From Clostridia bacterium (GTDB lineage Bacteria; Bacillota; Clostridia; Oscillospirales; CAG-382), in the NCBI GenBank assembly GCA_017436675.1, contig JAFSCS010000040.1, forward strand, positions 17,352-81,351: a stretch of DNA of 64,000 bases. Direction: 5' to 3'. Below, in pieces: positions 1-64,000 of the stretch (position 1 is its first letter; each line of letters starts with the position of its first letter). Under the pieces are notes generated by a model. The model was not told the DNA's origin. It did no database searches and saw only the letters and a program-made list of their open reading frames with translations. Position numbers and translations under genes: made by a program.

Positions 1-309
1 TGTGAAATCATAGGGGAAAGAGTCTGTTGTGTAGTTGTAGATGCTTGTGTAAGCGTGGTTAGAACCGGTGATGTTCTCGAATTTCATTGTAACGCTTACT
101 GTGTAGGTCTCACCAACTGTCAATTTAGATCCATCGATCTTAACTGTAAGTTGAGCTTCGGATTGTTCGGAGCCTGCTGTGAGGTGGAGGTAACGTGTGG
201 GGGGGGTTTCTACAGGTGTTTTGATAGCCATGGATACAGCTGCCAAGGACGGAACTGTCATAGCTACTACCAACATAACTGCAACAAACAATACTGCGAG
301 TTTTTTCAT
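1..309 (-). CDS. Secreted protein, N-terminal part (gene continues beyond the left edge)
   Basis: ATG at 309 on the minus strand. Translation MKKLAVLFVAVMLVVAMTVPSLAAVSMAIKTPVETPPT... is a typical signal peptide, and the frame stays open to position 1. It is absent from the ORF track because there is no in-window stop. Confidence 0.5.
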   Translation of the reverse strand, partial: MKKLAVLFVAVMLVVAMTVPSLAAVSMAIKTPVETPPTRYLHLTAGSEQSEAQLTVKIDGSKLTVGETYTVSVTMKFENITGSNHAYTSIYNYTTDSFPYDFT

Positions 310-461
310 AGCGAAAAAAATCCTTTCTTTTTAAAAATTTATGGACTTATTATACACCAATGTTTTTTATTTTGCAATATATTTTTAAAATTTTTTACAA
401 AATATTGCGACTTTTTTAACAAAAAAAGAACTCTTTACGAGAAAGAGTCCTTTATTTTGTG

Positions 462-1694
462 TTATCTAACTTTTTTTGCCACTACAACTGCGCCTGCCAT
501 TGCTACGAGAGCGATGAGTGCGAATACCATTGCAGCGTCGCCTGTAGAGGGGTTAGTAGGTTCGTCAGCTGCGGGAGCATCGGAAGTTACTGTGAACGCA
601 TTGAAGGTTAAGGAAGCGTTACCGCCGCAAGGCATTATCGTTATAGCTTTGATAGTATAGCTATCTGCTGCGGGGATAGTTGCACAGTTAGCGGGAACTG
701 CGCCTACGCCTGATTTACTTCCTACACCGTCTTTAACTTTAAACGAAGTTTTATATTCGCCTTGAACGGAGAGGTCACCTGAACTTGCGGAGATGCTATC
801 GGGAGCAATAGAGTGTTGGATATAGAGAGCGTAATCTTCACCGTTTACATCTACAACAACGTAGAAGTTTACGTAACCGGATGTGAGTGTGAAATCTACT
901 GCGATCTCATCATCTGCGCCAACTACGATGCCTTCATCAAAGTTTGCTGTAATATTCGGCCAGTTAACGTCAGATGCAACCGTCAATTTATCGCCGTCAT
1001 AAGAATATGTGCATTTACCGACAGAACCGCTGTACTCAACGTCTGTTGCGGTCCAAGTAAGATCCTTCGAGATAAGATTATTAACTACCTTATCACTTGC
1101 GGGAGGAGTTGTGGATCCGCCTTCAGATGCTGCGCCGGAAGCGTAAATGTCTACTTCACTAATGAATACCCAGTTGGATTTATGATCGAATACTGCTTTT
1201 ACGTATCTTGCTTCAACAGAGTCAAGAGTGAGAGTGATATCATAGATACCTTCGGATTTCAAAGCAACTGTAGCGTTACCTGCGGATGTCCAAGCAGCTT
1301 TATCAGCACTCACGAGGATCTCAACACCTTCGGGAGCGGAGATGCCTGCACTTGTTGTTTCGTTAGCTTCGATATAAACTTTTGTGATCTTCTCGGTTTT
1401 GCCGAGGTCAACGATGATCGCGCCGGAGGGAGTTTCTGCATCTTTAATATCGTCTGCGCCAACATTAAAGCCTACCCAAGCAGCATCGCTGAAGGAATTG
1501 CTTTCAGCATATTTGTCATCTGTTATTGTTTTGCCCTCTTCATCGGGATATGTTGCGCCACTGAGGTTCGGGAAAACACCGATCAGCTCGTAGCTTTTTC
1601 CGGATGCAACGTCAACGTCTGCTGCCAATACGCAAACAGAAGCCAAAGAAGCGAGAAGAGCAACTGTCAAAATCATAGAAATGATCTTTTTCAT
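462..1694 (-). CDS. Cell-surface protein with a discoidin/F5-8 type C-like carbohydrate-binding domain and a C-terminal sortase-type anchor
   Basis: N-terminal signal peptide (MKKIISMILTVALLASLASVCVLA). A discoidin-like block ends ...KSNWVFISEVDIYA. The C-terminus is NPSTGD followed by a hydrophobic helix and a KKVR tail. RBS AAAGGAG lies upstream. Confidence 0.8.
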   Translation of the reverse strand: MKKIISMILTVALLASLASVCVLAADVDVASGKSYELIGVFPNLSGATYPDEEGKTITDDKYAESNSFSDAAWVGFNVGADDIKDAETPSGAIIVDLGKTEKITKVYIEANETTSAGISAPEGVEILVSADKAAWTSAGNATVALKSEGIYDITLTLDSVEARYVKAVFDHKSNWVFISEVDIYASGAASEGGSTTPPASDKVVNNLISKDLTWTATDVEYSGSVGKCTYSYDGDKLTVASDVNWPNITANFDEGIVVGADDEIAVDFTLTSGYVNFYVVVDVNGEDYALYIQHSIAPDSISASSGDLSVQGEYKTSFKVKDGVGSKSGVGAVPANCATIPAADSYTIKAITIMPCGGNASLTFNAFTVTSDAPAADEPTNPSTGDAAMVFALIALVAMAGAVVVAKKVR

Positions 1695-1888
1695 GAATAT
1701 TTCTCCTTTAAAATTATTTGTTTAATTCATTATATACCCGATAAGAGATTTTGTCAATGATTTTACAATAATTTTACAAATATATTTAACAATTTATTAA
1801 TATTTCGGCAATTTTTTTCATTTTTTTTACTTTTTTCGTTTCCTTTTTTTCCTCTACATATTTTTTCGTTTCGTGGTCACCATAAATT

Positions 1889-3061
1889 GTGAAAGAAACG
1901 AAAGATGAGGTTTTATTGATTTTGAAAAAATTTTTGATCATTTTATTAGCGATCTCACTTTTTGGCGTTTTTATATATGAAGGGATACCCGAAAGCATTT
2001 CCCTGTTTTACGACGAGGTGGAATGTGGGAAGCAGATCGATGGTTATCCTTATATTTATATATCGGAAAACGGCGAGAATGCGATCGCGAAGCTATTTGG
2101 AAAAATCCCGGCGAAGCAGGTGAAGCTCAACGTTTATGAGAGAAAGACGATATCGCCGGGCGGTGAAGCGTTCGGCATCAAATTTCACACGGATGGAGTC
2201 ATCGTTGTCGGGCTGACTTCCGTTACCGACAAGGACGGCGCTCACACACCGGCGAAGGAATGCGGCATTGAGAGAGGTGACGTTATCATTGAGATAAACG
2301 GTACAAAGATAAAAAATGCAGTCCATTTTCGAGAGCTTATTGAGCAAGCTAAGGACGACGTGATCACTTTGAGGGTAAAACGCGGTGACGTTGAAAATGC
2401 GGTTGCGATAAAGAGATACCGTTCTATTGAAGACAACAGATACAAGTTGGGGATTTGGGTACGCGATTCTACGGCAGGTATCGGTACGGTTACTTTTATC
2501 GACAAGGAAAGCGGAGTCTTCGGTGGACTTGGGCACAGTATTTCTGACGTTGACACGAGCATAATTATGCCGCTTGGAGATGCGAGTATTGTTGACGTGA
2601 ACATTACGTCGGTGAAAAAAGGAAGAAACAACTCTCCCGGTGAACTGAGAGGTACATTTTCGCCGATCAAGACGGGGGAGCTTTATAAAAATACGCCGTT
2701 TGGTGTTTTTGGGCAGCTCACCAACACAAAAAACTACTCTGATGAGATACCGATCGGGTTGAAGAATGAAGCGCGCACGGGAAAGGCGTATATCAGATGC
2801 AGTATCGATCACGAGGGAGTAAAGGAATATGAGATCGAGATACTAAAGATCAACGCAAAGGCTTTAGAGGGTAAAAATTTTCTCATCAAGGTAACCGACA
2901 GCTCTCTCATCGAGAAGACAGGCGGTATCGTTCAAGGGATGAGCGGAAGTCCGATTATTCAAGACGGAAAGCTCATCGGTGCTGTGACGCACGTGCTTGT
3001 CGGTGATCCTTTAAAGGGATATGGTATATTTATTGAAAAGATGCTTGATGAGATAGAATAA
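1889..3061 (+). CDS. spoIVB: Stage IV sporulation protein B (SpoIVB peptidase, S55 family)
   Basis: N-terminal TM segment and a PDZ-like region (GIERGDVIIEINGTKI). Peptidase S55 motifs GIWVRDSTAGIGTVTF, GGLGH and GMSGSPII are present. The GTG start is uncertain. Confidence 0.9.
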   Translation: MKETKDEVLLILKKFLIILLAISLFGVFIYEGIPESISLFYDEVECGKQIDGYPYIYISENGENAIAKLFGKIPAKQVKLNVYERKTISPGGEAFGIKFHTDGVIVVGLTSVTDKDGAHTPAKECGIERGDVIIEINGTKIKNAVHFRELIEQAKDDVITLRVKRGDVENAVAIKRYRSIEDNRYKLGIWVRDSTAGIGTVTFIDKESGVFGGLGHSISDVDTSIIMPLGDASIVDVNITSVKKGRNNSPGELRGTFSPIKTGELYKNTPFGVFGQLTNTKNYSDEIPIGLKNEARTGKAYIRCSIDHEGVKEYEIEILKINAKALEGKNFLIKVTDSSLIEKTGGIVQGMSGSPIIQDGKLIGAVTHVLVGDPLKGYGIFIEKMLDEIE

Positions 3062-3068
3062 GTAAAAA

Positions 3069-3095
3069 AGCCGAGGCGACCGTCTCGGTTTTCTG
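3069..3095 (+). terminator. Rho-independent terminator after spoIVB
   Basis: Hairpin gccgag...ctcggt followed by a T-rich run. Confidence 0.6.
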
Positions 3096-3146
3096 CTTTG
3101 AGGCGAGATCTCGCTTTTGCGTTGAGTCGGCACTATGAAGCGGTTA

Positions 3147-3174
3147 TTGTAATATTTTTAAACTTTGGTATAAT
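3147..3174 (+). promoter_or_regulatory. Sigma-A type promoter for the XRE-family gene
   Basis: TTGTAA, 16-nt spacer, TGgTATAAT (extended -10), about 45 nt upstream of the ATG at 3220. Confidence 0.55.
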
Positions 3175-3219
3175 AAATATAGATTTCGAAATCAAATCTT
3201 ATTTACAAGGTGAATTTTT

Positions 3220-4320
3220 ATGACTTTAAATTTTGGAAACAACATAAAACAGCTTCGACTGAAGCGAGGGCTTTCGCAAGAGAAGCTCGCAGAGCGACTT
3301 GGGGTTGCACCGCAATCCGTTTCTAAATGGGAGAGGAACGAGGGATATCCCGACATTACCTTTCTTTTACCTTTGGCGGAATTCTTTGACGTATCACTCG
3401 ACGAGCTTTTGGGCAGAGACAAGGAAAAGAAGGAAGCAAAGATCGTTGATATTCTTGAAAAGATCGAAGAATGCCGTCACAATGGTGATCACGAGACGAA
3501 AAACAGGCTTATTGATCAGGCATATAATGAATTTCCGTATGATTTTCGAATCGTTGATTGGTATATCGTGATGCTTTTGGACGTCGAAGACGTATCGAAA
3601 AACAAACGCAAGATTGAGGAGCTTTGCTCGTATATACTCGCTGAATGTACTATTGAAAGCTGCAGATACGGTGCGTTATCATCTCTTATTGAGCTTTACG
3701 GCAGGATCGGTGATCATGACAAAGCGATATTTTACGCAGATCGGTTGCCCGACATGAACTGTTCGAGAGAATTTGAGAGATGCGGTATTTATCCGATGGG
3801 TGACGAGAGAAATTTCCGTCAAATTGCTGCGTACGTCAATCGAGGGATAGAAAATATACTTTGGTTTCTTTCACAAATAGCTGCAAGAAGAGATTCGCTC
3901 GACGTTTTCGAGAGAATAGAGATACTTGTCCGAGCGGCTTCCATTGGTGAGACTTGCTATCCCGAGGGAGACTTTTGTGTTTGTCACAGCGTTATGGCGG
4001 ACATACATCTTCTTTTGTTCAGGTTTTACTCGCAGGTCGAGAAATATGATGAAGCTCTCATTTCGCTAAAGAAAGCCTTTGAGCACGAAAAGGCGATCGA
4101 CGATATAGTCAACGACGTTGTTTTGCAAAGCTCTGTTATCTTTCGCGGAAATGATTTTGATATGCGAAAGACATACGACGGATGCAAGTGTAACGGCGTA
4201 TGGTGGTTACTCGATCGACTCAAGGAAGACGTTAACACATTTGAGTATTATCAAGGCTCCGATGAATACAAGGCTATTTTGGATCGGTTCAAGCCTTTCG
4301 CTGTTGAAGATAAGACTTAG
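3220..4320 (+). CDS. XRE-family HTH transcriptional regulator with a long helical (TPR-like) C-terminal domain
   Basis: N-terminus IKQLRLKRGLSQEKLAERLGVAPQSVSKWERNEGYPDITFLLPLAEFFDVSLDELL is a canonical HTH_3 motif. Confidence 0.8.
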   Translation: MTLNFGNNIKQLRLKRGLSQEKLAERLGVAPQSVSKWERNEGYPDITFLLPLAEFFDVSLDELLGRDKEKKEAKIVDILEKIEECRHNGDHETKNRLIDQAYNEFPYDFRIVDWYIVMLLDVEDVSKNKRKIEELCSYILAECTIESCRYGALSSLIELYGRIGDHDKAIFYADRLPDMNCSREFERCGIYPMGDERNFRQIAAYVNRGIENILWFLSQIAARRDSLDVFERIEILVRAASIGETCYPEGDFCVCHSVMADIHLLLFRFYSQVEKYDEALISLKKAFEHEKAIDDIVNDVVLQSSVIFRGNDFDMRKTYDGCKCNGVWWLLDRLKEDVNTFEYYQGSDEYKAILDRFKPFAVEDKT

Positions 4321-4327
4321 ATCCATT

Positions 4328-4357
4328 GCCCTCTCGCAAGGAGAGGGCTTTATTTTG
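4328..4357 (+). terminator. Rho-independent terminator
   Basis: Stem gccctctc / gagagggc followed by tttatttt. Confidence 0.7.
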
Positions 4358-4416
4358 TTGATTTTAGAATATTTATATGGTATAATCGTTTTATAACTAA
4401 CAATGAGGGCTTTTAT

Positions 4417-4701
4417 ATGGATAAGATGATAAAAGACGCTATTTTGCGTATTGAAAGTATGGAGGAGCTTTTCGACGAGCTTTCTGCCCGTTTTGATTCG
4501 GTAGGATCTGACATACTTAATGACGAGCGATACAGGGAAAAATTGGACATTTTAACAGAATATTATGAGGGTGGACTATGGATGGCAGACTATGAGCTCG
4601 ACGAAAGCGGACTTCTTCCCTGCGACTTAAAGCGAGGGATACTTTCGGAGGATGGGTTTTATAATTTCCTTTTTGAGTTAGAAGAATCGAAGATAGATTG
4701 A
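4417..4701 (+). CDS. Small conserved protein (DUF4298-like)
   Basis: 94 aa. The motif YYEGGLWMADYELDESGLLPCDLKRGILSEDGFYNFL resembles the DUF4298 family as I recall it. Confidence 0.55.
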   Translation: MDKMIKDAILRIESMEELFDELSARFDSVGSDILNDERYREKLDILTEYYEGGLWMADYELDESGLLPCDLKRGILSEDGFYNFLFELEESKID

Positions 4702-4717
4702 TTTTTGGAGAAGCAAT

Positions 4718-6988
4718 ATGGATATTCTTGTTATTTATCCTTCAAGGTCACACCAAGGATATAAGATCGCCGGTGAGACGTTTTCACAATTGGTAAAAAA
4801 AGTTTCCGGAGATGAGACTTATATTTGCGATGATGAGAATTTCGATGAAAATAAGAGATATGATCTCACCGTTTTGATCGGAAGTGACGCGGTAAACAAC
4901 GTTACCGCATCACTGTATCTCTCGATGAAGACCGATCCTCTCGGTATAAGATATGCCACGGACGATTATTGTATCAGGGGCGTCAGAGACGGCAAAAGGA
5001 GTTATTTGATACTTGCGGGAGGACGCGCCAGATCGACGATCTATGCGGTTTATCGCTACTTCGAGCTTTTTTGCGGTTGTCGATGGTTTTGGGACGGCGA
5101 CAGAACGGGATCGTGCAAGCTTGTTTTTGACAGCATCGACGTTACCGAATCGCCGAGGTTTGAATATCGCGGGCTTCGATATTTTGCTCACAGAAGCTTA
5201 CGTAGGTTTCAAGCTGAGCATTGGGATCTTGATGATTGGAAAAACGAGATCGACTGGATGCTGAAGAAAAGGCTGAATCTATTTATGCTTCGCATCGGGA
5301 TGGACGATCTGTTTCAAAAGGCATTTTCCGATATTGTTGAATATCCAAAGCAGAACGAGCCGTTACCCGAGGCTTTGACGGGATTCGACGACAGGTCGCT
5401 TTTTTGGTCGCTTCAATATCGCGGTGAGTTAAGAAAAAATATACTTCGATATGCGTTTGAGCGTGACTTGATACATCCCGAAGACTGCGGTACGATGACT
5501 CATTGGTATTCTCGTACTCCGATTCAGTTTTTGGAAAAGGTCAAGCCTTGCTTTTTGCCGCAGACTACTAATTTTTACAACGATCCGACAGGTCGCGTTT
5601 GGGATATTCGCGACAAGGATAATTTTGAAAATTATCTAAAGCTGACAGAAACACATATTGATGAATACGGCAAGGATGAGATGTTCCACACCATCGGGCT
5701 CGGTGAACGGCTTTATTCCAAGGATGCCGAAGAGAACAAGCGGATGAAGCTATTCGTTTATCATAAGCTTGTCAACGCGCTGAAGGACAGGTATCCAAAC
5801 GCGCCGCTTCTTGTTGCGAGCTGGGATCTTTGGATGCATTTTTCACCTGACGAGGTAAAGGAGCTCGTTTCCGAATTTGATCCGTCTCAGGTGATACTGT
5901 TCGACTATACGTCAGATACGATGAGAGAAAACAACTTCACGGCTTGGGGTGTTGTTAACAGATTTCCGTGGGTATTCGGGATCTTTGGCGGGTATGAGCA
6001 AAACTCGGAGATACGCGGTTATTATGAATTGATAAACGAGCGGTTAAGCATCGCAAAGAAAGACAAATGCTGCAAGGGCTTGATATTATGGCCCGAGCTT
6101 TCACACGGAGATCCATTCACGTTACATTATTTTACCGCGAATGCTTGGGACGGTGAGCTTTTATCGATAGACGAACACGTGAGAAATTATTGTGCGGATA
6201 GGTATCCAAGCGCTATCAAAGAAAGTATGGTCGATATTTGGGAAAAATTGATCCCGATCGCATCGCTGACTGCTTGGAGCGTTGACGGGACAAACGAGCA
6301 GAACGGGCTTGACATCTTCCCTTCTATTACAAAATTTGCTCGATTTGATAAAAATATGCTCACGAAATATAAGGAAGAATATTCAAGGATAGCCACGCAA
6401 AAGGAGAATGCGATCTATATTCTTCGGAAATTGACCGAAATACCTATTGACGACGATATGGTAAAAAGAGACGTTTTCGACATTGCGAGGACTGTTCTCG
6501 GAAGATTTATAAACTGCAGTATTCTTTCTTTGGAGATTGCTTACGCCACGGGATGTGGTGAGGTCGAATTTCAAGGGTTTGCCGATATTTCCGTTGGGAC
6601 TTTGGCGATGCTTTCGGCTTTGCTCGGCTTACACGATGATTATTCATTGAATGCCACCTTGGAGCATTTGAAGGAGGGCTCGGATATTAGTCCGCTTTTT
6701 GAGGCGACCTTGAAAAGAAATGCTGAGTGTGATTATTGTCGTTCATATATTTTTGAGAACGTTGAATATCTTTATCTTCCCGAGATGATCTCGTATTTTG
6801 GTGCGATCAAAAAAGCGATAGCGGAAGGAAAGGATATTGACCAAAGCTCGTTAGAGAGTGATATTGCAAGGATCAAGGAAAATTATTTTTCCACTCCGCT
6901 TTCGGAGATGATCCGCCCAAAGCTTTCACTGAGCGAAATTTTTGAAGCTTCAATAAAGCTTATTTCTATGATCGATCGATCGTTTTGA
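4718..6988 (+). CDS. Alpha-N-acetylglucosaminidase family protein (GH89/NAGLU-like)
   Basis: 756 aa with a good RBS. STIYAVYRYFELFCGCRWFWDGD parallels the NAGLU N-domain motif (..HRYLRDFCGCHVAWSG). EIDWMLKKRLNLFMLRIGMDDLFQKAF parallels the start of the NAGLU TIM barrel. Confidence 0.7.
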   Translation: MDILVIYPSRSHQGYKIAGETFSQLVKKVSGDETYICDDENFDENKRYDLTVLIGSDAVNNVTASLYLSMKTDPLGIRYATDDYCIRGVRDGKRSYLILAGGRARSTIYAVYRYFELFCGCRWFWDGDRTGSCKLVFDSIDVTESPRFEYRGLRYFAHRSLRRFQAEHWDLDDWKNEIDWMLKKRLNLFMLRIGMDDLFQKAFSDIVEYPKQNEPLPEALTGFDDRSLFWSLQYRGELRKNILRYAFERDLIHPEDCGTMTHWYSRTPIQFLEKVKPCFLPQTTNFYNDPTGRVWDIRDKDNFENYLKLTETHIDEYGKDEMFHTIGLGERLYSKDAEENKRMKLFVYHKLVNALKDRYPNAPLLVASWDLWMHFSPDEVKELVSEFDPSQVILFDYTSDTMRENNFTAWGVVNRFPWVFGIFGGYEQNSEIRGYYELINERLSIAKKDKCCKGLILWPELSHGDPFTLHYFTANAWDGELLSIDEHVRNYCADRYPSAIKESMVDIWEKLIPIASLTAWSVDGTNEQNGLDIFPSITKFARFDKNMLTKYKEEYSRIATQKENAIYILRKLTEIPIDDDMVKRDVFDIARTVLGRFINCSILSLEIAYATGCGEVEFQGFADISVGTLAMLSALLGLHDDYSLNATLEHLKEGSDISPLFEATLKRNAECDYCRSYIFENVEYLYLPEMISYFGAIKKAIAEGKDIDQSSLESDIARIKENYFSTPLSEMIRPKLSLSEIFEASIKLISMIDRSF

Positions 6989-6998
6989 AAGGAAAGTT

Positions 6999-7691
6999 AT
7001 GATAAAGGCAGTATTTTTAGACATTGACAACACTATATTGAGCTTTACGGAATACGTTAAGGATGCGATGAAGAACGGATTTCGCGAATTCGGGCTTGGT
7101 GAATATTCGGAGGATACGTTTATGACCTTTGAGGAGATCAACTCCGGGCTTTGGCACAAGCTCGAAAAGGGTGAGCTGACGCTTGAGGGACTCAAAAAGG
7201 TCAGGTGGAATATGGTTTTCGAAAAGCTTGGGATCTCGTATGACGGAGAAGAGTTCGAGAGATGGTTTCGAAAATATCTTTTCACGAGCGCCATTCCCGA
7301 GCCTAACGCCCTCAAGGTGTTGAAATATCTTTCGGGAAAGTATTGTGTTTGTGCGGCAAGTAACGGACCTTTCGAGCAACAGGTCAACAGACTTCGTGTT
7401 GCGGGGTTTCTCGAGATGTTCGATCATATTTTTGTTTCATCCGATATTGGTTTTCAAAAGCCATCGAAGGAATTTTTCGTCGAGTCCTTCAAGCGATTGA
7501 GCGACGGTGGTATTGTGATCGAGCCGAATGAGGCGATCATTGTCGGAGATTCCGTTTCCTCCGATATGGCGGGCGGGATCGGCTTCGGTATGAAGACCTG
7601 CTTCTATACGCGGGGCGGTATCGGAAAATGTGAGGGAGTGGCGGTGGATCATATTATCGACGATCTGAGTGAGCTTTTCGATATATTATAA
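6999..7691 (+). CDS. HAD-superfamily hydrolase (subfamily IA, YjjG-like nucleotidase type)
   Basis: Motif I FLDIDNTIL and motif IV GDSVSSDMAGG. 230 aa. Confidence 0.85.
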   Translation: MIKAVFLDIDNTILSFTEYVKDAMKNGFREFGLGEYSEDTFMTFEEINSGLWHKLEKGELTLEGLKKVRWNMVFEKLGISYDGEEFERWFRKYLFTSAIPEPNALKVLKYLSGKYCVCAASNGPFEQQVNRLRVAGFLEMFDHIFVSSDIGFQKPSKEFFVESFKRLSDGGIVIEPNEAIIVGDSVSSDMAGGIGFGMKTCFYTRGGIGKCEGVAVDHIIDDLSELFDIL

Positions 7692-7697
7692 AAATGA

Positions 7698-7735
7698 AGA
7701 AAGCAGTCGTGGGAGTTCGACTGCTTTCGTTTTTA
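7698..7735. terminator. Bidirectional terminator between the convergent HAD gene and spo0A
   Basis: Stem gaaagcagtcg / cgactgctttc with T-runs on both strands. Confidence 0.7.
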
Positions 7736-8524
7736 ACCGGCGAAAATGAGGGATCTGTTCGCCATACGGAGATTGTCTGCTATCATTGCGATAAATTCGG
7801 CATTGGTGGGCTTCCCTTTCGAGAGATTTATTGTATAGCCGAAGTATTCGGTCAGGACCTTTATATTACCGCGATCGAACGCGACCTCTATTGAATGGCG
7901 CACAGCACGTTCGACGCGAGACGGAGTTGTATAGAATTCATCTGCCACAGCCGGATAGACGACCTTTGTTATCGCGTTGGTCAGGTTCGGATCGTTCACG
8001 CACATTAATATCGCCGAGCGAATAAATTTATAGCCCTTAATATGTGCGGGGATCCCGATCTCGTGGATGATCTTCGTTACTTGTGCTTCAAGATCGGCTT
8101 GAGCCTGAAGCGGATTTTTGAAGGATTGGCGTTTTTTCTCTTTGTCGGAGAGGCGGATTATACGTTCGGAAAGCACCGTATAGTCGATCGGCTTCAGCAT
8201 ACAATATGCCGCACCTGCTTCGCTGACCTCCTCAAACATATTTTTATTATTGAATGATGCTGCCATTATGAACACGGGTGATTCGTTTCTCAGCTCCTTA
8301 TTCACCTCACGTATCAGCTGCGCTCCGTCGATCTTTCCGAGGTAAAGATCACTTATTACTGCATTCGGCTTCAGGCGGATTATTTTTCCGTAGCCCTCGT
8401 GTCCGTCGGATGCTTCTGCAATTACTTCCACACCACAGCGGCGCAATCCTTGGGCACACTGGCTTCTAAATTCGCTGTTACTGTCAACTATTATCACTTT
8501 TGGGGAAAACTCACTCTTTTGCAT
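7733..8524 (-). CDS. spo0A: Sporulation master regulator Spo0A
   Basis: N-terminal receiver domain (VIIVDSN..., DLYLGKIDG). The Spo0A-specific C-terminal domain is present: IHEIGIPAHIKGYKFIRSAI...ITKVVYPAVADEFYTTPSRVERAVRHSIEVAF...TNAEFIAMIAD. Confidence 0.95.
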   Translation of the reverse strand: MQKSEFSPKVIIVDSNSEFRSQCAQGLRRCGVEVIAEASDGHEGYGKIIRLKPNAVISDLYLGKIDGAQLIREVNKELRNESPVFIMAASFNNKNMFEEVSEAGAAYCMLKPIDYTVLSERIIRLSDKEKKRQSFKNPLQAQADLEAQVTKIIHEIGIPAHIKGYKFIRSAILMCVNDPNLTNAITKVVYPAVADEFYTTPSRVERAVRHSIEVAFDRGNIKVLTEYFGYTINLSKGKPTNAEFIAMIADNLRMANRSLIFAG

Positions 8525-8681
8525 TTTTTTATCCTTTCTTCCTTTTCGCCGATATATTTAACTTTTTTTGGCATTTACTTTTGTTTACGAATGAATATTA
8601 CCATATATTTCCAATTTTGTCAATAGGAAAATTTACATTTTTTGTTAATTCTATGATATTTTTACCAATTAGTTTTTCTTT

Positions 8682-8688
8682 TGACGAA
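8682..8688 (+). promoter_or_regulatory. Candidate Spo0A box (TGNCGAA) upstream of spo0A
   Basis: TGACGAA matches the 0A-box consensus TGNCGAA, about 160 nt upstream of the spo0A start. This is a single 7-mer, so the evidence is weak. Confidence 0.3.
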
Positions 8689-8706
8689 GTATTAGCTTTT
8701 AAATGG

Positions 8707-8740
8707 CAAAAAAAGAAGCACTTGCATATAACAAGTGCTT
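8707..8740 (-). terminator. Terminator downstream of tRNA-Arg
   Basis: Minus-strand hairpin aagcacttg / caagtgctt followed by cttttttt. Confidence 0.7.
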
Positions 8741-8817
8741 TGGCCCGCCCTAAGGGATTTGAACCCCCGACCGTCAGAATCGGAATCTGATGCTCTATCC
8801 AGCTGAGCTAAGGGCGG
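8741..8817 (-). tRNA. tRNA-Arg (anticodon CCG)
   Basis: A 77-nt cloverleaf folded by hand. Acceptor CCGCCCT/AGGGCGG; D arm GCTC-AGCTGGATA-GAGC; anticodon arm TCAGA-TTCCGAT-TCTGA (anticodon CCG). The T arm carries a GTTCAAAT loop, and the 3' CCA is encoded. Confidence 0.9.
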
Positions 8818-9018
8818 ATATATTATTTTCAAAATTATATCACAAAAATGAAGATATGTAAATACCTTTCAAATTTATATTTTTATATTAGTATTTATTG
8901 TAATTGCGATATATATATGATATAATATTTTTATAAACTATTTTGGAGTTGGATTATTATTAGATCATTAAGGGAAATGGTTAATTTAGATGATAAAACT
9001 TGATTTCAGGAGATCGAT

Positions 9019-9243
9019 ATGAAAAATACGAAAATTTGTCCAAAATGCAGATCCAATGATATAGTACGGATCGATGGGTACGCGGGTGCGTATGGTGTTG
9101 GCAACAACATTATGGTTGGAAATACTATTTTTTCGGCAGTTAACGTTAACAGGTATATTTGCTGCAGCTGCGGTTATTCGGAGGAATGGATCGACAAGCA
9201 AGACATCGAAAAGGTTGCAAGCAGCAGAAAGGCGAAGAGATAG
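9019..9243 (+). CDS. Small zinc-ribbon protein
   Basis: 74 aa with CPKC...CCSC cysteine pairs, and GGAG upstream of the ATG. Confidence 0.55.
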   Translation: MKNTKICPKCRSNDIVRIDGYAGAYGVGNNIMVGNTIFSAVNVNRYICCSCGYSEEWIDKQDIEKVASSRKAKR

Positions 9244-9247
9244 AAGG

Positions 9248-11638
9248 ATGAAAAGACCGTTTTGTTTTATTTTAGCTTTAGCTTTTCTTTTTGGGTGCTT
9301 TTCGACGGTATGTATTGCATCGGAATTTGGTGTTTTTGACATTGGCGGCTACAACGTTACCGCAAGGACAGCCGGAGTTTATTTGTTCGACCATTATTTC
9401 GGTAGCTCTACCTTGACGAAGGGCGAGGTTTTGGAATTCGTTATTGAGGATGGTACTATTTCAGAGATACACGAAGGCAACTGTGCGATACCGAGGTATG
9501 GTTACGTTATTTCGGTTCGAGGCAAGGAGCTTATTGGGAAGCTTTCCGAGCTTGTAGTCGGTGACGTTCTTATCGTTGACAAGAACGCTATGACTGTGAC
9601 TGTTCCGAACGAAGAATATTCTCCGTTTTTCGAGAAGAGCGTTAAGTTCAAGGGGTACAACTCCACGCGTGTTGCGGATTCTATTATCGTTTATAATAAA
9701 GGCGAGAGCACGAAAACGAACATTTGGGGTAATGAGGCTGTCGTTGATTCGAACGGATACGTTATTTCCGTCGGTGGAAACGACAACGCTATTCCGGAGG
9801 GTGGTTTTGTTGTCAGTGCTGTTGGAGCAAGCAGGATCGCCGAGCTTAACGAGGCGGCTGCTATCGGGTTGAAGGCGATCATTGATGACAAGGCGAAGAC
9901 AGTTACGTTTTATTATAACGAAGAAAGCATTATTGCTTCGATGGAGATAAAGCATGCTGATGCTTTGGAGCAGTTCAAGGATGCAACCGAGAATTTTGCT
10001 ATTATTGACAGGGATGCTGCTGAAAAATACTTGAAGAAGCTCAGCGAGCTGGTCGACGCTGCAAAGAAGGCTATTGCCGACAATAACACAGCAAAGGCGA
10101 TCGCACTTTCAAAGACATTTGAGCAATATTATGAAGAGGGTTATCTTTATCTTTCTGAAAGTCCCGCGGTCGAGGGACGCGCGATGTGGTTGAGACCGAC
10201 GGGTATGAACACGAAGAGCGACGTCCAAAAGAAGGTCGAGGAGATAAAGGGGCTCGGATTTAACATCATTTGTCTTGAATTATTTTTTGACAGTACTTTT
10301 ATTTGTCCGATGCCGGAGGAGAGTCTCGTTATTCACAATCCTTCGTTCAAGGGGTTTGACGTTTTGGACGCTTTTATTGAGGAGTGTGCATCTCAAGGCA
10401 TTGAGCTACAAGGCTGGCTTCCCGTTTACAGAGTCAGTTATTCCACAAGCACCTACTATAAGGACAGTCTTGCGTTCAAAAAGCCGGAATGGTTATGCAA
10501 GAGCAAAAGCGGAAATGACTACGTCAGAAACGAATATGGCGACGGATATTTTGTTGATCCGTCAAACAAAGAGGCTGAGGATCATTTATTTTCCGTTTAT
10601 GAATACATTTTGAAGAATTACAAGCTGGACGGGCTTCAGCTCGACTACATACGTTATCCCGTCCAAGAAGGTGAAGAATTCGGCTATAACGAAAGCACGA
10701 TCGATGGGTTCACGAAAAAATACGGCACTTCCCCGCTTGGTTTGAGCAAGGGTGATGAGTTGTGGGATGAATGGGTCGAATATCGAGCGGCGTTCGTTAC
10801 GGGATTCGTTGAACGTATAGCATCACTGGTCAAGGAAGTATCACCGAGGACTGCGCTTTCGTGCGACGTTGCACCAAATCTTGCCGATTCAAAGGGCTCT
10901 CATCTTCAAGACGTTGTTAAATGGATGGAAGGCAATACCATTGAGACGGTTTTCCCGATGGCTTACGGCACAAACGTTGTCAAGATGTATGCAAAGCAAA
11001 CAGTTGATGCATTCGGAAATAAAGGGTTTTCGTATATCGGACTCGGAGATTATGGATATGAAGTATTGATAGATCAGATCATTGATTCAAGAGCTATGGG
11101 TGCTGACGGATTTGCTTTCTTCTCATATTCACAATACAATGACGGTAACTATGCGAAATATATTGCAAGCTCGATCTTATCTAACTCTGCTGTATCGCCA
11201 ACATATGATGCTCGCATTGCGGCGATAGAACAACTGAAAACGATCGACACGAGGCTTTCTTTGATCGGCGGATATGACGAAGAGAGAGAAAAGATCGGCG
11301 AGTTTATTTCAAAATTGGAAAAGGAGAAGCTTTCGATGTACGCTGATGAGCTTCTCGGTTACGTTGATCTATTCGATCTGCCAAGCGATGAGGTTGCCAA
11401 ACGTGTGCTTGGGGATGACCTTGAGTTGCTCGTCAAGATCGTGAAGCTTTCCCACGATGACTACAGAGATTTTAAAATTGAAGCTTCAAATGAAAACAGC
11501 ACTGCGACTTCAAGCGACGAGTCGGTTGATGGATCGACCGACGGTGACGGTGAAAAGATCCTCGTTTGGATTATTGTAGGATGTACTCTTTTCGTAGTTG
11601 CAGCAATCATATTCATATTCTTGAAAAAGAAGAAATAA
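9248..11638 (+). CDS. Glycoside hydrolase-like family 10 (GHL10/DUF187, YngK-like) secreted protein with a C-terminal TM anchor
   Basis: In-frame ATG at 9248 gives the signal peptide MKRPFCFILALAFLFGCFSTVCIA. The TIM-barrel-like core has AMWLRPTG...GFNIICLELFFDS...DGLQLDYIRYP. The C-terminal TM is ILVWIIVGCTLFVVAAIIFIFLKKKK. The ORF-track start at 9074 overlaps the previous gene and is rejected. Confidence 0.75.
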   Translation: MKRPFCFILALAFLFGCFSTVCIASEFGVFDIGGYNVTARTAGVYLFDHYFGSSTLTKGEVLEFVIEDGTISEIHEGNCAIPRYGYVISVRGKELIGKLSELVVGDVLIVDKNAMTVTVPNEEYSPFFEKSVKFKGYNSTRVADSIIVYNKGESTKTNIWGNEAVVDSNGYVISVGGNDNAIPEGGFVVSAVGASRIAELNEAAAIGLKAIIDDKAKTVTFYYNEESIIASMEIKHADALEQFKDATENFAIIDRDAAEKYLKKLSELVDAAKKAIADNNTAKAIALSKTFEQYYEEGYLYLSESPAVEGRAMWLRPTGMNTKSDVQKKVEEIKGLGFNIICLELFFDSTFICPMPEESLVIHNPSFKGFDVLDAFIEECASQGIELQGWLPVYRVSYSTSTYYKDSLAFKKPEWLCKSKSGNDYVRNEYGDGYFVDPSNKEAEDHLFSVYEYILKNYKLDGLQLDYIRYPVQEGEEFGYNESTIDGFTKKYGTSPLGLSKGDELWDEWVEYRAAFVTGFVERIASLVKEVSPRTALSCDVAPNLADSKGSHLQDVVKWMEGNTIETVFPMAYGTNVVKMYAKQTVDAFGNKGFSYIGLGDYGYEVLIDQIIDSRAMGADGFAFFSYSQYNDGNYAKYIASSILSNSAVSPTYDARIAAIEQLKTIDTRLSLIGGYDEEREKIGEFISKLEKEKLSMYADELLGYVDLFDLPSDEVAKRVLGDDLELLVKIVKLSHDDYRDFKIEASNENSTATSSDESVDGSTDGDGEKILVWIIVGCTLFVVAAIIFIFLKKKK

Positions 11639-11644
11639 TAGACA

Positions 11645-11685
11645 AAACTCATCAGCATATTTTTGCTGATGAGTTTATTTTCGTC
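11645..11685 (+). terminator. Rho-independent terminator
   Basis: Stem aaactcatcagca / tgctgatgagttt followed by attttcg. Confidence 0.75.
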
Positions 11686-11754
11686 ATTTTGTTGATTGAC
11701 TTTAGCTTGCTATTATAGTATTATATAATACAGATTTTTGGAAGGTATGCCTTT

Positions 11755-12540
11755 ATGAGAAGAATTATTGATACTCACACACATATTTTTCCCGATAGTG
11801 TTGCCGAAAGGGCAAGTAACAATATCGGTACTTATTATAATATGCCGATGGAATGCAACGGCAAGGTATCCACTTTATTTGAGCAAGCACCTCATATTTC
11901 TTATTTTGTTGTTTCATCCGCGGCGACTAATCCGTTACACGTTCAAAAAGGTAATGATTTCATTTTGAACAGCGCGAAGGAAAACGCTTGCTTTATTCCG
12001 TTTTGCTCGGTGCATCCTTCGGCTGAAGGTATGATCGAGGAGCTTGAACGAATTTCACGTTGCGGTGCTAAGGGGATCAAGATACATCCCGATTTTCAAC
12101 ATTTTGACATTGACGACCCGAGGATGATCCCGCTTTACAAAAAGATGGCTGAGCTTCATCTTGTCGTTTTATTTCACGTTGGAGATGAATTTTCCGACGC
12201 ATCGTCACCGAGAAGGCTTTTAAACGTCATTAATGAAGTTCCCGAGTTGACGGTTATTGCGGCACATATGGGTGGCTATCAAGCTTGGGATGAAGCTGAG
12301 AAGCTTTTATATGGATGCAACGTATATTTTGATACGTCCGATGCATTGATGTGTTTGCCGCGTGAACGGGTTCTCAAGCAGCTTCGCAACCATCCTATTG
12401 AAAAGATATTATTCGGAAGTGATTTCCCTCTCGTATCTCCCAAGACAGCTTTTGAGCTTTTTGATTCGCTGCCCTTGACCGAGGAAGAGAAAAATATGAT
12501 CTATTTTGAAAATGCGGCAAGGCTTTTTGGGATCGGCTAA
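11755..12540 (+). CDS. Amidohydrolase-family metal-dependent hydrolase (TIM barrel)
   Basis: IDTHTHIFP at the N-terminus, plus later HMGG and GSDFP motifs typical of Amidohydro_2-type proteins. Confidence 0.75.
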   Translation: MRRIIDTHTHIFPDSVAERASNNIGTYYNMPMECNGKVSTLFEQAPHISYFVVSSAATNPLHVQKGNDFILNSAKENACFIPFCSVHPSAEGMIEELERISRCGAKGIKIHPDFQHFDIDDPRMIPLYKKMAELHLVVLFHVGDEFSDASSPRRLLNVINEVPELTVIAAHMGGYQAWDEAEKLLYGCNVYFDTSDALMCLPRERVLKQLRNHPIEKILFGSDFPLVSPKTAFELFDSLPLTEEEKNMIYFENAARLFGIG

Positions 12541-13739
12541 AAGACGTTCGTCAGGCATTCCCATATATTTTTGAGCATTGTCAGCAGGTCCATTCGCTCG
12601 ACGTCCTCACAGACGGTTATCGGTGTGTTTCCGACCTCCGTTCCGTTTATATAATAACGCACAACACCGACTATATCACCCGTTTTTATCGGTGCTTCCA
12701 CATTCTCTTTTACTTCAAATTTTGTTTCTACGGCACTCTTTCCCTTTTCTGTCAGCAGACTGCTGTCGTCATAGGTGAGACGTGCCGTACTCTTTTTTCC
12801 GTGAAGGACGTTTATCGGCTCTATCGTCAGTCTTTCGGGAGTTGTTATCATATAGTTCGCGAACCCGTAATCAAGGAGCTGCTTTGCGCAAGAAAAACGA
12901 TCGTCACTCGTTTCTCCGCCGAGAACTACTGCTATCAGTTGCATATTATCGCGCTTTGCGGTCGCACTCAAGCAAAATTTTGCTTTTGAGGTATAACCCG
13001 TTTTCATTCCGGTCGCTCCGTTATAGAAGCGGATGAGCTTATTGGTGTTAGCAAGCCCGAAGGCACCGTTTCTTATCGTATCCATCCAGATGGTCGTATA
13101 TTTGAAGATATCCTCGTGCTTCATCAGCTCTCGTGTCATCAAGGCGACGTCGTATGCACTTGACAGATGGCCTTCCGCATCAAGCCCGTTAGTGTTGACA
13201 AAAAATGTGTCATTCATTCCGAGGACGGTTGCCTTCTCGTTCATCGCATTGACAAACGAGGATTCGCTACCGTATATATGCTCGGCAAGGGCAAGAGTCG
13301 CATCGTTAGCTGAAGATACAACGAGAGATTTCAACAGATCCTCGACGCTCATCGTTTCGTTTGGCTCAAGAAATATTTGGCTTCCGCCCATTGATGCGGC
13401 GTGTTCGCTGACGGTAACTTGGTCGGTATATTTGATCCTTCCGCTATCGATCGCCTCCATCACGAGCAAGGTAGACATAATTTTCGTCACAGATGCTATC
13501 GGGAGCTTTTCGTGTTCATTTTTGTTATAGAGGATCTTTCCGGTCGAGTATTCCATCAGTATTGAGCTTTTTACCTTTTGGTCGCCGCTGAATTCTGCCA
13601 TCGTTTCGTTCGTTTCATACCAATAGTCCTCTGTCGGATAGTAGACGGGATATATTTCGGCTGTTTCAGATGCGTTAACTGCCGTAATAAGCGACGTCAA
13701 CAACAAGATTATTAATAACGCTATGATCGATCTTTTCAT
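12537..13739 (-). CDS. D-alanyl-D-alanine carboxypeptidase (S11 family, PBP5/DacB-like)
   Basis: Signal peptide, then SVTK (SxxK), SSAND (SxN) and KTGYT (KTG) motifs in the correct order. Confidence 0.9.
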   Translation of the reverse strand: MKRSIIALLIILLLTSLITAVNASETAEIYPVYYPTEDYWYETNETMAEFSGDQKVKSSILMEYSTGKILYNKNEHEKLPIASVTKIMSTLLVMEAIDSGRIKYTDQVTVSEHAASMGGSQIFLEPNETMSVEDLLKSLVVSSANDATLALAEHIYGSESSFVNAMNEKATVLGMNDTFFVNTNGLDAEGHLSSAYDVALMTRELMKHEDIFKYTTIWMDTIRNGAFGLANTNKLIRFYNGATGMKTGYTSKAKFCLSATAKRDNMQLIAVVLGGETSDDRFSCAKQLLDYGFANYMITTPERLTIEPINVLHGKKSTARLTYDDSSLLTEKGKSAVETKFEVKENVEAPIKTGDIVGVVRYYINGTEVGNTPITVCEDVERMDLLTMLKNIWECLTNVF

Positions 13740-13766
13740 TTTGATCTCACCTTTCTTTTATTTAAA

Positions 13767-13802
13767 ATGACCTGTCTCGTTAAAATATATGAGACAGGTC
13801 AT
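13767..13802 (-). terminator. Terminator after the Clp ATPase gene
   Basis: Perfect hairpin atgacctgtctc / gagacaggtcat followed by a T-rich run on the minus strand. Confidence 0.7.
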
Positions 13803-13809
13803 TATATTA

Positions 13810-15945
13810 TTACAGCGTTATTTTATCACCGCGCTTCAGCTTTCCGTTGAGGATATCCGCGGCTATCGGTTGTTCAACTGTACGACGGATCTCGTTTTTC
13901 AGGCTTCTTGCGCCTTTTTTCGTTTTACAGCTTTGTGCCAATCGTTTTAAAAGCATATCGTCATAGCTCAAGGTATAGCCTTTTTCGCAAAGTCTTGCCG
14001 ATAGGTCGCTCAGACAATTCGCTGCGATGGTTTCGAGTGCATTTTTGGAAAGAGGCTCAAACCACACTATCTCGTCGATACGATCGAGCAGCTCAACGGA
14101 CATAAAGCTGAGTCTTTCGCGTTCGTTGTTATCGAAGCCGATCGACGAGGAACGAGCACACTCGTTTGCCGTCATAATGATTATTGTGTTCCGAAAGCAG
14201 ATGTGGCGGCCTATTGAATCGGTCAGCATTCCGCTATCCAATATTTGCAAAAGCAGAGAGAGGACCTCGGGAGATGCTTTTTCTATCTCGTCGAAAAGAA
14301 CGACACAATAGGGTGTTTTTCTTACGAAGTCTCCGAGTATACATCGTTCACCATAGCCGACGTATCCCGCTGATGCGCCGATCAATCGGCTGACGGAGTT
14401 CGGCTCGGTATATTCGGACATATCAAGACGAAGAAGCGCGTTCTCACCGAACATTGCATCCGAAAGCACTCGTGCGGTCTCTGTTTTTCCGACTCCCGAA
14501 TCGCCGCAAAGCAGGAAGGACGCTATCGGTCCGTCGCATTTTCCGACGCCCGAGTGCGATCGGCGTATCGCGTCACATATTTTAGTTATTGCAGCCTTTT
14601 GTCCGACTATCGATCTTTGGATGGTCGAATCGAGCATCGTCAGCTTTTTATTTTCATCGATGCTCGCAACGGGGATCCCTGTCATCAGCTCAACTGTTTT
14701 TTCAATATCCTGCGGTGTCACAAGCAATTCTCCGAGCACGCTTTTTCTCGCCGCAGATTCGTCAAGCAGATCGATGGCTTTATCGGGAAGCTGTTTATCG
14801 TAGATATATCTAACTGAAAGCTCTACTGCCGATCTTATAGACTCGTTCGTGAACGTTACGTTATGGTGGTTTTCATAGTAGGTCTTTATTCCGTTCAGGA
14901 TATCGACACATTGCTCCTTTGATGGCTCATTGACGGTTATACTTTGGAAGCGACGGTCAAGGGCGGCATCGCGCTCGATCGTTTTTCGGTATTCCTCAAG
15001 TGTTGTTGCTCCGATCACCTGCACCTCACCGCGCGCAAGTGATGGTTTTAGGATATTTGAGGCGTCGACAGCACCTTCTGCCGCACCCGCTCCGACCATT
15101 GTGTGTATCTCGTCGACAAAAAGGATTATATTTCCGTCATCCTTGATCTCGTTTATTATCATTTTCATCTTCTCCTCGAACTCGCCTCTGTATTTTGTCC
15201 CGGCGACGAGAACGGACATATCAAGTGAAAAAATTCGCTTTTGCTTCAATCTTTCGGGGACTTTTCCCTCCACTATACGACAAGCGATGGATTCCGCTAT
15301 TGCTGTTTTTCCTACCCCTGCTTCTCCTATCAAAAGCGGGTTATTCTTTCTTCGGCGAAGCAAGATCCTTATTAATCGTTCTTCCTCCTTTTCGCGACCT
15401 ATCACTATATCGAGTTCGCCGCGTTTTGCCAGATCGTTCAGGTCTCTTCCGTGTTTTTTTAACGTCATTATTTTTTCGTCGCTATCGATTCTTGTTATCT
15501 GCATATCATACCTTTCCTTTGAAAGCAAGCTGTCGATCGTTATATATAACTCTGAGAGTCTTATTCCGTTTTTTTGCAAAATTGCGGATGCCTCACACTC
15601 TTCCCCCAATATTGCCATTAATATATGGAGTGGGCCTATACTCGGTGCATTGAAGTCGTCAGCTTCGATCGATGCCCGTTTCAAAAGGCGTTTGCATCTC
15701 GGAGTAAGATCGGAAAAGCCGACGTTTGTTTCTTTCGTCGAGCCCGACCGATCGACGAGCATGGCTTTTATCTTTTGTTGACTCAAGCCTCGCTCCCAAA
15801 GAAGTCGCTCGCAAACGGAGCCTTTTTCACCGAGAAGTGCCAAAAGGATATGCTCACTTCCGACGTAGGTATGCCCCATTGAGCGAGATATTGAAAGCGA
15901 GGATTCTATTATCTTTTTTCCTTCTTCGGAAAAACTGCTGCTCAC
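13810..15945 (-). CDS. Clp/Hsp100 AAA+ ATPase (ClpA/ClpC family, two NBDs, short form)
   Basis: Clp_N repeats are at the N-terminus. D1 has Walker A GEAGVGKTAIAE and Walker B ILFVDEIH. D2 has GDSGVGKTE and VVLFDEIEKA. An IGF-type ClpP-docking loop (SSSIGFD) is present. GTG start with an AAGGAG RBS. Confidence 0.9.
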   Translation of the reverse strand: MSSSFSEEGKKIIESSLSISRSMGHTYVGSEHILLALLGEKGSVCERLLWERGLSQQKIKAMLVDRSGSTKETNVGFSDLTPRCKRLLKRASIEADDFNAPSIGPLHILMAILGEECEASAILQKNGIRLSELYITIDSLLSKERYDMQITRIDSDEKIMTLKKHGRDLNDLAKRGELDIVIGREKEEERLIRILLRRRKNNPLLIGEAGVGKTAIAESIACRIVEGKVPERLKQKRIFSLDMSVLVAGTKYRGEFEEKMKMIINEIKDDGNIILFVDEIHTMVGAGAAEGAVDASNILKPSLARGEVQVIGATTLEEYRKTIERDAALDRRFQSITVNEPSKEQCVDILNGIKTYYENHHNVTFTNESIRSAVELSVRYIYDKQLPDKAIDLLDESAARKSVLGELLVTPQDIEKTVELMTGIPVASIDENKKLTMLDSTIQRSIVGQKAAITKICDAIRRSHSGVGKCDGPIASFLLCGDSGVGKTETARVLSDAMFGENALLRLDMSEYTEPNSVSRLIGASAGYVGYGERCILGDFVRKTPYCVVLFDEIEKASPEVLSLLLQILDSGMLTDSIGRHICFRNTIIIMTANECARSSSIGFDNNERERLSFMSVELLDRIDEIVWFEPLSKNALETIAANCLSDLSARLCEKGYTLSYDDMLLKRLAQSCKTKKGARSLKNEIRRTVEQPIAADILNGKLKRGDKITL

Positions 15946-16093
15946 CTTTGATCTCCTTTTTTGTCTTCTTTATTTATGTTATGAAAAATTAAATAAAATG
16001 TGATATTTGCTATTTTCAAATCGGTATTTTTATGATATAATACAATTGATGACAGATATTTCTGTTTTTTTAGAATTTTGAGGAGGGCATTTT

Positions 16094-16750
16094 ATGCGCG
16101 AGGAACAAAAGAATACCGCCAACATCAAATCGCCTTCTGACGAGTTGGCGAAAAAACGTGCTCGATCGGTTTCAGCCAACAAGAAAAAGATCCTTCGTCA
16201 AAGGAAGATCGAGCGGATCAAAGCTTTACTTTTTGTATTTTTGACCTTTTATTTTGCCATTATTCTCATATCTTCCGTGATTTTTTTCGTCAAGCTAACG
16301 CGCGGTCCCGAGGCAGTCAAAAAATGCGGGCTGGCTATTCAATATACTGAAAGCTCAAAGTTGACTTACTCTGCTGACGAGGTTTTTATCGGAGGTTCTC
16401 TATATATTCCTTACGAAGGGTTCTCGAAGCTTTATCCTGCCGTTTTGACGGGAAATTCAAACCAGATCACAATTATTCTTTCCTCGGGAAACGATTATTG
16501 TACCCTTTATAAAGACTCGAGATTTATTTATATCGGCAACGTTCAATTTGCTCTTGAGAATCCCGTTTTGTTTTTGGAGAATGATTATTACATTCCTTTC
16601 GAGGTATTTGAAAAGTATATTAACGGGTTAGAAATTTCATTTGATTCCAGACGCGGCAGGTACGTTATCTCCGCGACCGAAGAGCCGATCTCGTTTATCG
16701 GCAAATTCCAAGAGTTACCCGAGCACATCAAGGTTACTGATATTCCTTAA
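16094..16750 (+). CDS. Membrane-anchored hypothetical protein
   Basis: Strong RBS (GGAGGG). Basic N-terminus, one TM helix (ALLFVFLTFYFAIILISSVIFFV), then a beta-rich extracytoplasmic domain. Confidence 0.6.
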   Translation: MREEQKNTANIKSPSDELAKKRARSVSANKKKILRQRKIERIKALLFVFLTFYFAIILISSVIFFVKLTRGPEAVKKCGLAIQYTESSKLTYSADEVFIGGSLYIPYEGFSKLYPAVLTGNSNQITIILSSGNDYCTLYKDSRFIYIGNVQFALENPVLFLENDYYIPFEVFEKYINGLEISFDSRRGRYVISATEEPISFIGKFQELPEHIKVTDIP

Positions 16751-16769
16751 GTTTTGGCAGGTATTATTT

Positions 16770-18290
16770 ATGTTTCGCGGACGACGTTTATTTAAAGCTG
16801 TTATATTTTTCGTCGTCGGGGATATTGTTGCCCTTATTTGTCCGAAGATCTGCTTTTATATTTGTTTTTGTTGCGCTATTGCACTTTTCGGTGCGGTAGC
16901 GCTTTCTCATTTCAGCAAATACAAGTATATGCAAAAGTATTTTGCTTTTCTTGCATTTGGGTTGATTTGGGGAACGATGTTCAGTTCGTTTGTTTTGGCG
17001 CCCTTCAAGGTGTACGAGGGCTCTCGGACCGAGATATGCGGGTACGTTACCGAGGTCAACACGATGAACGATTCCTTCACCTTGAGTGTTAAGGACGAGA
17101 GGCTTTTGCCGTTTCGCTTCAATGCTAAGCTTTATAGCGACGAAAAGACGGCTGCTTCGATCAAAAAAGGCGATCGTTTGGCTGTTGTAGTCGACTGCGG
17201 CAGTGCGACGGAAAAGAGATATTTATTAGCTGACAGATGTTATATTCAAGGACAAGCTGTCAGCATTGAGGAATGTGAGGTTGAGATCACGGCTTTCGAT
17301 TCGTTTTTTCTTTCGGTCAGGTCTGTAATTGATGATTCGCTTCGCAACGCTTTGGGTGATGGTGACGAATATGGACTTGCATCGAGCATTCTTGTCGGAG
17401 ATCAAACGAGTATATCTGCCGAATTAAAGGAGGCGTTTCGTAAAACAGGGGCGTCGCACTATTTATCGATCTCCGGACTTCACTTTTCTTTAATCGTTTT
17501 GGCGTGTTATTTTGTTGTTTTGAGAACTACGTCGAGCTACAAGGCTGCTTGTATCGTTTCGTTGATCGTAATATTTTTATATATGCCGATCCCTTCTTTT
17601 ACGCCGCCCGTTGTACGTTCTGCTTTTATTTCCGTTTTCCTGTTTATTACGAGGTTACTGAAACTAAAAAGTGACACTGTTACTTCAATGTCACTTTCGC
17701 TTTTAATTATTCTATTATTTAATCCCGCCGCGATATTGTCGATCGGTCTGCAATTATCTTATTGTGCTACTCTCGGCATTATCTATTCCGACGCGATATC
17801 ACCTGAGATCGCCCTCGAGAACAGGCACGGCTCGCATTTCAAACGTTTTTTGAGATACATTCAGCTCAGCTTTAAGGTCAGCACACTCGCTTTAGTCTTC
17901 ACGACACCGATAGTGCTTTTGAATTTCGGTTCGTTCTCGATATTCTCACCGCTTTTCAATTTATTGCTTTCGCCGATATTTTCCGTTGTCTTGATCTGTG
18001 CGATAATTATTGCTTTTCTATCATTTCTATTTCCTACGCTTTCGCTTTACATTATTTGGATATTCGAACTGCCGCTTCGGCTTTTCAACGAGATCGTCAA
18101 GTTTTTTGGTGAGTTTCCCTTCGTTTTGACTGATGCTCAAGGAAAGCTTTCGGAAATTTTGAATTACTTGCTTTGTGCAGCGATATTTATCGCGGTTTTG
18201 ACATATGGTCAGAAGCGCGAAAAGGACGGAAAGATATTTTTGTTTTTATCTTGGGGTTCGGTCGTTGTTGCAGCTCTTTTGGGATTTTAA
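16770..18290 (+). CDS. comEC: ComEC/Rec2-family competence channel protein
   Basis: Polytopic membrane protein with the characteristic GASHYLSISGLHFS motif. Start moved to the in-frame ATG at 16770 to avoid overlapping the upstream gene. Confidence 0.8.
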   Translation: MFRGRRLFKAVIFFVVGDIVALICPKICFYICFCCAIALFGAVALSHFSKYKYMQKYFAFLAFGLIWGTMFSSFVLAPFKVYEGSRTEICGYVTEVNTMNDSFTLSVKDERLLPFRFNAKLYSDEKTAASIKKGDRLAVVVDCGSATEKRYLLADRCYIQGQAVSIEECEVEITAFDSFFLSVRSVIDDSLRNALGDGDEYGLASSILVGDQTSISAELKEAFRKTGASHYLSISGLHFSLIVLACYFVVLRTTSSYKAACIVSLIVIFLYMPIPSFTPPVVRSAFISVFLFITRLLKLKSDTVTSMSLSLLIILLFNPAAILSIGLQLSYCATLGIIYSDAISPEIALENRHGSHFKRFLRYIQLSFKVSTLALVFTTPIVLLNFGSFSIFSPLFNLLLSPIFSVVLICAIIIAFLSFLFPTLSLYIIWIFELPLRLFNEIVKFFGEFPFVLTDAQGKLSEILNYLLCAAIFIAVLTYGQKREKDGKIFLFLSWGSVVVAALLGF

Positions 18291-19259
18291 TAAATTTTCG
18301 ATATGCTCGAGGTATGCATCAACGACGTTTGAAGGCGAGATAACGGTCATTCTTCCTCCGAAGGTAAACACCCATGAGAAAAACGTTGGGCTTACCGCAA
18401 CGCTCACCGTTGTTTCATAGGTATTTTCATCGATCGTTCTTTTTACGATATTCTTTCCGAATTTGTCGATAACTACGCCGATAAGCGTTTTATCAAAGCG
18501 GATCGTTACTTTTGAATCGTCTCCGCCATACATATCAAAGATACGTTTGCTGTATTCGGTCATATCGATATCTGCTATTATTTGATTTCTTTTTTCATCG
18601 ACAACGGAGCAGGATTTCATTTTATCAAGTCGATAGTGACGTATTGATCCGCGAAAATCGTCGATGCCGACAAGGTAATAGAACTCGTTATCCCACCAAA
18701 GTCCCGCAGGCGAAACGACGTAATACTCTCCGTTTCGACGTGGTACAAGCTCAAAGCCATCGTTTTTTTCGGATGCGCACCACTCCATATATTGAAATCT
18801 TATTTTTTTGTTTTCGTTTATTGCTGTATGGATCTCGTCTATTCCATACAATATTGACTCATTCTCGGATTTCAGGCTATATGACGTACGCGAGAGCAAT
18901 TTCTTTTTCGTATAGTTTCCCATCAGCGATGCAAGTTTTTCTTGGATCGTTTTCGTTTTCTTTTGGGTTATGAATTTTGATGCTTGTAATGCATCGATGA
19001 GCAGCTTTACCTCTGCTTGTTCGAATTGTCGTGTATTTATACAATACCCGCCGTTCTTTCCGTTTTGATGCTCTATATCGCAACCAAACTGTTCGAGTGC
19101 CTTCAAATCCGAATATACGCTCTTTCGCTCTGCAGGTATTCCTCTTGCTTCGAGCTTTTCAAGTATTTGTTCCATCGAAAGATAGTGCTCGATATCGCTT
19201 TCTTCTTCCAAGATCTCCTTCAGATGTAGTATTTTCAGTTTTGAAAATTCACCTTTCAT
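18246..19259 (-). CDS. HTH + WYL-domain transcriptional regulator
   Basis: N-terminal winged HTH (ILEKLEARGIPAERKSVYSDLKAL). Central WYL-like region (FYYLVGIDDFRGSIRHYRLDKM). C-terminal WCX-like domain. Confidence 0.7.
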   Translation of the reverse strand: MKGEFSKLKILHLKEILEEESDIEHYLSMEQILEKLEARGIPAERKSVYSDLKALEQFGCDIEHQNGKNGGYCINTRQFEQAEVKLLIDALQASKFITQKKTKTIQEKLASLMGNYTKKKLLSRTSYSLKSENESILYGIDEIHTAINENKKIRFQYMEWCASEKNDGFELVPRRNGEYYVVSPAGLWWDNEFYYLVGIDDFRGSIRHYRLDKMKSCSVVDEKRNQIIADIDMTEYSKRIFDMYGGDDSKVTIRFDKTLIGVVIDKFGKNIVKRTIDENTYETTVSVAVSPTFFSWVFTFGGRMTVISPSNVVDAYLEHIENLLKSQKSCNNDRTPR

Positions 19260-19281
19260 TTCTTTTTCCTTTCTTTAACGA

Positions 19282-19350
19282 TTACCAATTTCTCGACGTT
19301 AGGCATTCCCAAAGTGTTATAAGCACTACTGCTGACAAAAACCAAGCCAT
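19282..19350 (-). CDS. Candidate 22-aa hydrophobic micro-ORF upstream of the WYL regulator
   Basis: GGAGG lies 8 nt upstream of the ATG. Translation is MAWFLSAVVLITLWECLTSRNW. It ends 22 nt before the regulator start. No other support. Confidence 0.3.
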   Translation of the reverse strand: MAWFLSAVVLITLWECLTSRNW

Positions 19351-19505
19351 TTTCGAAGCCTCCTTGTTTGTTTCTTTCTGGCTTTATTATACCAACAATA
19401 GTGTCCCATAAATAGGACTCGTTTTAATTTATTATAACAATTATTACTTTTTTGTCAACAAAAAAATGCCTGTTCTTTCGAACAAGCATTTTATATTTAG
19501 GTTTA

Positions 19506-20870
<1,365 letters not shown>

Positions 20871-20883
20871 CTATATTTGAGAC

Positions 20884-22053
20884 TTAATCGTCTTCATAAA
20901 GATTTTCTTTCAAATACAATACAGGGTTGACCTTTTCTCCATCGATTATTACTTCAAAGTGGAGATGGGTTCCCGTTGAGTTTCCTGTTGATCCGACGAT
21001 TCCGATCGCTTGACCTTCTTTTACTGTATCGCCAACTTCTACAAGATACTCATTCAAGTGTGAATATGACGTGATCATTCCGTTGGGGTGGAGTATTTCT
21101 ATTCTATTGCCATAGCCCCACGAATAGTACTTTTTAACGACCTCGCCATCGCCTGCTGCGATGACCTCTTTTCCTTTTATGTTCGGACCGGAGATATCGA
21201 TCGCTTCGTGGAATTTCCAGCCTTGGCCGATATCACGCCATTCATACGGAGAGGTGATTACACCATAAAGCGGAACGGAAAAGATCTTAAGAGATGCGGG
21301 AGTCATAGAGGAGCTGATCATTACGCCGCGCTCTACTACCTCGGACACGGGCTCCTTCAAGACGACCTTTTCGACAAGAATCTTTTCAACGAGCTTATCG
21401 TTGAGATACACAAGCTCGAAGCTTTCTTTCATTGAACCGTTTTCGCCGTCAACGAGAACTTTTTTATATTTTTTTGTTTTTCCGTCGTTATCAAGATATA
21501 CTGTGTCAAATTCCAGCTCTGTCGTTGTAGACATTGTTTTCTTATAGCTGAGGTCAAGAACGAGATCGGTAACACCGTATACGCTTTTTATTTCGAAAAC
21601 GTATCCGTTCTTATCATATCCAAGCATTTTTTCAAGGACGCTTCCGCTTACGAAAGTGCTTTTATCAAAGTTGGATCTCACTATTTCAAATTCATTCAAA
21701 AATTTCGCTTCGCTTCCTGCACCGAACGCTTTTGCTTTTGCGTTCAAGACGTTTTGCAATGCATTGTTGATAACGCTGTCATCGACACAGGTAGCTATGA
21801 AGATACCGTCTATGTAGAGACCGTAGCCTTCTGCCGTTTCTTTTATTTCGCTTCCTTGGGGATTTTCGGTGTGACCTTCGGAGACATCTGTCGTTGATTC
21901 GTTGACGGATATTTCGTGGTCTTCGATTTCAGATCGATCTCCCATCATCAACGTCAAGCATACTGCCAACAAGGCAACAAGCAAGACGATCAATGAGATC
22001 AATTTCAAATACGGTCTTATTTTCATTAAATACATCGAAAAAATACCTTCCAT
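20884..22053 (-). CDS. M23-family peptidoglycan metalloendopeptidase
   Basis: N-terminal TM. The C-terminal LytM domain has HEAIDI ... GSTGNSTGTHLHFEV. The start could be a downstream Met. Confidence 0.85.
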   Translation of the reverse strand: MEGIFSMYLMKIRPYLKLISLIVLLVALLAVCLTLMMGDRSEIEDHEISVNESTTDVSEGHTENPQGSEIKETAEGYGLYIDGIFIATCVDDSVINNALQNVLNAKAKAFGAGSEAKFLNEFEIVRSNFDKSTFVSGSVLEKMLGYDKNGYVFEIKSVYGVTDLVLDLSYKKTMSTTTELEFDTVYLDNDGKTKKYKKVLVDGENGSMKESFELVYLNDKLVEKILVEKVVLKEPVSEVVERGVMISSSMTPASLKIFSVPLYGVITSPYEWRDIGQGWKFHEAIDISGPNIKGKEVIAAGDGEVVKKYYSWGYGNRIEILHPNGMITSYSHLNEYLVEVGDTVKEGQAIGIVGSTGNSTGTHLHFEVIIDGEKVNPVLYLKENLYEDD

Positions 22054-22173
22054 TTTTTATTCCATTTTAATGCCTTTTTGCATTATACACCTTTTTTGTC
22101 AATATTACAATAGTTTTTTTCGATTTTTTCTTATTTTTTCTTAAAAAAACGAATAAAATTTGATAAAAAACGG

Positions 22174-22202
22174 TTGAAATAGTGATACATTTGGTTTATA
22201 AT
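22174..22202 (+). promoter_or_regulatory. Sigma-A promoter for ilvE
   Basis: TTGAAA, 17-nt spacer, TATAAT, about 50 nt upstream of the ilvE RBS AAGGAGG. Confidence 0.6.
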
Positions 22203-22254
22203 ACTAATTGTGTAAGCTTGTTAAAGTTTACAACTAACCAAGGAGGATCTTCTA

Positions 22255-23319
22255 ATGGAAATCAAATTTATTGAATCTCAAAACAAAAAAGAAAAGCCCT
22301 TTGACAAGCCCTTAGGTTTTGGTAAGTTCTTTTCTGACCACATGTTTCTTATGGACTACAACCCTGAATTAGGATGGCATGACCCGAGGATCGTGCCCTT
22401 TCAAAATATATCTCTTTCACCGGCTGCTATGGTCTTCCACTACGGACAAGAAATGTTCGAGGGTCTCAAGGCTTACCGTACTCCAGACGGTAACGTTCAG
22501 CTTTTCAGACCGCAAAAGAACATTGAAAGACTCAACAGGACTAACGAGCGTCTCTGCATTCCGCAAATGGACCCCGATGACGTTCTCGAGGCTATCAAGG
22601 CTGTCGTTAAGGTTGACAGTGATTGGGTTCCTTATGAGAAGGACACATCGCTTTACATCAGACCTTTCATTATAGCTACCGACCCCTTCCTCGGCGTTAA
22701 GCCTGCGTCCAACTACATATTCTGCATTATTCTTTCGCCGGTTGGTGCATACTATCCCGAAGGAATGAATCCCGTTAAGATATTCGTTGAGACCGAATAC
22801 GTTCGCGCTGTTAAGGGCGGTATCGGTTTTGCGAAGGCGGGCGGAAACTATGCGGCTTCGCTCAGAGCTCAAAAGAAGGCTCACGAGCTCGGATATACTC
22901 AAGTTCTCTGGCTTGACGGTGTTTACCGCAAATACATCGATGAGGTTGGTACGATGAACGTATTCTTCGTTATCGGTGACGAGGTCGTTACACCTATGCT
23001 TGAGGGCAGTATTCTTCCCGGAGTTACGCGCGATTCCGTTATCAACCTTTTAAAAGCAAGAGGCTACACCGTAAACGAGAGAAGAGTTTCCGTTGACGAG
23101 CTTTTCGAGGCTCACAAGGAAGGTAGACTCAAGGAAGCGTTTGGAAGCGGTACTGCTGCAGTTATTTCTCCGATCGGACTTCTTGATCGCGACGGCGAAA
23201 AGATCGTTATCAACGGCGGCGAGATCGGCGAGATCTCTCAAATGCTCTACGATCAGCTTACAGACATCCAATGGGGACGCGCTGAGGACGAGTTCAACTG
23301 GATCGTTAAGATCGACTAA
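22255..23319 (+). CDS. ilvE: Branched-chain amino acid aminotransferase
   Basis: 354 aa, class IV aminotransferase layout. Motifs FEGLKAYR, YIRPF, the VRA..GG.G..K.GGNYA region and EVGTMNVFFV. Confidence 0.95.
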   Translation: MEIKFIESQNKKEKPFDKPLGFGKFFSDHMFLMDYNPELGWHDPRIVPFQNISLSPAAMVFHYGQEMFEGLKAYRTPDGNVQLFRPQKNIERLNRTNERLCIPQMDPDDVLEAIKAVVKVDSDWVPYEKDTSLYIRPFIIATDPFLGVKPASNYIFCIILSPVGAYYPEGMNPVKIFVETEYVRAVKGGIGFAKAGGNYAASLRAQKKAHELGYTQVLWLDGVYRKYIDEVGTMNVFFVIGDEVVTPMLEGSILPGVTRDSVINLLKARGYTVNERRVSVDELFEAHKEGRLKEAFGSGTAAVISPIGLLDRDGEKIVINGGEIGEISQMLYDQLTDIQWGRAEDEFNWIVKID

Positions 23320-23336
23320 CTGAAAGGATCTTTATA

Positions 23337-24521
23337 TTGGAAGAAAGACAGATCACTACCGATGAGGTCTCCGTCGATACTGCTGAGGTAGCAACGGAGC
23401 AAAAGGAAAAGATCAAGGTCGTCACTCCATATATTATCGCATCAGCTATTTTCGCAATTATTGCGCTCATAGTTTATTTGGTTTCAAGAAGCAGTGTTTC
23501 TTTCGCAGAGTTTTATTCCCGCACGATATCCCAATGGATACGCGCGGCTATCGGAACGCTCACAGGGTGGTTTCCCTTCTCTCTCGGCGAAACACTGCTT
23601 TATTCTTTGATCCCGCTTGCTGTAGGATATTTCATTTTCACGATGAGGCGGATGAAGAAGGACGAGCGATTGTATTGGAAATGCGTTTTGCCCTTGATCG
23701 CTATCATTTTCAACATATTATCATTATACGTGCTCGGGTTCGGAGTTTGCAATTTCAGGTATTCGCTCGACAAGAATCTCGGACTTGAGCGAAACAAGGT
23801 GTCGGCAGAAGAATTGGCGATGACGTCCGACCTGCTTTCGATGCAGCTTTCGTCTATCATTGACGAGGTCAAGTTTATTGAAGAGGACGCGTCGGTGATG
23901 CCTTATGATTATTTCGAGCTGATCCGAAGGCTTGACGATGCTTTTTCGAAATATGCTTCCGAGCACGACTATATTTCTCATTTCTACGCGAAGCCGAAGG
24001 TGATCGCATTATCGGAGCTGATGACGTACACGCACATTTCGGGTGTTTACTCTTTTTTCACGGGTGAAGCGAACGTAAACGTTAATTATCCCGATTTTGT
24101 TTTGCCGTACACTATGGCGCACGAGATGAGTCACCAACGTGGTATTGCGCGAGAGGATGAGGCGAATTTTGTTGCATTTCTCGTTTGCATGGAAAGCGAG
24201 GACCCATACATTCAATACAGCGCGCTGCTTAATATGCAGGAATACGTATTATCTGCTTTGGCAAAGGCTGACAAGGAGCTTTATGCCGAGAAATACTATG
24301 GGCTTCCCGATGAGGTGAGATACGAGTTGATATCTTACTCGAAGTTTTTCAAGAAATACGAGATTAGCGTTGCGGCGCAGGTCACCGACAAGGTCAACGA
24401 CAAGTTTTTGCAAGCCAACGGACAACAAAACGGAACGAAGAGCTACGGTATGGTCGTAGATCTCACCGTTGCGCTTTACAAGAGCATTTACCCATCGTTA
24501 TATGACTTTTCAAACGAATAG
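23337..24521 (+). CDS. DUF3810-like membrane zinc-metalloprotease-like protein
   Basis: N-terminal TM helices, then a HEMSHQRG (HExxH) motif. Size and layout fit DUF3810. TTG start is uncertain. Confidence 0.65.
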   Translation: MEERQITTDEVSVDTAEVATEQKEKIKVVTPYIIASAIFAIIALIVYLVSRSSVSFAEFYSRTISQWIRAAIGTLTGWFPFSLGETLLYSLIPLAVGYFIFTMRRMKKDERLYWKCVLPLIAIIFNILSLYVLGFGVCNFRYSLDKNLGLERNKVSAEELAMTSDLLSMQLSSIIDEVKFIEEDASVMPYDYFELIRRLDDAFSKYASEHDYISHFYAKPKVIALSELMTYTHISGVYSFFTGEANVNVNYPDFVLPYTMAHEMSHQRGIAREDEANFVAFLVCMESEDPYIQYSALLNMQEYVLSALAKADKELYAEKYYGLPDEVRYELISYSKFFKKYEISVAAQVTDKVNDKFLQANGQQNGTKSYGMVVDLTVALYKSIYPSLYDFSNE

Positions 24522-24538
24522 AACAAAAAGGAAAAAAG

Positions 24539-24573
24539 GCTCGGCATCCGATAAGATGCCGAGTTTTGTTATT
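24539..24573. repeat. Terminator hairpin, copy 1 of a 35-nt exact repeat (copy 2 at 63614-63648)
   Basis: gctcggcatccgataagatgccgagttttgttatt occurs identically at both loci. Each copy lies between convergent genes and is preceded by an A-run. Confidence 0.9.
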
Positions 24574-24584
24574 TTATTTAATAT

Positions 24585-25499
24585 TTATTTTATTTTCGCT
24601 ATATCGGCGACTGACGTCCATCTTGTCATATCCACATAGCCTTTGCCTTCGACATAAACGTCCTGACCTGCCTTATCAAGCGAGAACCTTTTAAAGTCGA
24701 TACGATATACATCGTTATACAATTCATCTGCTATCTTATTAAGCTTCTCCTTTTTTTCGGTCAATTCTTGAAGTGTTTGGGCTTCTTTTTCTGTCAAAGG
24801 TGTTTCTTTGTATTCATACTTGCTCATTTCATTAGCAATATCAATTATATCATCGGAGATTGTGTAAGTCGCATTTTTATATTCGTCAATGGTTTCAAAG
24901 CCCAATTTTTTATAATTTGTTGTGAAGACAAGGTCATATCCCACTTCACGATTGATGGTTGCAATGTGTTTGAGCCCAAACTCATCACCGAAATAGAAAT
25001 CATCACCGAATACCTCAAGCATTATCCCGAGGAAAACAAGCGAATTTCCTGCTCTTGTACCTTTGCTGCAATCAACGATAATTTTCTCGGGACCGTATTC
25101 GAATGTACGAACATCAACCCCATCGCGCTGACCGACTACTTTAGACGTTATTTTAACCGATTGACGTGTGATTGAAGTCTTGGGGAAATTGCCGGAAACG
25201 AAAAAGGACGTGTACCAAGAACATTCTACGAATATTTTATCGTATTCCTCGAAAAGCTTCAAGGTCAGCTTAGCAATTTCGGACAGAGTCTCATCGTTAA
25301 TTTCCGTATAGTTCAAGCTCTTTGCATATTCGGTCAGATCGAGTGTTTTTTCGGTTTCTACTACTGCGGTGCTGACAGTCTCATCAACGAGGCGTTCGTC
25401 GCCTTTCGGTGTATCTTTACCGGTCAAAGCAAAGACGGTAAAGCCGACTATTGTTGCCAAAGCCAAAACAATGAAAGTAATTAACAAGCTTTTTTTCAT
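24585..25499 (-). CDS. Secreted/membrane-anchored hypothetical protein
   Basis: Signal/anchor MKKSLLITFIVLALATIVGFTVFAL and a strong RBS (AAAGGAGG). Confidence 0.65.
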   Translation of the reverse strand: MKKSLLITFIVLALATIVGFTVFALTGKDTPKGDERLVDETVSTAVVETEKTLDLTEYAKSLNYTEINDETLSEIAKLTLKLFEEYDKIFVECSWYTSFFVSGNFPKTSITRQSVKITSKVVGQRDGVDVRTFEYGPEKIIVDCSKGTRAGNSLVFLGIMLEVFGDDFYFGDEFGLKHIATINREVGYDLVFTTNYKKLGFETIDEYKNATYTISDDIIDIANEMSKYEYKETPLTEKEAQTLQELTEKKEKLNKIADELYNDVYRIDFKRFSLDKAGQDVYVEGKGYVDMTRWTSVADIAKIK

Positions 25500-25711
25500 A
25501 GTATTTCCTCCTTTTTATTTTGTAATTGAAAGATCATATTATCTTGGGTAAGGTTAGATCTCGTCGCGAAGCGGTGGTTTACCCCTTAGCACCTCTTCGC
25601 GTATTATTGGCTTTTTCGTCCATACGCATCACCCCTGAGTCAGCGTTCTGGGCTTTGTTTTTCTACCGTTTCAGTGCCCTGTTACTCAAACGGTATAATA
25701 TCCCTAACTTT

Positions 25712-25740
25712 ATTATAGAGAGTAAAGAAGCATTTGTCAA
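25712..25740 (-). promoter_or_regulatory. Consensus sigma-A promoter (minus strand)
   Basis: Minus strand reads TTGACA (25740-25735), exact 17-nt spacer, TATAAT (25717-25712). It would produce a leader of about 205 nt before the ATG at 25499. Confidence 0.7.
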
Positions 25741-25751
25741 CCCATATCGAT

Positions 25752-25792
25752 AAAAAAACTCCGTTTTTTTAATCAAAAACGGAGTTTTTTCG
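25752..25792. terminator. Bidirectional terminator
   Basis: aaaaaaactccgttttt...aaaaacggagtttttt; a perfect stem with a T-run on one side and an A-run on the other. Confidence 0.8.
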
Positions 25793-27151
25793 TTAGTTTT
25801 TAAGGCTATGTATCGGTGCGGGAATTCGTCCGCCTCTGTTAACAAACTCGGCGGGAGAGAATTTATTGACGGGCATTATCGGTGCATATCCGAGGAGTCC
25901 GCCGAACTCGACGCTATCGCCGACTGTTTTTCCATATGCGGGGATTATTCTTACAGCGGTGGTTTTATTATTGATGACGCCGATGGCGACCTCATCGGCA
26001 ATTATTGCGGATATTATTTCAGCCGGAGTGTCTCCGGGGATCGCGATCATATCAAGGCCGACAGAGCAAACGCAGGTCATTGCCTCAAGCTTTTCGATCG
26101 TGAGCGCACCGCAATTTACGGCATCGATCATACCTTGGTCCTCGGAGACGGGGATGAATGCACCCGAAAGTCCGCCGACGTGTGACGACGCCATTGAGCC
26201 GCCTTTTTTGACGGCATCGTTAAGCATTGCAAGTGCGGCGGTAGTGCCGTGTGCACCGCAACGCTCGAGTCCCATTGCTTCGAGGATATGGGCAACGGAG
26301 TCGCCCACTGCGGGAGTCGGTGCGAGTGAGAGGTCAACTATACCAAAGGGTACGCCGAGGCGTTTTGAGGCTTCGGTCGCAACGAGCTGGCCCATTCTCG
26401 TTACCTTGAAGGCTGTTTTCTTTATTGTATCGGATAGGTAGGAGAAATCCTTACCTTTTGCATTCTTTACTGCCGATGCTACGACACCGGGGCCCGAGAC
26501 ACCGACGTTGATACAGCATTCGTTTTCGCCGACGCCGTGGAATGCGCCCGCCATAAAGGGATTATCCTCGGGGACGTTTGCAAAGACGACAAATTTCGCG
26601 CATCCGAGCGATTGGTCTTCTCGTGAATTGTAGGCGATATCCTTTATGGTTTTACCGAGCATCAGGACTGCGTCCATATTTATTCCCGAGCGAGTGCTTC
26701 CTACGTTAACGCTCGAGCAGACGACGTCTGTCGTTGTCAATGCTTCGGGGAGCGACTTTATCAGCTCTATATCGCCCTTTGACATTCCTTTTTGGACGAG
26801 AGCACCGAAGCCGCCGATAAAGTTTACGCCAACAGCTTTTGCGGCTTTATCGAGGGTTTTGGCGAGTCTTACGTATCCGTCCCTGTCAAGTGAGCCGCCT
26901 ATTATTGCGGCAGGAGTCAAAGAGATACGTTTATTAATTATCGGGATACCGTATTCTTTTTCTATCTCGCTGCCGACGCTGACAAGGTTTTCGGCATATT
27001 TCGTTATTTTATCATATACTTTTTTAAAAAGCACGGTTTCATCGTCGCTGACACAATCGAGGAGCGAGATACCCATTGTTATAGTTCGAACATCAAGATG
27101 CTCGTTCTCGATCATATTGACGGTTTCGAGAACATCGGAAAAATTCAGCAT
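25793..27151 (-). CDS. UPF0210 (DUF711, PFL-like) family protein
   Basis: 452 aa. The N-terminus ...[27 protein letters not shown] is typical of the family. It forms the conserved pair with the upstream ACT-domain gene. Confidence 0.85.
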
Positions 27152-27172
27152 TTTCGGGGGTTCCTTTCGTTA

Positions 27173-27442
27173 CTATATGCGGTGCATCGAGTTAAAGATA
27201 TCCTCGTGCATTGTATGGATACAAAGACCGTTTTCCGTTCCAAGCTCACTTAACTTATCTATAAAATCGCCAAATTGGATATTCAGTCCTGTTATGTCAA
27301 CGAGCATCATCATTGCAAAATATTCCTTCATTACGCTTTGGGAGACGTCGAGGATATTTGCGTTATAGTCGGCACATCTTGCGCTTACCTTTGCGACGAT
27401 ACCTACGTTATCTTTTCCTGTTACGGTTATTACTGCTTTCAT
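27173..27442 (-). CDS. ACT-domain protein (UPF0237 family)
   Basis: 89 aa, MKAVITVTGKDNVGIVAKVSA..., the conserved partner of UPF0210. Confidence 0.8.
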   Translation of the reverse strand: MKAVITVTGKDNVGIVAKVSARCADYNANILDVSQSVMKEYFAMMMLVDITGLNIQFGDFIDKLSELGTENGLCIHTMHEDIFNSMHRI

Positions 27443-27593
27443 TACGTTTCATTCCTTTTGTTTTAATTCCTCTTATTTTAACATATATTATCTACTTTTG
27501 CAATAGACTATTTAATTTGAATTATTTACATTTTATTAACATTTTTTATTTATAATATGATAATATTATATTAAATAAAGGAGGGTATAAAAT

Positions 27594-28244
27594 ATGGCCA
27601 GGATATTAGTCGTTGAGGATGAGGTCATGATTAACGAGCTCATCGTTGAAAATCTAAAGCTTGTTGGGCACAAGTGTATTTCCGCCTTTGACGGCGAAAA
27701 GGCGCTCGAGATAATTAACAGCAATCTGCTCGATCTTATTATTCTCGACGTGATGCTACCGAAAAGGTCGGGGTTTGATATTATAAAGGAGATCAGCAAC
27801 GTCCCCGTTATCTTTCTGACAGCCAAAAGCGATCTCAGCGATCGCTTGAAGGGGCTTTCGCTCGGGGCGGATGATTATATTTTGAAGCCATTCGAGATGC
27901 CCGAGCTTCTCGCTCGTGTGAAGGTCATTCTCAGAAGGACAAAACGCGACGAGATGTTCTTCCCTATTGATGACAAGCTGATCGATTTCGAGCAAAGAAA
28001 AGTATTCAAGGACGGAGTTGAGGTCGACCTTACTCCGAAGGAATTCGATATTCTTGACGCTTTGGTGACAAACAGAAACATCATTTTGACACGCGAGCAG
28101 CTCATTTCGCTTGTTTGGTCCTTTGATTATGAAGGCGACACGAACCGTATCATCGACGTTTACATCCGTCAGCTCAAAAAGAAGCTTGAGCTTCAAAACA
28201 GGATCAGGTCCATTTACGGCGTTGGGTATAGGTTGGAATTATGA
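27594..28244 (+). CDS. OmpR-family response regulator
   Basis: Receiver domain (ILVVEDE, DLIILDVMLP) plus a winged-helix output domain (LTPKEFDILDAL...VYGVGYRL). Confidence 0.9.
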   Translation: MARILVVEDEVMINELIVENLKLVGHKCISAFDGEKALEIINSNLLDLIILDVMLPKRSGFDIIKEISNVPVIFLTAKSDLSDRLKGLSLGADDYILKPFEMPELLARVKVILRRTKRDEMFFPIDDKLIDFEQRKVFKDGVEVDLTPKEFDILDALVTNRNIILTREQLISLVWSFDYEGDTNRIIDVYIRQLKKKLELQNRIRSIYGVGYRLEL

Positions 28245-29605
28245 GGATGAAGTTTTTTGAGCGTTCCTACATTTTGACACTGGTTTTGTTTCTCGTGTTC
28301 TTCAACGGAGCTATCTTTTTGTTGGAATATTTTACTTATCAAAGAAATCTTGATTCCGAGATACAGGTGGCAAGATCGGAGCAATATCTTATTAGCGAGG
28401 CATATGAGCGAGATCATTCGTCGGGTGGAAAATACAAAAGCGACGTGCTTCAAAATTCTTATGGCAGCTTTTATCTCGAAAAAGGAATAATGCTTTCATT
28501 TTCAAAGGATGGAGAGGTAACATTTTCCAATATTACGGAGGGTGCTGTCATTCCTCAAAGTGACGTTTTATCGATCGACAAGATCGGAGGCAGAAAGCAC
28601 ATTCTTATCAGCAAATATATTTGCGACGGGGATATTCTTTTGACTTATGCAAAGGATATCAACGAGCTTGAGGAGGAGCTCAGCAAGCTTATCATTACTT
28701 TTGGCGGTGTTTCGTTGGTCGCATCGGTCTTATTTGCACTACTACTTTATTATATGCAAAAAAGACTTCTTGTTCCGCTTGAAAAGCTCAGAAGCGTGAC
28801 GAAGGATATTTCAAACGGGAATTTCGAAGCGAGGGCGGATGAGACCGGGGATGATGAGTTTTCGCAGCTTGCTCGTGATTTTAATACTATGACCGACAAG
28901 ATAAACGATCAGATCGACGAGTTGAAGAATGCGGCGGCGAGAAAACAAGCTATGCTCGACAATCTCGCTCACGAGCTTCGCACTCCTTTGACGACGATTT
29001 ACGGATATGCGGAATATGCGCACGGCGTTAAGCTCAGTGAGGATGCGCTTTTGAGGTCGCTTCGCAACATTATGAGTGAATCGAAAAGATTGGGCAGCAT
29101 CAGCGACACGCTTTTGGATTCCGCTTTTATTCGTGAAAACGGGATCGAAAAGAAGAAGGTCTCCGTTGAGGGTATTTTATATCGCACCGTTGAGCGATTC
29201 AGCATTCGCGCTTCGGAAAAGAGAGTATCCTTAAAATACGTTGGGGGAAAGCTTGACGTATATGGCGACGAGACGCTTTTGGAGATAGTTGTTTCCAACT
29301 TGGTCGAAAATGCCATTCGTGCGTCGCACGAGGGTGGGACGGTCGAGATCGGTGTTGATGAGCAATCAAAAAGCATTTTCGTCAAGGACAACGGAGTCGG
29401 GCTCGACGACGAGCAGATAAAGCATCTGACCGAGCCGTTTTATCGGACTGACAAATCGAGAAACAGACGAGAGGGCGGAACGGGGCTCGGACTTGCGCTT
29501 TGCAAACGCATCACAGATGCTCACGGTGCATCACTTGTTTTCAAGTCGGAGCCCGGTGTCGGAACAACTGTTAGCGTAACATTCGATGGCGGTGATGATT
29601 TATGA
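28241..29605 (+). CDS. Sensor histidine kinase (TM-HAMP-HisKA-HATPase)
   Basis: H-box LAHELRTPLT, N-box NLVENAIRA, G-boxes DNGVGL and GGTGLGLAL. Overlaps the RR stop by 4 nt. Confidence 0.9.
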   Translation: MRMKFFERSYILTLVLFLVFFNGAIFLLEYFTYQRNLDSEIQVARSEQYLISEAYERDHSSGGKYKSDVLQNSYGSFYLEKGIMLSFSKDGEVTFSNITEGAVIPQSDVLSIDKIGGRKHILISKYICDGDILLTYAKDINELEEELSKLIITFGGVSLVASVLFALLLYYMQKRLLVPLEKLRSVTKDISNGNFEARADETGDDEFSQLARDFNTMTDKINDQIDELKNAAARKQAMLDNLAHELRTPLTTIYGYAEYAHGVKLSEDALLRSLRNIMSESKRLGSISDTLLDSAFIRENGIEKKKVSVEGILYRTVERFSIRASEKRVSLKYVGGKLDVYGDETLLEIVVSNLVENAIRASHEGGTVEIGVDEQSKSIFVKDNGVGLDDEQIKHLTEPFYRTDKSRNRREGGTGLGLALCKRITDAHGASLVFKSEPGVGTTVSVTFDGGDDL

Positions 29606-30831
29606 TGAAAGGCAGACGGGTCCTTTTTGCTTCTCTTGCGCTGATCTTCGCTTTATCGATGACGTTAACGATCGTTATGTCGCTAATGACGTTCTTTAGC
29701 GGTGGCAAAAAAATAACGTTAAAGGACAAATTGACTCCTCAATTGAGCATTGATCTTGAGGAGTTGACAAGTCAAAATGCAGAGATACGAAGAAAATTTG
29801 AGATATATTCGTTTCAAAAGGACGAGGACGGCAAAAAGGTTTTTGAGATCTTTTCTCCGAAGCAGGTTGAGGATATCAACACCTCAAAGAAAAACGGTGT
29901 TGTTTTTTCGCTGAACACAAAGGAAACTTTGTTTTTACTTTACGACACGATCGAATTGTTTTACAAAAATGATATTATTCGAATAACCGACGTAAACGGT
30001 ACGACACACGAATTCTTTGGGGTTAGTCATTATTCTTCATCGGAATACTTCGATAATTTCGGTGGGTTGAACGTTGGCAAGGTCGATATGTCTTATGACA
30101 TCAACGAAGATATTTATTTTACGGTCAAGACGAGAGTCGAGATACTTTGCAGTTCGTTTCAAGGATATCTCGACACGACTTATCTTATTTTGAATGCAAC
30201 TCGCGAGTTGGAAGCGGAAGAGTTGGACCTTCTTTGCGCACGGATCGAGATGATCGATTTCGGATGTGTGCCCGAGTTGGAAGAAAAATACGCCGAGCTT
30301 TCGAGGATGCCGCTTGACGGGTTCAGGTTTTCAAACGGCAGGATCGATTTTTTCCACAGCATCACACAAGAGCTTCCTGCCGTTCACGAGGCGTTTCCTA
30401 CGGGCTCTGCTCCATATGAGGCGGGTAGATACAAATATGACAGGATCGGCAAGGTCGTTGTTATTGAGGTATACAGAAAATGGTCGGAGCAGCTCGTTGC
30501 ACGGATAAGATATGATTCAAAAAATGATACGGATATCGTTAACGAGCTATATGCTTTGATCAAGAATGAACGTCCGTATTTTGAGCGCATATCGGGTGAT
30601 ATGCCAAGCTTGATCGCCAATTATCGTATTGCCGTTTATTTCAACGGAATGCCGTTCTTACACGAAGGAGGGCGTGATCGCGCGATCGTATTCGATCCCG
30701 ACGGGGAGACTGATATTTTTGCGTTCACGGACGGAGACGATATTTTTGATCGAAAAGAATATTATTTCACGGGTGGAAAAGAATTGACGGATCGTATTTT
30801 CAAGCTTGTTTTAGAAAAAATACATCAATAA
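29602..30831 (+). CDS. Membrane-anchored hypothetical protein, translationally coupled to the kinase
   Basis: ATGA overlap with the kinase stop. N-terminal TM (VLFASLALIFALSMTLTIVMSLMTFF). No motif recognised. Confidence 0.65.
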   Translation: MMKGRRVLFASLALIFALSMTLTIVMSLMTFFSGGKKITLKDKLTPQLSIDLEELTSQNAEIRRKFEIYSFQKDEDGKKVFEIFSPKQVEDINTSKKNGVVFSLNTKETLFLLYDTIELFYKNDIIRITDVNGTTHEFFGVSHYSSSEYFDNFGGLNVGKVDMSYDINEDIYFTVKTRVEILCSSFQGYLDTTYLILNATRELEAEELDLLCARIEMIDFGCVPELEEKYAELSRMPLDGFRFSNGRIDFFHSITQELPAVHEAFPTGSAPYEAGRYKYDRIGKVVVIEVYRKWSEQLVARIRYDSKNDTDIVNELYALIKNERPYFERISGDMPSLIANYRIAVYFNGMPFLHEGGRDRAIVFDPDGETDIFAFTDGDDIFDRKEYYFTGGKELTDRIFKLVLEKIHQ

Positions 30832-31093
30832 AAAATTTTATTTATTTTGGTTTTTTTATATTTTGTTAACATTTGAGTTATATAATATGCTCAAAGAAGA
30901 AAATAAGAGCATCGCTCACTTCTTATGGATATTACCGAGGATCATTTCTTGGGATATCTTTTTCATAATACAATTTTCCTCTCACTGTAAAAGGGGTGTG
31001 GCGACGGCCTGCCCCGCATTGCAGTGAGCCAAAAAAATTGCCCCACATCAAATTTTCCCGAGGTATGAAACGCGTTCATCCTCGGGAAGTTTT

Positions 31094-31447
31094 TTATCCA
31101 TAGTATACGGTATAGTCGATCTTTTTCAGCGAACCGCTTCCGAGATCATATACCCAAAAGTTTACATAAATCTTCTTTTCGTCATAGCTCGCAAGCTCTA
31201 TTGGCTCGATCGTTCCGATGCCGATCGCATTATTACAATCCGAGCACTCAAAGCTTATTACGTTACCGTTGACTGACGGAGTGATCTTGTGTTCCGAGCT
31301 TCCCGTCGAAGTGAAGATGAACTTTACGACAAAATTGAAGTCCGCACCGCAATTTACTGCGAGTGATATATCGGAGGTCGAATCAAAGGTTATTATTGAG
31401 CCTGAATCGATTATTTCAAAATCAGCACTTGATCGTTTTATTTCCAT
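31094..31447 (-). CDS. Hypothetical 117-aa protein, coupled to the upstream YD-repeat lipoprotein gene
   Basis: The start lies 1 nt after the upstream stop. Beta-rich composition and no signal peptide. Confidence 0.55.
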   Translation of the reverse strand: MEIKRSSADFEIIDSGSIITFDSTSDISLAVNCGADFNFVVKFIFTSTGSSEHKITPSVNGNVISFECSDCNNAIGIGTIEPIELASYDEKKIYVNFWVYDLGSGSLKKIDYTVYYG

Positions 31448-31448
31448 T

Positions 31449-33239
31449 TTATTTCACGCTTTCATTATAAAAATATTCATAGTCGAAATATTCGATGAGG
31501 TTTGCATAGATCCCGTAGGAGTAGCCTTCTTGAAGGCTCGAGAGCAAAACACCGAATTCGTCATAGGTATAGGTGAATGTAAGGTCGGTTTTCTTTTCGC
31601 CGTTTTTATCGAGTCCGATGGTTGTCATTTTTATAAGGTTACCGTTTTCATCGTACTCTTTTTCGTGCCATCTTCCCTCTGCACCGTCAATATAATATGT
31701 AACCCTTATTTCGTTTCCGTTTTCATCATATTCGCTGAGCTTCGATATTTTATCGCCCTCACCGATGGACTTTTTCGAAAGCATTTTTCCGTCTTCGGAA
31801 TAGGTATATTCATATTTATCGCCGGAGAAGGCAATTCCGTTCGAGATGCTATCCTTGGCGATGAGGTCGCCGTGGTCGTTATAGATATATTGATAAGTCT
31901 TTTCGAAATCGTCTTCGTTCGTCTTTTCTTCGGAAAGTGTTCCGTTTTCGTTATACTTATATTCGTGGTAGATCGCCTTATTTTCGTCTCCCTCGTAGTA
32001 GGTGATCTCTTTTATAAGCTCGTTATTATCGTTATAGGTATATTCGTAATACTTCGGAGTACCGTCGAACTTTATTTCTTTTTTCTTCGTAATATTACCT
32101 TTTTCGTCATAGGTATATTCATATGTGTTTTTACTGTCACCCGAGGACTCCTTCAAAAGATTTCCTTTTTCATCATAGACCTGTTGAAGCTCATATTCTT
32201 TCCAATCGTTTCTTTTAACGTTAGATTTTTTGATCTTTCCGCTTTCGAAATACTCATACTCGGTCTCTTGCAAGGTATGGGCGATATTATCGATCACTTT
32301 ATGGTAACGTGTCACGTCACCGTTTTCGTTATACGTTGTTTCTTCGACTGTTTGGGAATCTTGCGCCAAATTGTTTGTTATTTTTTTAGTTATATTGCCT
32401 TTTTCATCGTATTCGTATTCATATTTTTTATCGACAGTTTGTGTAAAATCCGTTTCATACATTTCTTGGATTATTTTCTCGGATAAGACGTCGCCGCGAT
32501 CGTTATAGGTATATTCGTTTGTCAAGCTATATTTTTCGGTGGGCTTGAAGGTTTTTATAAGGTTTCCGTTTTCGTCATAGGTGTATATGATCTCTTCGGT
32601 CTTATTTTCAAAATTGAGGATCGTTTCTTTTGTTTTGTTGCCCTTTGCATCGTATTCGTAGGTATAACGGTAGTTCATTACGCCGTCAAAAAAGAGTTCT
32701 TTTTTCGTGACGTTGCCGTTTTCGTCATATTCATACGTTTCATCTCGCGTGTAAGATGGGTTGCCCGATTCGTCGAGTCCTCTTTTCTCTTCGAGCTTAA
32801 TCAGGTTGCCCTTCTCGTCGTAGGTATAAATGATCTTATCGGGCTTTGAGGACTCCTCATCGGTTTTCGATAGGCATTGTACCATTTTACCGTTTTCATA
32901 GATATATTCGAAATTCTCGGTTATAAAATAGCGTTCACCATAGGTATAGTCGCTATATATTTTCACCGGATCGCCCTGCTCGTTATAGGTCGTCTCTTTG
33001 AAGCTTTCATAAACCTCATAGTTTTTATTGGTGACTTTTTCGGCGTTCACGGTGAAGGAAGCGAGCATTTCCGCCGCTTCGGGAAAGCTTTTATTTTCAT
33101 AGAGCAGCTCATATGCTTCTTTATATTTTCCGTCTTCTATCAAGGCGGTAGCTTTATCGATCACTCTTCCCTCTTTATCGCAAGAGAACAATGAAAGCGA
33201 GAGGGTAAGAAGTAGAAATATTGCAATTATTCTTTTCAT
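31449..33239 (-). CDS. Lipoprotein composed almost entirely of YD (RHS-type) repeats
   Basis: Lipobox LSLFSC. About 17 repeats of Y-x-Y-D/N-x-x-G-N/D-hydrophobic-x-K (YTYDEKGNLIK, YEYDENGNVTK, YEYDAKGNKTK ...). Confidence 0.75.
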   Translation of the reverse strand: MKRIIAIFLLLTLSLSLFSCDKEGRVIDKATALIEDGKYKEAYELLYENKSFPEAAEMLASFTVNAEKVTNKNYEVYESFKETTYNEQGDPVKIYSDYTYGERYFITENFEYIYENGKMVQCLSKTDEESSKPDKIIYTYDEKGNLIKLEEKRGLDESGNPSYTRDETYEYDENGNVTKKELFFDGVMNYRYTYEYDAKGNKTKETILNFENKTEEIIYTYDENGNLIKTFKPTEKYSLTNEYTYNDRGDVLSEKIIQEMYETDFTQTVDKKYEYEYDEKGNITKKITNNLAQDSQTVEETTYNENGDVTRYHKVIDNIAHTLQETEYEYFESGKIKKSNVKRNDWKEYELQQVYDEKGNLLKESSGDSKNTYEYTYDEKGNITKKKEIKFDGTPKYYEYTYNDNNELIKEITYYEGDENKAIYHEYKYNENGTLSEEKTNEDDFEKTYQYIYNDHGDLIAKDSISNGIAFSGDKYEYTYSEDGKMLSKKSIGEGDKISKLSEYDENGNEIRVTYYIDGAEGRWHEKEYDENGNLIKMTTIGLDKNGEKKTDLTFTYTYDEFGVLLSSLQEGYSYGIYANLIEYFDYEYFYNESVK

Positions 33240-33409
33240 TATTACTTTTCCTTTTTCAATATTTTTTTCAGTTTATCATATAACCGTATGAAAGTCAACA
33301 TTAGTTCTTTTTTTGTTATTTCAAGGGATATGAAGCAGAAGGCGTATTCGTTTAACAAGCAAAATATCACTGAGCAACAAGGGTTGATCGGTGATATTTT
33401 TTAATTCTA

Positions 33410-34888
33410 TTAAAGCTTTATAAACACTGCTATCATCAAGAATGCGATCGAGACGGCAAACAAAAGAAGCTGGAAGAGGATCGTTTTCTTGAACCACTCG
33501 GTGAAGCTGACGCCTGCAAGTCCTATTCCGACAAGCAACGTTCCGCAGGTCGGATACAAAACGTTGGTATATCCGTCGGCAAAGAGGTAGGTCAGTATGA
33601 TCACCGTCTTACTGATACCGTCGATCGGTGCGAGGGTGAGCATCGGGATTATCAAGACTGCCTTTGCCGATGCGCTAGGGATGAAGAACTCGATTATCAG
33701 CACGAACAAATACAAAACTATTACTGCGAGGTAGGGTGAGATATTCGTTACTGAATTATAGAAATAGTAAAAGATGGTATGCAGGATATTGCCTTCTTGT
33801 GCGATATAGGTGATACCGAAGGCTATCATAATTATTACGATCGAGGGAAGGACGTCCTTTATTCCCTTTACGAAGCTTTTCCCGAGGCTCTTATATGAGC
33901 CAAGCAGTACTCTTCCGATTATGACTGTGCCGACGATGAATGCTACTGCCATAAACACCATTGCGAGAGAGCGGAGTGCTGCTATTGATGTGGTTACGAC
34001 AACGGAAAGGAGCGCTATTGAGAAGAGGGAGATTATCATTTTTGATTTTTTGACGTCTTCCCTATGCTCTTCCGCTGAAACCATCACAAATCCCTCTGCA
34101 TCGAATTTTTCGGTTATCGTTCTTTCGTCGCGCTTTGCGAGGTAGGTCAAAAACAGAGCCGTTACGACGTACATTACGCAGAAGATGATACTTCTATACC
34201 AGATACCGTCGGTGATGCTGACGCCTGCGGCGATGGAAGCTGTTCCTATTGTTAGCGGGTTGGTTATTGCGGTCGTAAAGCCGACACCCGATGAGATCAA
34301 CACGAACGAGATAGCGGTGAATCTCGACCAATTCAATGCCGTGCATAGCATTGCGAAGACGGGATATAGGATCAGAAGCTGTTCTTGGAGACCGAAGACT
34401 GCGGATAATATCATTATTACTGCCGTTATTGCCCAGATGGCAACGAAGCGTTTTGACTTCAGGCGCATCATAATTACTCTTACGAGCGAAACGAGTCCGC
34501 CGCTTTCGTCGAGAACCTTAAAGGTACCTCCGAGGACGAGCAGGAGTGCGATTATCATAATCATATTGGAGCTATTGCTTCCGAATATCATCGCTTCAAA
34601 CGGTGCGATGAGCCAACGCCAAAAAGGAAGGCGCGATGTGTTTTCGCTCTCGGTGAGCTCGCGGAAGGAGTCGATCACTATTTGTTTATTGAGCGTGGGA
34701 TCGGTAGTATATTGATAGAACGGGAGCTCTGCTTTCGCTATGTCGGTGGTATATATAGTATATCGGCCTGCCGGTATCAGATAAGTCAATGCTCCGACGA
34801 AGAACAGCACTGCAAACAGTATTGCGACAACTGTTATAAAGCTTTTTACGCCAATTTTGATCTTTACGTTAATATCGGTATTACTCAT
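33410..34888 (-). CDS. YfcC/DcuC-superfamily polytopic membrane transporter
   Basis: 492 aa, about 12 TM segments. Size and N-terminal layout are consistent with YfcC-type carriers. The family call is from memory only. Confidence 0.6.
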   Translation of the reverse strand: MSNTDINVKIKIGVKSFITVVAILFAVLFFVGALTYLIPAGRYTIYTTDIAKAELPFYQYTTDPTLNKQIVIDSFRELTESENTSRLPFWRWLIAPFEAMIFGSNSSNMIMIIALLLVLGGTFKVLDESGGLVSLVRVIMMRLKSKRFVAIWAITAVIMILSAVFGLQEQLLILYPVFAMLCTALNWSRFTAISFVLISSGVGFTTAITNPLTIGTASIAAGVSITDGIWYRSIIFCVMYVVTALFLTYLAKRDERTITEKFDAEGFVMVSAEEHREDVKKSKMIISLFSIALLSVVVTTSIAALRSLAMVFMAVAFIVGTVIIGRVLLGSYKSLGKSFVKGIKDVLPSIVIIMIAFGITYIAQEGNILHTIFYYFYNSVTNISPYLAVIVLYLFVLIIEFFIPSASAKAVLIIPMLTLAPIDGISKTVIILTYLFADGYTNVLYPTCGTLLVGIGLAGVSFTEWFKKTILFQLLLFAVSIAFLMIAVFIKL

Positions 34889-36183
34889 ATTATTTCTCCT
34901 TTATCGTACTCATAAACGTCGGCACACGCATCACGCCACTTTTCATCGTAGAGGTTATGGATCTCCTCGGATGCTAAGGTCCACTTTATGAGGCATTGGT
35001 CATCGTTTTCGGGGATGAGCATATAGTAGTCGTTTTTATGGTAGAACTCGAGATAGCCCTTCGTTGATGCGGTCAGCGAATAGATCGATCTCACGTCAAA
35101 CTCAAAGTCAGCGGATGCGCCATCAAGCGAGCCTTTGATGGTGAAAGAGCAGTTAGTCAATCTCACCTCGCCGATGGACAAGGTTCTTCTGTCGTCAGGG
35201 ACACTTCTCAGCTTATCGAGCTTCAACTCGCATAGCGTTGCTTTCATAGTCAATTCAAAATCATCGTCTTTTATTTGATTTGAGACTATACGGCGCTGCC
35301 ATTTATACCATTTATCGATATCATACGGCAGTATTTGACCGCTTTGATCGACAAGGTCATAATATTCGTCCACCTTCGCTTTGAACGAGCAATTATTACA
35401 TACTATTGTGTCATTATCGACGATGAGGGTATGCTCCTTTTTACAGTTAGGACATATATATAATATTTTCGTGATACCGAAAGCATTCTGTTTTTTTCCG
35501 ACGTATTTATTACGTGCGGTCTTATTGAATTCGAAGTCGTTATAGCTGAGCTTTTCCAGAATACGCTCGTAGATCTCGTTTTCACTGAGGCTGTTGAGCA
35601 TTTCGGGGGTGAAGACCAATGAATAATCTATTCCGATATAGCCTTTTTTTCGGTCGGAGGAATAGCGGTTGGTTGCAAGGTATGCGCCCTTTGAGGTTGC
35701 GACGACCACGTTCGATTTACTGCGCTTGATAAACTGTGCGGTAGCGGGGTTGATCGGGTGGGTGCTTCCGCTCGTTGACTGGATACCTTCGGGGAAAAGT
35801 CCGAGGGTGCCGCCGTGCTTCAAGACCTTATACATATTTTTGATACATACGAGATCGGGCTGATAGAGGTATTTTGAGATCACGCCGAGAGAGAGAAAAA
35901 TTTGGAAGAGACCTTTTTTCAGGATATTTTGGTAGCCGCATACCATATTGATATCGTTTTTCTTGAAGCCATAGACGGTATAGACAAACTCAAGTCTTGA
36001 GGAATGGGCGGAGAGAAGGATTGTTGGGGTTCCTTTTAGTGATTTTTTGTCGTAATCGTAGCTAAACCGGACCTTATAGAGCTTATTGAGTATTCCGAGC
36101 ACTCGCATTCCCAAGAACATCAACAACGGATTTGGCTTTTTTATTTTTCTGTTAATTAATTTTTCTTTTAGATCTTTTTTCAT
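34885..36183 (-). CDS. Lysophospholipid (PlsC-type) acyltransferase-family protein with an internal zinc ribbon
   Basis: HSSRLEF (HxxxxD/E-like block) and FPEG motifs. CPNC...CNNC zinc ribbon. 4-nt overlap with the downstream transporter gene. Confidence 0.65.
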   Translation of the reverse strand: MKKDLKEKLINRKIKKPNPLLMFLGMRVLGILNKLYKVRFSYDYDKKSLKGTPTILLSAHSSRLEFVYTVYGFKKNDINMVCGYQNILKKGLFQIFLSLGVISKYLYQPDLVCIKNMYKVLKHGGTLGLFPEGIQSTSGSTHPINPATAQFIKRSKSNVVVATSKGAYLATNRYSSDRKKGYIGIDYSLVFTPEMLNSLSENEIYERILEKLSYNDFEFNKTARNKYVGKKQNAFGITKILYICPNCKKEHTLIVDNDTIVCNNCSFKAKVDEYYDLVDQSGQILPYDIDKWYKWQRRIVSNQIKDDDFELTMKATLCELKLDKLRSVPDDRRTLSIGEVRLTNCSFTIKGSLDGASADFEFDVRSIYSLTASTKGYLEFYHKNDYYMLIPENDDQCLIKWTLASEEIHNLYDEKWRDACADVYEYDKGEII

Positions 36184-36267
36184 CGTCCAAGCAACCTTTA
36201 AACTTCTTCTTTTTACATTATATTACAAAATTCGCAATCTTTCAAGTTTTTATTGGAAATTTATTGA

Positions 36268-36305
36268 AAAAGGAAAAATCCAAGGCAACAAATGACTTGG
36301 ATTTT
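36268..36305 (-). terminator. Terminator of the three-gene AT-rich operon
   Basis: Minus-strand hairpin aatccaag / cttggatt followed by tttttcctttttc. Confidence 0.6.
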
Positions 36306-36399
36306 GATTTCTACTATAGCAGATTAATTAAATATTCGATGTTTGACCTTAACAAAAATGAAATAAAGTTATAATACCGATAAGTTCCTATTTCAGTTT

Positions 36400-37725
36400 T
36401 TAATCTTTAGCTTTCAATTCGTCAAATTTTTGCTTCATTGTAGGATTGTGTTCAGTCAAACGTTTTATTGATAAATCTTGTGCTTTATTATTAGCAAGCC
36501 TTAAATTGTTTTCAGACGATAATAATTCACTTTTGATATTTTGAAGATGAATAATAGTCTTGTCTATTTCCTCAATAGCTTTTTGAAATTTTTCACTAGC
36601 AAGTCTATAGTTTCGCGAGAACTTAACTTTAAAATCATTCATATCTTCCTCGAATCGTGTTATGTCCAAATTTTGATTCTTAATTATTGCTAATTCTTGT
36701 CGATATTGAAGTGCATTTGAAGCGGAATTTCTTAAAAGGGTTATAATAGGAATAAAAAATTGGGGACGAACAACATACATTTTAGGGTATTTATAGGAGA
36801 CATCAGTTATACCCGAATATAGTTCATTGTCTGCCTCAAGCATTGTAACTAATACGGCATATTCACAATTCTTTTCACGTCTATCCTTGTCGAGTTCCTT
36901 AAAAAAGTCTTCGTTTTTCTTTTTAGTTGCTGTGGTATCTGCTTCATTTTTCATTTCAAACATAATTGAAATGAATTCAGTTCCATCTTCACCAAAATCT
37001 CTAAAAATAAAATCACCTTTACTTCCACTTTTTGCATCGTTATCCTTTTCAAAATATGCATTTTGAAACCCTGTAGCACGCAATCTATTAAACTCTATTT
37101 GACAATGCTGTTCTAGTGTTTCTCCAAGTAGTTTGGTAGAAAGTTTAGATTTAAGATCTTTGTAGTATTCTATTTCGATATCCTTTTCTCGTATTTCTTT
37201 TTCGTGTTCGTGTATAAGCTCTTGTTCTTTAGCCCGATAATTAGAGATTAGTTTTTCTTTTTCATTGTTTGCCATTTCCTCGAAATGTTTTTGATCTTGC
37301 TTATTATGTTCAATCTGCAATTTAAGTGAATTAATTTGGTTGTCTTTATTTATCACTGCAAGCTTAATGTCATTTTCTCTTGAACTGTTCAAAATAGCTA
37401 GTTGATTTTCTAAGGATTGTATTTTTTGTAACATTTCATTAGTTTCTTTTTGATGTTCTTCGTTTGCTTTAATTATGGCGTTGGTCAAATTGAGATCGGC
37501 ATCTTTTCTGTTGACATCAATTTGAAATTGCAAATCTTTTATTTCAGTATCTTTTTTGTGAATCTGATTGTTGTAAGTTTCAATTACCTTGGTGAGTTCA
37601 AGCTGTAGTTGAGACTTGATTTCCTTTTCGAACTCTTTATCCTTTACTTGTTTTATTAATGCGGAATATCCTGCTTCATCTACTTGAAATACCTCTCCGC
37701 ATTTTGGACACTTAATCTCATTCAT
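36400..37725 (-). CDS. DUF2130-type protein: N-terminal Zn-ribbon, long coiled coil, C-terminal PD-(D/E)xK nuclease-like domain
   Basis: The protein starts with a Zn-ribbon, IKCPKCGEVFQVDEAGY. About 170 aa of heptad-rich E/K/Q sequence follow. The C-terminus has ...SKGDFIFRDF...FISIMFEMKNE (D...E-x-K). Strong RBS AAAGGAGG. Confidence 0.75.
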   Translation of the reverse strand: MNEIKCPKCGEVFQVDEAGYSALIKQVKDKEFEKEIKSQLQLELTKVIETYNNQIHKKDTEIKDLQFQIDVNRKDADLNLTNAIIKANEEHQKETNEMLQKIQSLENQLAILNSSRENDIKLAVINKDNQINSLKLQIEHNKQDQKHFEEMANNEKEKLISNYRAKEQELIHEHEKEIREKDIEIEYYKDLKSKLSTKLLGETLEQHCQIEFNRLRATGFQNAYFEKDNDAKSGSKGDFIFRDFGEDGTEFISIMFEMKNEADTTATKKKNEDFFKELDKDRREKNCEYAVLVTMLEADNELYSGITDVSYKYPKMYVVRPQFFIPIITLLRNSASNALQYRQELAIIKNQNLDITRFEEDMNDFKVKFSRNYRLASEKFQKAIEEIDKTIIHLQNIKSELLSSENNLRLANNKAQDLSIKRLTEHNPTMKQKFDELKAKD

Positions 37726-37743
37726 ATTATTAAACCTCCTTTG

Positions 37744-38826
37744 TTAATTATTATCTACTATTTGACCATTTTCTAAAAACTTGGTTTTTAAATCATTACC
37801 AATTAAATACTTAAGTATTTCATAAGCAATAAGCTTTTTTGCTTCATTCTTAGAATCGCAAATGTATCCTCCACTGGGGGTAATCAGTCCATCAATGGTG
37901 CATATGCACTTCCATTGTGGATTACCGCACTGAGAGCTAGTATGCTTTTCAAAACTGTATTTGGGTTCGGATATAATCTTTTTTTGGTACAATTCTTGTA
38001 GTTGATTTATAGCTCTATTTTGATCAGGTTCTCCTACTGACTTGATTATTACTTCTTTGCGATTGTTGATTTTGTTAATAACCTTCATTGCACGCTTCGC
38101 TGCCATTCGTTTTGCCCCTTTTTCCGTTAAACCATATCCATATGCAACGTAATTTAACATATTAAAGCCAAGATTGACATTGACACCGCACTTTAGGTTT
38201 TCATTTATAGAAGAAACAAATTCAAAATTTAAAGTATCATTATTTTCAGAAAACCAATTTTCAAGAGATTTTTCCCAGTCTTCTTCGTCCTTTGAACCTT
38301 TTTCGAGGATGCCATCAATATCAAGCATATCAGAAACAACCTTTTCAAGAATAGTCATATTCCAATTACAGTCAATAGCGAGTGCACCTACAATTGCTTC
38401 AAAAAGGTCTTCTTTAACTGATGGTTGATTTTGTACTTCTCCCAAAATATCACTTTTGCCCATTAACAAATAATTTTCCAAACCAAGATTTTCGGTTGCT
38501 GCAGCAAGAGTAGATCGCTGAACAATACTAATTTTTAGATCACTAAGTTCTGCTTCATCAAGTTCACAAGAAAAAGCACTTTTAATTGAATATAGTTTTT
38601 TTAGGTCAGTCGGGATCTTAGGGGTGTCTATCGTATAGTGAGCTATAAGTCGTTTTACTACAACTATGCCTAAAATGCTATCACCTATAAATTCCAAAAC
38701 CTCGTTGTCGTAAGTATTGTTCTCTGAAGCATATGAACTTCTTGTAAATGCTTGTTCTAGCAAATCTGGATTATTGAAATGATAGTTGAGTTTTTTCTCA
38801 ACTTCGTGAATGTTGAATTTCTTCAT
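37744..38826 (-). CDS. Atypical RNase III-family protein with two C-terminal dsRBD-like modules
   Basis: RNase III signature NEVLEFIGDSILG plus KEDLFEAIVGA, so the catalytic acidic residues are present. Two dsRBD-like endings follow (...GYGLTEKGAKRMAAKRAM and ...GGYICDSKNEAKKLIAYEILKYL). Start set at the ATG at 38826, 9 nt after GGAG. 360 aa, whereas canonical bacterial Rnc is shorter and has a single dsRBD. Confidence 0.8.
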   Translation of the reverse strand: MKKFNIHEVEKKLNYHFNNPDLLEQAFTRSSYASENNTYDNEVLEFIGDSILGIVVVKRLIAHYTIDTPKIPTDLKKLYSIKSAFSCELDEAELSDLKISIVQRSTLAAATENLGLENYLLMGKSDILGEVQNQPSVKEDLFEAIVGALAIDCNWNMTILEKVVSDMLDIDGILEKGSKDEEDWEKSLENWFSENNDTLNFEFVSSINENLKCGVNVNLGFNMLNYVAYGYGLTEKGAKRMAAKRAMKVINKINNRKEVIIKSVGEPDQNRAINQLQELYQKKIISEPKYSFEKHTSSQCGNPQWKCICTIDGLITPSGGYICDSKNEAKKLIAYEILKYLIGNDLKTKFLENGQIVDNN

Positions 38827-38908
38827 AGTTTTATTCTCCAATTATTTCTAAAAGATTATTTTATGATTAAAGTTATCTGTTTATAGAAGATAAAATTATT
38901 TACTGATA

Positions 38909-39202
38909 TTAAGCAACACATCCCCCCATAACATATTTTTTGACATAATTTATTTCACGTTTAATGTGAGTTATTGTATTATTTAGTCGCTCGTTGTACT
39001 TCCAATTTCTAAAGTTTAATACTTCATTCTCGGAACGTCCGTCTTTAAACCAAAAGTATACACCTTTTGAAAAGGGTTGATTAAACAACCAAAACATACC
39101 ATTACTGTTTTTTAAATAGAATTCAAGAAACTCTTTTTTTATAATTCGATTATTTGACTCAGTTACCTTAAAAGTTTTTGTTACAATTATCTTGTTTTTC
39201 AT
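38909..39202 (-). CDS. Hypothetical 97-aa protein, first gene of the AT-rich operon
   Basis: RBS AAAGGAG 7 nt upstream. Basic and aromatic-rich. No motif recognised. Confidence 0.5.
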   Translation of the reverse strand: MKNKIIVTKTFKVTESNNRIIKKEFLEFYLKNSNGMFWLFNQPFSKGVYFWFKDGRSENEVLNFRNWKYNERLNNTITHIKREINYVKKYVMGGCVA

Positions 39203-39555
39203 TTGATTTCTCCTTTAAATAATTTTTTCTTTTTGTTTGCTAAGTGCAAATAAAAAAACCTCCTTTGCAGAAATAAGCAAAAAAGGCATAAAAATAGACC
39301 AACCAAGTTACAAAAGCAAACAAAATGTAACAAGAATTAGTCTAACTCAAAAAAATTATTTAAAATAATCCAAACGTATTTGTAATATTCCGACTAAGCT
39401 CTTTACGGAATATAACAAATAAAAAAGTATTATAATAAGCAATTTTTATGATTATACCTAATTTACGGTTATATTATCACATCTTTTATAATTTGTCAAT
39501 ACCTTTTCTATATTTACACGAAAAGAGAAGAACGAGAAGAGAAAAGTGAAGAGAA

Positions 39556-39598
39556 CAAAAAGAAACGACAATCTTCTGTCGAAAATTGTCGTTTCTTT
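39556..39598 (-). terminator. Terminator immediately after tmRNA
   Basis: Stem agaaacgacaat / attgtcgtttct with a T-run on the minus strand. Confidence 0.75.
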
Positions 39599-39599
39599 T

Positions 39600-39946
39600 T
39601 GGTGGAGGCGAGGGGAGTCGAACCCCTGTCCGAAAAAGATTCAACACAACTTTCTCCGAGCGCATACGATCATTTAATTTCCCTTGCGTGTACGCCGATC
39701 GTCAGGCTTACTCGTTCGGTAGCTTCATTGAGTCATGGAAAATATCAAAGCTTTTATCTTCGCACGTTCACTGCTGTGTCACGCCACGTTCGAGCTCGCA
39801 GTCCTTCCCGAGGTGACGGCCGCCCTTAGGCAGCGATTGCTAAATTTCTGTTAGCGTTTATATTTAAGTTTACGGTTTTTATAGAAGTCCCGCGCTTCTG
39901 CTCGCTTATCGTATCTCTTCTTCCCCGTCGAAACCTTTACGCCCCC
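39600..39946 (-). ncRNA. ssrA: tmRNA (SsrA)
   Basis: The 5' end is GGGGGCGTAAAGGTTTCGACGGGG and the 3' end is ...GGGGTTCGACTCCCCTCGCCTCCACCA. The acceptor stem includes the G3:U pair. The internal tag ORF GCT AAC AGA AAT TTA GCA ATC GCT GCC TAA (39855-39826) encodes ANRNLAIAA. Confidence 0.95.
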
Positions 39947-39949
39947 ATT

Positions 39950-40411
39950 TTATTCGTGGCCTGCGGCAGCTCGCTCGGCATCCCTTGCGGCTGTTTTTTT
40001 CGCTTCGGTCTCTCGTTTATCGTAGAGCTTTTTACCTTTACACAGTCCTATTGACATTTTTACCCATTGTCTATCGAAATACAAGCTCAGCGGGATTATT
40101 GCGTATCCTTGTCTTCCGACGAGTCCATAGAGCTTCAATATCTCTTTTTTATGCATTAGCAGACGGCGTTCGCGTCTCGGGTCTTTATTGAATATATTCC
40201 CTTTTTCATATGGGCTTATATGGATACCGCACGCTTTTATTTCGCCGTCTTTTATTTGGCAGAATGAATCCTTCAGGTTGACCGCTCCTTGACGCAACGA
40301 TTTTACTTCCGTTCCACAGAGCTCGATTCCTGCTTCATACGTTTCTTCGACGAAGTAATCGTGGTATGCTTTTTTATTTTGGGCTATTATTTTTGTTCCT
40401 TTTGTTGCCAT
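39950..40411 (-). CDS. smpB: SsrA-binding protein SmpB
   Basis: Motifs [17 protein letters not shown] and [11 protein letters not shown]. Start set at the ATG at 40411, downstream of the AAGGAG RBS. Confidence 0.95.
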
Positions 40412-40435
40412 CACAACTACTCCTTTCAAAAGAAA

Positions 40436-41137
40436 TCAATCAAAATACTTTACTTTTACCTCGAAAACGTTCTTTCCGTCACGAGTGATGACAGAATCAT
40501 ATCCGTTTTCGTTATACCAATAGTTTACCTCTCCGAGCTCACCAAGCTTCATTTCGCTTACATAATGGAGGTCTATCAAGCTTATATCCTTATGCTCTTT
40601 ACAATAGTCATCGACGATATCGACGTAGATACAGTTATTGAGGTGGTCGTTTTGGTCGAGCATAGAATAGAGCACCTTGAACTCGGATCTGGAATCGCTC
40701 TCATCCTTTTTGATCCTGAACGTATCTATTTCGAGGTCGATCTCACGGTCGAGGTCGGGGATCTTTTTCGTCAAGACGTCGGGGCGGGCAATTCTACCCT
40801 TCTCGATATCCATCAGTACCCACTGGTTTACGGCGCAGCCTACGTTTTCTTCACCAACGAAGAATTCAAAATTTCGGAAGAACGAGACACCCTTTACCTT
40901 ATGCTGCCAAGTTTCCATTGTTATTATTTCGCCGCATTTTATCGGTCTATTCAATTTTATTGCATTTCTCGCGACAACGAACACGACACCATCGTTTTTC
41001 ATTGCCTCGTAGGTTGAGCCTATTTTATCGCAATCCTCTCTTGCGGCTTGTTGCATTGCCTTCATCAATGAGGAGATACGAAGTGTGCTTCTTGGGTTCG
41101 TATCGTAGCTTTTTACTTCAAAATCTGCTTTAATCAT
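40436..41137 (-). CDS. Acyl-ACP thioesterase family protein
   Basis: 233 aa with a double hot-dog layout (…ETWQHKVKGVSFFRNFEF…) typical of the acyl-ACP thioesterase family as I recall it. Confidence 0.7.
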   Translation of the reverse strand: MIKADFEVKSYDTNPRSTLRISSLMKAMQQAAREDCDKIGSTYEAMKNDGVVFVVARNAIKLNRPIKCGEIITMETWQHKVKGVSFFRNFEFFVGEENVGCAVNQWVLMDIEKGRIARPDVLTKKIPDLDREIDLEIDTFRIKKDESDSRSEFKVLYSMLDQNDHLNNCIYVDIVDDYCKEHKDISLIDLHYVSEMKLGELGEVNYWYNENGYDSVITRDGKNVFEVKVKYFD

Positions 41138-42131
41138 TTTTTTGTTTAACGCCGGAAAGCGGGTTTGCCTCCATTGCTTCTTTTAGTTTTTCGTTTGAAA
41201 CGTGGGTATATATCTGTGTTGTATTGAGCTGTTCGTGACCAAGTATATCTTTTAATGCTCTCACGTCAACGTTGCCGCTTTCGTACATCAAGGTTGCGGC
41301 GGTATGGCGAAGCTTATGTGTCGAATAGCCTTTATTTCCGAGACCTGCCATTCGAAGATGCTTTTTCACGGTATATTGAACGGTTTTTCCCGATATTCTC
41401 GTTCCGTTTCCGCTCAAGAACAATGCATTTTTATCTTTTACGTTTATTTGGAAGTCCTTATAGACGCCCTTTGTCCGAACCTCGAGGTAATTCTTTACTG
41501 CATCTCGGCAAGCGGTATTAAGGTAGATAACACGCTGTTTACTTCCCTTTCCGGTTACGACGAGCGAGGAAAAGTCATCCTTTATATCGGTGAGGTTGAT
41601 ATTTACGAGCTCCGAGAGACGCATTCCGCAATTCAAGAAAAGCGTCAGCATACAATAGTCTCTCGCATAGGTCTTACTACCCTTATCGACTGAATTGAGC
41701 AATTCAAGAGATTCGTCGATCGAGAGGTATCTCGGAAGCTTATGCTTTATATTCGGTGAGTCGATATCCTTCACGGGATTATCGGTGAGTGTTTTTGATT
41801 TTTGGGTATGGTATTTATAAAACGCACGAAGCGTTGAAAGCCGACGGGCACGGGCGCTGTCTCCGTTGTCACGTTCGTTCGCAAGGAAAAGCAAAAACGC
41901 ATAGATATCCTCGCTTCGTATTGAGGCGACACGATCCATATCTATCTTTTCGAGCTCAAGCGGATCGACGTCATCAAACGGTCGGTTTTCGCTTTTGGAT
42001 ATAATAAATCGGAAAAACAGTGAGAGGTCATGCTCATATTTTTCGCACGTTAATTTCGAGCAGTTTTGGATGACTTGTTTATAAGTCAGAAACGATCTGA
42101 CGGGTTCGGGTGTTATTTTTAGCGTCATCAC
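41130..42131 (-). CDS. Tyrosine recombinase (XerC/XerD/integrase family)
   Basis: Catalytic R (GMRLSEL), HKLRHTAAT (HxxR) and LGHEQLNTTQIYTHV (H...Y). The stop overlaps the thioesterase start by 8 nt. Confidence 0.85.
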   Translation of the reverse strand: MMTLKITPEPVRSFLTYKQVIQNCSKLTCEKYEHDLSLFFRFIISKSENRPFDDVDPLELEKIDMDRVASIRSEDIYAFLLFLANERDNGDSARARRLSTLRAFYKYHTQKSKTLTDNPVKDIDSPNIKHKLPRYLSIDESLELLNSVDKGSKTYARDYCMLTLFLNCGMRLSELVNINLTDIKDDFSSLVVTGKGSKQRVIYLNTACRDAVKNYLEVRTKGVYKDFQINVKDKNALFLSGNGTRISGKTVQYTVKKHLRMAGLGNKGYSTHKLRHTAATLMYESGNVDVRALKDILGHEQLNTTQIYTHVSNEKLKEAMEANPLSGVKQKND

Positions 42132-42208
42132 TACTCTCCTTTACTCTTTCACTAAAAATATATTATATTATATTTTATATATTTTGTCAAGAGGGATATT
42201 ATGTAAAC

Positions 42209-42727
42209 CTAATCTGTTATTTGATAAATCAAAGTGAAGTTGCAGGTCGTTTCTTTTGTGTTTATATTGAAATCTTTATACTGATACTCGTTTGTTTTTT
42301 CACCAAGCTTTTCGGTATTCCAGACGTCAAAGGTGAGTGTTTTTCCGTTAAATTCTTCTTTTAGCATATCCTTTGCGGTGAACTGCTTTTGGGAATTGAT
42401 CGTATTGGGATCGAAGCTATAGGTAAAGTTACCGAAGGTATATTTTCCGTTTTCTTTTTTCACTTCTTTCACTATGATCGTTTCGAAGTAACCGCTATCC
42501 TCTACGGCGGAGCAGACGGCGATCCAAAGAAGAGTATTGCTATCGAGCTCGACTGTACCGAGCTCTTCCTTTAGGTATCTATAGTTACGCCACTCGGCAG
42601 GGTCGACGTAGGGCACGGCGAAATAGACGTCCTTCGGTGTATCGTGATATTTTTCGATCTTGCCGCAGGAGACAAAAAGCGTTGGCAGTATAAGAAAAAC
42701 AGCGAGTATTGGGATCAGCTTTTTCAT
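42209..42727 (-). CDS. Hypothetical lipoprotein
   Basis: Lipobox LFVSCG after a signal peptide. 172 aa. Confidence 0.65.
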   Translation of the reverse strand: MKKLIPILAVFLILPTLFVSCGKIEKYHDTPKDVYFAVPYVDPAEWRNYRYLKEELGTVELDSNTLLWIAVCSAVEDSGYFETIIVKEVKKENGKYTFGNFTYSFDPNTINSQKQFTAKDMLKEEFNGKTLTFDVWNTEKLGEKTNEYQYKDFNINTKETTCNFTLIYQITD

Positions 42728-42867
42728 TGGTTATCACTCCTTTATTTTTATTATAGCACAAGTGCGCTCCTAATTCAAGGAGAGTTTATTGATGAAACAT
42801 TTTGTCGAATTTTGCATATCTTGTAGAAGGCAGATATGCCGAATAACTTTAGAAAGGAAGATCATTT

Positions 42868-43068
42868 TTGGAGGAGCTTTGCTTTTGCAGGGACAAAAAC
42901 AATAAAGATATGACTATCCCGGCGCCATCTCTTGCGATGGTATATTCACCGAAGCAGGTTTGGGGCGAGACGTATGAGGTTGACGTTGCGCTTGAGAGAG
43001 GGACATTGTTTCCCGAGCTTGACAAACCGTTTTTGGGGTATTTGAAGGAGGATATACGAGGACGATGA
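42868..43068 (+). CDS. cotJA: Spore coat-associated protein CotJA
   Basis: LAMVYSPKQVWGETYEVDVALERGTLFPELDKPF matches the CotJA family motif. The start codon is uncertain. Confidence 0.8.
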   Translation: MEELCFCRDKNNKDMTIPAPSLAMVYSPKQVWGETYEVDVALERGTLFPELDKPFLGYLKEDIRGR

Positions 43069-43316
43069 ACAAAGAGAAAGAAAAGCTGATGAAGATGCTC
43101 CAGGCGATGGATTTTGCGATTTATGAGACGGCGCTTTTTTTGGATGCCAATCCGAAAAACAAGCGTGCGCTCGACTATTTCAAGAAGGCGCGTGAGATGC
43201 GCGACCAGATCAGAGAGCAATACGTTGAGAAATACGGTGCGGTGAATTTCGGTACCATTCACGGCGAGAGCTGGGATTGGGTGGAGACACCGTGGCCGTG
43301 GCAATACGAAGGTTGA
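43065..43316 (+). CDS. cotJB: Spore coat protein CotJB
   Basis: LLKMLQAMDFAIYETALFLDANPKNKRALDYF... and 4-nt overlap with cotJA. Confidence 0.85.
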   Translation: MNKEKEKLMKMLQAMDFAIYETALFLDANPKNKRALDYFKKAREMRDQIREQYVEKYGAVNFGTIHGESWDWVETPWPWQYEG

Positions 43317-43331
43317 GGAGGGATATAGGAT

Positions 43332-43937
43332 ATGTGGAGCTACGAAAAGAAATTGCAATACCCTGTTAAGATAAAAAATCCGAACCCTGCGCTTGCGAAG
43401 GTCATTATCACGCAATTTGGCGGGCCTGACGGTGAGCTTGGTGCATCGATGAGATATTTGAGTCAGAGATACTCGATGCCGTACGGTGAGGTCGTTGGAA
43501 TTTTGTCGGACGTGGGCACGGAGGAGTTGGCGCACCTTGAGATGGTGTCGGCGATCGTGCATCAGTTGACGAGGAACATGACCATTGAGCAGATCAAGGA
43601 GAGTGGGTTTGAGCCTTATTTCGTTGATCACACTGCGGGGATCTATCCCGTTGCAGCTTCGGGTGTTCCCTTCTCCGCGATGGCGTTTCAATCGAAGGGT
43701 GATGCTATCACCGACATTATGGAGGATCTTGCGGCGGAGCAAAAGGCGAGGACGACGTACGACAACATACTGCGGCTCGTTGACGATCCCGACGTACGCG
43801 ATCCGATAAAGTTTTTACGACAACGCGAGCTTGTGCATTTTCAACGCTTCGGTGAGGCGTTAAGGATATGTCAAGACAATCTCGACAGCAAGAACTTTTA
43901 TGCGTTCAACCCCGAGTTCGACAAGGGTAGGAAGTAA
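43332..43937 (+). CDS. cotJC: Spore coat protein CotJC (manganese-catalase-like ferritin fold)
   Basis: Motifs YPVKIKNPNP, QFGGPDGELGASMRYLSQRY and EELAHLEMV. Confidence 0.9.
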   Translation: MWSYEKKLQYPVKIKNPNPALAKVIITQFGGPDGELGASMRYLSQRYSMPYGEVVGILSDVGTEELAHLEMVSAIVHQLTRNMTIEQIKESGFEPYFVDHTAGIYPVAASGVPFSAMAFQSKGDAITDIMEDLAAEQKARTTYDNILRLVDDPDVRDPIKFLRQRELVHFQRFGEALRICQDNLDSKNFYAFNPEFDKGRK

Positions 43938-43971
43938 TATTAAAGCAGATGGTCCTACCATCTGCTTTTTT
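43891..43971 (+). repeat. Left copy of a direct repeat (cotJC 3' end plus terminator); partner at 49608-49688
   Basis: The first 62 nt (43891-43952 vs 49608-49669) match with 1 mismatch. The hairpin loops then diverge, and the 3' stem arm atctgcttttt is again identical. Confidence 0.9.
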
Positions 43972-43976
43972 GTTGT

Positions 43977-44005
43977 TTGACAATTGGGGATTATTGTAGT
44001 ATAAT
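43977..44005 (+). promoter_or_regulatory. Perfect consensus sigma-A promoter of the helicase cassette
   Basis: TTGACA (43977-43982), exact 17-nt spacer, TATAAT (44000-44005), immediately after the cotJC terminator. Confidence 0.75.
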
Positions 44006-44039
44006 GAAGTATCTTTATATAGTTGAGGTAATTATCAAT

Positions 44040-44606
44040 ATGACAGAACTTGAAAAAATTGCTTACGCTAAATCATTCATTGACAAACTCGCAAATGGAA
44101 TTAATCCGATTGATAATCAACCTGTAGCGGAGTATGACGCTTTAAACAATGTTAGACTATCAAGATGCTTTTTCTATGTGTCGGATATTTTAAGACAAGT
44201 AATTGAAAATGGTGGAATTACACCTCCTAAGAAACAAACAAAGAAAAATCCTTCTTCCCCTTTTTTCATTACTCAACAACAGCTTTCCCAATACTCCTAT
44301 TCAGATAAACCAATAACCATCAGCGAAATAGCTAAAAGAATTAATTCGCTCATAGATACAGAGCAAATGAAACAATTATCCTATAAGCAAATTATGGGAT
44401 TTCTTTTAAGCATAAATGCCTTATCAGAACAACCAAATACTTATGGAAAGCTTTGTAAGTTTCCAACTGAAACAGGCAAACAACTGGGTCTTTCACTTGA
44501 AACGCGCAACGGTGATAGGGGTGAGTATCAGGTTGTTGTTTACAATAAAGAAGCACAGATGTTAATTCTTGATAATATCGAAGTGATTATTGCTACTAAA
44601 AACTAA
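44040..44606 (+). CDS. Hypothetical 188-aa protein, first gene of the helicase cassette
   Basis: ATG at 44040 with GAGGT upstream. Translation MTELEKIAYAKSFIDKLANGINPIDNQP... A basic linker (PPKKQTKKNP) separates two helical halves. No motif recognised. Confidence 0.65.
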   Translation: MTELEKIAYAKSFIDKLANGINPIDNQPVAEYDALNNVRLSRCFFYVSDILRQVIENGGITPPKKQTKKNPSSPFFITQQQLSQYSYSDKPITISEIAKRINSLIDTEQMKQLSYKQIMGFLLSINALSEQPNTYGKLCKFPTETGKQLGLSLETRNGDRGEYQVVVYNKEAQMLILDNIEVIIATKN

Positions 44607-44628
44607 TATAAAGTGGAGATTGATTGTT

Positions 44629-47600
44629 ATGGCAAAATCAATTTTGTTTTTCGACATCGAGGTTGGTGTTAATGATAAGAAAATACACGATATAGGAGCA
44701 GTACGTTTAGATCAAAGGGTTTACAGTTCTAGCTCTATATGGGATTTTTATAACTTTATTTCTAATACAGAGTATATTTGCGGCCATAATATCATTCATC
44801 ACGATATAAAATTTTTAGAAGAAGCACTTTCTAAAAAACTCCCCAACAAAGCTATAGACACTTTATATCTATCTCCACTTCTATTCCCCAAAAGACCATA
44901 CCATCGACTTTTAAAAGACGACAAACTTCAAAGTGCAGAATTAAACAATCCTGTAAATGACAGCAAAAAAGCTCGGGATTTGTTTTTCGATGAAGTGAAT
45001 GCGTTTTATAACCTTAAAGAAGAGAGAAAAAAGATATTTTGTGAACTACTATATAACTTTGTGGAGTTCCAAAGTTTCTTTGATTTTGTTGATTTCAAAC
45101 CGAACAACTACAGTATTAAGCAGATGATTCTTGATGAATATCGCGATAAAATATGTGCTAACGCGGATATTGATCTTTTAGTCAAGTTTTATCCGAAAGA
45201 ACTAGCATATTCTCTTGCTCTTATAGGATGTGGGGATCAATATTCTACGACACCACCTTGGCTATCACATAACTTTCCTAAGATAGAGAATGTTATAAAA
45301 TTTCTTTGTAATACACCATGTACAGATGGATGTGATTTTTGTAGAAATGCACTTGATGTACATAAAGGGCTAAAGAAAATATTCGGATTTGATACTTTCC
45401 GTACTTATAACGGAGAACCGCTTCAAGAAATGGCAGCAAAAGCAGCCGTTGAAGGCAAATCTCTCCTTGCGGTGTTCCCAACGGGCGGTGGAAAATCTAT
45501 TACGTTCCAACTTCCTGCTCTTATGGCGGGTAAGACTGCACACGGATTAACCATCGTTATTTCTCCTTTGCAATCCTTGATGAAGGATCAGGTTGATAAT
45601 CTCGCAGAAAAGGGGATTGAAGATGCAGTTACCGTTAATGGAATGCTCAATCCTGTTGAACGAGCCGAAGCGATTGATCGTGTTGCAAGTGGCAAAGCAT
45701 CTATCTTGTATATTTCTCCCGAGCAACTTCGATCTAAAACTATAGAGCGTCTTTTAATGTCTCGTAACATCGTGAGATTTGTAATAGATGAGGCTCACTG
45801 CTTCTCGGCTTGGGGACAAGATTTCCGAGTAGACTATCTCTATATTGGAGATTTTATTCGTAAGCTTCAAAAGGAAAAGAAAACCGATAAAATGCCAATT
45901 CCCGTGTCGTGCTTTACGGCAACGGCAAAACAAAAGGTCATTACTGATATATGCGATTATTTCAAAAAGAAGCTTGATCTTGACCTCGAGATTTTTGCCT
46001 CAACTGCAACTAGAGAAAATCTGCATTATACGGTTTTACACAAAGAGACCGATGATGAAAAATATACTGCTTTGCGTTCACTGATTGCGCAAAAGAATTG
46101 TTCAACAATCGTCTATGTTTCAAGAACCAAGCGCACATTTGAGCTTGCAAGTAAATTGACAAGCGATGGCTTTAATGCTTTACCTTATAACGGCAAGATG
46201 GATTCTAATGATAAGATTGCTAATCAGGAAGCCTTTATGAATAACGAGGTATCAATTATCGTTGCAACCTCGGCTTTTGGTATGGGCGTTGACAAGAGCG
46301 ATGTTAAACTCGTTGTTCACTACGATATTTCCGATTCTCTCGAAAACTATGTTCAAGAAGCGGGACGTGCCGGGCGAGACCCCTCTCTTCAAGCGGATTG
46401 TTACGTACTATTCAATGATAACGATTTGGACAAGCACTTTATCCTTTTGAATCAAACAAAACTGAGCATCAGCGAAATTCAGCAGGTATGGAAGGCAATA
46501 AAGGACTTAACGAAAAACAGACCGAATATATGTTGTTCTGCTCTTGAAATTGCGCGTCAAGCTGGTTGGGATGATTCAGCAGGTTCGGAAATGGAAACAA
46601 GAGTAAAAACTGCAATAGCAGCACTTGAAACAGCAGGATATATCATTAGAGGCAGAAATGTGCCACACGTTTATGCGACAAGCATACGTGCAAAAGATAT
46701 GAGTGAGGCATCTTACCGTATACGAAAATCGAGTCTGTTTACAGAAAAACAAAAAAATACAGCTCTTCGCATTGTAAAATCCCTCATATCGAGCCGTAGC
46801 ATTGCAACTGCGGGCAACCCGGATGCTGAATCTCGTGTTGATTATCTTGCAGATATTCTTGGTATCGAGAAGGAATCAGTCATTGAATCTATAAACCTTA
46901 TGCGTCAGGAAGGACTACTTGAAGATTATAATGATATGTCCGCATACATATATGATTCAGATAGTCAGCATAAATCAACGCTTGTTCTTGACCGCTTCGC
47001 TAAACTCGAAAGATTTATCCTTTCAAAATTCACGGATGAAGGAATATCTTTTGGTTTTAAAGAACTCAATGAAGAAGCACAGAATAAAGGTATCACAACC
47101 TCTAATGTAAAAAATATTAGAACTCTTCTTCATTTCTTAGCAATAAAAAATTACATAACCAAAGAAGAAAATAGAGATAGCTTTTCCGTAAATCTTGTTC
47201 CCTCTCTTAATCTAAAACGAATTATAGAGAAGTTTGAGAGACGCATTGATATCTGCCGTTTTATTCTCGAAGAACTTTACGAGAAAACAACACCAAATAA
47301 AGAAGAAGATACAGAAAAGAAGCCTGTTGAATTTTCTTTAGTTGGACTGTTTAAAGCCTATCAATCTACTCCACGAATGGAAACAATTGATACAAAGGTT
47401 GTACTTTCTGATGTGGAGGATGCACTTTTATATCTGTCCAAAACAGGCGCATTAAAACTCGAAGGCGGTTTTCTCGTACTATATAATGGTATGGAAATCA
47501 AGCGTGTTGTTAGAGACAACCGTATCAAATACAAAAATGACGATTATCGTTTACTTGATGAATTTTACAAGCAGAAAATTCGTCAGATACACATTGTAGG

Positions 47601-49434
47601 TGAATATGCAAATCTTATGGTTCGCGATTATAATGCAGCTTTGCAGTTTGTTCAAGATTACTTTAATATGGACTTTAAAAAGTTCATTGCAACCTATTTC
47701 AAAGGAGACAGAGCAAAAGTTATTGAACGAAATATAACACCCGAAAAATATAATCAGCTTTTTGGAGAACTTTCAGATAAACAAGCTGAAATCATAAACG
47801 ATGCAGAATCAAAATATATCGTAGTTGCGGCAGGGCCCGGAAGTGGAAAAACTAGAGTGCTTGTACATAAGCTTGCGTCCTTGTTACTTCTCGAAGATGT
47901 AAAACACGAGCAGCTTTTGATGCTCACATTCTCTCGTGCGGCGGCTACTGAATTTAAAAAACGTTTGGTTAAATTGATTGGTAATGCGGCTAACTTTGTA
48001 GAAATTAAAACTTTCCACTCATATTGTTTTGATCTTCTTGGAAAGATCGGCACGTTAGAAGGGTCTAGCAATGTTGTAAAAGATGCCGCCGATATGATTC
48101 GAGCAGGTGAAGTAGAGCAAGGAAAGATTACAAAAAGCGTGTTAGTTATTGATGAAGCTCAAGACATGGATGAGTATGAATTTGCGCTTGTTCAATCCTT
48201 GATTATGAACAACGATGATTTACGTGTCATTGCTGTTGGCGACGATGATCAGAACATTTATGAGTTCCGTGGCTCAAACTCAAAGTATATAAAGAAACTT
48301 GTCGAAGAATATGCAGGAAATCTCTATGAAATGACGGAGAACTATAGAAGTAAGACGAACGTTATTGCATTGGCTAATGCTTTCGCAGAATCGATTAACT
48401 ATAGAATGAAATCCGCTCCAATTGAATCAGTAACGGAAGAAGTTGGAGAGGTGCGAATCACGCATCACACTAGCGACAATATGGAAGAGTCTGTCGTTAA
48501 CGAGTTAATTTCGACATATAAAAGCGGCAAGGCGTGTGTACTTACCAACACGAATGATGAGGCTCTTCGAGTTCTTGGGCTTCTTTTGAAGCACGGAAAA
48601 AGAGCAAAGCTAATTCAATCGTTAAACGGATTCAGATTGTATAACCTTCTTGAAATCCGTGTGTTCTTGAAGGCAATTAATCGTAATCTCCACTCGCCTG
48701 TTATTTCCGATGAAGTATGGCAAAATGCAAAAAAAGAGCTATTCAGCAAATATCATAACAGCACTTGTATTGACAATGTTAGACGTTTAATTTTAGACTT
48801 TGAAGCAACTCATTCTGTAAAGTATCGTTCCGATTTCGAGGAATTTATAAATGAATCGAAATTTGAGGATTTTTACGATGAACAAGATCACGAAGTTATC
48901 TATGTATCTACGATTCATAAATCAAAAGGTCGAGAATTTGATAACGTTTATATGATGTTGAAAAACTCCACTGGTAAAACCGATGCAGAGCGCGGAGCTT
49001 TATACGTTGGTATGACAAGAGCCAAGAGTAATCTTTACATACACACAAATACTACGTTGTTTGACAAATATCGTATGAATGGCATTGAACACTATGTAGA
49101 TAATAATGCGTATGATGAGCCTAATGAAATTATGCTTCAAACAACCCATAAAGACGTATTCCTTGGTTTCTTCAAAGGCAAGAAGGAAATAATATCCAAT
49201 CTTCGCAGCGGAACAAAGTTAAAGATTGATGATGTATTCCTTGTAGCAGAGTGCAACGGACGAGATGTACATGTTGCTAAACTATCAAAAGCCTTTGTGG
49301 AATTACTTGAAAAATTGAAGGAAAAAGGATATTCTCCTAAGTCTTCCGAAGTGCGATTCATTGTTGCATGGAAGGGTGAAGAAGATACGGATGAATCACT
49401 AATTATCCTTGCAGATATTTATTTAAGTAAATAA
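44629..49434 (+). CDS. 1601-aa fusion protein: DEDD-like 3'-5' exonuclease + RecQ-type SF2 helicase + UvrD/PcrA-type SF1 helicase
   Basis: The N-terminus has exonuclease-like motifs: ILFFDIEV, HNIIHHDIKFL and NPVNDS. The RecQ core follows: FPTGGGKSITFQLPAL, VIDEAHCFSAWGQDFRVDY, CFTATA, ATSAFGMGVDKSDV and QEAGRAGRD. After a linker of about 400 aa comes the UvrD core: AAGPGSGKTRVLV, LVIDEAQDM, VGDDDQNIYEFRGS, ENYRS, STIHKSKGREFDNVYM and LYVGMTRAK. Confidence 0.9.
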   Translation: MAKSILFFDIEVGVNDKKIHDIGAVRLDQRVYSSSSIWDFYNFISNTEYICGHNIIHHDIKFLEEALSKKLPNKAIDTLYLSPLLFPKRPYHRLLKDDKLQSAELNNPVNDSKKARDLFFDEVNAFYNLKEERKKIFCELLYNFVEFQSFFDFVDFKPNNYSIKQMILDEYRDKICANADIDLLVKFYPKELAYSLALIGCGDQYSTTPPWLSHNFPKIENVIKFLCNTPCTDGCDFCRNALDVHKGLKKIFGFDTFRTYNGEPLQEMAAKAAVEGKSLLAVFPTGGGKSITFQLPALMAGKTAHGLTIVISPLQSLMKDQVDNLAEKGIEDAVTVNGMLNPVERAEAIDRVASGKASILYISPEQLRSKTIERLLMSRNIVRFVIDEAHCFSAWGQDFRVDYLYIGDFIRKLQKEKKTDKMPIPVSCFTATAKQKVITDICDYFKKKLDLDLEIFASTATRENLHYTVLHKETDDEKYTALRSLIAQKNCSTIVYVSRTKRTFELASKLTSDGFNALPYNGKMDSNDKIANQEAFMNNEVSIIVATSAFGMGVDKSDVKLVVHYDISDSLENYVQEAGRAGRDPSLQADCYVLFNDNDLDKHFILLNQTKLSISEIQQVWKAIKDLTKNRPNICCSALEIARQAGWDDSAGSEMETRVKTAIAALETAGYIIRGRNVPHVYATSIRAKDMSEASYRIRKSSLFTEKQKNTALRIVKSLISSRSIATAGNPDAESRVDYLADILGIEKESVIESINLMRQEGLLEDYNDMSAYIYDSDSQHKSTLVLDRFAKLERFILSKFTDEGISFGFKELNEEAQNKGITTSNVKNIRTLLHFLAIKNYITKEENRDSFSVNLVPSLNLKRIIEKFERRIDICRFILEELYEKTTPNKEEDTEKKPVEFSLVGLFKAYQSTPRMETIDTKVVLSDVEDALLYLSKTGALKLEGGFLVLYNGMEIKRVVRDNRIKYKNDDYRLLDEFYKQKIRQIHIVGEYANLMVRDYNAALQFVQDYFNMDFKKFIATYFKGDRAKVIERNITPEKYNQLFGELSDKQAEIINDAESKYIVVAAGPGSGKTRVLVHKLASLLLLEDVKHEQLLMLTFSRAAATEFKKRLVKLIGNAANFVEIKTFHSYCFDLLGKIGTLEGSSNVVKDAADMIRAGEVEQGKITKSVLVIDEAQDMDEYEFALVQSLIMNNDDLRVIAVGDDDQNIYEFRGSNSKYIKKLVEEYAGNLYEMTENYRSKTNVIALANAFAESINYRMKSAPIESVTEEVGEVRITHHTSDNMEESVVNELISTYKSGKACVLTNTNDEALRVLGLLLKHGKRAKLIQSLNGFRLYNLLEIRVFLKAINRNLHSPVISDEVWQNAKKELFSKYHNSTCIDNVRRLILDFEATHSVKYRSDFEEFINESKFEDFYDEQDHEVIYVSTIHKSKGREFDNVYMMLKNSTGKTDAERGALYVGMTRAKSNLYIHTNTTLFDKYRMNGIEHYVDNNAYDEPNEIMLQTTHKDVFLGFFKGKKEIISNLRSGTKLKIDDVFLVAECNGRDVHVAKLSKAFVELLEKLKEKGYSPKSSEVRFIVAWKGEEDTDESLIILADIYLSK

Positions 49435-49477
49435 ATCACACATTTACGGATTAAACACAAAAGATTATAACACATAA

Positions 49478-49525
49478 AAAAATCGGGGGTGTGAAAACCC
49501 CCGATTTTACTTGGTTTTTTTATAG
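49478..49525 (+). terminator. Terminator of the helicase cassette
   Basis: Stem atcggggg / cccccgat followed by a T-rich tract. Confidence 0.75.
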
Positions 49526-49553
49526 TTGCGTTCATTTCCATCATCGTACCACC

Positions 49554-49655
49554 GACGAGTTGGCACACCTTGAGATGGTATCGGCTATTGTGCATCAGCT
49601 GACGCGAAGAATTTTTATGCGTTCAACCCCGAGTTCGACAAGGGTAGGAAGTAAT
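49554..49655 (+). pseudogene. Internally deleted cotJC remnant
   Basis: 49554-49607 is about 85% identical to cotJC 43521-43574 (encoding ELAHLEMVSAIVHQLTR). It is then joined directly to a copy of the last cotJC codons, so about 316 nt of the gene are missing. The two pieces are out of frame. Confidence 0.75.
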
Positions 49656-49688
49656 ATTAAAGCAGATGGTTTGAGCCATCTGCTTTTT
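49608..49688 (+). repeat. Right copy of the cotJC 3' end/terminator direct repeat
   Basis: See the left copy at 43891-43971. Confidence 0.9.
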
Positions 49689-49696
49689 GGATTATA

Positions 49697-51154
49697 TTAC
49701 TTATTTTTAGTTATGCCGGAGACAATTTGTTCATATTGGGATTTAATTTTTTGGGAATTTGCATCGACATATGATTGGACATTTCCGGTTTTCATTATTT
49801 CAAGAAGCATTGAGTCTATTTCTGTAACTGTCATTACATTGGTATAGAATTGTGTTTCAAGAAGTATATCCATCATTTTTTTACTGTTATCGTCCTGCAG
49901 GCATCTATTATACAACACTGCGTCATAGAACGCAGGTCTTACCGTTTCGGACGACAATGCGTTCAACACTTCTACTGTCAAGCCCGCATATTCAATATCC
50001 TCGGTATTAACCGGCAACGCCATCAAGCCGCCGGCTGCCATTGATCGATAGTTTTCTTGGTTCTCATCAAGCTTCGGCAACGGTACGATACCAAAATCAA
50101 AGGCTATATTTCTTAAATCGGTATAGTGGCCGCCGTTGAAAAGCAACAGAAGTGTATCGCCATTGATAAAGTCAGTATATTTTTCTGCGTCATAGGGTGT
50201 TATTTTCATATCCGCGCCGCTTGACGTTATACTTTCCAATTTAGTATATAATTTCGACAATCTATCAACATTTGGGGCGAACATTAATTCATCATTTTCG
50301 TTTTTAGCTGATGGATATGAGCCTGTTGATATCATCAACGCTTTTAACAATGCGTTCGGGAGTTGGCCGCCGAAGACTGATTTATCGTTTGTTTCTGTCG
50401 TTACATCTTTCGTATATTCACCCATTTTATCGAGTGTCCACTTATTATCAAGGACGAGGGTATAGAGGTCTTCTTTACCGTAATCACGGGCAAGTTCTTT
50501 ATTGAATATCATCCAGACAGGTGTTTGCTGACCGATCGTGAGGTCGCCAACTGCCCACGCACTTAAATTATTTACCGAAAGGTCTTTTATTGCGCTTTCG
50601 AGCCACCAATCTTTTGTGAAATCAACGTATGGGATATCGTTCCAATTATAGAGGACGCCTGCGGTCATCATTGATACTACGCCATATGATGAATGCGGTA
50701 CTATCAGGTCATAATCATGCTGGTCGCTATTTACAGCGGTAATTATTGCATCGGGGAGTTCGGTTCCGCTCTTTCCGATTCCATGGAAAAGCACTTCTAC
50801 ACCGAGCAGGTCTTCGATACGGCTGTTTCGTTCATATGCGGCGTCGTTAAAGGGTTCGTTTTTAAGTTCATCCGCATAGAAATACATAGGAAGGTACTCT
50901 GTATTAAACGTTTCTACAGAAGCTATTACGAATTGGGTTTTATATTGTTTGCCCTCGGTCAACTGTTCAAGATATTCATCAACTGTAGGCTCGGTTGCGC
51001 TTTCTTCAGCTGACACATCGGAATTTTCGATACTTGTTGCTGATGAATTATTTCCGTTTGATGTTGTTGACGAGCTATTATTACACGAGCACACAAGAAA
51101 CACTTGCAGGATGACCATAAGAACAATCAAGAGATTTTTTAGATTCATTTTCAT
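49697..51154 (-). CDS. ABC-transporter extracellular solute-binding lipoprotein (sugar-type)
   Basis: Lipobox LVCSCNN and a Ser/Asn-rich linker. 485 aa. Size and composition are typical of family-1 SBPs. Confidence 0.75.
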   Translation of the reverse strand: MKMNLKNLLIVLMVILQVFLVCSCNNSSSTTSNGNNSSATSIENSDVSAEESATEPTVDEYLEQLTEGKQYKTQFVIASVETFNTEYLPMYFYADELKNEPFNDAAYERNSRIEDLLGVEVLFHGIGKSGTELPDAIITAVNSDQHDYDLIVPHSSYGVVSMMTAGVLYNWNDIPYVDFTKDWWLESAIKDLSVNNLSAWAVGDLTIGQQTPVWMIFNKELARDYGKEDLYTLVLDNKWTLDKMGEYTKDVTTETNDKSVFGGQLPNALLKALMISTGSYPSAKNENDELMFAPNVDRLSKLYTKLESITSSGADMKITPYDAEKYTDFINGDTLLLLFNGGHYTDLRNIAFDFGIVPLPKLDENQENYRSMAAGGLMALPVNTEDIEYAGLTVEVLNALSSETVRPAFYDAVLYNRCLQDDNSKKMMDILLETQFYTNVMTVTEIDSMLLEIMKTGNVQSYVDANSQKIKSQYEQIVSGITKNK

Positions 51155-51157
51155 AGG

Positions 51158-52228
51158 TTAGCACCTCAATTCATTTTCGTTTACCGATATGATCAATATA
51201 TCCTCTTTATTAACGGAACAGATCACAATCAGCTTTCCGTCAACATATTCGCAGGAGGGGTACGCATAGTAGCCGCCTTTATATTTCGACGGGTAACGCA
51301 TCGGGATCATCTCATCTGCCAGAACATACTGTTCATCAAAGCATTCACCGTCCTTAGAGAGAGACAAGACAAGCGGAAGTCGGCAAAACTCGCTATCGGG
51401 GTTACTTATTACGTAATTTCTTCCGTCATTTAGTGTTCCGCAACAAAACTTTGAATGGTAATCGGTGAATTCTGTTTTTTGGGGGTAACTCCAAGTTTCG
51501 CCGTTATTGTTACTTTCGCACGCAAACAAGCAATCTGTATCGGAGCGAAGTAATGCGATGAGCTTTTCGCCGTGCTCATATACACCGATCTCACACAAGA
51601 AGACTTTATCTTCTCGTTCCTCTTTCAGATATGTAATTGCAGCAGAATCATCGAAAGAGAAGCTTTTTCCATATGGTGGTAATGGTACAATTCTCCATCC
51701 GCTTATTCCATCGTGGCTATCCGTCAAAGCAACAGAAATATTGCCGCACATCAACAGAGCACCATTATTTAATCTCATTGGCTGATGATTAGGTACTATC
51801 GGCAGTTTCAGATCGATCATTTCTGACCATTCTTCGCCATTTTTTGACATTTTATAAAACAATGTTGTATTTTGATGGTTCTCACCAACAGCAAGCACGT
51901 TATCAATGTATTCATAATAGCCTGCATATGCTATCAATCGATCATCATCCACCCAAAAGCCACAATTTGTAAGGACTCCATCGGGTATTGGATCAAATAG
52001 GCATTTCGGTTTTGACCAGTTCAAAAGATCGTCTGAAACTGCATACATAATACATTGACACGGTTCATCCTCACCGTTCAGTCCCGAAGACCACGAGGCA
52101 TAGTATTTACCATTGAATGATTTAATTGAGGGATGATGGGCATATTTGTTGCTTTCATCGTCCGCTCGCCAAACAAAGCTTTTTAGACAATTCAATTTAT
52201 TTCTGACTAAGGTACGATTATTGATCAT
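51158..52228 (-). CDS. Sialidase-fold (BNR/Asp-box-like) glycoside hydrolase-like protein
   Basis: Asp-box-like SNNNGETWS. Beta-propeller-like repetitive W/Y-rich sequence. No signal peptide. The family assignment is tentative. Confidence 0.5.
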   Translation of the reverse strand: MINNRTLVRNKLNCLKSFVWRADDESNKYAHHPSIKSFNGKYYASWSSGLNGEDEPCQCIMYAVSDDLLNWSKPKCLFDPIPDGVLTNCGFWVDDDRLIAYAGYYEYIDNVLAVGENHQNTTLFYKMSKNGEEWSEMIDLKLPIVPNHQPMRLNNGALLMCGNISVALTDSHDGISGWRIVPLPPYGKSFSFDDSAAITYLKEEREDKVFLCEIGVYEHGEKLIALLRSDTDCLFACESNNNGETWSYPQKTEFTDYHSKFCCGTLNDGRNYVISNPDSEFCRLPLVLSLSKDGECFDEQYVLADEMIPMRYPSKYKGGYYAYPSCEYVDGKLIVICSVNKEDILIISVNENELRC

Positions 52229-52309
52229 ATTGATTCACCTAACATTATTATAATACAAACACATATTATTTCAATAACACCAAAGGACGATTTTTTCACT
52301 TTGATGTCC

Positions 52310-53194
52310 TCAAACGTCAATTTGTCTTTTGTATTTTCCCGGAGTTTCGCCAACCACACGATTGAATGCTCGTATAAAAGTATATTCGTTTGAATAGCCA
52401 GTGAGAAATGCGATCTCTTTGATCGTAAGATCGGAATTTTCAAGATGTTTCTTTGCATTTTCTATTCTGAACAGTTCAAGCAGACCTGAAAAGCTCATAT
52501 TATAATACTTTTTCAATATACGCGAGAGTTGCCTGTTACTGATATGCAATATATTACTCACGTCACTTGGGGTTATTTGACGCTCGTAATTATCTTGAAT
52601 AAATTCTCTGGCAGCATATGCTAAGCTTGTTTGGTAGGTCATCTTATTCTTTTCATCATCATTGATGCCGGATCTAATTTGGTTCAAAACATCAATTACG
52701 AATGCGCAGATAGCATTACCGATCGCCGAAGGTGAATACAGATTATTCATTACAGCATATTTATTCATATATGTCAATAAAAATTTCATTTCATCTGTCA
52801 TAGTGAAACAGTAACCATCGTTTTTTTCAGTAGATATTACATTCTCAATGAATGATGCATTTGATACCCTAAATCCGATATCATATCTTACAAAATCAAT
52901 TGAATAATCTATGATCCTATGTTCACAGTTTGGTAGGAACAATACACAATCATTCTTTTTTAGCGTCAATTCTTTATTATTCATAATTATTTTGATGCTT
53001 CCATCCATAACACAATATAATTCATAGAAGGAATGGATATGGGACACTGTATTAAAAATATTACTTTTAGCAAAACTGATATTATTCCAAATTATATCGA
53101 TTTTGAACTCCCTATTTTTTGTATCGGGCATTATCCTATTAAAGTGAGATGCGTTTATTGTTACGTATTCATTGACCGTCTTTTTTTTATCCAT
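52310..53194 (-). CDS. AraC-family transcriptional regulator (cupin + HTH_18)
   Basis: The C-terminus has ...ISNRQLSRILKK... and IKEIAFLTGYSNEYTFIRAFNRVVGETPGKY. Confidence 0.85.
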   Translation of the reverse strand: MDKKKTVNEYVTINASHFNRIMPDTKNREFKIDIIWNNISFAKSNIFNTVSHIHSFYELYCVMDGSIKIIMNNKELTLKKNDCVLFLPNCEHRIIDYSIDFVRYDIGFRVSNASFIENVISTEKNDGYCFTMTDEMKFLLTYMNKYAVMNNLYSPSAIGNAICAFVIDVLNQIRSGINDDEKNKMTYQTSLAYAAREFIQDNYERQITPSDVSNILHISNRQLSRILKKYYNMSFSGLLELFRIENAKKHLENSDLTIKEIAFLTGYSNEYTFIRAFNRVVGETPGKYKRQIDV

Positions 53195-53248
53195 AATTCT
53201 ACCACTATCATTTTATTTTTTTCATTATAGCACACAAATTATAAAAAT

Positions 53249-53282
53249 AAAAGCAGATGAGGGAAAACTCATCTGCTTTTTG
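53249..53282. terminator. Bidirectional terminator sharing the aaagcagatg stem with the cotJC terminators
   Basis: aaagcagatgag / ctcatctgcttt followed by ttg. Confidence 0.65.
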
Positions 53283-53894
53283 TTAGTCTTTTGATATTGT
53301 TTTTTTCTGCCAAGAGCGTTTTTTGCAGTTCGGGCAGGTCATATATCTCGTTCTGCCGAGGTGCATAGCCACAAACACGTTACTGTATTTCGGGACGTAT
53401 TTATGGTTACATTTTTTACACTGATAATATCCTGCTTTTTGCTCTATTTTTAATGCAAACGGTGTTGCGACGAGCAGGGGGAGCAGACCGACAAGGATCA
53501 TCAATACTTTTTGCCATTCTAATATTGGGAGTATATATGCGACTATCACTGACGTGATGAATGCGACTATACAACACGCTCCAAGCACGATTTCTGCGCG
53601 AAGAAGTCTTTTATCTGAGTCTTCTTTTTGTTTTATTGCTTCGAGCAAATTCTTTTCCAATTCCTTATTATAGTTTTCCATTTTTACCACCTCTCCACTT
53701 AACAGGTCATTTACTGTTATTTTGAACATATCACACAATTCGAGCATCAATGACACGTCGGGCAACGCTTTTCCCGTTTCCCATTTTGAGACTGCTCTAT
53801 CGGTGATATTCAGTTTTTCCGCCAGCTGCATTTGTGTTAGTCCTATATTTTTTCTGCAGACGGCGATGAATTTTCCGATCTTTATTTGGTCCAT
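53283..53894 (-). CDS. XRE-family HTH protein with two TM helices and a C-terminal zinc ribbon
   Basis: HTH (IGLTQMQLAEKLNITDRAVSKWETGKALP), two hydrophobic helices, then CKKC...CPNC. Confidence 0.75.
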   Translation of the reverse strand: MDQIKIGKFIAVCRKNIGLTQMQLAEKLNITDRAVSKWETGKALPDVSLMLELCDMFKITVNDLLSGEVVKMENYNKELEKNLLEAIKQKEDSDKRLLRAEIVLGACCIVAFITSVIVAYILPILEWQKVLMILVGLLPLLVATPFALKIEQKAGYYQCKKCNHKYVPKYSNVFVAMHLGRTRYMTCPNCKKRSWQKKTISKD

Positions 53895-53974
53895 TATTTT
53901 CTCCTTTCGGATACATTATAGCGGTGGAGGGGGGAAATTTACACGAACTTACGGTTGATTTTGCAAAATTTCAA

Positions 53975-54502
53975 CTATTGGTGGAGGATATTTTCGATCT
54001 TCCTATCGATATTATACTCATTTTCAACAAGTATATAGGTAAGGTTATGTTTTATACAATTTTCGAGATAGAATTTATTATCATCAAATGCCATTTCAAG
54101 ATTGTAATCACTGAAGAGTCTTTTTTCGACTATCGACTCATATTGGATTATTTTATCGAAGTTTAGCTTTATATATTCTTCGCTCAAGACGAGGCAAACA
54201 TATTTAATTTTTTCGAGATAATGCTCGGAGAAGCTATTTTTCCAATCGAACGGGATATAGCAGCCCTCGACGATCATATTTTGGTCGTTTTCGATCGATG
54301 TTTTTATCATTTCGCTGACTATTGGCCAGAGGTAGTCTGTCAATTTATCGTCGTCGCACGGGGTGAGGTTTGTTTGTCCGCTTCGGATGAGTCCCATTTT
54401 CAGATGGTCTATTGAGAGGTAGGGGTATTTATATTTTTCAAGCAATTTTTGGGCAAGGTTTGTTTTTCCCGTATGTGATGCGCCTGTTATTAAAATTATC
54501 AT
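53975..54502 (-). CDS. P-loop NTPase / small-molecule kinase-like protein
   Basis: Walker A at the N-terminus, MIILITGASHTGKTNLAQ. 175 aa. Confidence 0.6.
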   Translation of the reverse strand: MIILITGASHTGKTNLAQKLLEKYKYPYLSIDHLKMGLIRSGQTNLTPCDDDKLTDYLWPIVSEMIKTSIENDQNMIVEGCYIPFDWKNSFSEHYLEKIKYVCLVLSEEYIKLNFDKIIQYESIVEKRLFSDYNLEMAFDDNKFYLENCIKHNLTYILVENEYNIDRKIENILHQ

Positions 54503-54519
54503 CTTTATTCCTCATTAAA

Positions 54520-54550
54520 AATACACGGGAGGACTTTTGTCCTCCCGTGA
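54520..54550 (-). terminator. Terminator after hydA
   Basis: Stem cacgggaggac / gtcctcccgtg followed by tattttt on the minus strand. Confidence 0.75.
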
Positions 54551-54560
54551 AAGATATTTA

Positions 54561-56306
54561 TTAGAAGTTATACTTCTTACGTGCAATATAGTGAGTGTGG
54601 AGGAGCTCGTGAGATTTATGGCTATTGGGCTCGCCGAAGTATTCCTCGTAGATCTTCTTTATTGCGGGGTTTTCGTGAGATTTTCTGAGTGTTTTTGCTT
54701 CGTCCTCGGAGTAGAGTGCTTTTGCTCTCAACGTTTTGGGATCGATAGACATAAGTTGTTTTGCACTCAAGATAGGTTGACCGCCACCGGTGATACATCC
54801 GCCGGGGCATCCCATGATCTCGATGAAGTCATATTGCTTTTCGCCACGTTTGATGGAATCGAGGAGCGCGGAAGCGTTACCTGTACCGTGAGCAACTGCT
54901 ACACGAACGATCTTGCCATCAAGGTCGACTTCTGCTTCTTTGATGCCTTCCATACCTCTTACTGCTGTGAGGTTAACGTTTTCGAGTGTTTTGCCCGTAA
55001 CAACTTCGTATACTGTACGCAAAGCTGCTTCCATAACACCGCCCGTTACACCGAAGATAACAGCGGCACCTGTGGATTCGCCGAGAACGTCGTCGAAGTC
55101 TTCATCGTCGAGGTCAACGAAGTCGATACCTGCGGTCTTGATCATTTTCGCAAGCTCGCGAACTGTCAATACTGCATCAACGTCTTGGAGGCCGTTATTG
55201 GAGAGCTCTTCTCTGCCTGCTTCGAATTTCTTTGCTGTACACGGCATTACGGATACAACGTAGATATCCTTGGGATCTATTCCGGATTTTTCAGCATAGT
55301 AGGATTTAACTACTGCGCCCATCATTTCGTGGGGAGATTTGCAGGAGCTGAGGTTCGGGATGAACTCAGGATAGAATGTTTCACAATATTTGATCCAACC
55401 GGGTGAGCAGGATGTGATCATCGGGAGGACACCACCGTTTTTGATTCTTCCGAGAAGCTCTGTGCCCTCTTCCATAATTGTGAGGTCAGCTGCGAAATCG
55501 GTATCGAAAACTTTATCAAAGCCGAGGCGGCGGAGAGATGCTGCCAATTTGCCTGTAACGTTTGTTCCTACGGGAAGACCGAATTCTTCACCGAGTGCTG
55601 CTCTTACTGCGGGAGCGGGTTGAACGACAACGTGCTTTGTGGGATCGGACAATGCTGCCCATACGTCTTTGATGCTATCTTTTTCGTGAAGTGCGCCAAC
55701 GGGACAAGCAACGATACATTGACCGCAGTTGATACACGGGCTTTCTGCGAGGCTGTTTCCGTAGATACAACCAACCATTGTATTGAATCCACGTTTGGAA
55801 ACGCCGATAGCACCGATCTTTTGAACCTCGTTACATACTGCTACGCAACGACGGCAAAGGATACATTTGCTGTTATCTCTAACGATAGAGGGGCTGATCT
55901 CGTCAACTGTATGCTCGGTTTTGGAGCCTTCGAAGGGATAATCAGTTACGCCATACTCGTTACAGAGAGCTTGGAGCTCACAGTTTGCGGAACGTACACA
56001 GCTTGTACATTCTCTGTTATGGTTTGAAAGAAGGAGCTCGAGGTTAGCTTTTCTTGCTTTTCTCAATGCTTCCGTATTTGTTTTTACTTCCATTCCCTCG
56101 GTTACGGGGAGCACACATGCTGCGCCCAAGCCTCTTGCGCCTTTTACTTCAACAAGACACATACGGCAAGCACCGATCTTGTTTACGTCTTTGAGGTAGC
56201 AGAGTGTGGGGATATTGATCTTTGCGGCTTTTGCTGCTTCGAGCACAGTATAATCAGCAGGTACTGTTACTTTTATACCGTCAATAGTTAAATTGATCAT
56301 ATTCAT
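54561..56306 (-). CDS. hydA: [FeFe]-hydrogenase catalytic subunit (group A, HydA of a HydABC-type complex)
   Basis: The N-terminal region has a 2Fe-2S domain and 4Fe-4S cluster cysteine motifs. H-cluster motifs are present: ITSCSPGW, MPCTAKKFE and EIMGCPGGCITGGGQP. Confidence 0.95.
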   Translation of the reverse strand: MNMINLTIDGIKVTVPADYTVLEAAKAAKINIPTLCYLKDVNKIGACRMCLVEVKGARGLGAACVLPVTEGMEVKTNTEALRKARKANLELLLSNHNRECTSCVRSANCELQALCNEYGVTDYPFEGSKTEHTVDEISPSIVRDNSKCILCRRCVAVCNEVQKIGAIGVSKRGFNTMVGCIYGNSLAESPCINCGQCIVACPVGALHEKDSIKDVWAALSDPTKHVVVQPAPAVRAALGEEFGLPVGTNVTGKLAASLRRLGFDKVFDTDFAADLTIMEEGTELLGRIKNGGVLPMITSCSPGWIKYCETFYPEFIPNLSSCKSPHEMMGAVVKSYYAEKSGIDPKDIYVVSVMPCTAKKFEAGREELSNNGLQDVDAVLTVRELAKMIKTAGIDFVDLDDEDFDDVLGESTGAAVIFGVTGGVMEAALRTVYEVVTGKTLENVNLTAVRGMEGIKEAEVDLDGKIVRVAVAHGTGNASALLDSIKRGEKQYDFIEIMGCPGGCITGGGQPILSAKQLMSIDPKTLRAKALYSEDEAKTLRKSHENPAIKKIYEEYFGEPNSHKSHELLHTHYIARKKYNF

Positions 56307-56322
56307 TTATTCTTCCTCCCGA

Positions 56323-58113
56323 TTATTTCTTTACTATTGCGCCAAACTTACATTTTTCCATACAAGCTTGACATTTAATACATTTTGCTTGGTCGATAAC
56401 GAACGGCTTCTTGATCTCGCCGGAGATAGCGCCAACAGGGCAAATTCTCGAGCAGAGGCTACAGCCCTTACACTTATCTGCTTCGATAACGATCTTCGCA
56501 AGTGCTTTACATTGACCTGCGGGGCAACGTTTTTCATAGATATGAGCTTCGTACTCATCTCTGAAGTAACGGAGAGTACTCAATACGGGGTTAGGAGCTG
56601 TTTGTCCGAGTCCGCAGAGTGCTGTGGATTTAATGTTATATGCGAGCTCTTCGAGCTTTTCGATATCGCCGTCTTCACCCTTGCCCTCTGTGATCCTGTT
56701 GAGGATCTCGAGCATTCTTCTCGTACCTACACGGCAAGGAGTACATTTACCGCAGGATTCATCAACGGTAAACTCGAGGAAGAACTTCGCGATGTCAACC
56801 ATACAGTTATCTTCGTCCATAACGATAAGTCCGCCTGAACCCATCATTGAACCGATAGCGATAAGGGAGTCGTAGTCGATAGGTGTATCGAGGTGTTGTG
56901 CGGGGATACATCCGCCGGAAGGACCACCTGTTTGAGCAGCCTTGAATTTCTTGCCGCCGGGGATACCGCCACCGATCTCAAATACGATCTCACGCAATGT
57001 TGTTCCCATCGGGATCTCAACGAGACCTGTATGCTCTATTTTACCACCGAGTGCGAATACCTTCGTACCCTTGGATTTTTCTGTTCCCATTGTTGTAAAC
57101 CAGCTTGCACCCTTGAGGATGATCTGAGGAATGTTTGCAAGTGTTTCAACGTTATTGATGATGGTAGGTTGGCCAAAGAGACCTTTTACTGCGGGGAACG
57201 GAGGACGAGGTCTCGGTTCGCCACGTTTACCTTCGATAGAGGTGAGCAACGCTGTTTCTTCACCGCAAACGAACGCGCCTGCGCCGAAACGAAGTTGGAT
57301 GTCGAAGTTAAAGCCTGTATCGAATATATTCTTTCCGAGGAGTCCGTATTCTCTTGCTTGGTTGATAGCTACTTGGAGACGCTTGATAGCGATCGGATAC
57401 TCTGCACGAACATAGATATAACCTTCGTCCGCGCCTATTGCATAACCTGCTATTGCCATAGCCTCGAGAACTGCATGGGGGTCACCCTCGAGAACGGATC
57501 TATCCATAAACGCACCGGGGTCGCCCTCATCTGCGTTACATACTACGTATTTTTTGTCGGATTGTACTTTTGCTGCGAAATCCCATTTTCTTCCTGTCGG
57601 GAATCCACCGCCTCCGCGTCCGCGAAGACCGCTGTCGAGGATCTCTTGGATTACTTGGTCGGGAGTCATTTCGGTCAATACTTTTCCGAGTGCTTGGTAG
57701 CCATCCATAGCTATGTATTCGTCGATCTCCTCGGGGTTGATAACACCGCAGTTACGGAGAGCAACTCTTTTTTGCTTTCTGTAGAAGCCTGTTTCTGCGA
57801 GAGAGTTAGCTTTTACGTTCTCGATACCCGAATCATCGTATACGAGACGTTGTACTACTCTTCCCTTTATGAGATGTTCTTCAACGATCTCTTGAACGTC
57901 GTCTTCAGTTACTCTGCTATAGAACGTTCCATCGGGATATACGATCATGATCGGTCCCAATGCGCAAAGACCGAAACATCCTGTTGTTACGACCTTTATT
58001 TCGTTTTCAAGCTCACGTGCTTTGAGCTCTTCGTTGAGTTTTTCGGCAATTACCATACTGCGCGAGGATGTACAGCCTGTTCCTCCGCATATCAATATAT
58101 GTGCGCGAACCAT
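56323..58113 (-). CDS. hydB: NuoF-like flavoprotein subunit of the bifurcating hydrogenase (HydB)
   Basis: N-terminal thioredoxin-like 2Fe-2S domain. The NuoF core has GRGGGGFPTGRKW, NADEGDPGAF and ESCGKCTPCR. The C-terminus carries 2x[4Fe-4S]. Confidence 0.95.
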   Translation of the reverse strand: MVRAHILICGGTGCTSSRSMVIAEKLNEELKARELENEIKVVTTGCFGLCALGPIMIVYPDGTFYSRVTEDDVQEIVEEHLIKGRVVQRLVYDDSGIENVKANSLAETGFYRKQKRVALRNCGVINPEEIDEYIAMDGYQALGKVLTEMTPDQVIQEILDSGLRGRGGGGFPTGRKWDFAAKVQSDKKYVVCNADEGDPGAFMDRSVLEGDPHAVLEAMAIAGYAIGADEGYIYVRAEYPIAIKRLQVAINQAREYGLLGKNIFDTGFNFDIQLRFGAGAFVCGEETALLTSIEGKRGEPRPRPPFPAVKGLFGQPTIINNVETLANIPQIILKGASWFTTMGTEKSKGTKVFALGGKIEHTGLVEIPMGTTLREIVFEIGGGIPGGKKFKAAQTGGPSGGCIPAQHLDTPIDYDSLIAIGSMMGSGGLIVMDEDNCMVDIAKFFLEFTVDESCGKCTPCRVGTRRMLEILNRITEGKGEDGDIEKLEELAYNIKSTALCGLGQTAPNPVLSTLRYFRDEYEAHIYEKRCPAGQCKALAKIVIEADKCKGCSLCSRICPVGAISGEIKKPFVIDQAKCIKCQACMEKCKFGAIVKK

Positions 58114-58152
58114 TATTTTTCCTCCAAATTCTGATTTGTTCCTATTTATTGA

Positions 58153-58518
58153 TTATTCGTTTCCTATTGTATATTCGGTGACGATATTTCCGCCCTTGAT
58201 ATGTTCTTCAACGACTTTTTTTACCTTATCGGGTGTCATTTTTACGTAGGTTACTTTTTCCGACTTCGGAGTATAGATCTCTACGATAGGCTCATATTGG
58301 CAAAGTCCGATGCATCCTGTTTGGGTTACGGTTACGTTTTCGGCAAGTCCTGCCTCATTAACTGCTTCCACGAATGCGTTCAATACAGGTCTTGCGCCTG
58401 CTGCGATTCCGCAGGTTGCCATTCCAACTACTATACGAGTTGTGTTAACGCCTTCTCTAAGCGCTACCTTATCTTTCATCTTGTCTCTTATTGCTGCGAG
58501 TTCAGCGAGTGATTTCAT
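58153..58518 (-). CDS. Thioredoxin-like [2Fe-2S] ferredoxin (HndB/HydD-like)
   Basis: 121 aa. Cysteines in GMATCGIAAG and GCIGLCQYEP. Confidence 0.75.
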   Translation of the reverse strand: MKSLAELAAIRDKMKDKVALREGVNTTRIVVGMATCGIAAGARPVLNAFVEAVNEAGLAENVTVTQTGCIGLCQYEPIVEIYTPKSEKVTYVKMTPDKVKKVVEEHIKGGNIVTEYTIGNE

Positions 58519-58554
58519 TGGTGTTTCCCTTTCATATTTATGTTTTAAATTTTT

Positions 58555-59124
58555 TCAATATTTTATATAACCGATACTGTCATACTGCTCGTTGAGGCTT
58601 TCGCTTATCCACATCAACACCTCCGGTGCCGTCAGCATCGAGCGGTCGCCGAGCACCTCGACAAGCTCTTTTGTATCGAGTTTTATACTTGTTTCTCCGA
58701 CCTTATGATGATACACAAAGTCGATCTCGGGTGAGCCTTGCACCAAGGTTACGATCGTTGACGTTATGTCGCCAAGCGGTGTAAAATCGATGCTTGTTTT
58801 TTTGAACGAGGCTACGACCTCGGTCCCGTGGGAGCCGTCCGTGGACTCATCCTTCGTTTTTGAGCTGATCGTCAGGCTTCCGCCCGTTTGCTCGGCTGCC
58901 AATTTCAGAAACGGCAATCCGAGTCCGACCTTTCTCGTTTTTCTCGAGGTCGTGAACGGATCGGTGACTGTTTTTTGGAACTCTTTTGTCATTCCCTTTC
59001 CGTTATCGACTATTTTGAACACGAGGTCGGTCTCGTTTTCGATCAATTCAATTAATATTTCCGTTGCGCCCGCTTTCACGGAATTCATCGATATATCAAG
59101 TATATTCAAAGACAATTCTCTCAT
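58555..59124 (-). CDS. GHKL/HATPase_c-type ATP-binding protein
   Basis: N-box-like LNILDISMNSVKAG, and DNGKGM and GLGLPF G-boxes. No HisKA domain. Confidence 0.7.
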   Translation of the reverse strand: MRELSLNILDISMNSVKAGATEILIELIENETDLVFKIVDNGKGMTKEFQKTVTDPFTTSRKTRKVGLGLPFLKLAAEQTGGSLTISSKTKDESTDGSHGTEVVASFKKTSIDFTPLGDITSTIVTLVQGSPEIDFVYHHKVGETSIKLDTKELVEVLGDRSMLTAPEVLMWISESLNEQYDSIGYIKY

Positions 59125-59849
59125 TTTGACACGCTCCTGATGAACTCAAGCAGCTCCGTTCTCGGAGAGCGATCGGTCTCGGGCAGCTCGAGTGAATTGA
59201 CACGCTCGTTGATATTCCACAAATAATGGGCGTCCGAGCTTACGAGTCGCGGCTTTTCCTTCAAGAACGGGAATCGGGATTCATATTCTTCCCTATTATT
59301 TCCGTCATTGAGCTCATAGCATCCGAAATACGGGCTTTCGGGGAAAGCACCGAGTATTGAAACGATCCCATTAGATTCTCTGTCGATATGCGCCGGATAG
59401 CAGACACCGTTATATTTTTTCACGAGCTCCACTGCATCATCAAGCATATAGCTCGTTGCTGTCAAGAGCAGTTTTTCCTCGGTTCCGATGACGTTATCCT
59501 CTCCGTCAAGGATAAACTGATTACCGAAGACGTCGGGCCGATTCTTTATATTCGGGATCGCCGAATACACCTCCTCGTCAAACGCCATCGTATCCTCCAG
59601 AGTCGGAAAGAGGCAAACTACGTGGATCTCCTCAGCGGTCGTCAGCTCCATTCCCGTTATTCCGAAGACGCCGTTCTTTTTACACGCCTCCAAAAAAGCG
59701 GGGCAATTTTTTGCCGTGTTGTGGTCGGTCAAGGCTATTATATCGAGTCCGTTCAACGATGCCATTCCCGCGATATTATTGACGGTCATATCGTCATCTC
59801 CACAAGGAGACAAGGTCGAATGGATATGCAGATCATAGAAAACCTTCAT
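59121..59849 (-). CDS. PHP-domain phosphoesterase
   Basis: MKVFYDLHIHSTLSPCGDD... and ALTDHN motifs. Start set at the ATGA overlap with the upstream stop. Confidence 0.8.
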   Translation of the reverse strand: MKVFYDLHIHSTLSPCGDDDMTVNNIAGMASLNGLDIIALTDHNTAKNCPAFLEACKKNGVFGITGMELTTAEEIHVVCLFPTLEDTMAFDEEVYSAIPNIKNRPDVFGNQFILDGEDNVIGTEEKLLLTATSYMLDDAVELVKKYNGVCYPAHIDRESNGIVSILGAFPESPYFGCYELNDGNNREEYESRFPFLKEKPRLVSSDAHYLWNINERVNSLELPETDRSPRTELLEFIRSVSK

Positions 59850-60175
59850 ATTCCGAAACCTGCCAGGATCGCACACATTTCATAGGAATTGCGTTTTGTT
59901 TTTAATATATTGATATTTCTCAATTTTGCGCTCTCGACCGTTTCGTTCGGGAGCTCCTCTGCCTCGGTTATAACGATGCAACCGACGTCTGCCAGCGAAG
60001 CGACCGCAACTATATTCGTGTTAGTCATTATTGTAACCCACACGTTATCCGTTTCCACGTTGCCCATCACGAAGCTCAACAGATCTCCCGTATAGCCGCC
60101 AACGATCTCTCGTTCGGCATCGGCGAGATTCACGATCTCAAGATCGGCTTTTGTTATCAACTCGCTTACTGTCAT
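59846..60175 (-). CDS. DRTGG-domain protein
   Basis: About 109 aa. The GGYTGDLLSFVMG... motif (a variant of DRTGG). Start set at the internal ATG at 60175 to avoid overlap. Confidence 0.6.
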   Translation of the reverse strand: MTVSELITKADLEIVNLADAEREIVGGYTGDLLSFVMGNVETDNVWVTIMTNTNIVAVASLADVGCIVITEAEELPNETVESAKLRNINILKTKRNSYEMCAILAGFGI

Positions 60176-60191
60176 TTTATCACCATTACCG

Positions 60192-61496
60192 TTAATTTGA
60201 TGGCATTTTGTCATCCTTTTTCTTTTGTTCGAGGAGGTTCTTCGCGATGTTTCTCAACCTCACGACGCACTCATCAAGCACGACCTCTCCTTCAACTACG
60301 TCCTCGGCGAACGCGCGACAAGTCGGCGATCCGCAAGAGCCGCAATCTATTGCAGGAAGACATTCAAATATATTCTCTATTTTTACCATTTTTCGCATTG
60401 CGTCCGACCTATCGACACCGAGGCGAGACACGGGCTCATACTCAAGGTCTGATTTTGAGAAGAAGAAGTCGGGGACGTTCATCTCGTCATCGTCGTCTAC
60501 CCTATTCATTGAAACGGGGAGATAACGCTTGAGCATTTGCAATCTTGCTTGGGCGATGAATGCATTCTCGACGGTCATTACGCCGCCGACGCATCCGCCG
60601 TTACACGCGTTCAGCTCGATATATTCGAGCTCTGCGAAATTCTCGTTATCTATTTTTTCAAGAACCTGAATTACGTTTTCGATACCGTCGGCGGCAAGAT
60701 ATTTATCGTTGAAGAGCGCAGTGGCTTCTCCGCCCGTTGACGCCCATCCTATTCCGATCATTCCCGAGGAGGAGACGGTCGGGGGGATCACATCCTTTGC
60801 CATTTTGTTCAGCAACACGAAATACATATCGCTGATCGAAACGACGAAATCGACGTAGCTTTTTTCGTTTTCGTTTTTATTCTTTATATAGCTTACTTTT
60901 GCAGGGCAAGGAGAAATAAAGCAGGTGCAGATATCCTCCTCACGAAGCTCGGGGTGGTTTTCCATCGCCCGTTCCTTCGCCAGCTTTCCCGCGATCTCGA
61001 TCGGAGGAAGGATGGGAAGGATATTATCTATGAGGAACGGATAGCGCTGACTTATAAGCCTCACGACAGCGGGACAAGCCGAGCTTATCACAGGCTTTTT
61101 GATATCCTTACGGTGAAGATAACGTCTTGTATACTCCGTTACGAGCTCTGCCGCTGCCGACACCTCAAACACCTCGTCAAAGCCGCTGTTTTCCAAACCG
61201 TGCAGCAAATAATCCACATCGTCCATATTATTGAACTGTCCGTAGAGCGACGGTGCGGGAAGCGCTATTTTCCACTTATAGCCGTCCATAGCGCTAAGCT
61301 TATCGCAGCTTGCCTTTTTCGCTTTATAGGGACACACACGGATACATTCGCCGCAATCGATACATCTTTTCGCGTCGATCACTGCGTGGCCGTTTCGAAT
61401 TCGTATCGCCTCGGTAGGACATCGCTTCAAGCAATTAGTACATCCCTTACACCGACTGATGTCGAGCAATACCGAATGCTTATATTGTTCCATCAC
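60192..61496 (-). CDS. [FeFe]-hydrogenase-like protein with degenerate H-cluster motifs (2x4Fe-4S + Fe-hydrogenase large-subunit C-domain + C-terminal Fe-S motif)
   Basis: Two ferredoxin motifs, CKGCTNCLKRCP and CIDCGECIRVCP. Degenerate counterparts of the H-cluster motifs, SSACPAVV, SPCPAKV and NACNGGCVGG. The C-terminus has CGSCGSPTC. Confidence 0.8.
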   Translation of the reverse strand: MMEQYKHSVLLDISRCKGCTNCLKRCPTEAIRIRNGHAVIDAKRCIDCGECIRVCPYKAKKASCDKLSAMDGYKWKIALPAPSLYGQFNNMDDVDYLLHGLENSGFDEVFEVSAAAELVTEYTRRYLHRKDIKKPVISSACPAVVRLISQRYPFLIDNILPILPPIEIAGKLAKERAMENHPELREEDICTCFISPCPAKVSYIKNKNENEKSYVDFVVSISDMYFVLLNKMAKDVIPPTVSSSGMIGIGWASTGGEATALFNDKYLAADGIENVIQVLEKIDNENFAELEYIELNACNGGCVGGVMTVENAFIAQARLQMLKRYLPVSMNRVDDDDEMNVPDFFFSKSDLEYEPVSRLGVDRSDAMRKMVKIENIFECLPAIDCGSCGSPTCRAFAEDVVEGEVVLDECVVRLRNIAKNLLEQKKKDDKMPSN

Positions 61497-61915
61497 ACAT
61501 TAACTTTCATTGTTATTTTTGTTCCGACTCCGATCTCACTTTCGATGTTCATCGAGTCGGTATATCTTTTCATATTCGGCAGTCCCATTCCTGCGCCAAA
61601 TCCCAAGGATCTGACTTGCTCGGGGGCTGTTGAATATCCCTCTTGCATCGCACGATGGATATCGGGGATGCCGGGACCCTTGTCCTCAAGGATTATTTCT
61701 ATTCGATCGTCATAGATCAAGACGTCGGCTACTCCGCCGCCTGCGTGGATCACCATATTGATCTCGCCCTCATACATCGCTATCGATACACGGCGGATTA
61801 TCTCAGGTGAAAAGCGAAGCTGCCTTAGTGTCTTTTTCACTTGGACGGAGGCTTCACCAGCAGAGGTGAAATTATCGCCGTCGACCTCAAAATGCATTAC
61901 ATAGGGTTCGCTCAT
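61493..61915 (-). CDS. RsbW/SpoIIAB-like GHKL serine kinase-type ATPase
   Basis: 140 aa from the ATG at 61915 (RBS AGGTGGA). Motifs EGEINMVIH, DKGPGI and GFGAGMGL. Confidence 0.7.
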   Translation of the reverse strand: MSEPYVMHFEVDGDNFTSAGEASVQVKKTLRQLRFSPEIIRRVSIAMYEGEINMVIHAGGGVADVLIYDDRIEIILEDKGPGIPDIHRAMQEGYSTAPEQVRSLGFGAGMGLPNMKRYTDSMNIESEIGVGTKITMKVNV

Positions 61916-61926
61916 ATCTCGTCCAC

Positions 61927-62268
61927 CTATTCCGCTCTCAAGCCGTTTACGTACAAACGGCCGCAAGCTTCATACATTCTATGCTCGGTCGTTATTACCA
62001 CTATACCGCTTTCATTCGCAAGCTCGATCATTTCGGGAGTCGGCTTCTTTCCGCGAACGAAGACGATACAGAGCATATCCATCATTTCCGCTGTTCTTAT
62101 CACTTGGGGATTGACGAGGCCTGTCAACAGCACGGCTTGATTTTTCACGTATGCCAATACGTCACTCATCATATCGCTTCCGCAAGCCGAATGAAGCTCG
62201 AGCTCGAGGTCGCCGCCGTCGGTCACTACAGTTCCGTCCAACAAGGTTACTATATCACTTATTTTCAT
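61927..62268 (-). CDS. DRTGG-domain protein
   Basis: 113 aa. Motifs SDMMSDVLAY and VLLTGLVNPQVIRTAE. Confidence 0.65.
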   Translation of the reverse strand: MKISDIVTLLDGTVVTDGGDLELELHSACGSDMMSDVLAYVKNQAVLLTGLVNPQVIRTAEMMDMLCIVFVRGKKPTPEMIELANESGIVVITTEHRMYEACGRLYVNGLRAE

Positions 62269-62322
62269 AATTTTATGACCATTCCTTACTTAGCTTATCC
62301 CACAATCGCAGAAATTCGTTTT

Positions 62323-62799
62323 TTAACGTTGTTCAAGGATACCCTTTACGTCGGCTTTAACAAGTCTTCCGTATACGTCTTCGTTGATGACCATTACGGG
62401 AGCAAGACCGCAGCATCCGAGGCAACGTGTATCTTGGATCGTGAATTTTCCGTCGGCTGTAGTTTCGCCAACACCGATTCCGAGAACTGCCTTTACTTCA
62501 TCCAAAATCTCTTGTGCGCCTTTTACGTAGCAAGCCGTACCTGTACATACGCTGACGATATTCTCTCCCTTGGGTGTGAGCGAGAATTGTGCGTAGAAGG
62601 TTGCTACTCCATAAACCTCCGTTACGGGTACACCGAGGTTTTCGGAGATCATTGTCATTGTTTCCATTGAGAGATAGTTGAAGAGCTCTTGTGCCTTTTG
62701 CATTACGGGCATCAAGCATCCGGGAACGTTCTTATTCTCTTCGATGAAGCTCATAAGCTCCGCGTTCTTCAAATCGATCTGTTCTTTAGTTAAAGCCAT
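62323..62799 (-). CDS. hydC: NuoE-like [2Fe-2S] subunit of the bifurcating hydrogenase (HydC)
   Basis: 158 aa. Motifs CTGTACYVKG and CLGCCGLAPV. Confidence 0.9.
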   Translation of the reverse strand: MALTKEQIDLKNAELMSFIEENKNVPGCLMPVMQKAQELFNYLSMETMTMISENLGVPVTEVYGVATFYAQFSLTPKGENIVSVCTGTACYVKGAQEILDEVKAVLGIGVGETTADGKFTIQDTRCLGCCGLAPVMVINEDVYGRLVKADVKGILEQR

Positions 62800-63083
62800 T
62801 AGATTTATTCCTTTCGTTTTACGTTTTCATACTTAATTAATTTTGGGCAGAATTATTCTTTATACCTTATTCATTATATCATATTATAAATTTTTTTCAA
62901 GTATTCGACGGGTATTATATTAGACTTTTTTCTCTTTTTTTCGTTATTTTTGGCAATATTTTCTTCATATTTCGCTATATTTTTATCGATATTTTTGTAT
63001 TTTTTAGTTTTTTCGAGTTTGTTCTTTACAAATCGAAAAAAATAGTGTATTATCCAAGGTATAGTTTTTTTCGAGGTGGTTTT

Positions 63084-63608
63084 ATGGAGATCTTTGCGCA
63101 GGTGATCGGATGCGTCGGTACGGTATTGTTTTTTATTTCGTATCAGCAGAAGAAAAAGAAGAACATTATGCTTTTTCAGATATTCGGTATCACAATGTTC
63201 ACTATACACTTTTTTATGCTTGGGGCATATTCGGGATTTGCGATGAATCTGCTCGGCATCATTCGTGCGATCGTGATTTATTATTCGGGGCGCAAGTGGG
63301 CTGACTCGAGGGCTTGGTATTATGGTTTTATGGTATCATACGTTGTGCTCGGAATTGCCGTTTGGGAGGATTGGTTCTCAATCTTACCGATAATTGCGAT
63401 GATACTTTCGACATACGCTTTTTATCTCACGGACGAAACTAAATTGAGGCTTTTGACATTTCCCTGCTCGCCGTCATGGCTCATATACAACGTACATCAC
63501 GGCTCGATCTCGGGAACTGTTACGGAATGCTTCACGATGACGTCGCTTATCATTGCGATGATAAGATACGATCTTCCGAAGCTGAAGGCAAAATTGAAGA
63601 AAAAATAA
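63084..63608 (+). CDS. YgjV-family inner-membrane protein
   Basis: Starts MEIFAQVIGCVGTVLFFISYQQKKKK... Five to six TM helices, about 174 aa. The family call is from memory. Confidence 0.6.
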   Translation: MEIFAQVIGCVGTVLFFISYQQKKKKNIMLFQIFGITMFTIHFFMLGAYSGFAMNLLGIIRAIVIYYSGRKWADSRAWYYGFMVSYVVLGIAVWEDWFSILPIIAMILSTYAFYLTDETKLRLLTFPCSPSWLIYNVHHGSISGTVTECFTMTSLIIAMIRYDLPKLKAKLKKK

Positions 63609-63613
63609 AAAAA

Positions 63614-63648
63614 GCTCGGCATCCGATAAGATGCCGAGTTTTGTTATT
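63614..63648. repeat. Terminator hairpin, copy 2 of the 35-nt exact repeat (copy 1 at 24539-24573)
   Basis: Identical 35-mer gctcggcatccgataagatgccgagttttgttatt. Confidence 0.9.
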
Positions 63649-64000
63649 ATTCCACTGTTATTTCGACCTTACAGGGTTCTGAGGTGTCGAGGTAGTTATT
63701 ATATGTATATTCGAAGGAATCCGTGCCTTTATATCCTTTATTCGGGAAATAGAGGACTTTTCCTTCTTTTGTGAGTGTTACGGTACCGTTTTCGGGTGCT
63801 TTAACAAGCTCGAAGCGGGTCGGGAGGGTGCTATCACCTATATCGGCGCGCAGCACCTCGTCGGTTCTTGCTGTGAGCTTTATCGTATCCTTTTTCTCGG
63901 GGGTAACGTCAAGTGTACCCTTTGCGAAGTTATACGTTGCGTCATACTGCAATCTGCAAAGCGGGTCTGTGCTCGTGCCCATCAGCGAGAAGTTTTCGAC
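63647..64000 (-). CDS. C-terminal end of a larger secreted protein with an Ig-like/cadherin-like beta domain (continues beyond the right edge)
   Basis: The frame stays open to position 64000. The tail ...GTVTLTKEGKVLYFPNKGYKGTDSFEYTYNN...CKVEITVE resembles bacterial Ig/cadherin-like repeat ends. Confidence 0.5.
   Translation of the reverse strand, partial: VENFSLMGTSTDPLCRLQYDATYNFAKGTLDVTPEKKDTIKLTARTDEVLRADIGDSTLPTRFELVKAPENGTVTLTKEGKVLYFPNKGYKGTDSFEYTYNNYLDTSEPCKVEITVE

Follow-up and report, generated by a model that had tools for sequence, protein, structure and literature searches.

A strain-variable operon encoding an exonuclease-RecQ-UvrD fusion, a candidate factor in conflict with foreign DNA

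What might a 1601-residue protein that combines an exonuclease with two complete helicase motors do in a two-gene cassette behind cotJC? The locus lies within a window of 64,000 nucleotides from a Clostridia bacterium, the whole stretch of DNA that was analysed, and the original prediction saw in it a candidate new defence module. We find that the large protein is a member of a widespread, unstudied family that no named system matches, and that a defence role for the candidate cassette is plausible on sequence grounds.

A variable site behind cotJC

The region between cotJC and a solute-binding-protein gene is a hotspot that varies among strains, and the cassette (Table 1) is horizontally acquired accessory cargo within it, because sister strains with near-identical flanks hold other genes there. 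In blastn comparisons with four sister strains (L180, L182, L183 and L184), homology stops on the left at 43927/43971 and restarts on the right at 49471. CotJB is identical in these strains, cotJC is 97.5% identical at the nucleotide level up to position 43927 and the flanks are 96-97.5% identical, with other genes in place of the cassette. A comparison of this junction among sister strains had been proposed as a check, and it bears out the claim of horizontal acquisition: the cassette is missing and other cargo occupies the site. The same claim is supported by homologues of the large protein, 76-88% identical, that are found in unrelated genomic contexts. The AT-richness described at the outset is real but modest: GC content is 36.6% in the cassette, 41.8% over the whole window, 49.9% in cotJABC and 38.8% in the right flank. 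Of 117 segments of 5.5 kb, the cassette ranks with the six lowest in GC.

Table 1. Features of the locus, in window coordinates
Feature	Position	Strand	Basis or remark
cotJA/B/C	42868-43937	+	Pfam CotJA, CotJB, Mn_catalase; upstream of cassette
cotJC, intact, Mn-catalase family	43332-43937	+	Pfam Mn_catalase E 8.5e-52; left hotspot border, context not cargo
cotJC terminator hairpin	43942-43968	+	Terminator scan; part of left copy of cotJC-3' repeat (43890-43971)
Strain-specific cargo: promoter and two genes	about 43972-49470	+	Missing from sister strains sharing the flanks
Sigma-70/SigA-type promoter, TTGACA-17-TATAAT	43977-44005	+	12/12 positions match
Small gene, 188 aa	44040-44606	+	ATG 44040 to stop at 44606
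Large gene, 1601 aa	44629-49434	+	ATG 44629 to stop at 49434
DnaQ-like DEDD 3'-5' exonuclease domain (predicted), residues 1-127	44629-45009	+	AlphaFold model, Foldseek
Helical connector domain, residues 131-250	45019-45378	+	Model pLDDT mostly above 90
RecQ-type SF2 helicase core, residues 248-641	45370-46551	+	Pfam DEAD and Helicase_C (264-583)
Linker of ~400 aa, residues 642-1045	46552-47763	+	Weak winged-HTH signals, about residues 727-766
UvrD/PcrA-type SF1A helicase core, residues 1046-1481	47764-49071	+	Pfam UvrD-helicase, AAA_19, UvrD_C, UvrD_C_2
C-terminal domain, residues 1482-1601, and stop codon	49072-49434	+	Conserved in homologues
GC-rich hairpin, 12 bp stem	49479-49508		Terminator scan; resident locus, could terminate the operon
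Decayed second cotJC copy, right copy of repeat	49550-49694	+	Repeats D1 and D2; resident locus, not cargo

Two direct repeats link the borders. D1 (43890-43953 and 49607-49670) is 98% identical over 64 nt, the match running on through the hairpin, and D2 (43517-43571 and 49550-49604) is 87% identical; the decayed cotJC copy consists of an internal 55 nt of the gene fused to its 3' end and hairpin. The original prediction was right that an intact cotJC, a decayed fragment and a direct repeat bracket the cassette, but sister strains without the cassette also have this pseudo-copy, differing in its internal deletion, so the repeat is resident and the fragment predates the cargo. The GC-rich hairpin, taken earlier for the cassette's own strong terminator, is found in identical form at 12770-12800 in the cassette-free strain L180. 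Therefore neither the hairpin nor the cotJC remnant and repeat are cassette-owned or scars of its insertion, and we reject both interpretations.

The operon and its two products

The two genes are co-oriented and tightly spaced, as first described, with 22 nt between them and a GGAG/GAGG ribosome-binding site before each. The promoter noted at the same time is the sole perfect TTGACA-17-TATAAT match in 7.2 kb, where a rough composition estimate gives a chance expectation of ~0.02 matches; its DNA has no homology in relatives of the cassette.

The 1601-aa protein is, by its motifs, an exonuclease-RecQ-UvrD fusion with catalytic residues intact. Pfam, TIGR00614 and AlphaFold with Foldseek all support this part of the original prediction, and the motifs it quoted are present and invariant in homologues. 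The exonuclease head is weakly detected by sequence profiles and is supported by the AlphaFold model (pLDDT 87.5, pTM 0.86), whose best PDB match in Foldseek is Staphylococcus aureus DinG (8zef_A, E 1.4e-4, prob 1.0), with other matches to PolB exonuclease domains, NrnC, RNase AS and EXD2. Its acidic tetrad comprises D9, E11, D59 and D111, an invariant H92 lies in a loop, and N106 stands where H or Y is usual; all of these are unchanged in 30 sequences of several phyla and also in distant plasmid homologues. Exonuclease activity is not certain, because it is the usual general base of DEDD enzymes that the invariant N106 replaces.

The helical connector matches no family and contains a conserved Cys cluster (C176, C231, C235 and C238). 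Beyond it, the SF2 core displays Walker A GGGKS, DEAH and QEAGRAGRD, all invariant in homologues. The protein scores 276 against TIGR00614 (recQ_fam, cut-off 220) and 320 against TIGR01389 (recQ, cut-off 640), and because the latter falls under its cut-off this is not the housekeeping RecQ. Pfam detects no RQC, Zn-binding or HRDC domain in the large protein; the linker gives E 0.006-0.02 with HTH_Crp_2, HTH_36 and MarR_2 and matches no PDB sequence. In the SF1 core, where Pfam UvrD-helicase and UvrD_C span residues 1049-1474, the motifs GPGSGKT, DEAQD, VGDDDQNIY, HKSKGREF and VGMTRAK are likewise invariant, and the protein is far below the cut-offs of the pcrA, uvrD and rep equivalog models. 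The C-terminal domain has no family hit. From DEDD and helicase motifs that are invariant across phyla, together with the modelled exonuclease fold, we predict that the large enzyme is likely active.

The 188-aa protein is modelled with a helical hairpin at its N-terminus and a well-predicted C-terminal alpha/beta domain resembling winged-helix and antirepressor folds (pLDDT 81 overall, above 90 for residues 75-188). It has no Pfam, NCBIfam, PHROG or PADLOC hit and no PDB fold match with E below 0.1, and its best BFVD fold match is a phage antirepressor (E 3.5e-4). Longer homologues carry an added Myb/GcrA-like HTH, and the family comprises 2385 clusters at 50% identity in a public protein library. 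The model suggests that it is probably a DNA-binding regulator or adaptor.

Relatives and their surroundings

The view of the large protein as an orphan or unusual one-off is rejected, as it belongs to a large conserved family already catalogued, whose members are annotated solely as "RecQ family helicase". Full-length relatives, 52-88% identical, come from at least 80 species representatives of Clostridia, Bacteroidota and Kiritimatiellia; more distant full-length homologues reside on plasmids of Proteobacteria, Campylobacterota and Cyanobacteria, and 50,697 phage records contain no full-length one. Bacteroidota and Clostridia members share 52-60% identity over 1600 aa, a very high cross-phylum conservation that counts against a defence reading.

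Family members are situated on mobile elements, in defence-type islands or as solo insertions. The relatives of 76-88% identity include copies on elements with serine recombinases, with a relaxase and TnpV, or with DUF6809, and one of 78% identity is solitary, surrounded by housekeeping genes, in an Opitutales genome, of a different phylum. Among the neighbours are TIR, SIR2_2, NERD, an SLFN-g3 helicase with NUDIX, a PLD-ResIII-DUF3427 helicase, a methylase with HNH, type I R-M, AbiEii and SoFic. Some surroundings suggest DNA metabolism of mobile elements instead: an Aliarcobacter plasmid homologue adjoins ParAB/Rep/DnaB, and a Bacteroides homologue adjoins SSB/ParA. Immediate neighbours in the 80 genomes matched 145 PADLOC families and an equal-sized set of control genes at least 6 kb away matched 56, a crude contrast that counts HMM families, not independent genes. 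In support of the original prediction, relatives often lie in mobile elements beside defence-type genes. Across the 80 loci there is no conserved partner gene; neighbours are mostly heterogeneous and often housekeeping (159 Pfam families among 132 neighbouring proteins), which also counts against a defence reading.

The small gene had been cast as a dedicated partner, an idea that is borne out only in part. The pair does recur, both in the lineage of the window and in several Clostridial relatives (L171-173, L194, L197-198, L058, L087 and L101), but the small gene is adjacent in 2 of the 80 genomes with the large gene, and the large gene in 3 of the 81 loci with the small one. At 33 of 58 loci with room downstream, the small gene instead precedes an unrelated 945-aa Zn-ribbon UvrD helicase, within helicase/nuclease islands, and elsewhere it is isolated amid housekeeping genes. 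Among the nearest relatives of the large gene (87-88% identity), homology breaks precisely at its start codon, and either a primase-like gene or a deoxyribosyltransferase-like gene of 338 aa occupies the slot upstream.

Candidate functions and known systems

We tentatively propose, with slightly less than even confidence, that the cassette is a horizontally acquired operon whose large product serves as a single-effector nuclease-helicase factor in immunity or inter-element conflict. Transcribed from the consensus promoter, the large enzyme would load at nicks, gaps, forks or 3' tails, where two ATP-driven motors, 3'-5' if they follow their families, may unwind duplex DNA or strip proteins off it, with the exonuclease degrading the 3' strand as it is released. 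Replication or recombination intermediates of an invading phage, plasmid or conjugative element would thereby be destroyed or disabled; we infer these substrates, this cooperation of domains and the defensive outcome. The 188-aa protein would be a facultative, lineage-specific accessory rather than an obligatory subunit, most likely a winged-helix/antirepressor-type DNA-binding regulator or targeting adaptor that recurs beside UvrD-type helicase genes. Because the family is widespread and carried on mobile elements, it is a plausible weapon or tool in the conflict of bacteria with foreign DNA.

It is possible, though we consider it unlikely, that the large protein has no immunity role and maintains the DNA of carrier elements (ICEs, mobilisable transposons, plasmids) or of the host genome. 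As a portable RecQ, UvrD and ExoX/ExoI-like activity, it could process incoming or replicating DNA, restart forks, resolve recombination intermediates or curb illegitimate recombination. Repair and recombination families are the source of all three enzymatic modules, close relatives adjoin a DnaG-like primase or SbcCD with a LexA-like repressor, and plasmid homologues adjoin ParA/ParB/Rep/DnaB and SSB/ParA/ParG; the conservation across phyla and the housekeeping genes around many chromosomal copies fit as well. The large gene is, however, sporadic and strain-variable, moves solo without the remainder of any replication module and is frequently found among TIR, SIR2, R-M and Abi-type genes, in hosts that already own a housekeeping RecQ and PcrA, neither of which it is by equivalog score.

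By analogy with RqlI/RqlH (PsyrTA), the 188-aa protein might be the dedicated sensor, adaptor or antitoxin-like inhibitor of the 1601-aa effector in an obligate two-component system, which we regard as improbable. The tight operon, the recurrence of the pair in Clostridial relatives and the PsyrT-like RecQ module speak for it, as does the precedent of RqlHI, where the toxicity of a RecQ-like protein is restrained by its neighbour and the two genes are not always paired (PMC4670107). Yet 78 of 80 large-gene genomes have no small gene nearby, 78 of 81 small-gene loci lack the large gene, other genes fill the upstream slot in the closest relatives, the small gene is more often followed by another helicase gene or stands alone, and the large protein lacks a PRTase domain, the part of RqlH that mapping linked to toxicity (PMC4670107). 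Less probable still is a counter-defence or establishment factor that dismantles host immune intermediates (R-loops, nicked or gapped DNA from host nucleases) or protects transferred DNA. Such action has been proposed for large multi-domain helicase/methylase proteins on conjugative elements (PMC5512222), and relatives do occur in co-directional arrays of accessory genes on conjugative or mobilisable elements, with methylases, ParB-like, peptide deformylase and DUF6809 genes; but solo chromosomal copies free of any element, the window copy included, are common, the protein showed no homology to known anti-defence proteins and phage genomes lack full-length members of the family.

Another point against the defence reading is that the family is absent as a system from PADLOC 2.0, where no model spans the large protein and partial domain hits are to DpdF, PsyrT and GajB only; this is in keeping with the earlier view that no named system matches. 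In PADLOC the RecQ-like module scores best against DpdF (E 5.5e-97), a protein of the Dpd 7-deazaguanine DNA-modification system, but the NCBIfam DpdF equivalog score is 203 against a cut-off of 550 and the cassette holds no other dpd genes. PsyrT/RqlH has a similar RecQ-like core (E 2.5e-83, profile positions 9-376 of 689) and, with PsyrA/RqlI, a small upstream partner that is facultative, as in the cassette family; the cassette protein, without the PRTase domain, adds exonuclease and UvrD modules, and the 188-aa protein does not match PsyrA in PADLOC. With Gabija GajAB, Nhi, Hachiman HamAB and DdmDE the cassette shares the theme of a helicase and a nuclease on mobile or defence islands. Its UvrD module matches GajB models in PADLOC (E about 1e-45) over the SF1 core only, and there is no GajA/OLD nuclease partner; unlike these single-helicase systems, the cassette protein has two motors and a DEDD nuclease.

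RecBCD, AddAB and AdnAB process DNA ends with two motors and a nuclease and also help to keep out foreign linear DNA. The likeness lies in two helicase motors and a nuclease in one machine, but these are multi-subunit enzymes with two SF1 motors and RecB-family (PD-D/ExK) nucleases, whereas the cassette protein is a single chain with SF2 and SF1 motors and a DEDD exonuclease, far below the cut-offs of the recB and addA equivalog models. DinG of S. aureus and Bacillus subtilis, the best structural match of the N-terminal domain, is described in PMC12525004 as a bacterial DEDD exonuclease fused N-terminally to an SF2 helicase; it is a chromosomal repair gene with one motor, XPD/Rad3-like where the cassette protein is RecQ-like. 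The eukaryotic Werner syndrome protein (WRN) has the same order of a DnaQ-like DEDD 3'-5' exonuclease, a RecQ-type SF2 core and winged-helix-like segments, a likeness that does not imply common descent of the architecture. Compared with WRN, the cassette protein is bacterial, shows no detectable RQC Zn-binding or HRDC domain, has N106 in place of the DEDDy Tyr, and carries an extra complete UvrD-type SF1 motor and a C-terminal domain.

The operon and the cotJC locus

The helicase operon is accessory, mobile and promoter-equipped. Its two ORFs, 22 nt apart, and the sole perfect promoter match were recovered as the original prediction had drawn them, a two-gene cassette behind a TTGACA-17-TATAAT promoter; weaker promoter-like matches in the same scan were not commoner than in shuffled sequence. 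The segment had also been called AT-rich relative to its flanks, and its GC content is indeed 36.6%, below the 41.8% of the window and the 49.9% of cotJABC; of 117 windows of 5.5 kb, it ranks with the 6 lowest.

Positions of the features discussed (window coordinates unless a locus is named; residues for the Exo motifs)
Feature	Position	Orientation or place	Details
cotJABC	42868-43937	5' of both ORFs	Pfam CotJA, CotJB, Mn_catalase
Promoter TTGACA-17-TATAAT	43977-44005		sole 12/12 match in 7.2 kb scanned
Small gene	44040-44606	co-oriented with large gene	188 aa; GGAG-type ribosome-binding site
Large gene	44629-49434	co-oriented with small gene	1601 aa; GGAG-type ribosome-binding site
Strain-specific DNA	43972-49470		from 5 nt 5' of promoter to 36 nt past stop codon
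cotJC 3' end and hairpin	43890-43971		repeated at 49600-49694; 64-nt core, 98% identity
Internal cotJC piece	43517-43571		repeated at 49550-49604, 87% identity
Downstream hairpin	49479-49508
Hotspot, window	43890-43971 and 49471-49694
Hotspot, sister strain	L180:9800-10404 and 12761-12956
XerC-like gene	41130-42131
tmRNA gene	39600-39946	- strand	tag ANRNLAIAA; adjoins smpB
tmRNA gene and DNA beyond it	36400-39946		DNA beyond the gene very AT-rich (25-34% GC)
ExoI	D9, E11	strand 1 of model
ExoII	H53, N54, D59	start of helix B
ExoIII	D111	start of long helix 108-127
SLFN-g3/NUDIX pair	L168:1-966; L195:3086-5625; L197:4675-7205
83-90-aa/DUF6809 pair	L171:12895-13396; L168:12902-13310; L199:17267-17798
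338-aa gene	L199:6965-7981; L007:3-518
Opitutales large gene	L174/L175:8001-12830

Among the contigs found, every one that encodes an identical CotJC carries the cassette. Among those encoding an identical CotJB, four sister strains (L180, L182, L183 and L184) lack it, so that the cassette-free cotJC junction for which a search had been proposed does exist. The synteny common to these strains runs through smpB, a thioesterase gene, the XerC-like gene, cotJABC, the gene for a 485-aa binding protein, BNR and AraC, with the L184 contig stopping short of the binding-protein gene. Homology to the sister strains stops on the left (97.5%) at 43927 and restarts on the right (96.3%) at 49471, and the right block includes both the downstream hairpin and the cotJC pseudo-copy. 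At the same site the sister strains hold a 67-aa gene, an extra cotJC-3' copy and genes for BspA-like leucine-rich-repeat lipoproteins (392-461 aa), and their pseudo-copy has a different internal deletion, at GGTTTGAGCC microhomology. Because of this other cargo and the differing deletion, the cotJC/binding-protein interval is a recombination-prone, strain-variable hotspot with an old, decaying second copy of cotJC, and the helicase operon is one among several alternative cargoes.

The proposed insertion after cotJC therefore holds to the extent that cassette-free sister strains exist, while the repeat that brackets the cassette is resident in those strains. We rejected it as an insertion scar or att site of the cassette, since pseudo-copy and hairpin both occur where the cassette does not. 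The strong terminator credited to the cassette likewise belongs to the shared block, and the cassette has no terminator of its own. No integrase or recombinase is encoded in the cassette, and the XerC-like gene, kept in all sister strains, was rejected as cargo-linked. DNA homology of the cassette to its relatives is limited to coding sequences, spanning both genes in locus L194 and the large gene only in L199 and L168, where it ends 1 nt 5' of the ATG.

On the far side of smpB, the DNA beyond the tmRNA gene encodes an RNase III-like protein of 365 aa and a coiled-coil protein of 441 aa. Gene content on that side of smpB/tmRNA differs in sister strains, suggesting that ssrA is the site of a second variable island.

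A predicted exonuclease-RecQ-UvrD enzyme and its small neighbour

The large protein is a predicted triple-function enzyme under strong purifying selection. Pfam places DEAD and Helicase_C at residues 264-583 and UvrD-helicase, AAA_19 and UvrD_C at 1049-1474. With 276.2 bits against a cut-off of 219.8 for TIGR00614 recQ_fam (residues 248-610), the protein is a member of the RecQ family. Scores for housekeeping RecQ are 320 versus 640 (TIGR01389) and 248 versus 1015 (PRK11057), the housekeeping profile is matched at positions 5-374 of 591 only, and Pfam finds neither RQC nor HRDC in the large protein. The UvrD/PcrA/Rep SF1A domains are recognized by PF00580 (109 bits, cut-off 23) and PF13361 (57.6 bits, cut-off 25.6); for orthology with housekeeping PcrA, UvrD or Rep the scores are 104-124 bits against equivalog cut-offs of 911-1144. 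In NCBIfam the equivalogs recQ, pcrA, uvrD, rep, recB and DpdF all fall far under their cut-offs. The fusion of exonuclease, RecQ and UvrD described in the original prediction is borne out, with Pfam, TIGR00614 and the model of the head in agreement and with Walker A, DEAH and motif VI of the RecQ module, as well as the motif set of the UvrD module, invariant in homologues. As to the remaining regions, residues 131-250 are a helical domain in which a Cys cluster is conserved, the linker (642-1045) gives weak winged-HTH signals in Pfam, and the last 120 residues are conserved. Searches of the PDB by phmmer and hmmsearch with the N-terminal domain, the linker and the small protein returned no match.

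The N-terminal 250 residues have no significant profile match. They give weak matches to PHROG DNA-polymerase exonucleases, and DNA_pol_B_exo1 of Pfam matches 4 of 30 homologues (best E 0.003). An AlphaFold model of the region, for which 19 homologues of at least 58% identity were the input, reached a pLDDT of 87.5 and a pTM of 0.86. In Foldseek S. aureus DinG ranks first among its PDB matches (E 1.4e-4, probability 1.0), further matches are the exonuclease domains of family-B polymerases (PolB), NrnC, RNase AS and EXD2, and every top match is a DnaQ-like exonuclease domain, as expected of an RNase H-like exonuclease fold. The acidic tetrad D9, E11, D59 and D111 is invariant in 30 + 5 sequences from distant taxa. 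Exo motifs were assigned from the position of conserved residues in the predicted secondary structure, and all residues of this scheme, H53 and N54 included, are invariant in the 30 sequences, from Clostridia, Bacteroidota and Kiritimatiellia, and in Aliarcobacter and Allochromatium plasmid homologues that are 31-33% identical over the N-terminal region. The general base that DEDD exonucleases carry 4-5 residues ahead of their last Asp, His in DEDDh and Tyr in DEDDy, is absent, and that position is an invariant Asn (N106/N107). Because N106 replaces the usual His/Tyr, exonuclease activity is only predicted. An invariant histidine, H92, sits in a low-confidence loop of the model and might serve as a substitute general base.

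The small protein has no match in Pfam, NCBIfam, PHROGs or the PADLOC defence profiles, and it has 2968 matches in a 90%-identity protein collection and 2385 clusters at 50% identity. Its model combines an N-terminal helical hairpin, predicted with lower confidence, and a well-predicted alpha/beta domain (residues 75-188). Against the PDB the model shows weak winged-helix resemblances (E at least 0.12), and against BFVD, a library of viral structures, antirepressor or repressor-domain proteins rank highest (E 3.5e-4 to 6e-3, TM about 0.35-0.42). Membership of the phage antirepressors (ANT/KilA-C-like) finds no Pfam, PHROG or NCBIfam profile match. Longer homologues carry either a duplicated C-terminal module or an added Myb/GcrA/sigma-r4-like HTH and a Cys-rich tail. 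The small protein is most economically read as having a role in DNA binding. On viral contigs its gene has a sole match, which adjoins hsdR and AbiE genes.

Distribution, neighbours and pairing

More than 120 clusters at 90% identity are 69-88% identical to the large protein over its full length, and where they bear a name it is "RecQ family ATP-dependent DNA helicase". What had seemed an unrecognized novelty is thus a common family that catalogues already list under a generic name. Scanning one genome per species confirmed at least 579 relatives. The best 80 of these are near full-length, except for four cut by a contig end, and 52-87% identical in the best aligned segment; their hosts are Clostridia (Oscillospiraceae, Lachnospiraceae, Christensenellaceae), Bacteroides, Phocaeicola, Prevotella, Alistipes, Muribaculaceae, Flavobacterium and Chitinophagaceae, and also Kiritimatiellia. 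Distant homologues (27-58% identity over 76-100% of the length) lie on plasmids of Bacteroides, Phocaeicola, Aliarcobacter, Allochromatium, Sulfitobacter, Cereibacter, Rhizobium, Nostoc, Pseudanabaena and Deinococcus. A phage-borne gene was rejected, as 50,697 phage records hold matches to the RecQ core only and none of full length. In Opitutales, a 78% identical large gene stands alone between genes for an NTP_transferase nucleotidyl-transferase and shikimate dehydrogenase, with histidine-biosynthesis and phosphoglucomutase genes further upstream and neither small gene nor mobility gene within 8 kb, which suggests a recent cross-phylum transfer of a single gene.

Neighbours of the large gene in the 80 genomes are heterogeneous (159 Pfam families among 132 neighbouring proteins) and include no conserved immediate partner, the commonest being Fic with 4 matches. 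Many of the 80 loci resemble housekeeping regions. Defence-type matches include SoFic, PDC-S04, PbeA, AbiEii, a type I restriction enzyme and HNH. At E ≤1e-10 the immediate neighbours match 145 PADLOC families, versus 56 for an equal-sized gene set at least 6 kb away in the same loci; this near/far contrast is a crude measure, a rough indicator that defence-type genes are enriched locally. Close relatives belong to long arrays of co-directional genes, as is typical of Clostridial integrative or mobilisable elements, with serine recombinases, a relaxase with TnpV, DUF6809, an ISL3 transposase and peptide deformylase as mobility genes. The same arrays hold TIR, SIR2_2, NERD, an SLFN-g3 helicase with NUDIX, a DUF3427 helicase, a methylase-HNH-methylase set, an AAA_15/21 gene with an HNH gene, and SbcCD. 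Plasmid homologues neighbour ParAB/Rep/DnaB (Aliarcobacter), SSB/ParA/ParG (Bacteroides) or type I R-M (Allochromatium). The gene for the enzyme travels alone as well as on mobile elements.

Two gene pairs recur near the large gene. An SLFN-g3 (DUF2075-type) helicase of about 710 aa with a NUDIX protein of about 130 aa lies a few genes upstream in three different Clostridial elements. The other pair, seen with element-borne copies of the large gene, is a small protein followed by a DUF6809 protein with a start motif like MK..I.ELW[YH]GN. In L168 and L171 it comes immediately after the large helicase, and its first member is a conserved protein of 83-84 aa; in L199, where it lies about 4.5 kb downstream, the first member has 90 aa. 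The pair is absent from the window cassette, and DUF6809 genes are also found in several small-gene loci.

The small gene adjoins the large gene in 2 of the same best 80 genomes, upstream in L058 and downstream in L048, and the large gene lies next to the small gene in 3 of 81 small-gene loci (L087, L101 and L121). These reciprocal neighbourhood tests reject a conserved two-gene system, and the dedicated small partner of the original prediction gives way to a local, facultative arrangement. The pair is seen among relatives of 76-88% identity, in the window lineage, L171-173, L194 and L197-198 (divergent small gene). In other members of this group the slot upstream of the large gene is filled differently: L168 has a DnaG-like primase there, L199 and L007 have a 338-aa protein whose end is nucleoside-deoxyribosyltransferase-like, L195 has unrelated small genes, and in L174 the slot is empty. 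The slot thus comes in putative antirepressor-like DNA-binder, primase-like, deoxyribosyltransferase-like and empty versions.

The two relatives closest to the large gene, 87-88% identical, lie in L199 and L007, downstream of the gene with the nucleoside 2-deoxyribosyltransferase-like C-terminus. The L007 ORF continues, still open, 5' of the point where its similarity to the 338-aa gene starts, and that 5' part is unrelated to the gene and presumably resembles an ABC-transporter ATPase. We rejected the ORF as an ABC-transporter fragment because its C-terminal half is the end of the 338-aa gene intact in L199; a recombination junction inside the L007 gene is suggested.

An unrelated UvrD-type helicase of 945 aa, flanked by zinc ribbons, follows the small gene on the same strand in 33 of the 58 small-gene loci with at least 1.5 kb of downstream sequence. 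Many of these loci are the same island in related strains and so are not independent; even so, recurrence of the small gene with two different UvrD-type helicases is notable. Its islands hold PLD-ResIII-DUF3427 helicases, NUDIX and MazG-like genes and further helicases, and also reverse transcriptase, methylases, hsdR and AbiE. Four loci (L089, L097, L129, L149) and about 30 others share a recurrent array of a PLD-ResIII-DUF3427 helicase (about 1050 aa), the 188-aa-family gene, sometimes NUDIX, then the 945-aa helicase (N- and C-terminal zinc ribbons), a MazG-like gene and a ResIII/SWI2-SNF2 helicase (753 aa). This array looks like a multi-helicase island or system.

Possible roles and relation to known systems

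RecQ helicases, the SF1A helicases UvrD, PcrA and Rep, and DEDD exonucleases all work 3'-5'. From what is established for these families, we propose a model where the enzyme would load at single-strand/duplex junctions, its two motors would unwind the DNA and the exonuclease would digest the released 3' strand. Our tentative preference, held at slightly under an even chance, is that this activity would serve conflict with foreign DNA, in defence or in competition between elements. We lean this way because of the strain-level variability, the hotspot location, the neighbours and the precedent of helicase-nuclease defence effectors. A serious rival, although on balance we think it unlikely, is maintenance of element or host DNA, to which the primase, SbcCD, SSB and partition-gene neighbours point, as does the repair ancestry of every module.

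An obligate system of the small and large proteins is improbable, given how seldom the two genes adjoin in either direction, and a counter-defence role of the enzyme we consider less probable again. Returning to conflict with foreign DNA, it is tempting to speculate, in a composite picture that we find doubtful as a whole, that the large protein could be the effector of an unrecognized, very widespread, single-polypeptide "dual-motor" immune system of gut and environmental bacteria and plasmids, in which the swappable upstream genes would be alternative sensors or regulators and the 188-aa family a general accessory of UvrD-type helicases in defence islands.

The feature is real, and what stays interesting is a phylogenetically broad exonuclease-SF2-SF1 fusion on mobile DNA; small DNA-binding-like proteins that accompany UvrD-type helicases are a second family of interest. 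If immunity or element competition is the role, this would be a new helicase-nuclease defence architecture, in which a single chain unites SF2, SF1 and DEDD exonuclease; hundreds of species from gut, rumen and the environment, and plasmids too, already have it. The fusion raises the mechanistic question of how motors from two superfamilies, both predicted to run 3'-5', work together on the same substrate. The 188-aa family, some 2400 clusters at 50% identity, is testable through its recurrent place upstream of UvrD-type helicases. Should the role prove to be element maintenance or repair, the generic "RecQ family helicase" annotation across many genomes would still stand corrected.

In the full-text literature searched, a limited collection, we found no description of an exonuclease-RecQ-UvrD fusion. 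The large protein is not a member of housekeeping RecQ, PcrA or UvrD, nor of Gabija, PsyrTA/RqlHI or Dpd, because for each a defining feature that we tested is lacking. Gabija joins GajB to the OLD/TOPRIM nuclease GajA, whereas the cassette has partial GajB matches on the SF1 core only, and the small gene, its sole other gene, is without a PADLOC match. Of the 689 positions in the PsyrT profile the match covers 9-376 only, and the small protein has no PsyrA match. RqlHI is nonetheless a precedent in which the small partner of a RecQ-like protein is facultative (PMC4670107); toxicity of RqlH resides in its PRTase domain (PMC4670107), which the large protein lacks. For Dpd, the DpdF equivalog scores 203 bits against a cut-off of 550, and the cassette holds two genes only, with no other dpd gene among them. 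The likeness to RecBCD/AddAB is that of a two-motor nuclease. In domain logic the nearest systems include Gram-positive DinG, with its DEDD exonuclease and helicase, and WRN, with exonuclease and RecQ, of whose arrangement the large protein would supply a bacterial counterpart amenable to biochemistry.
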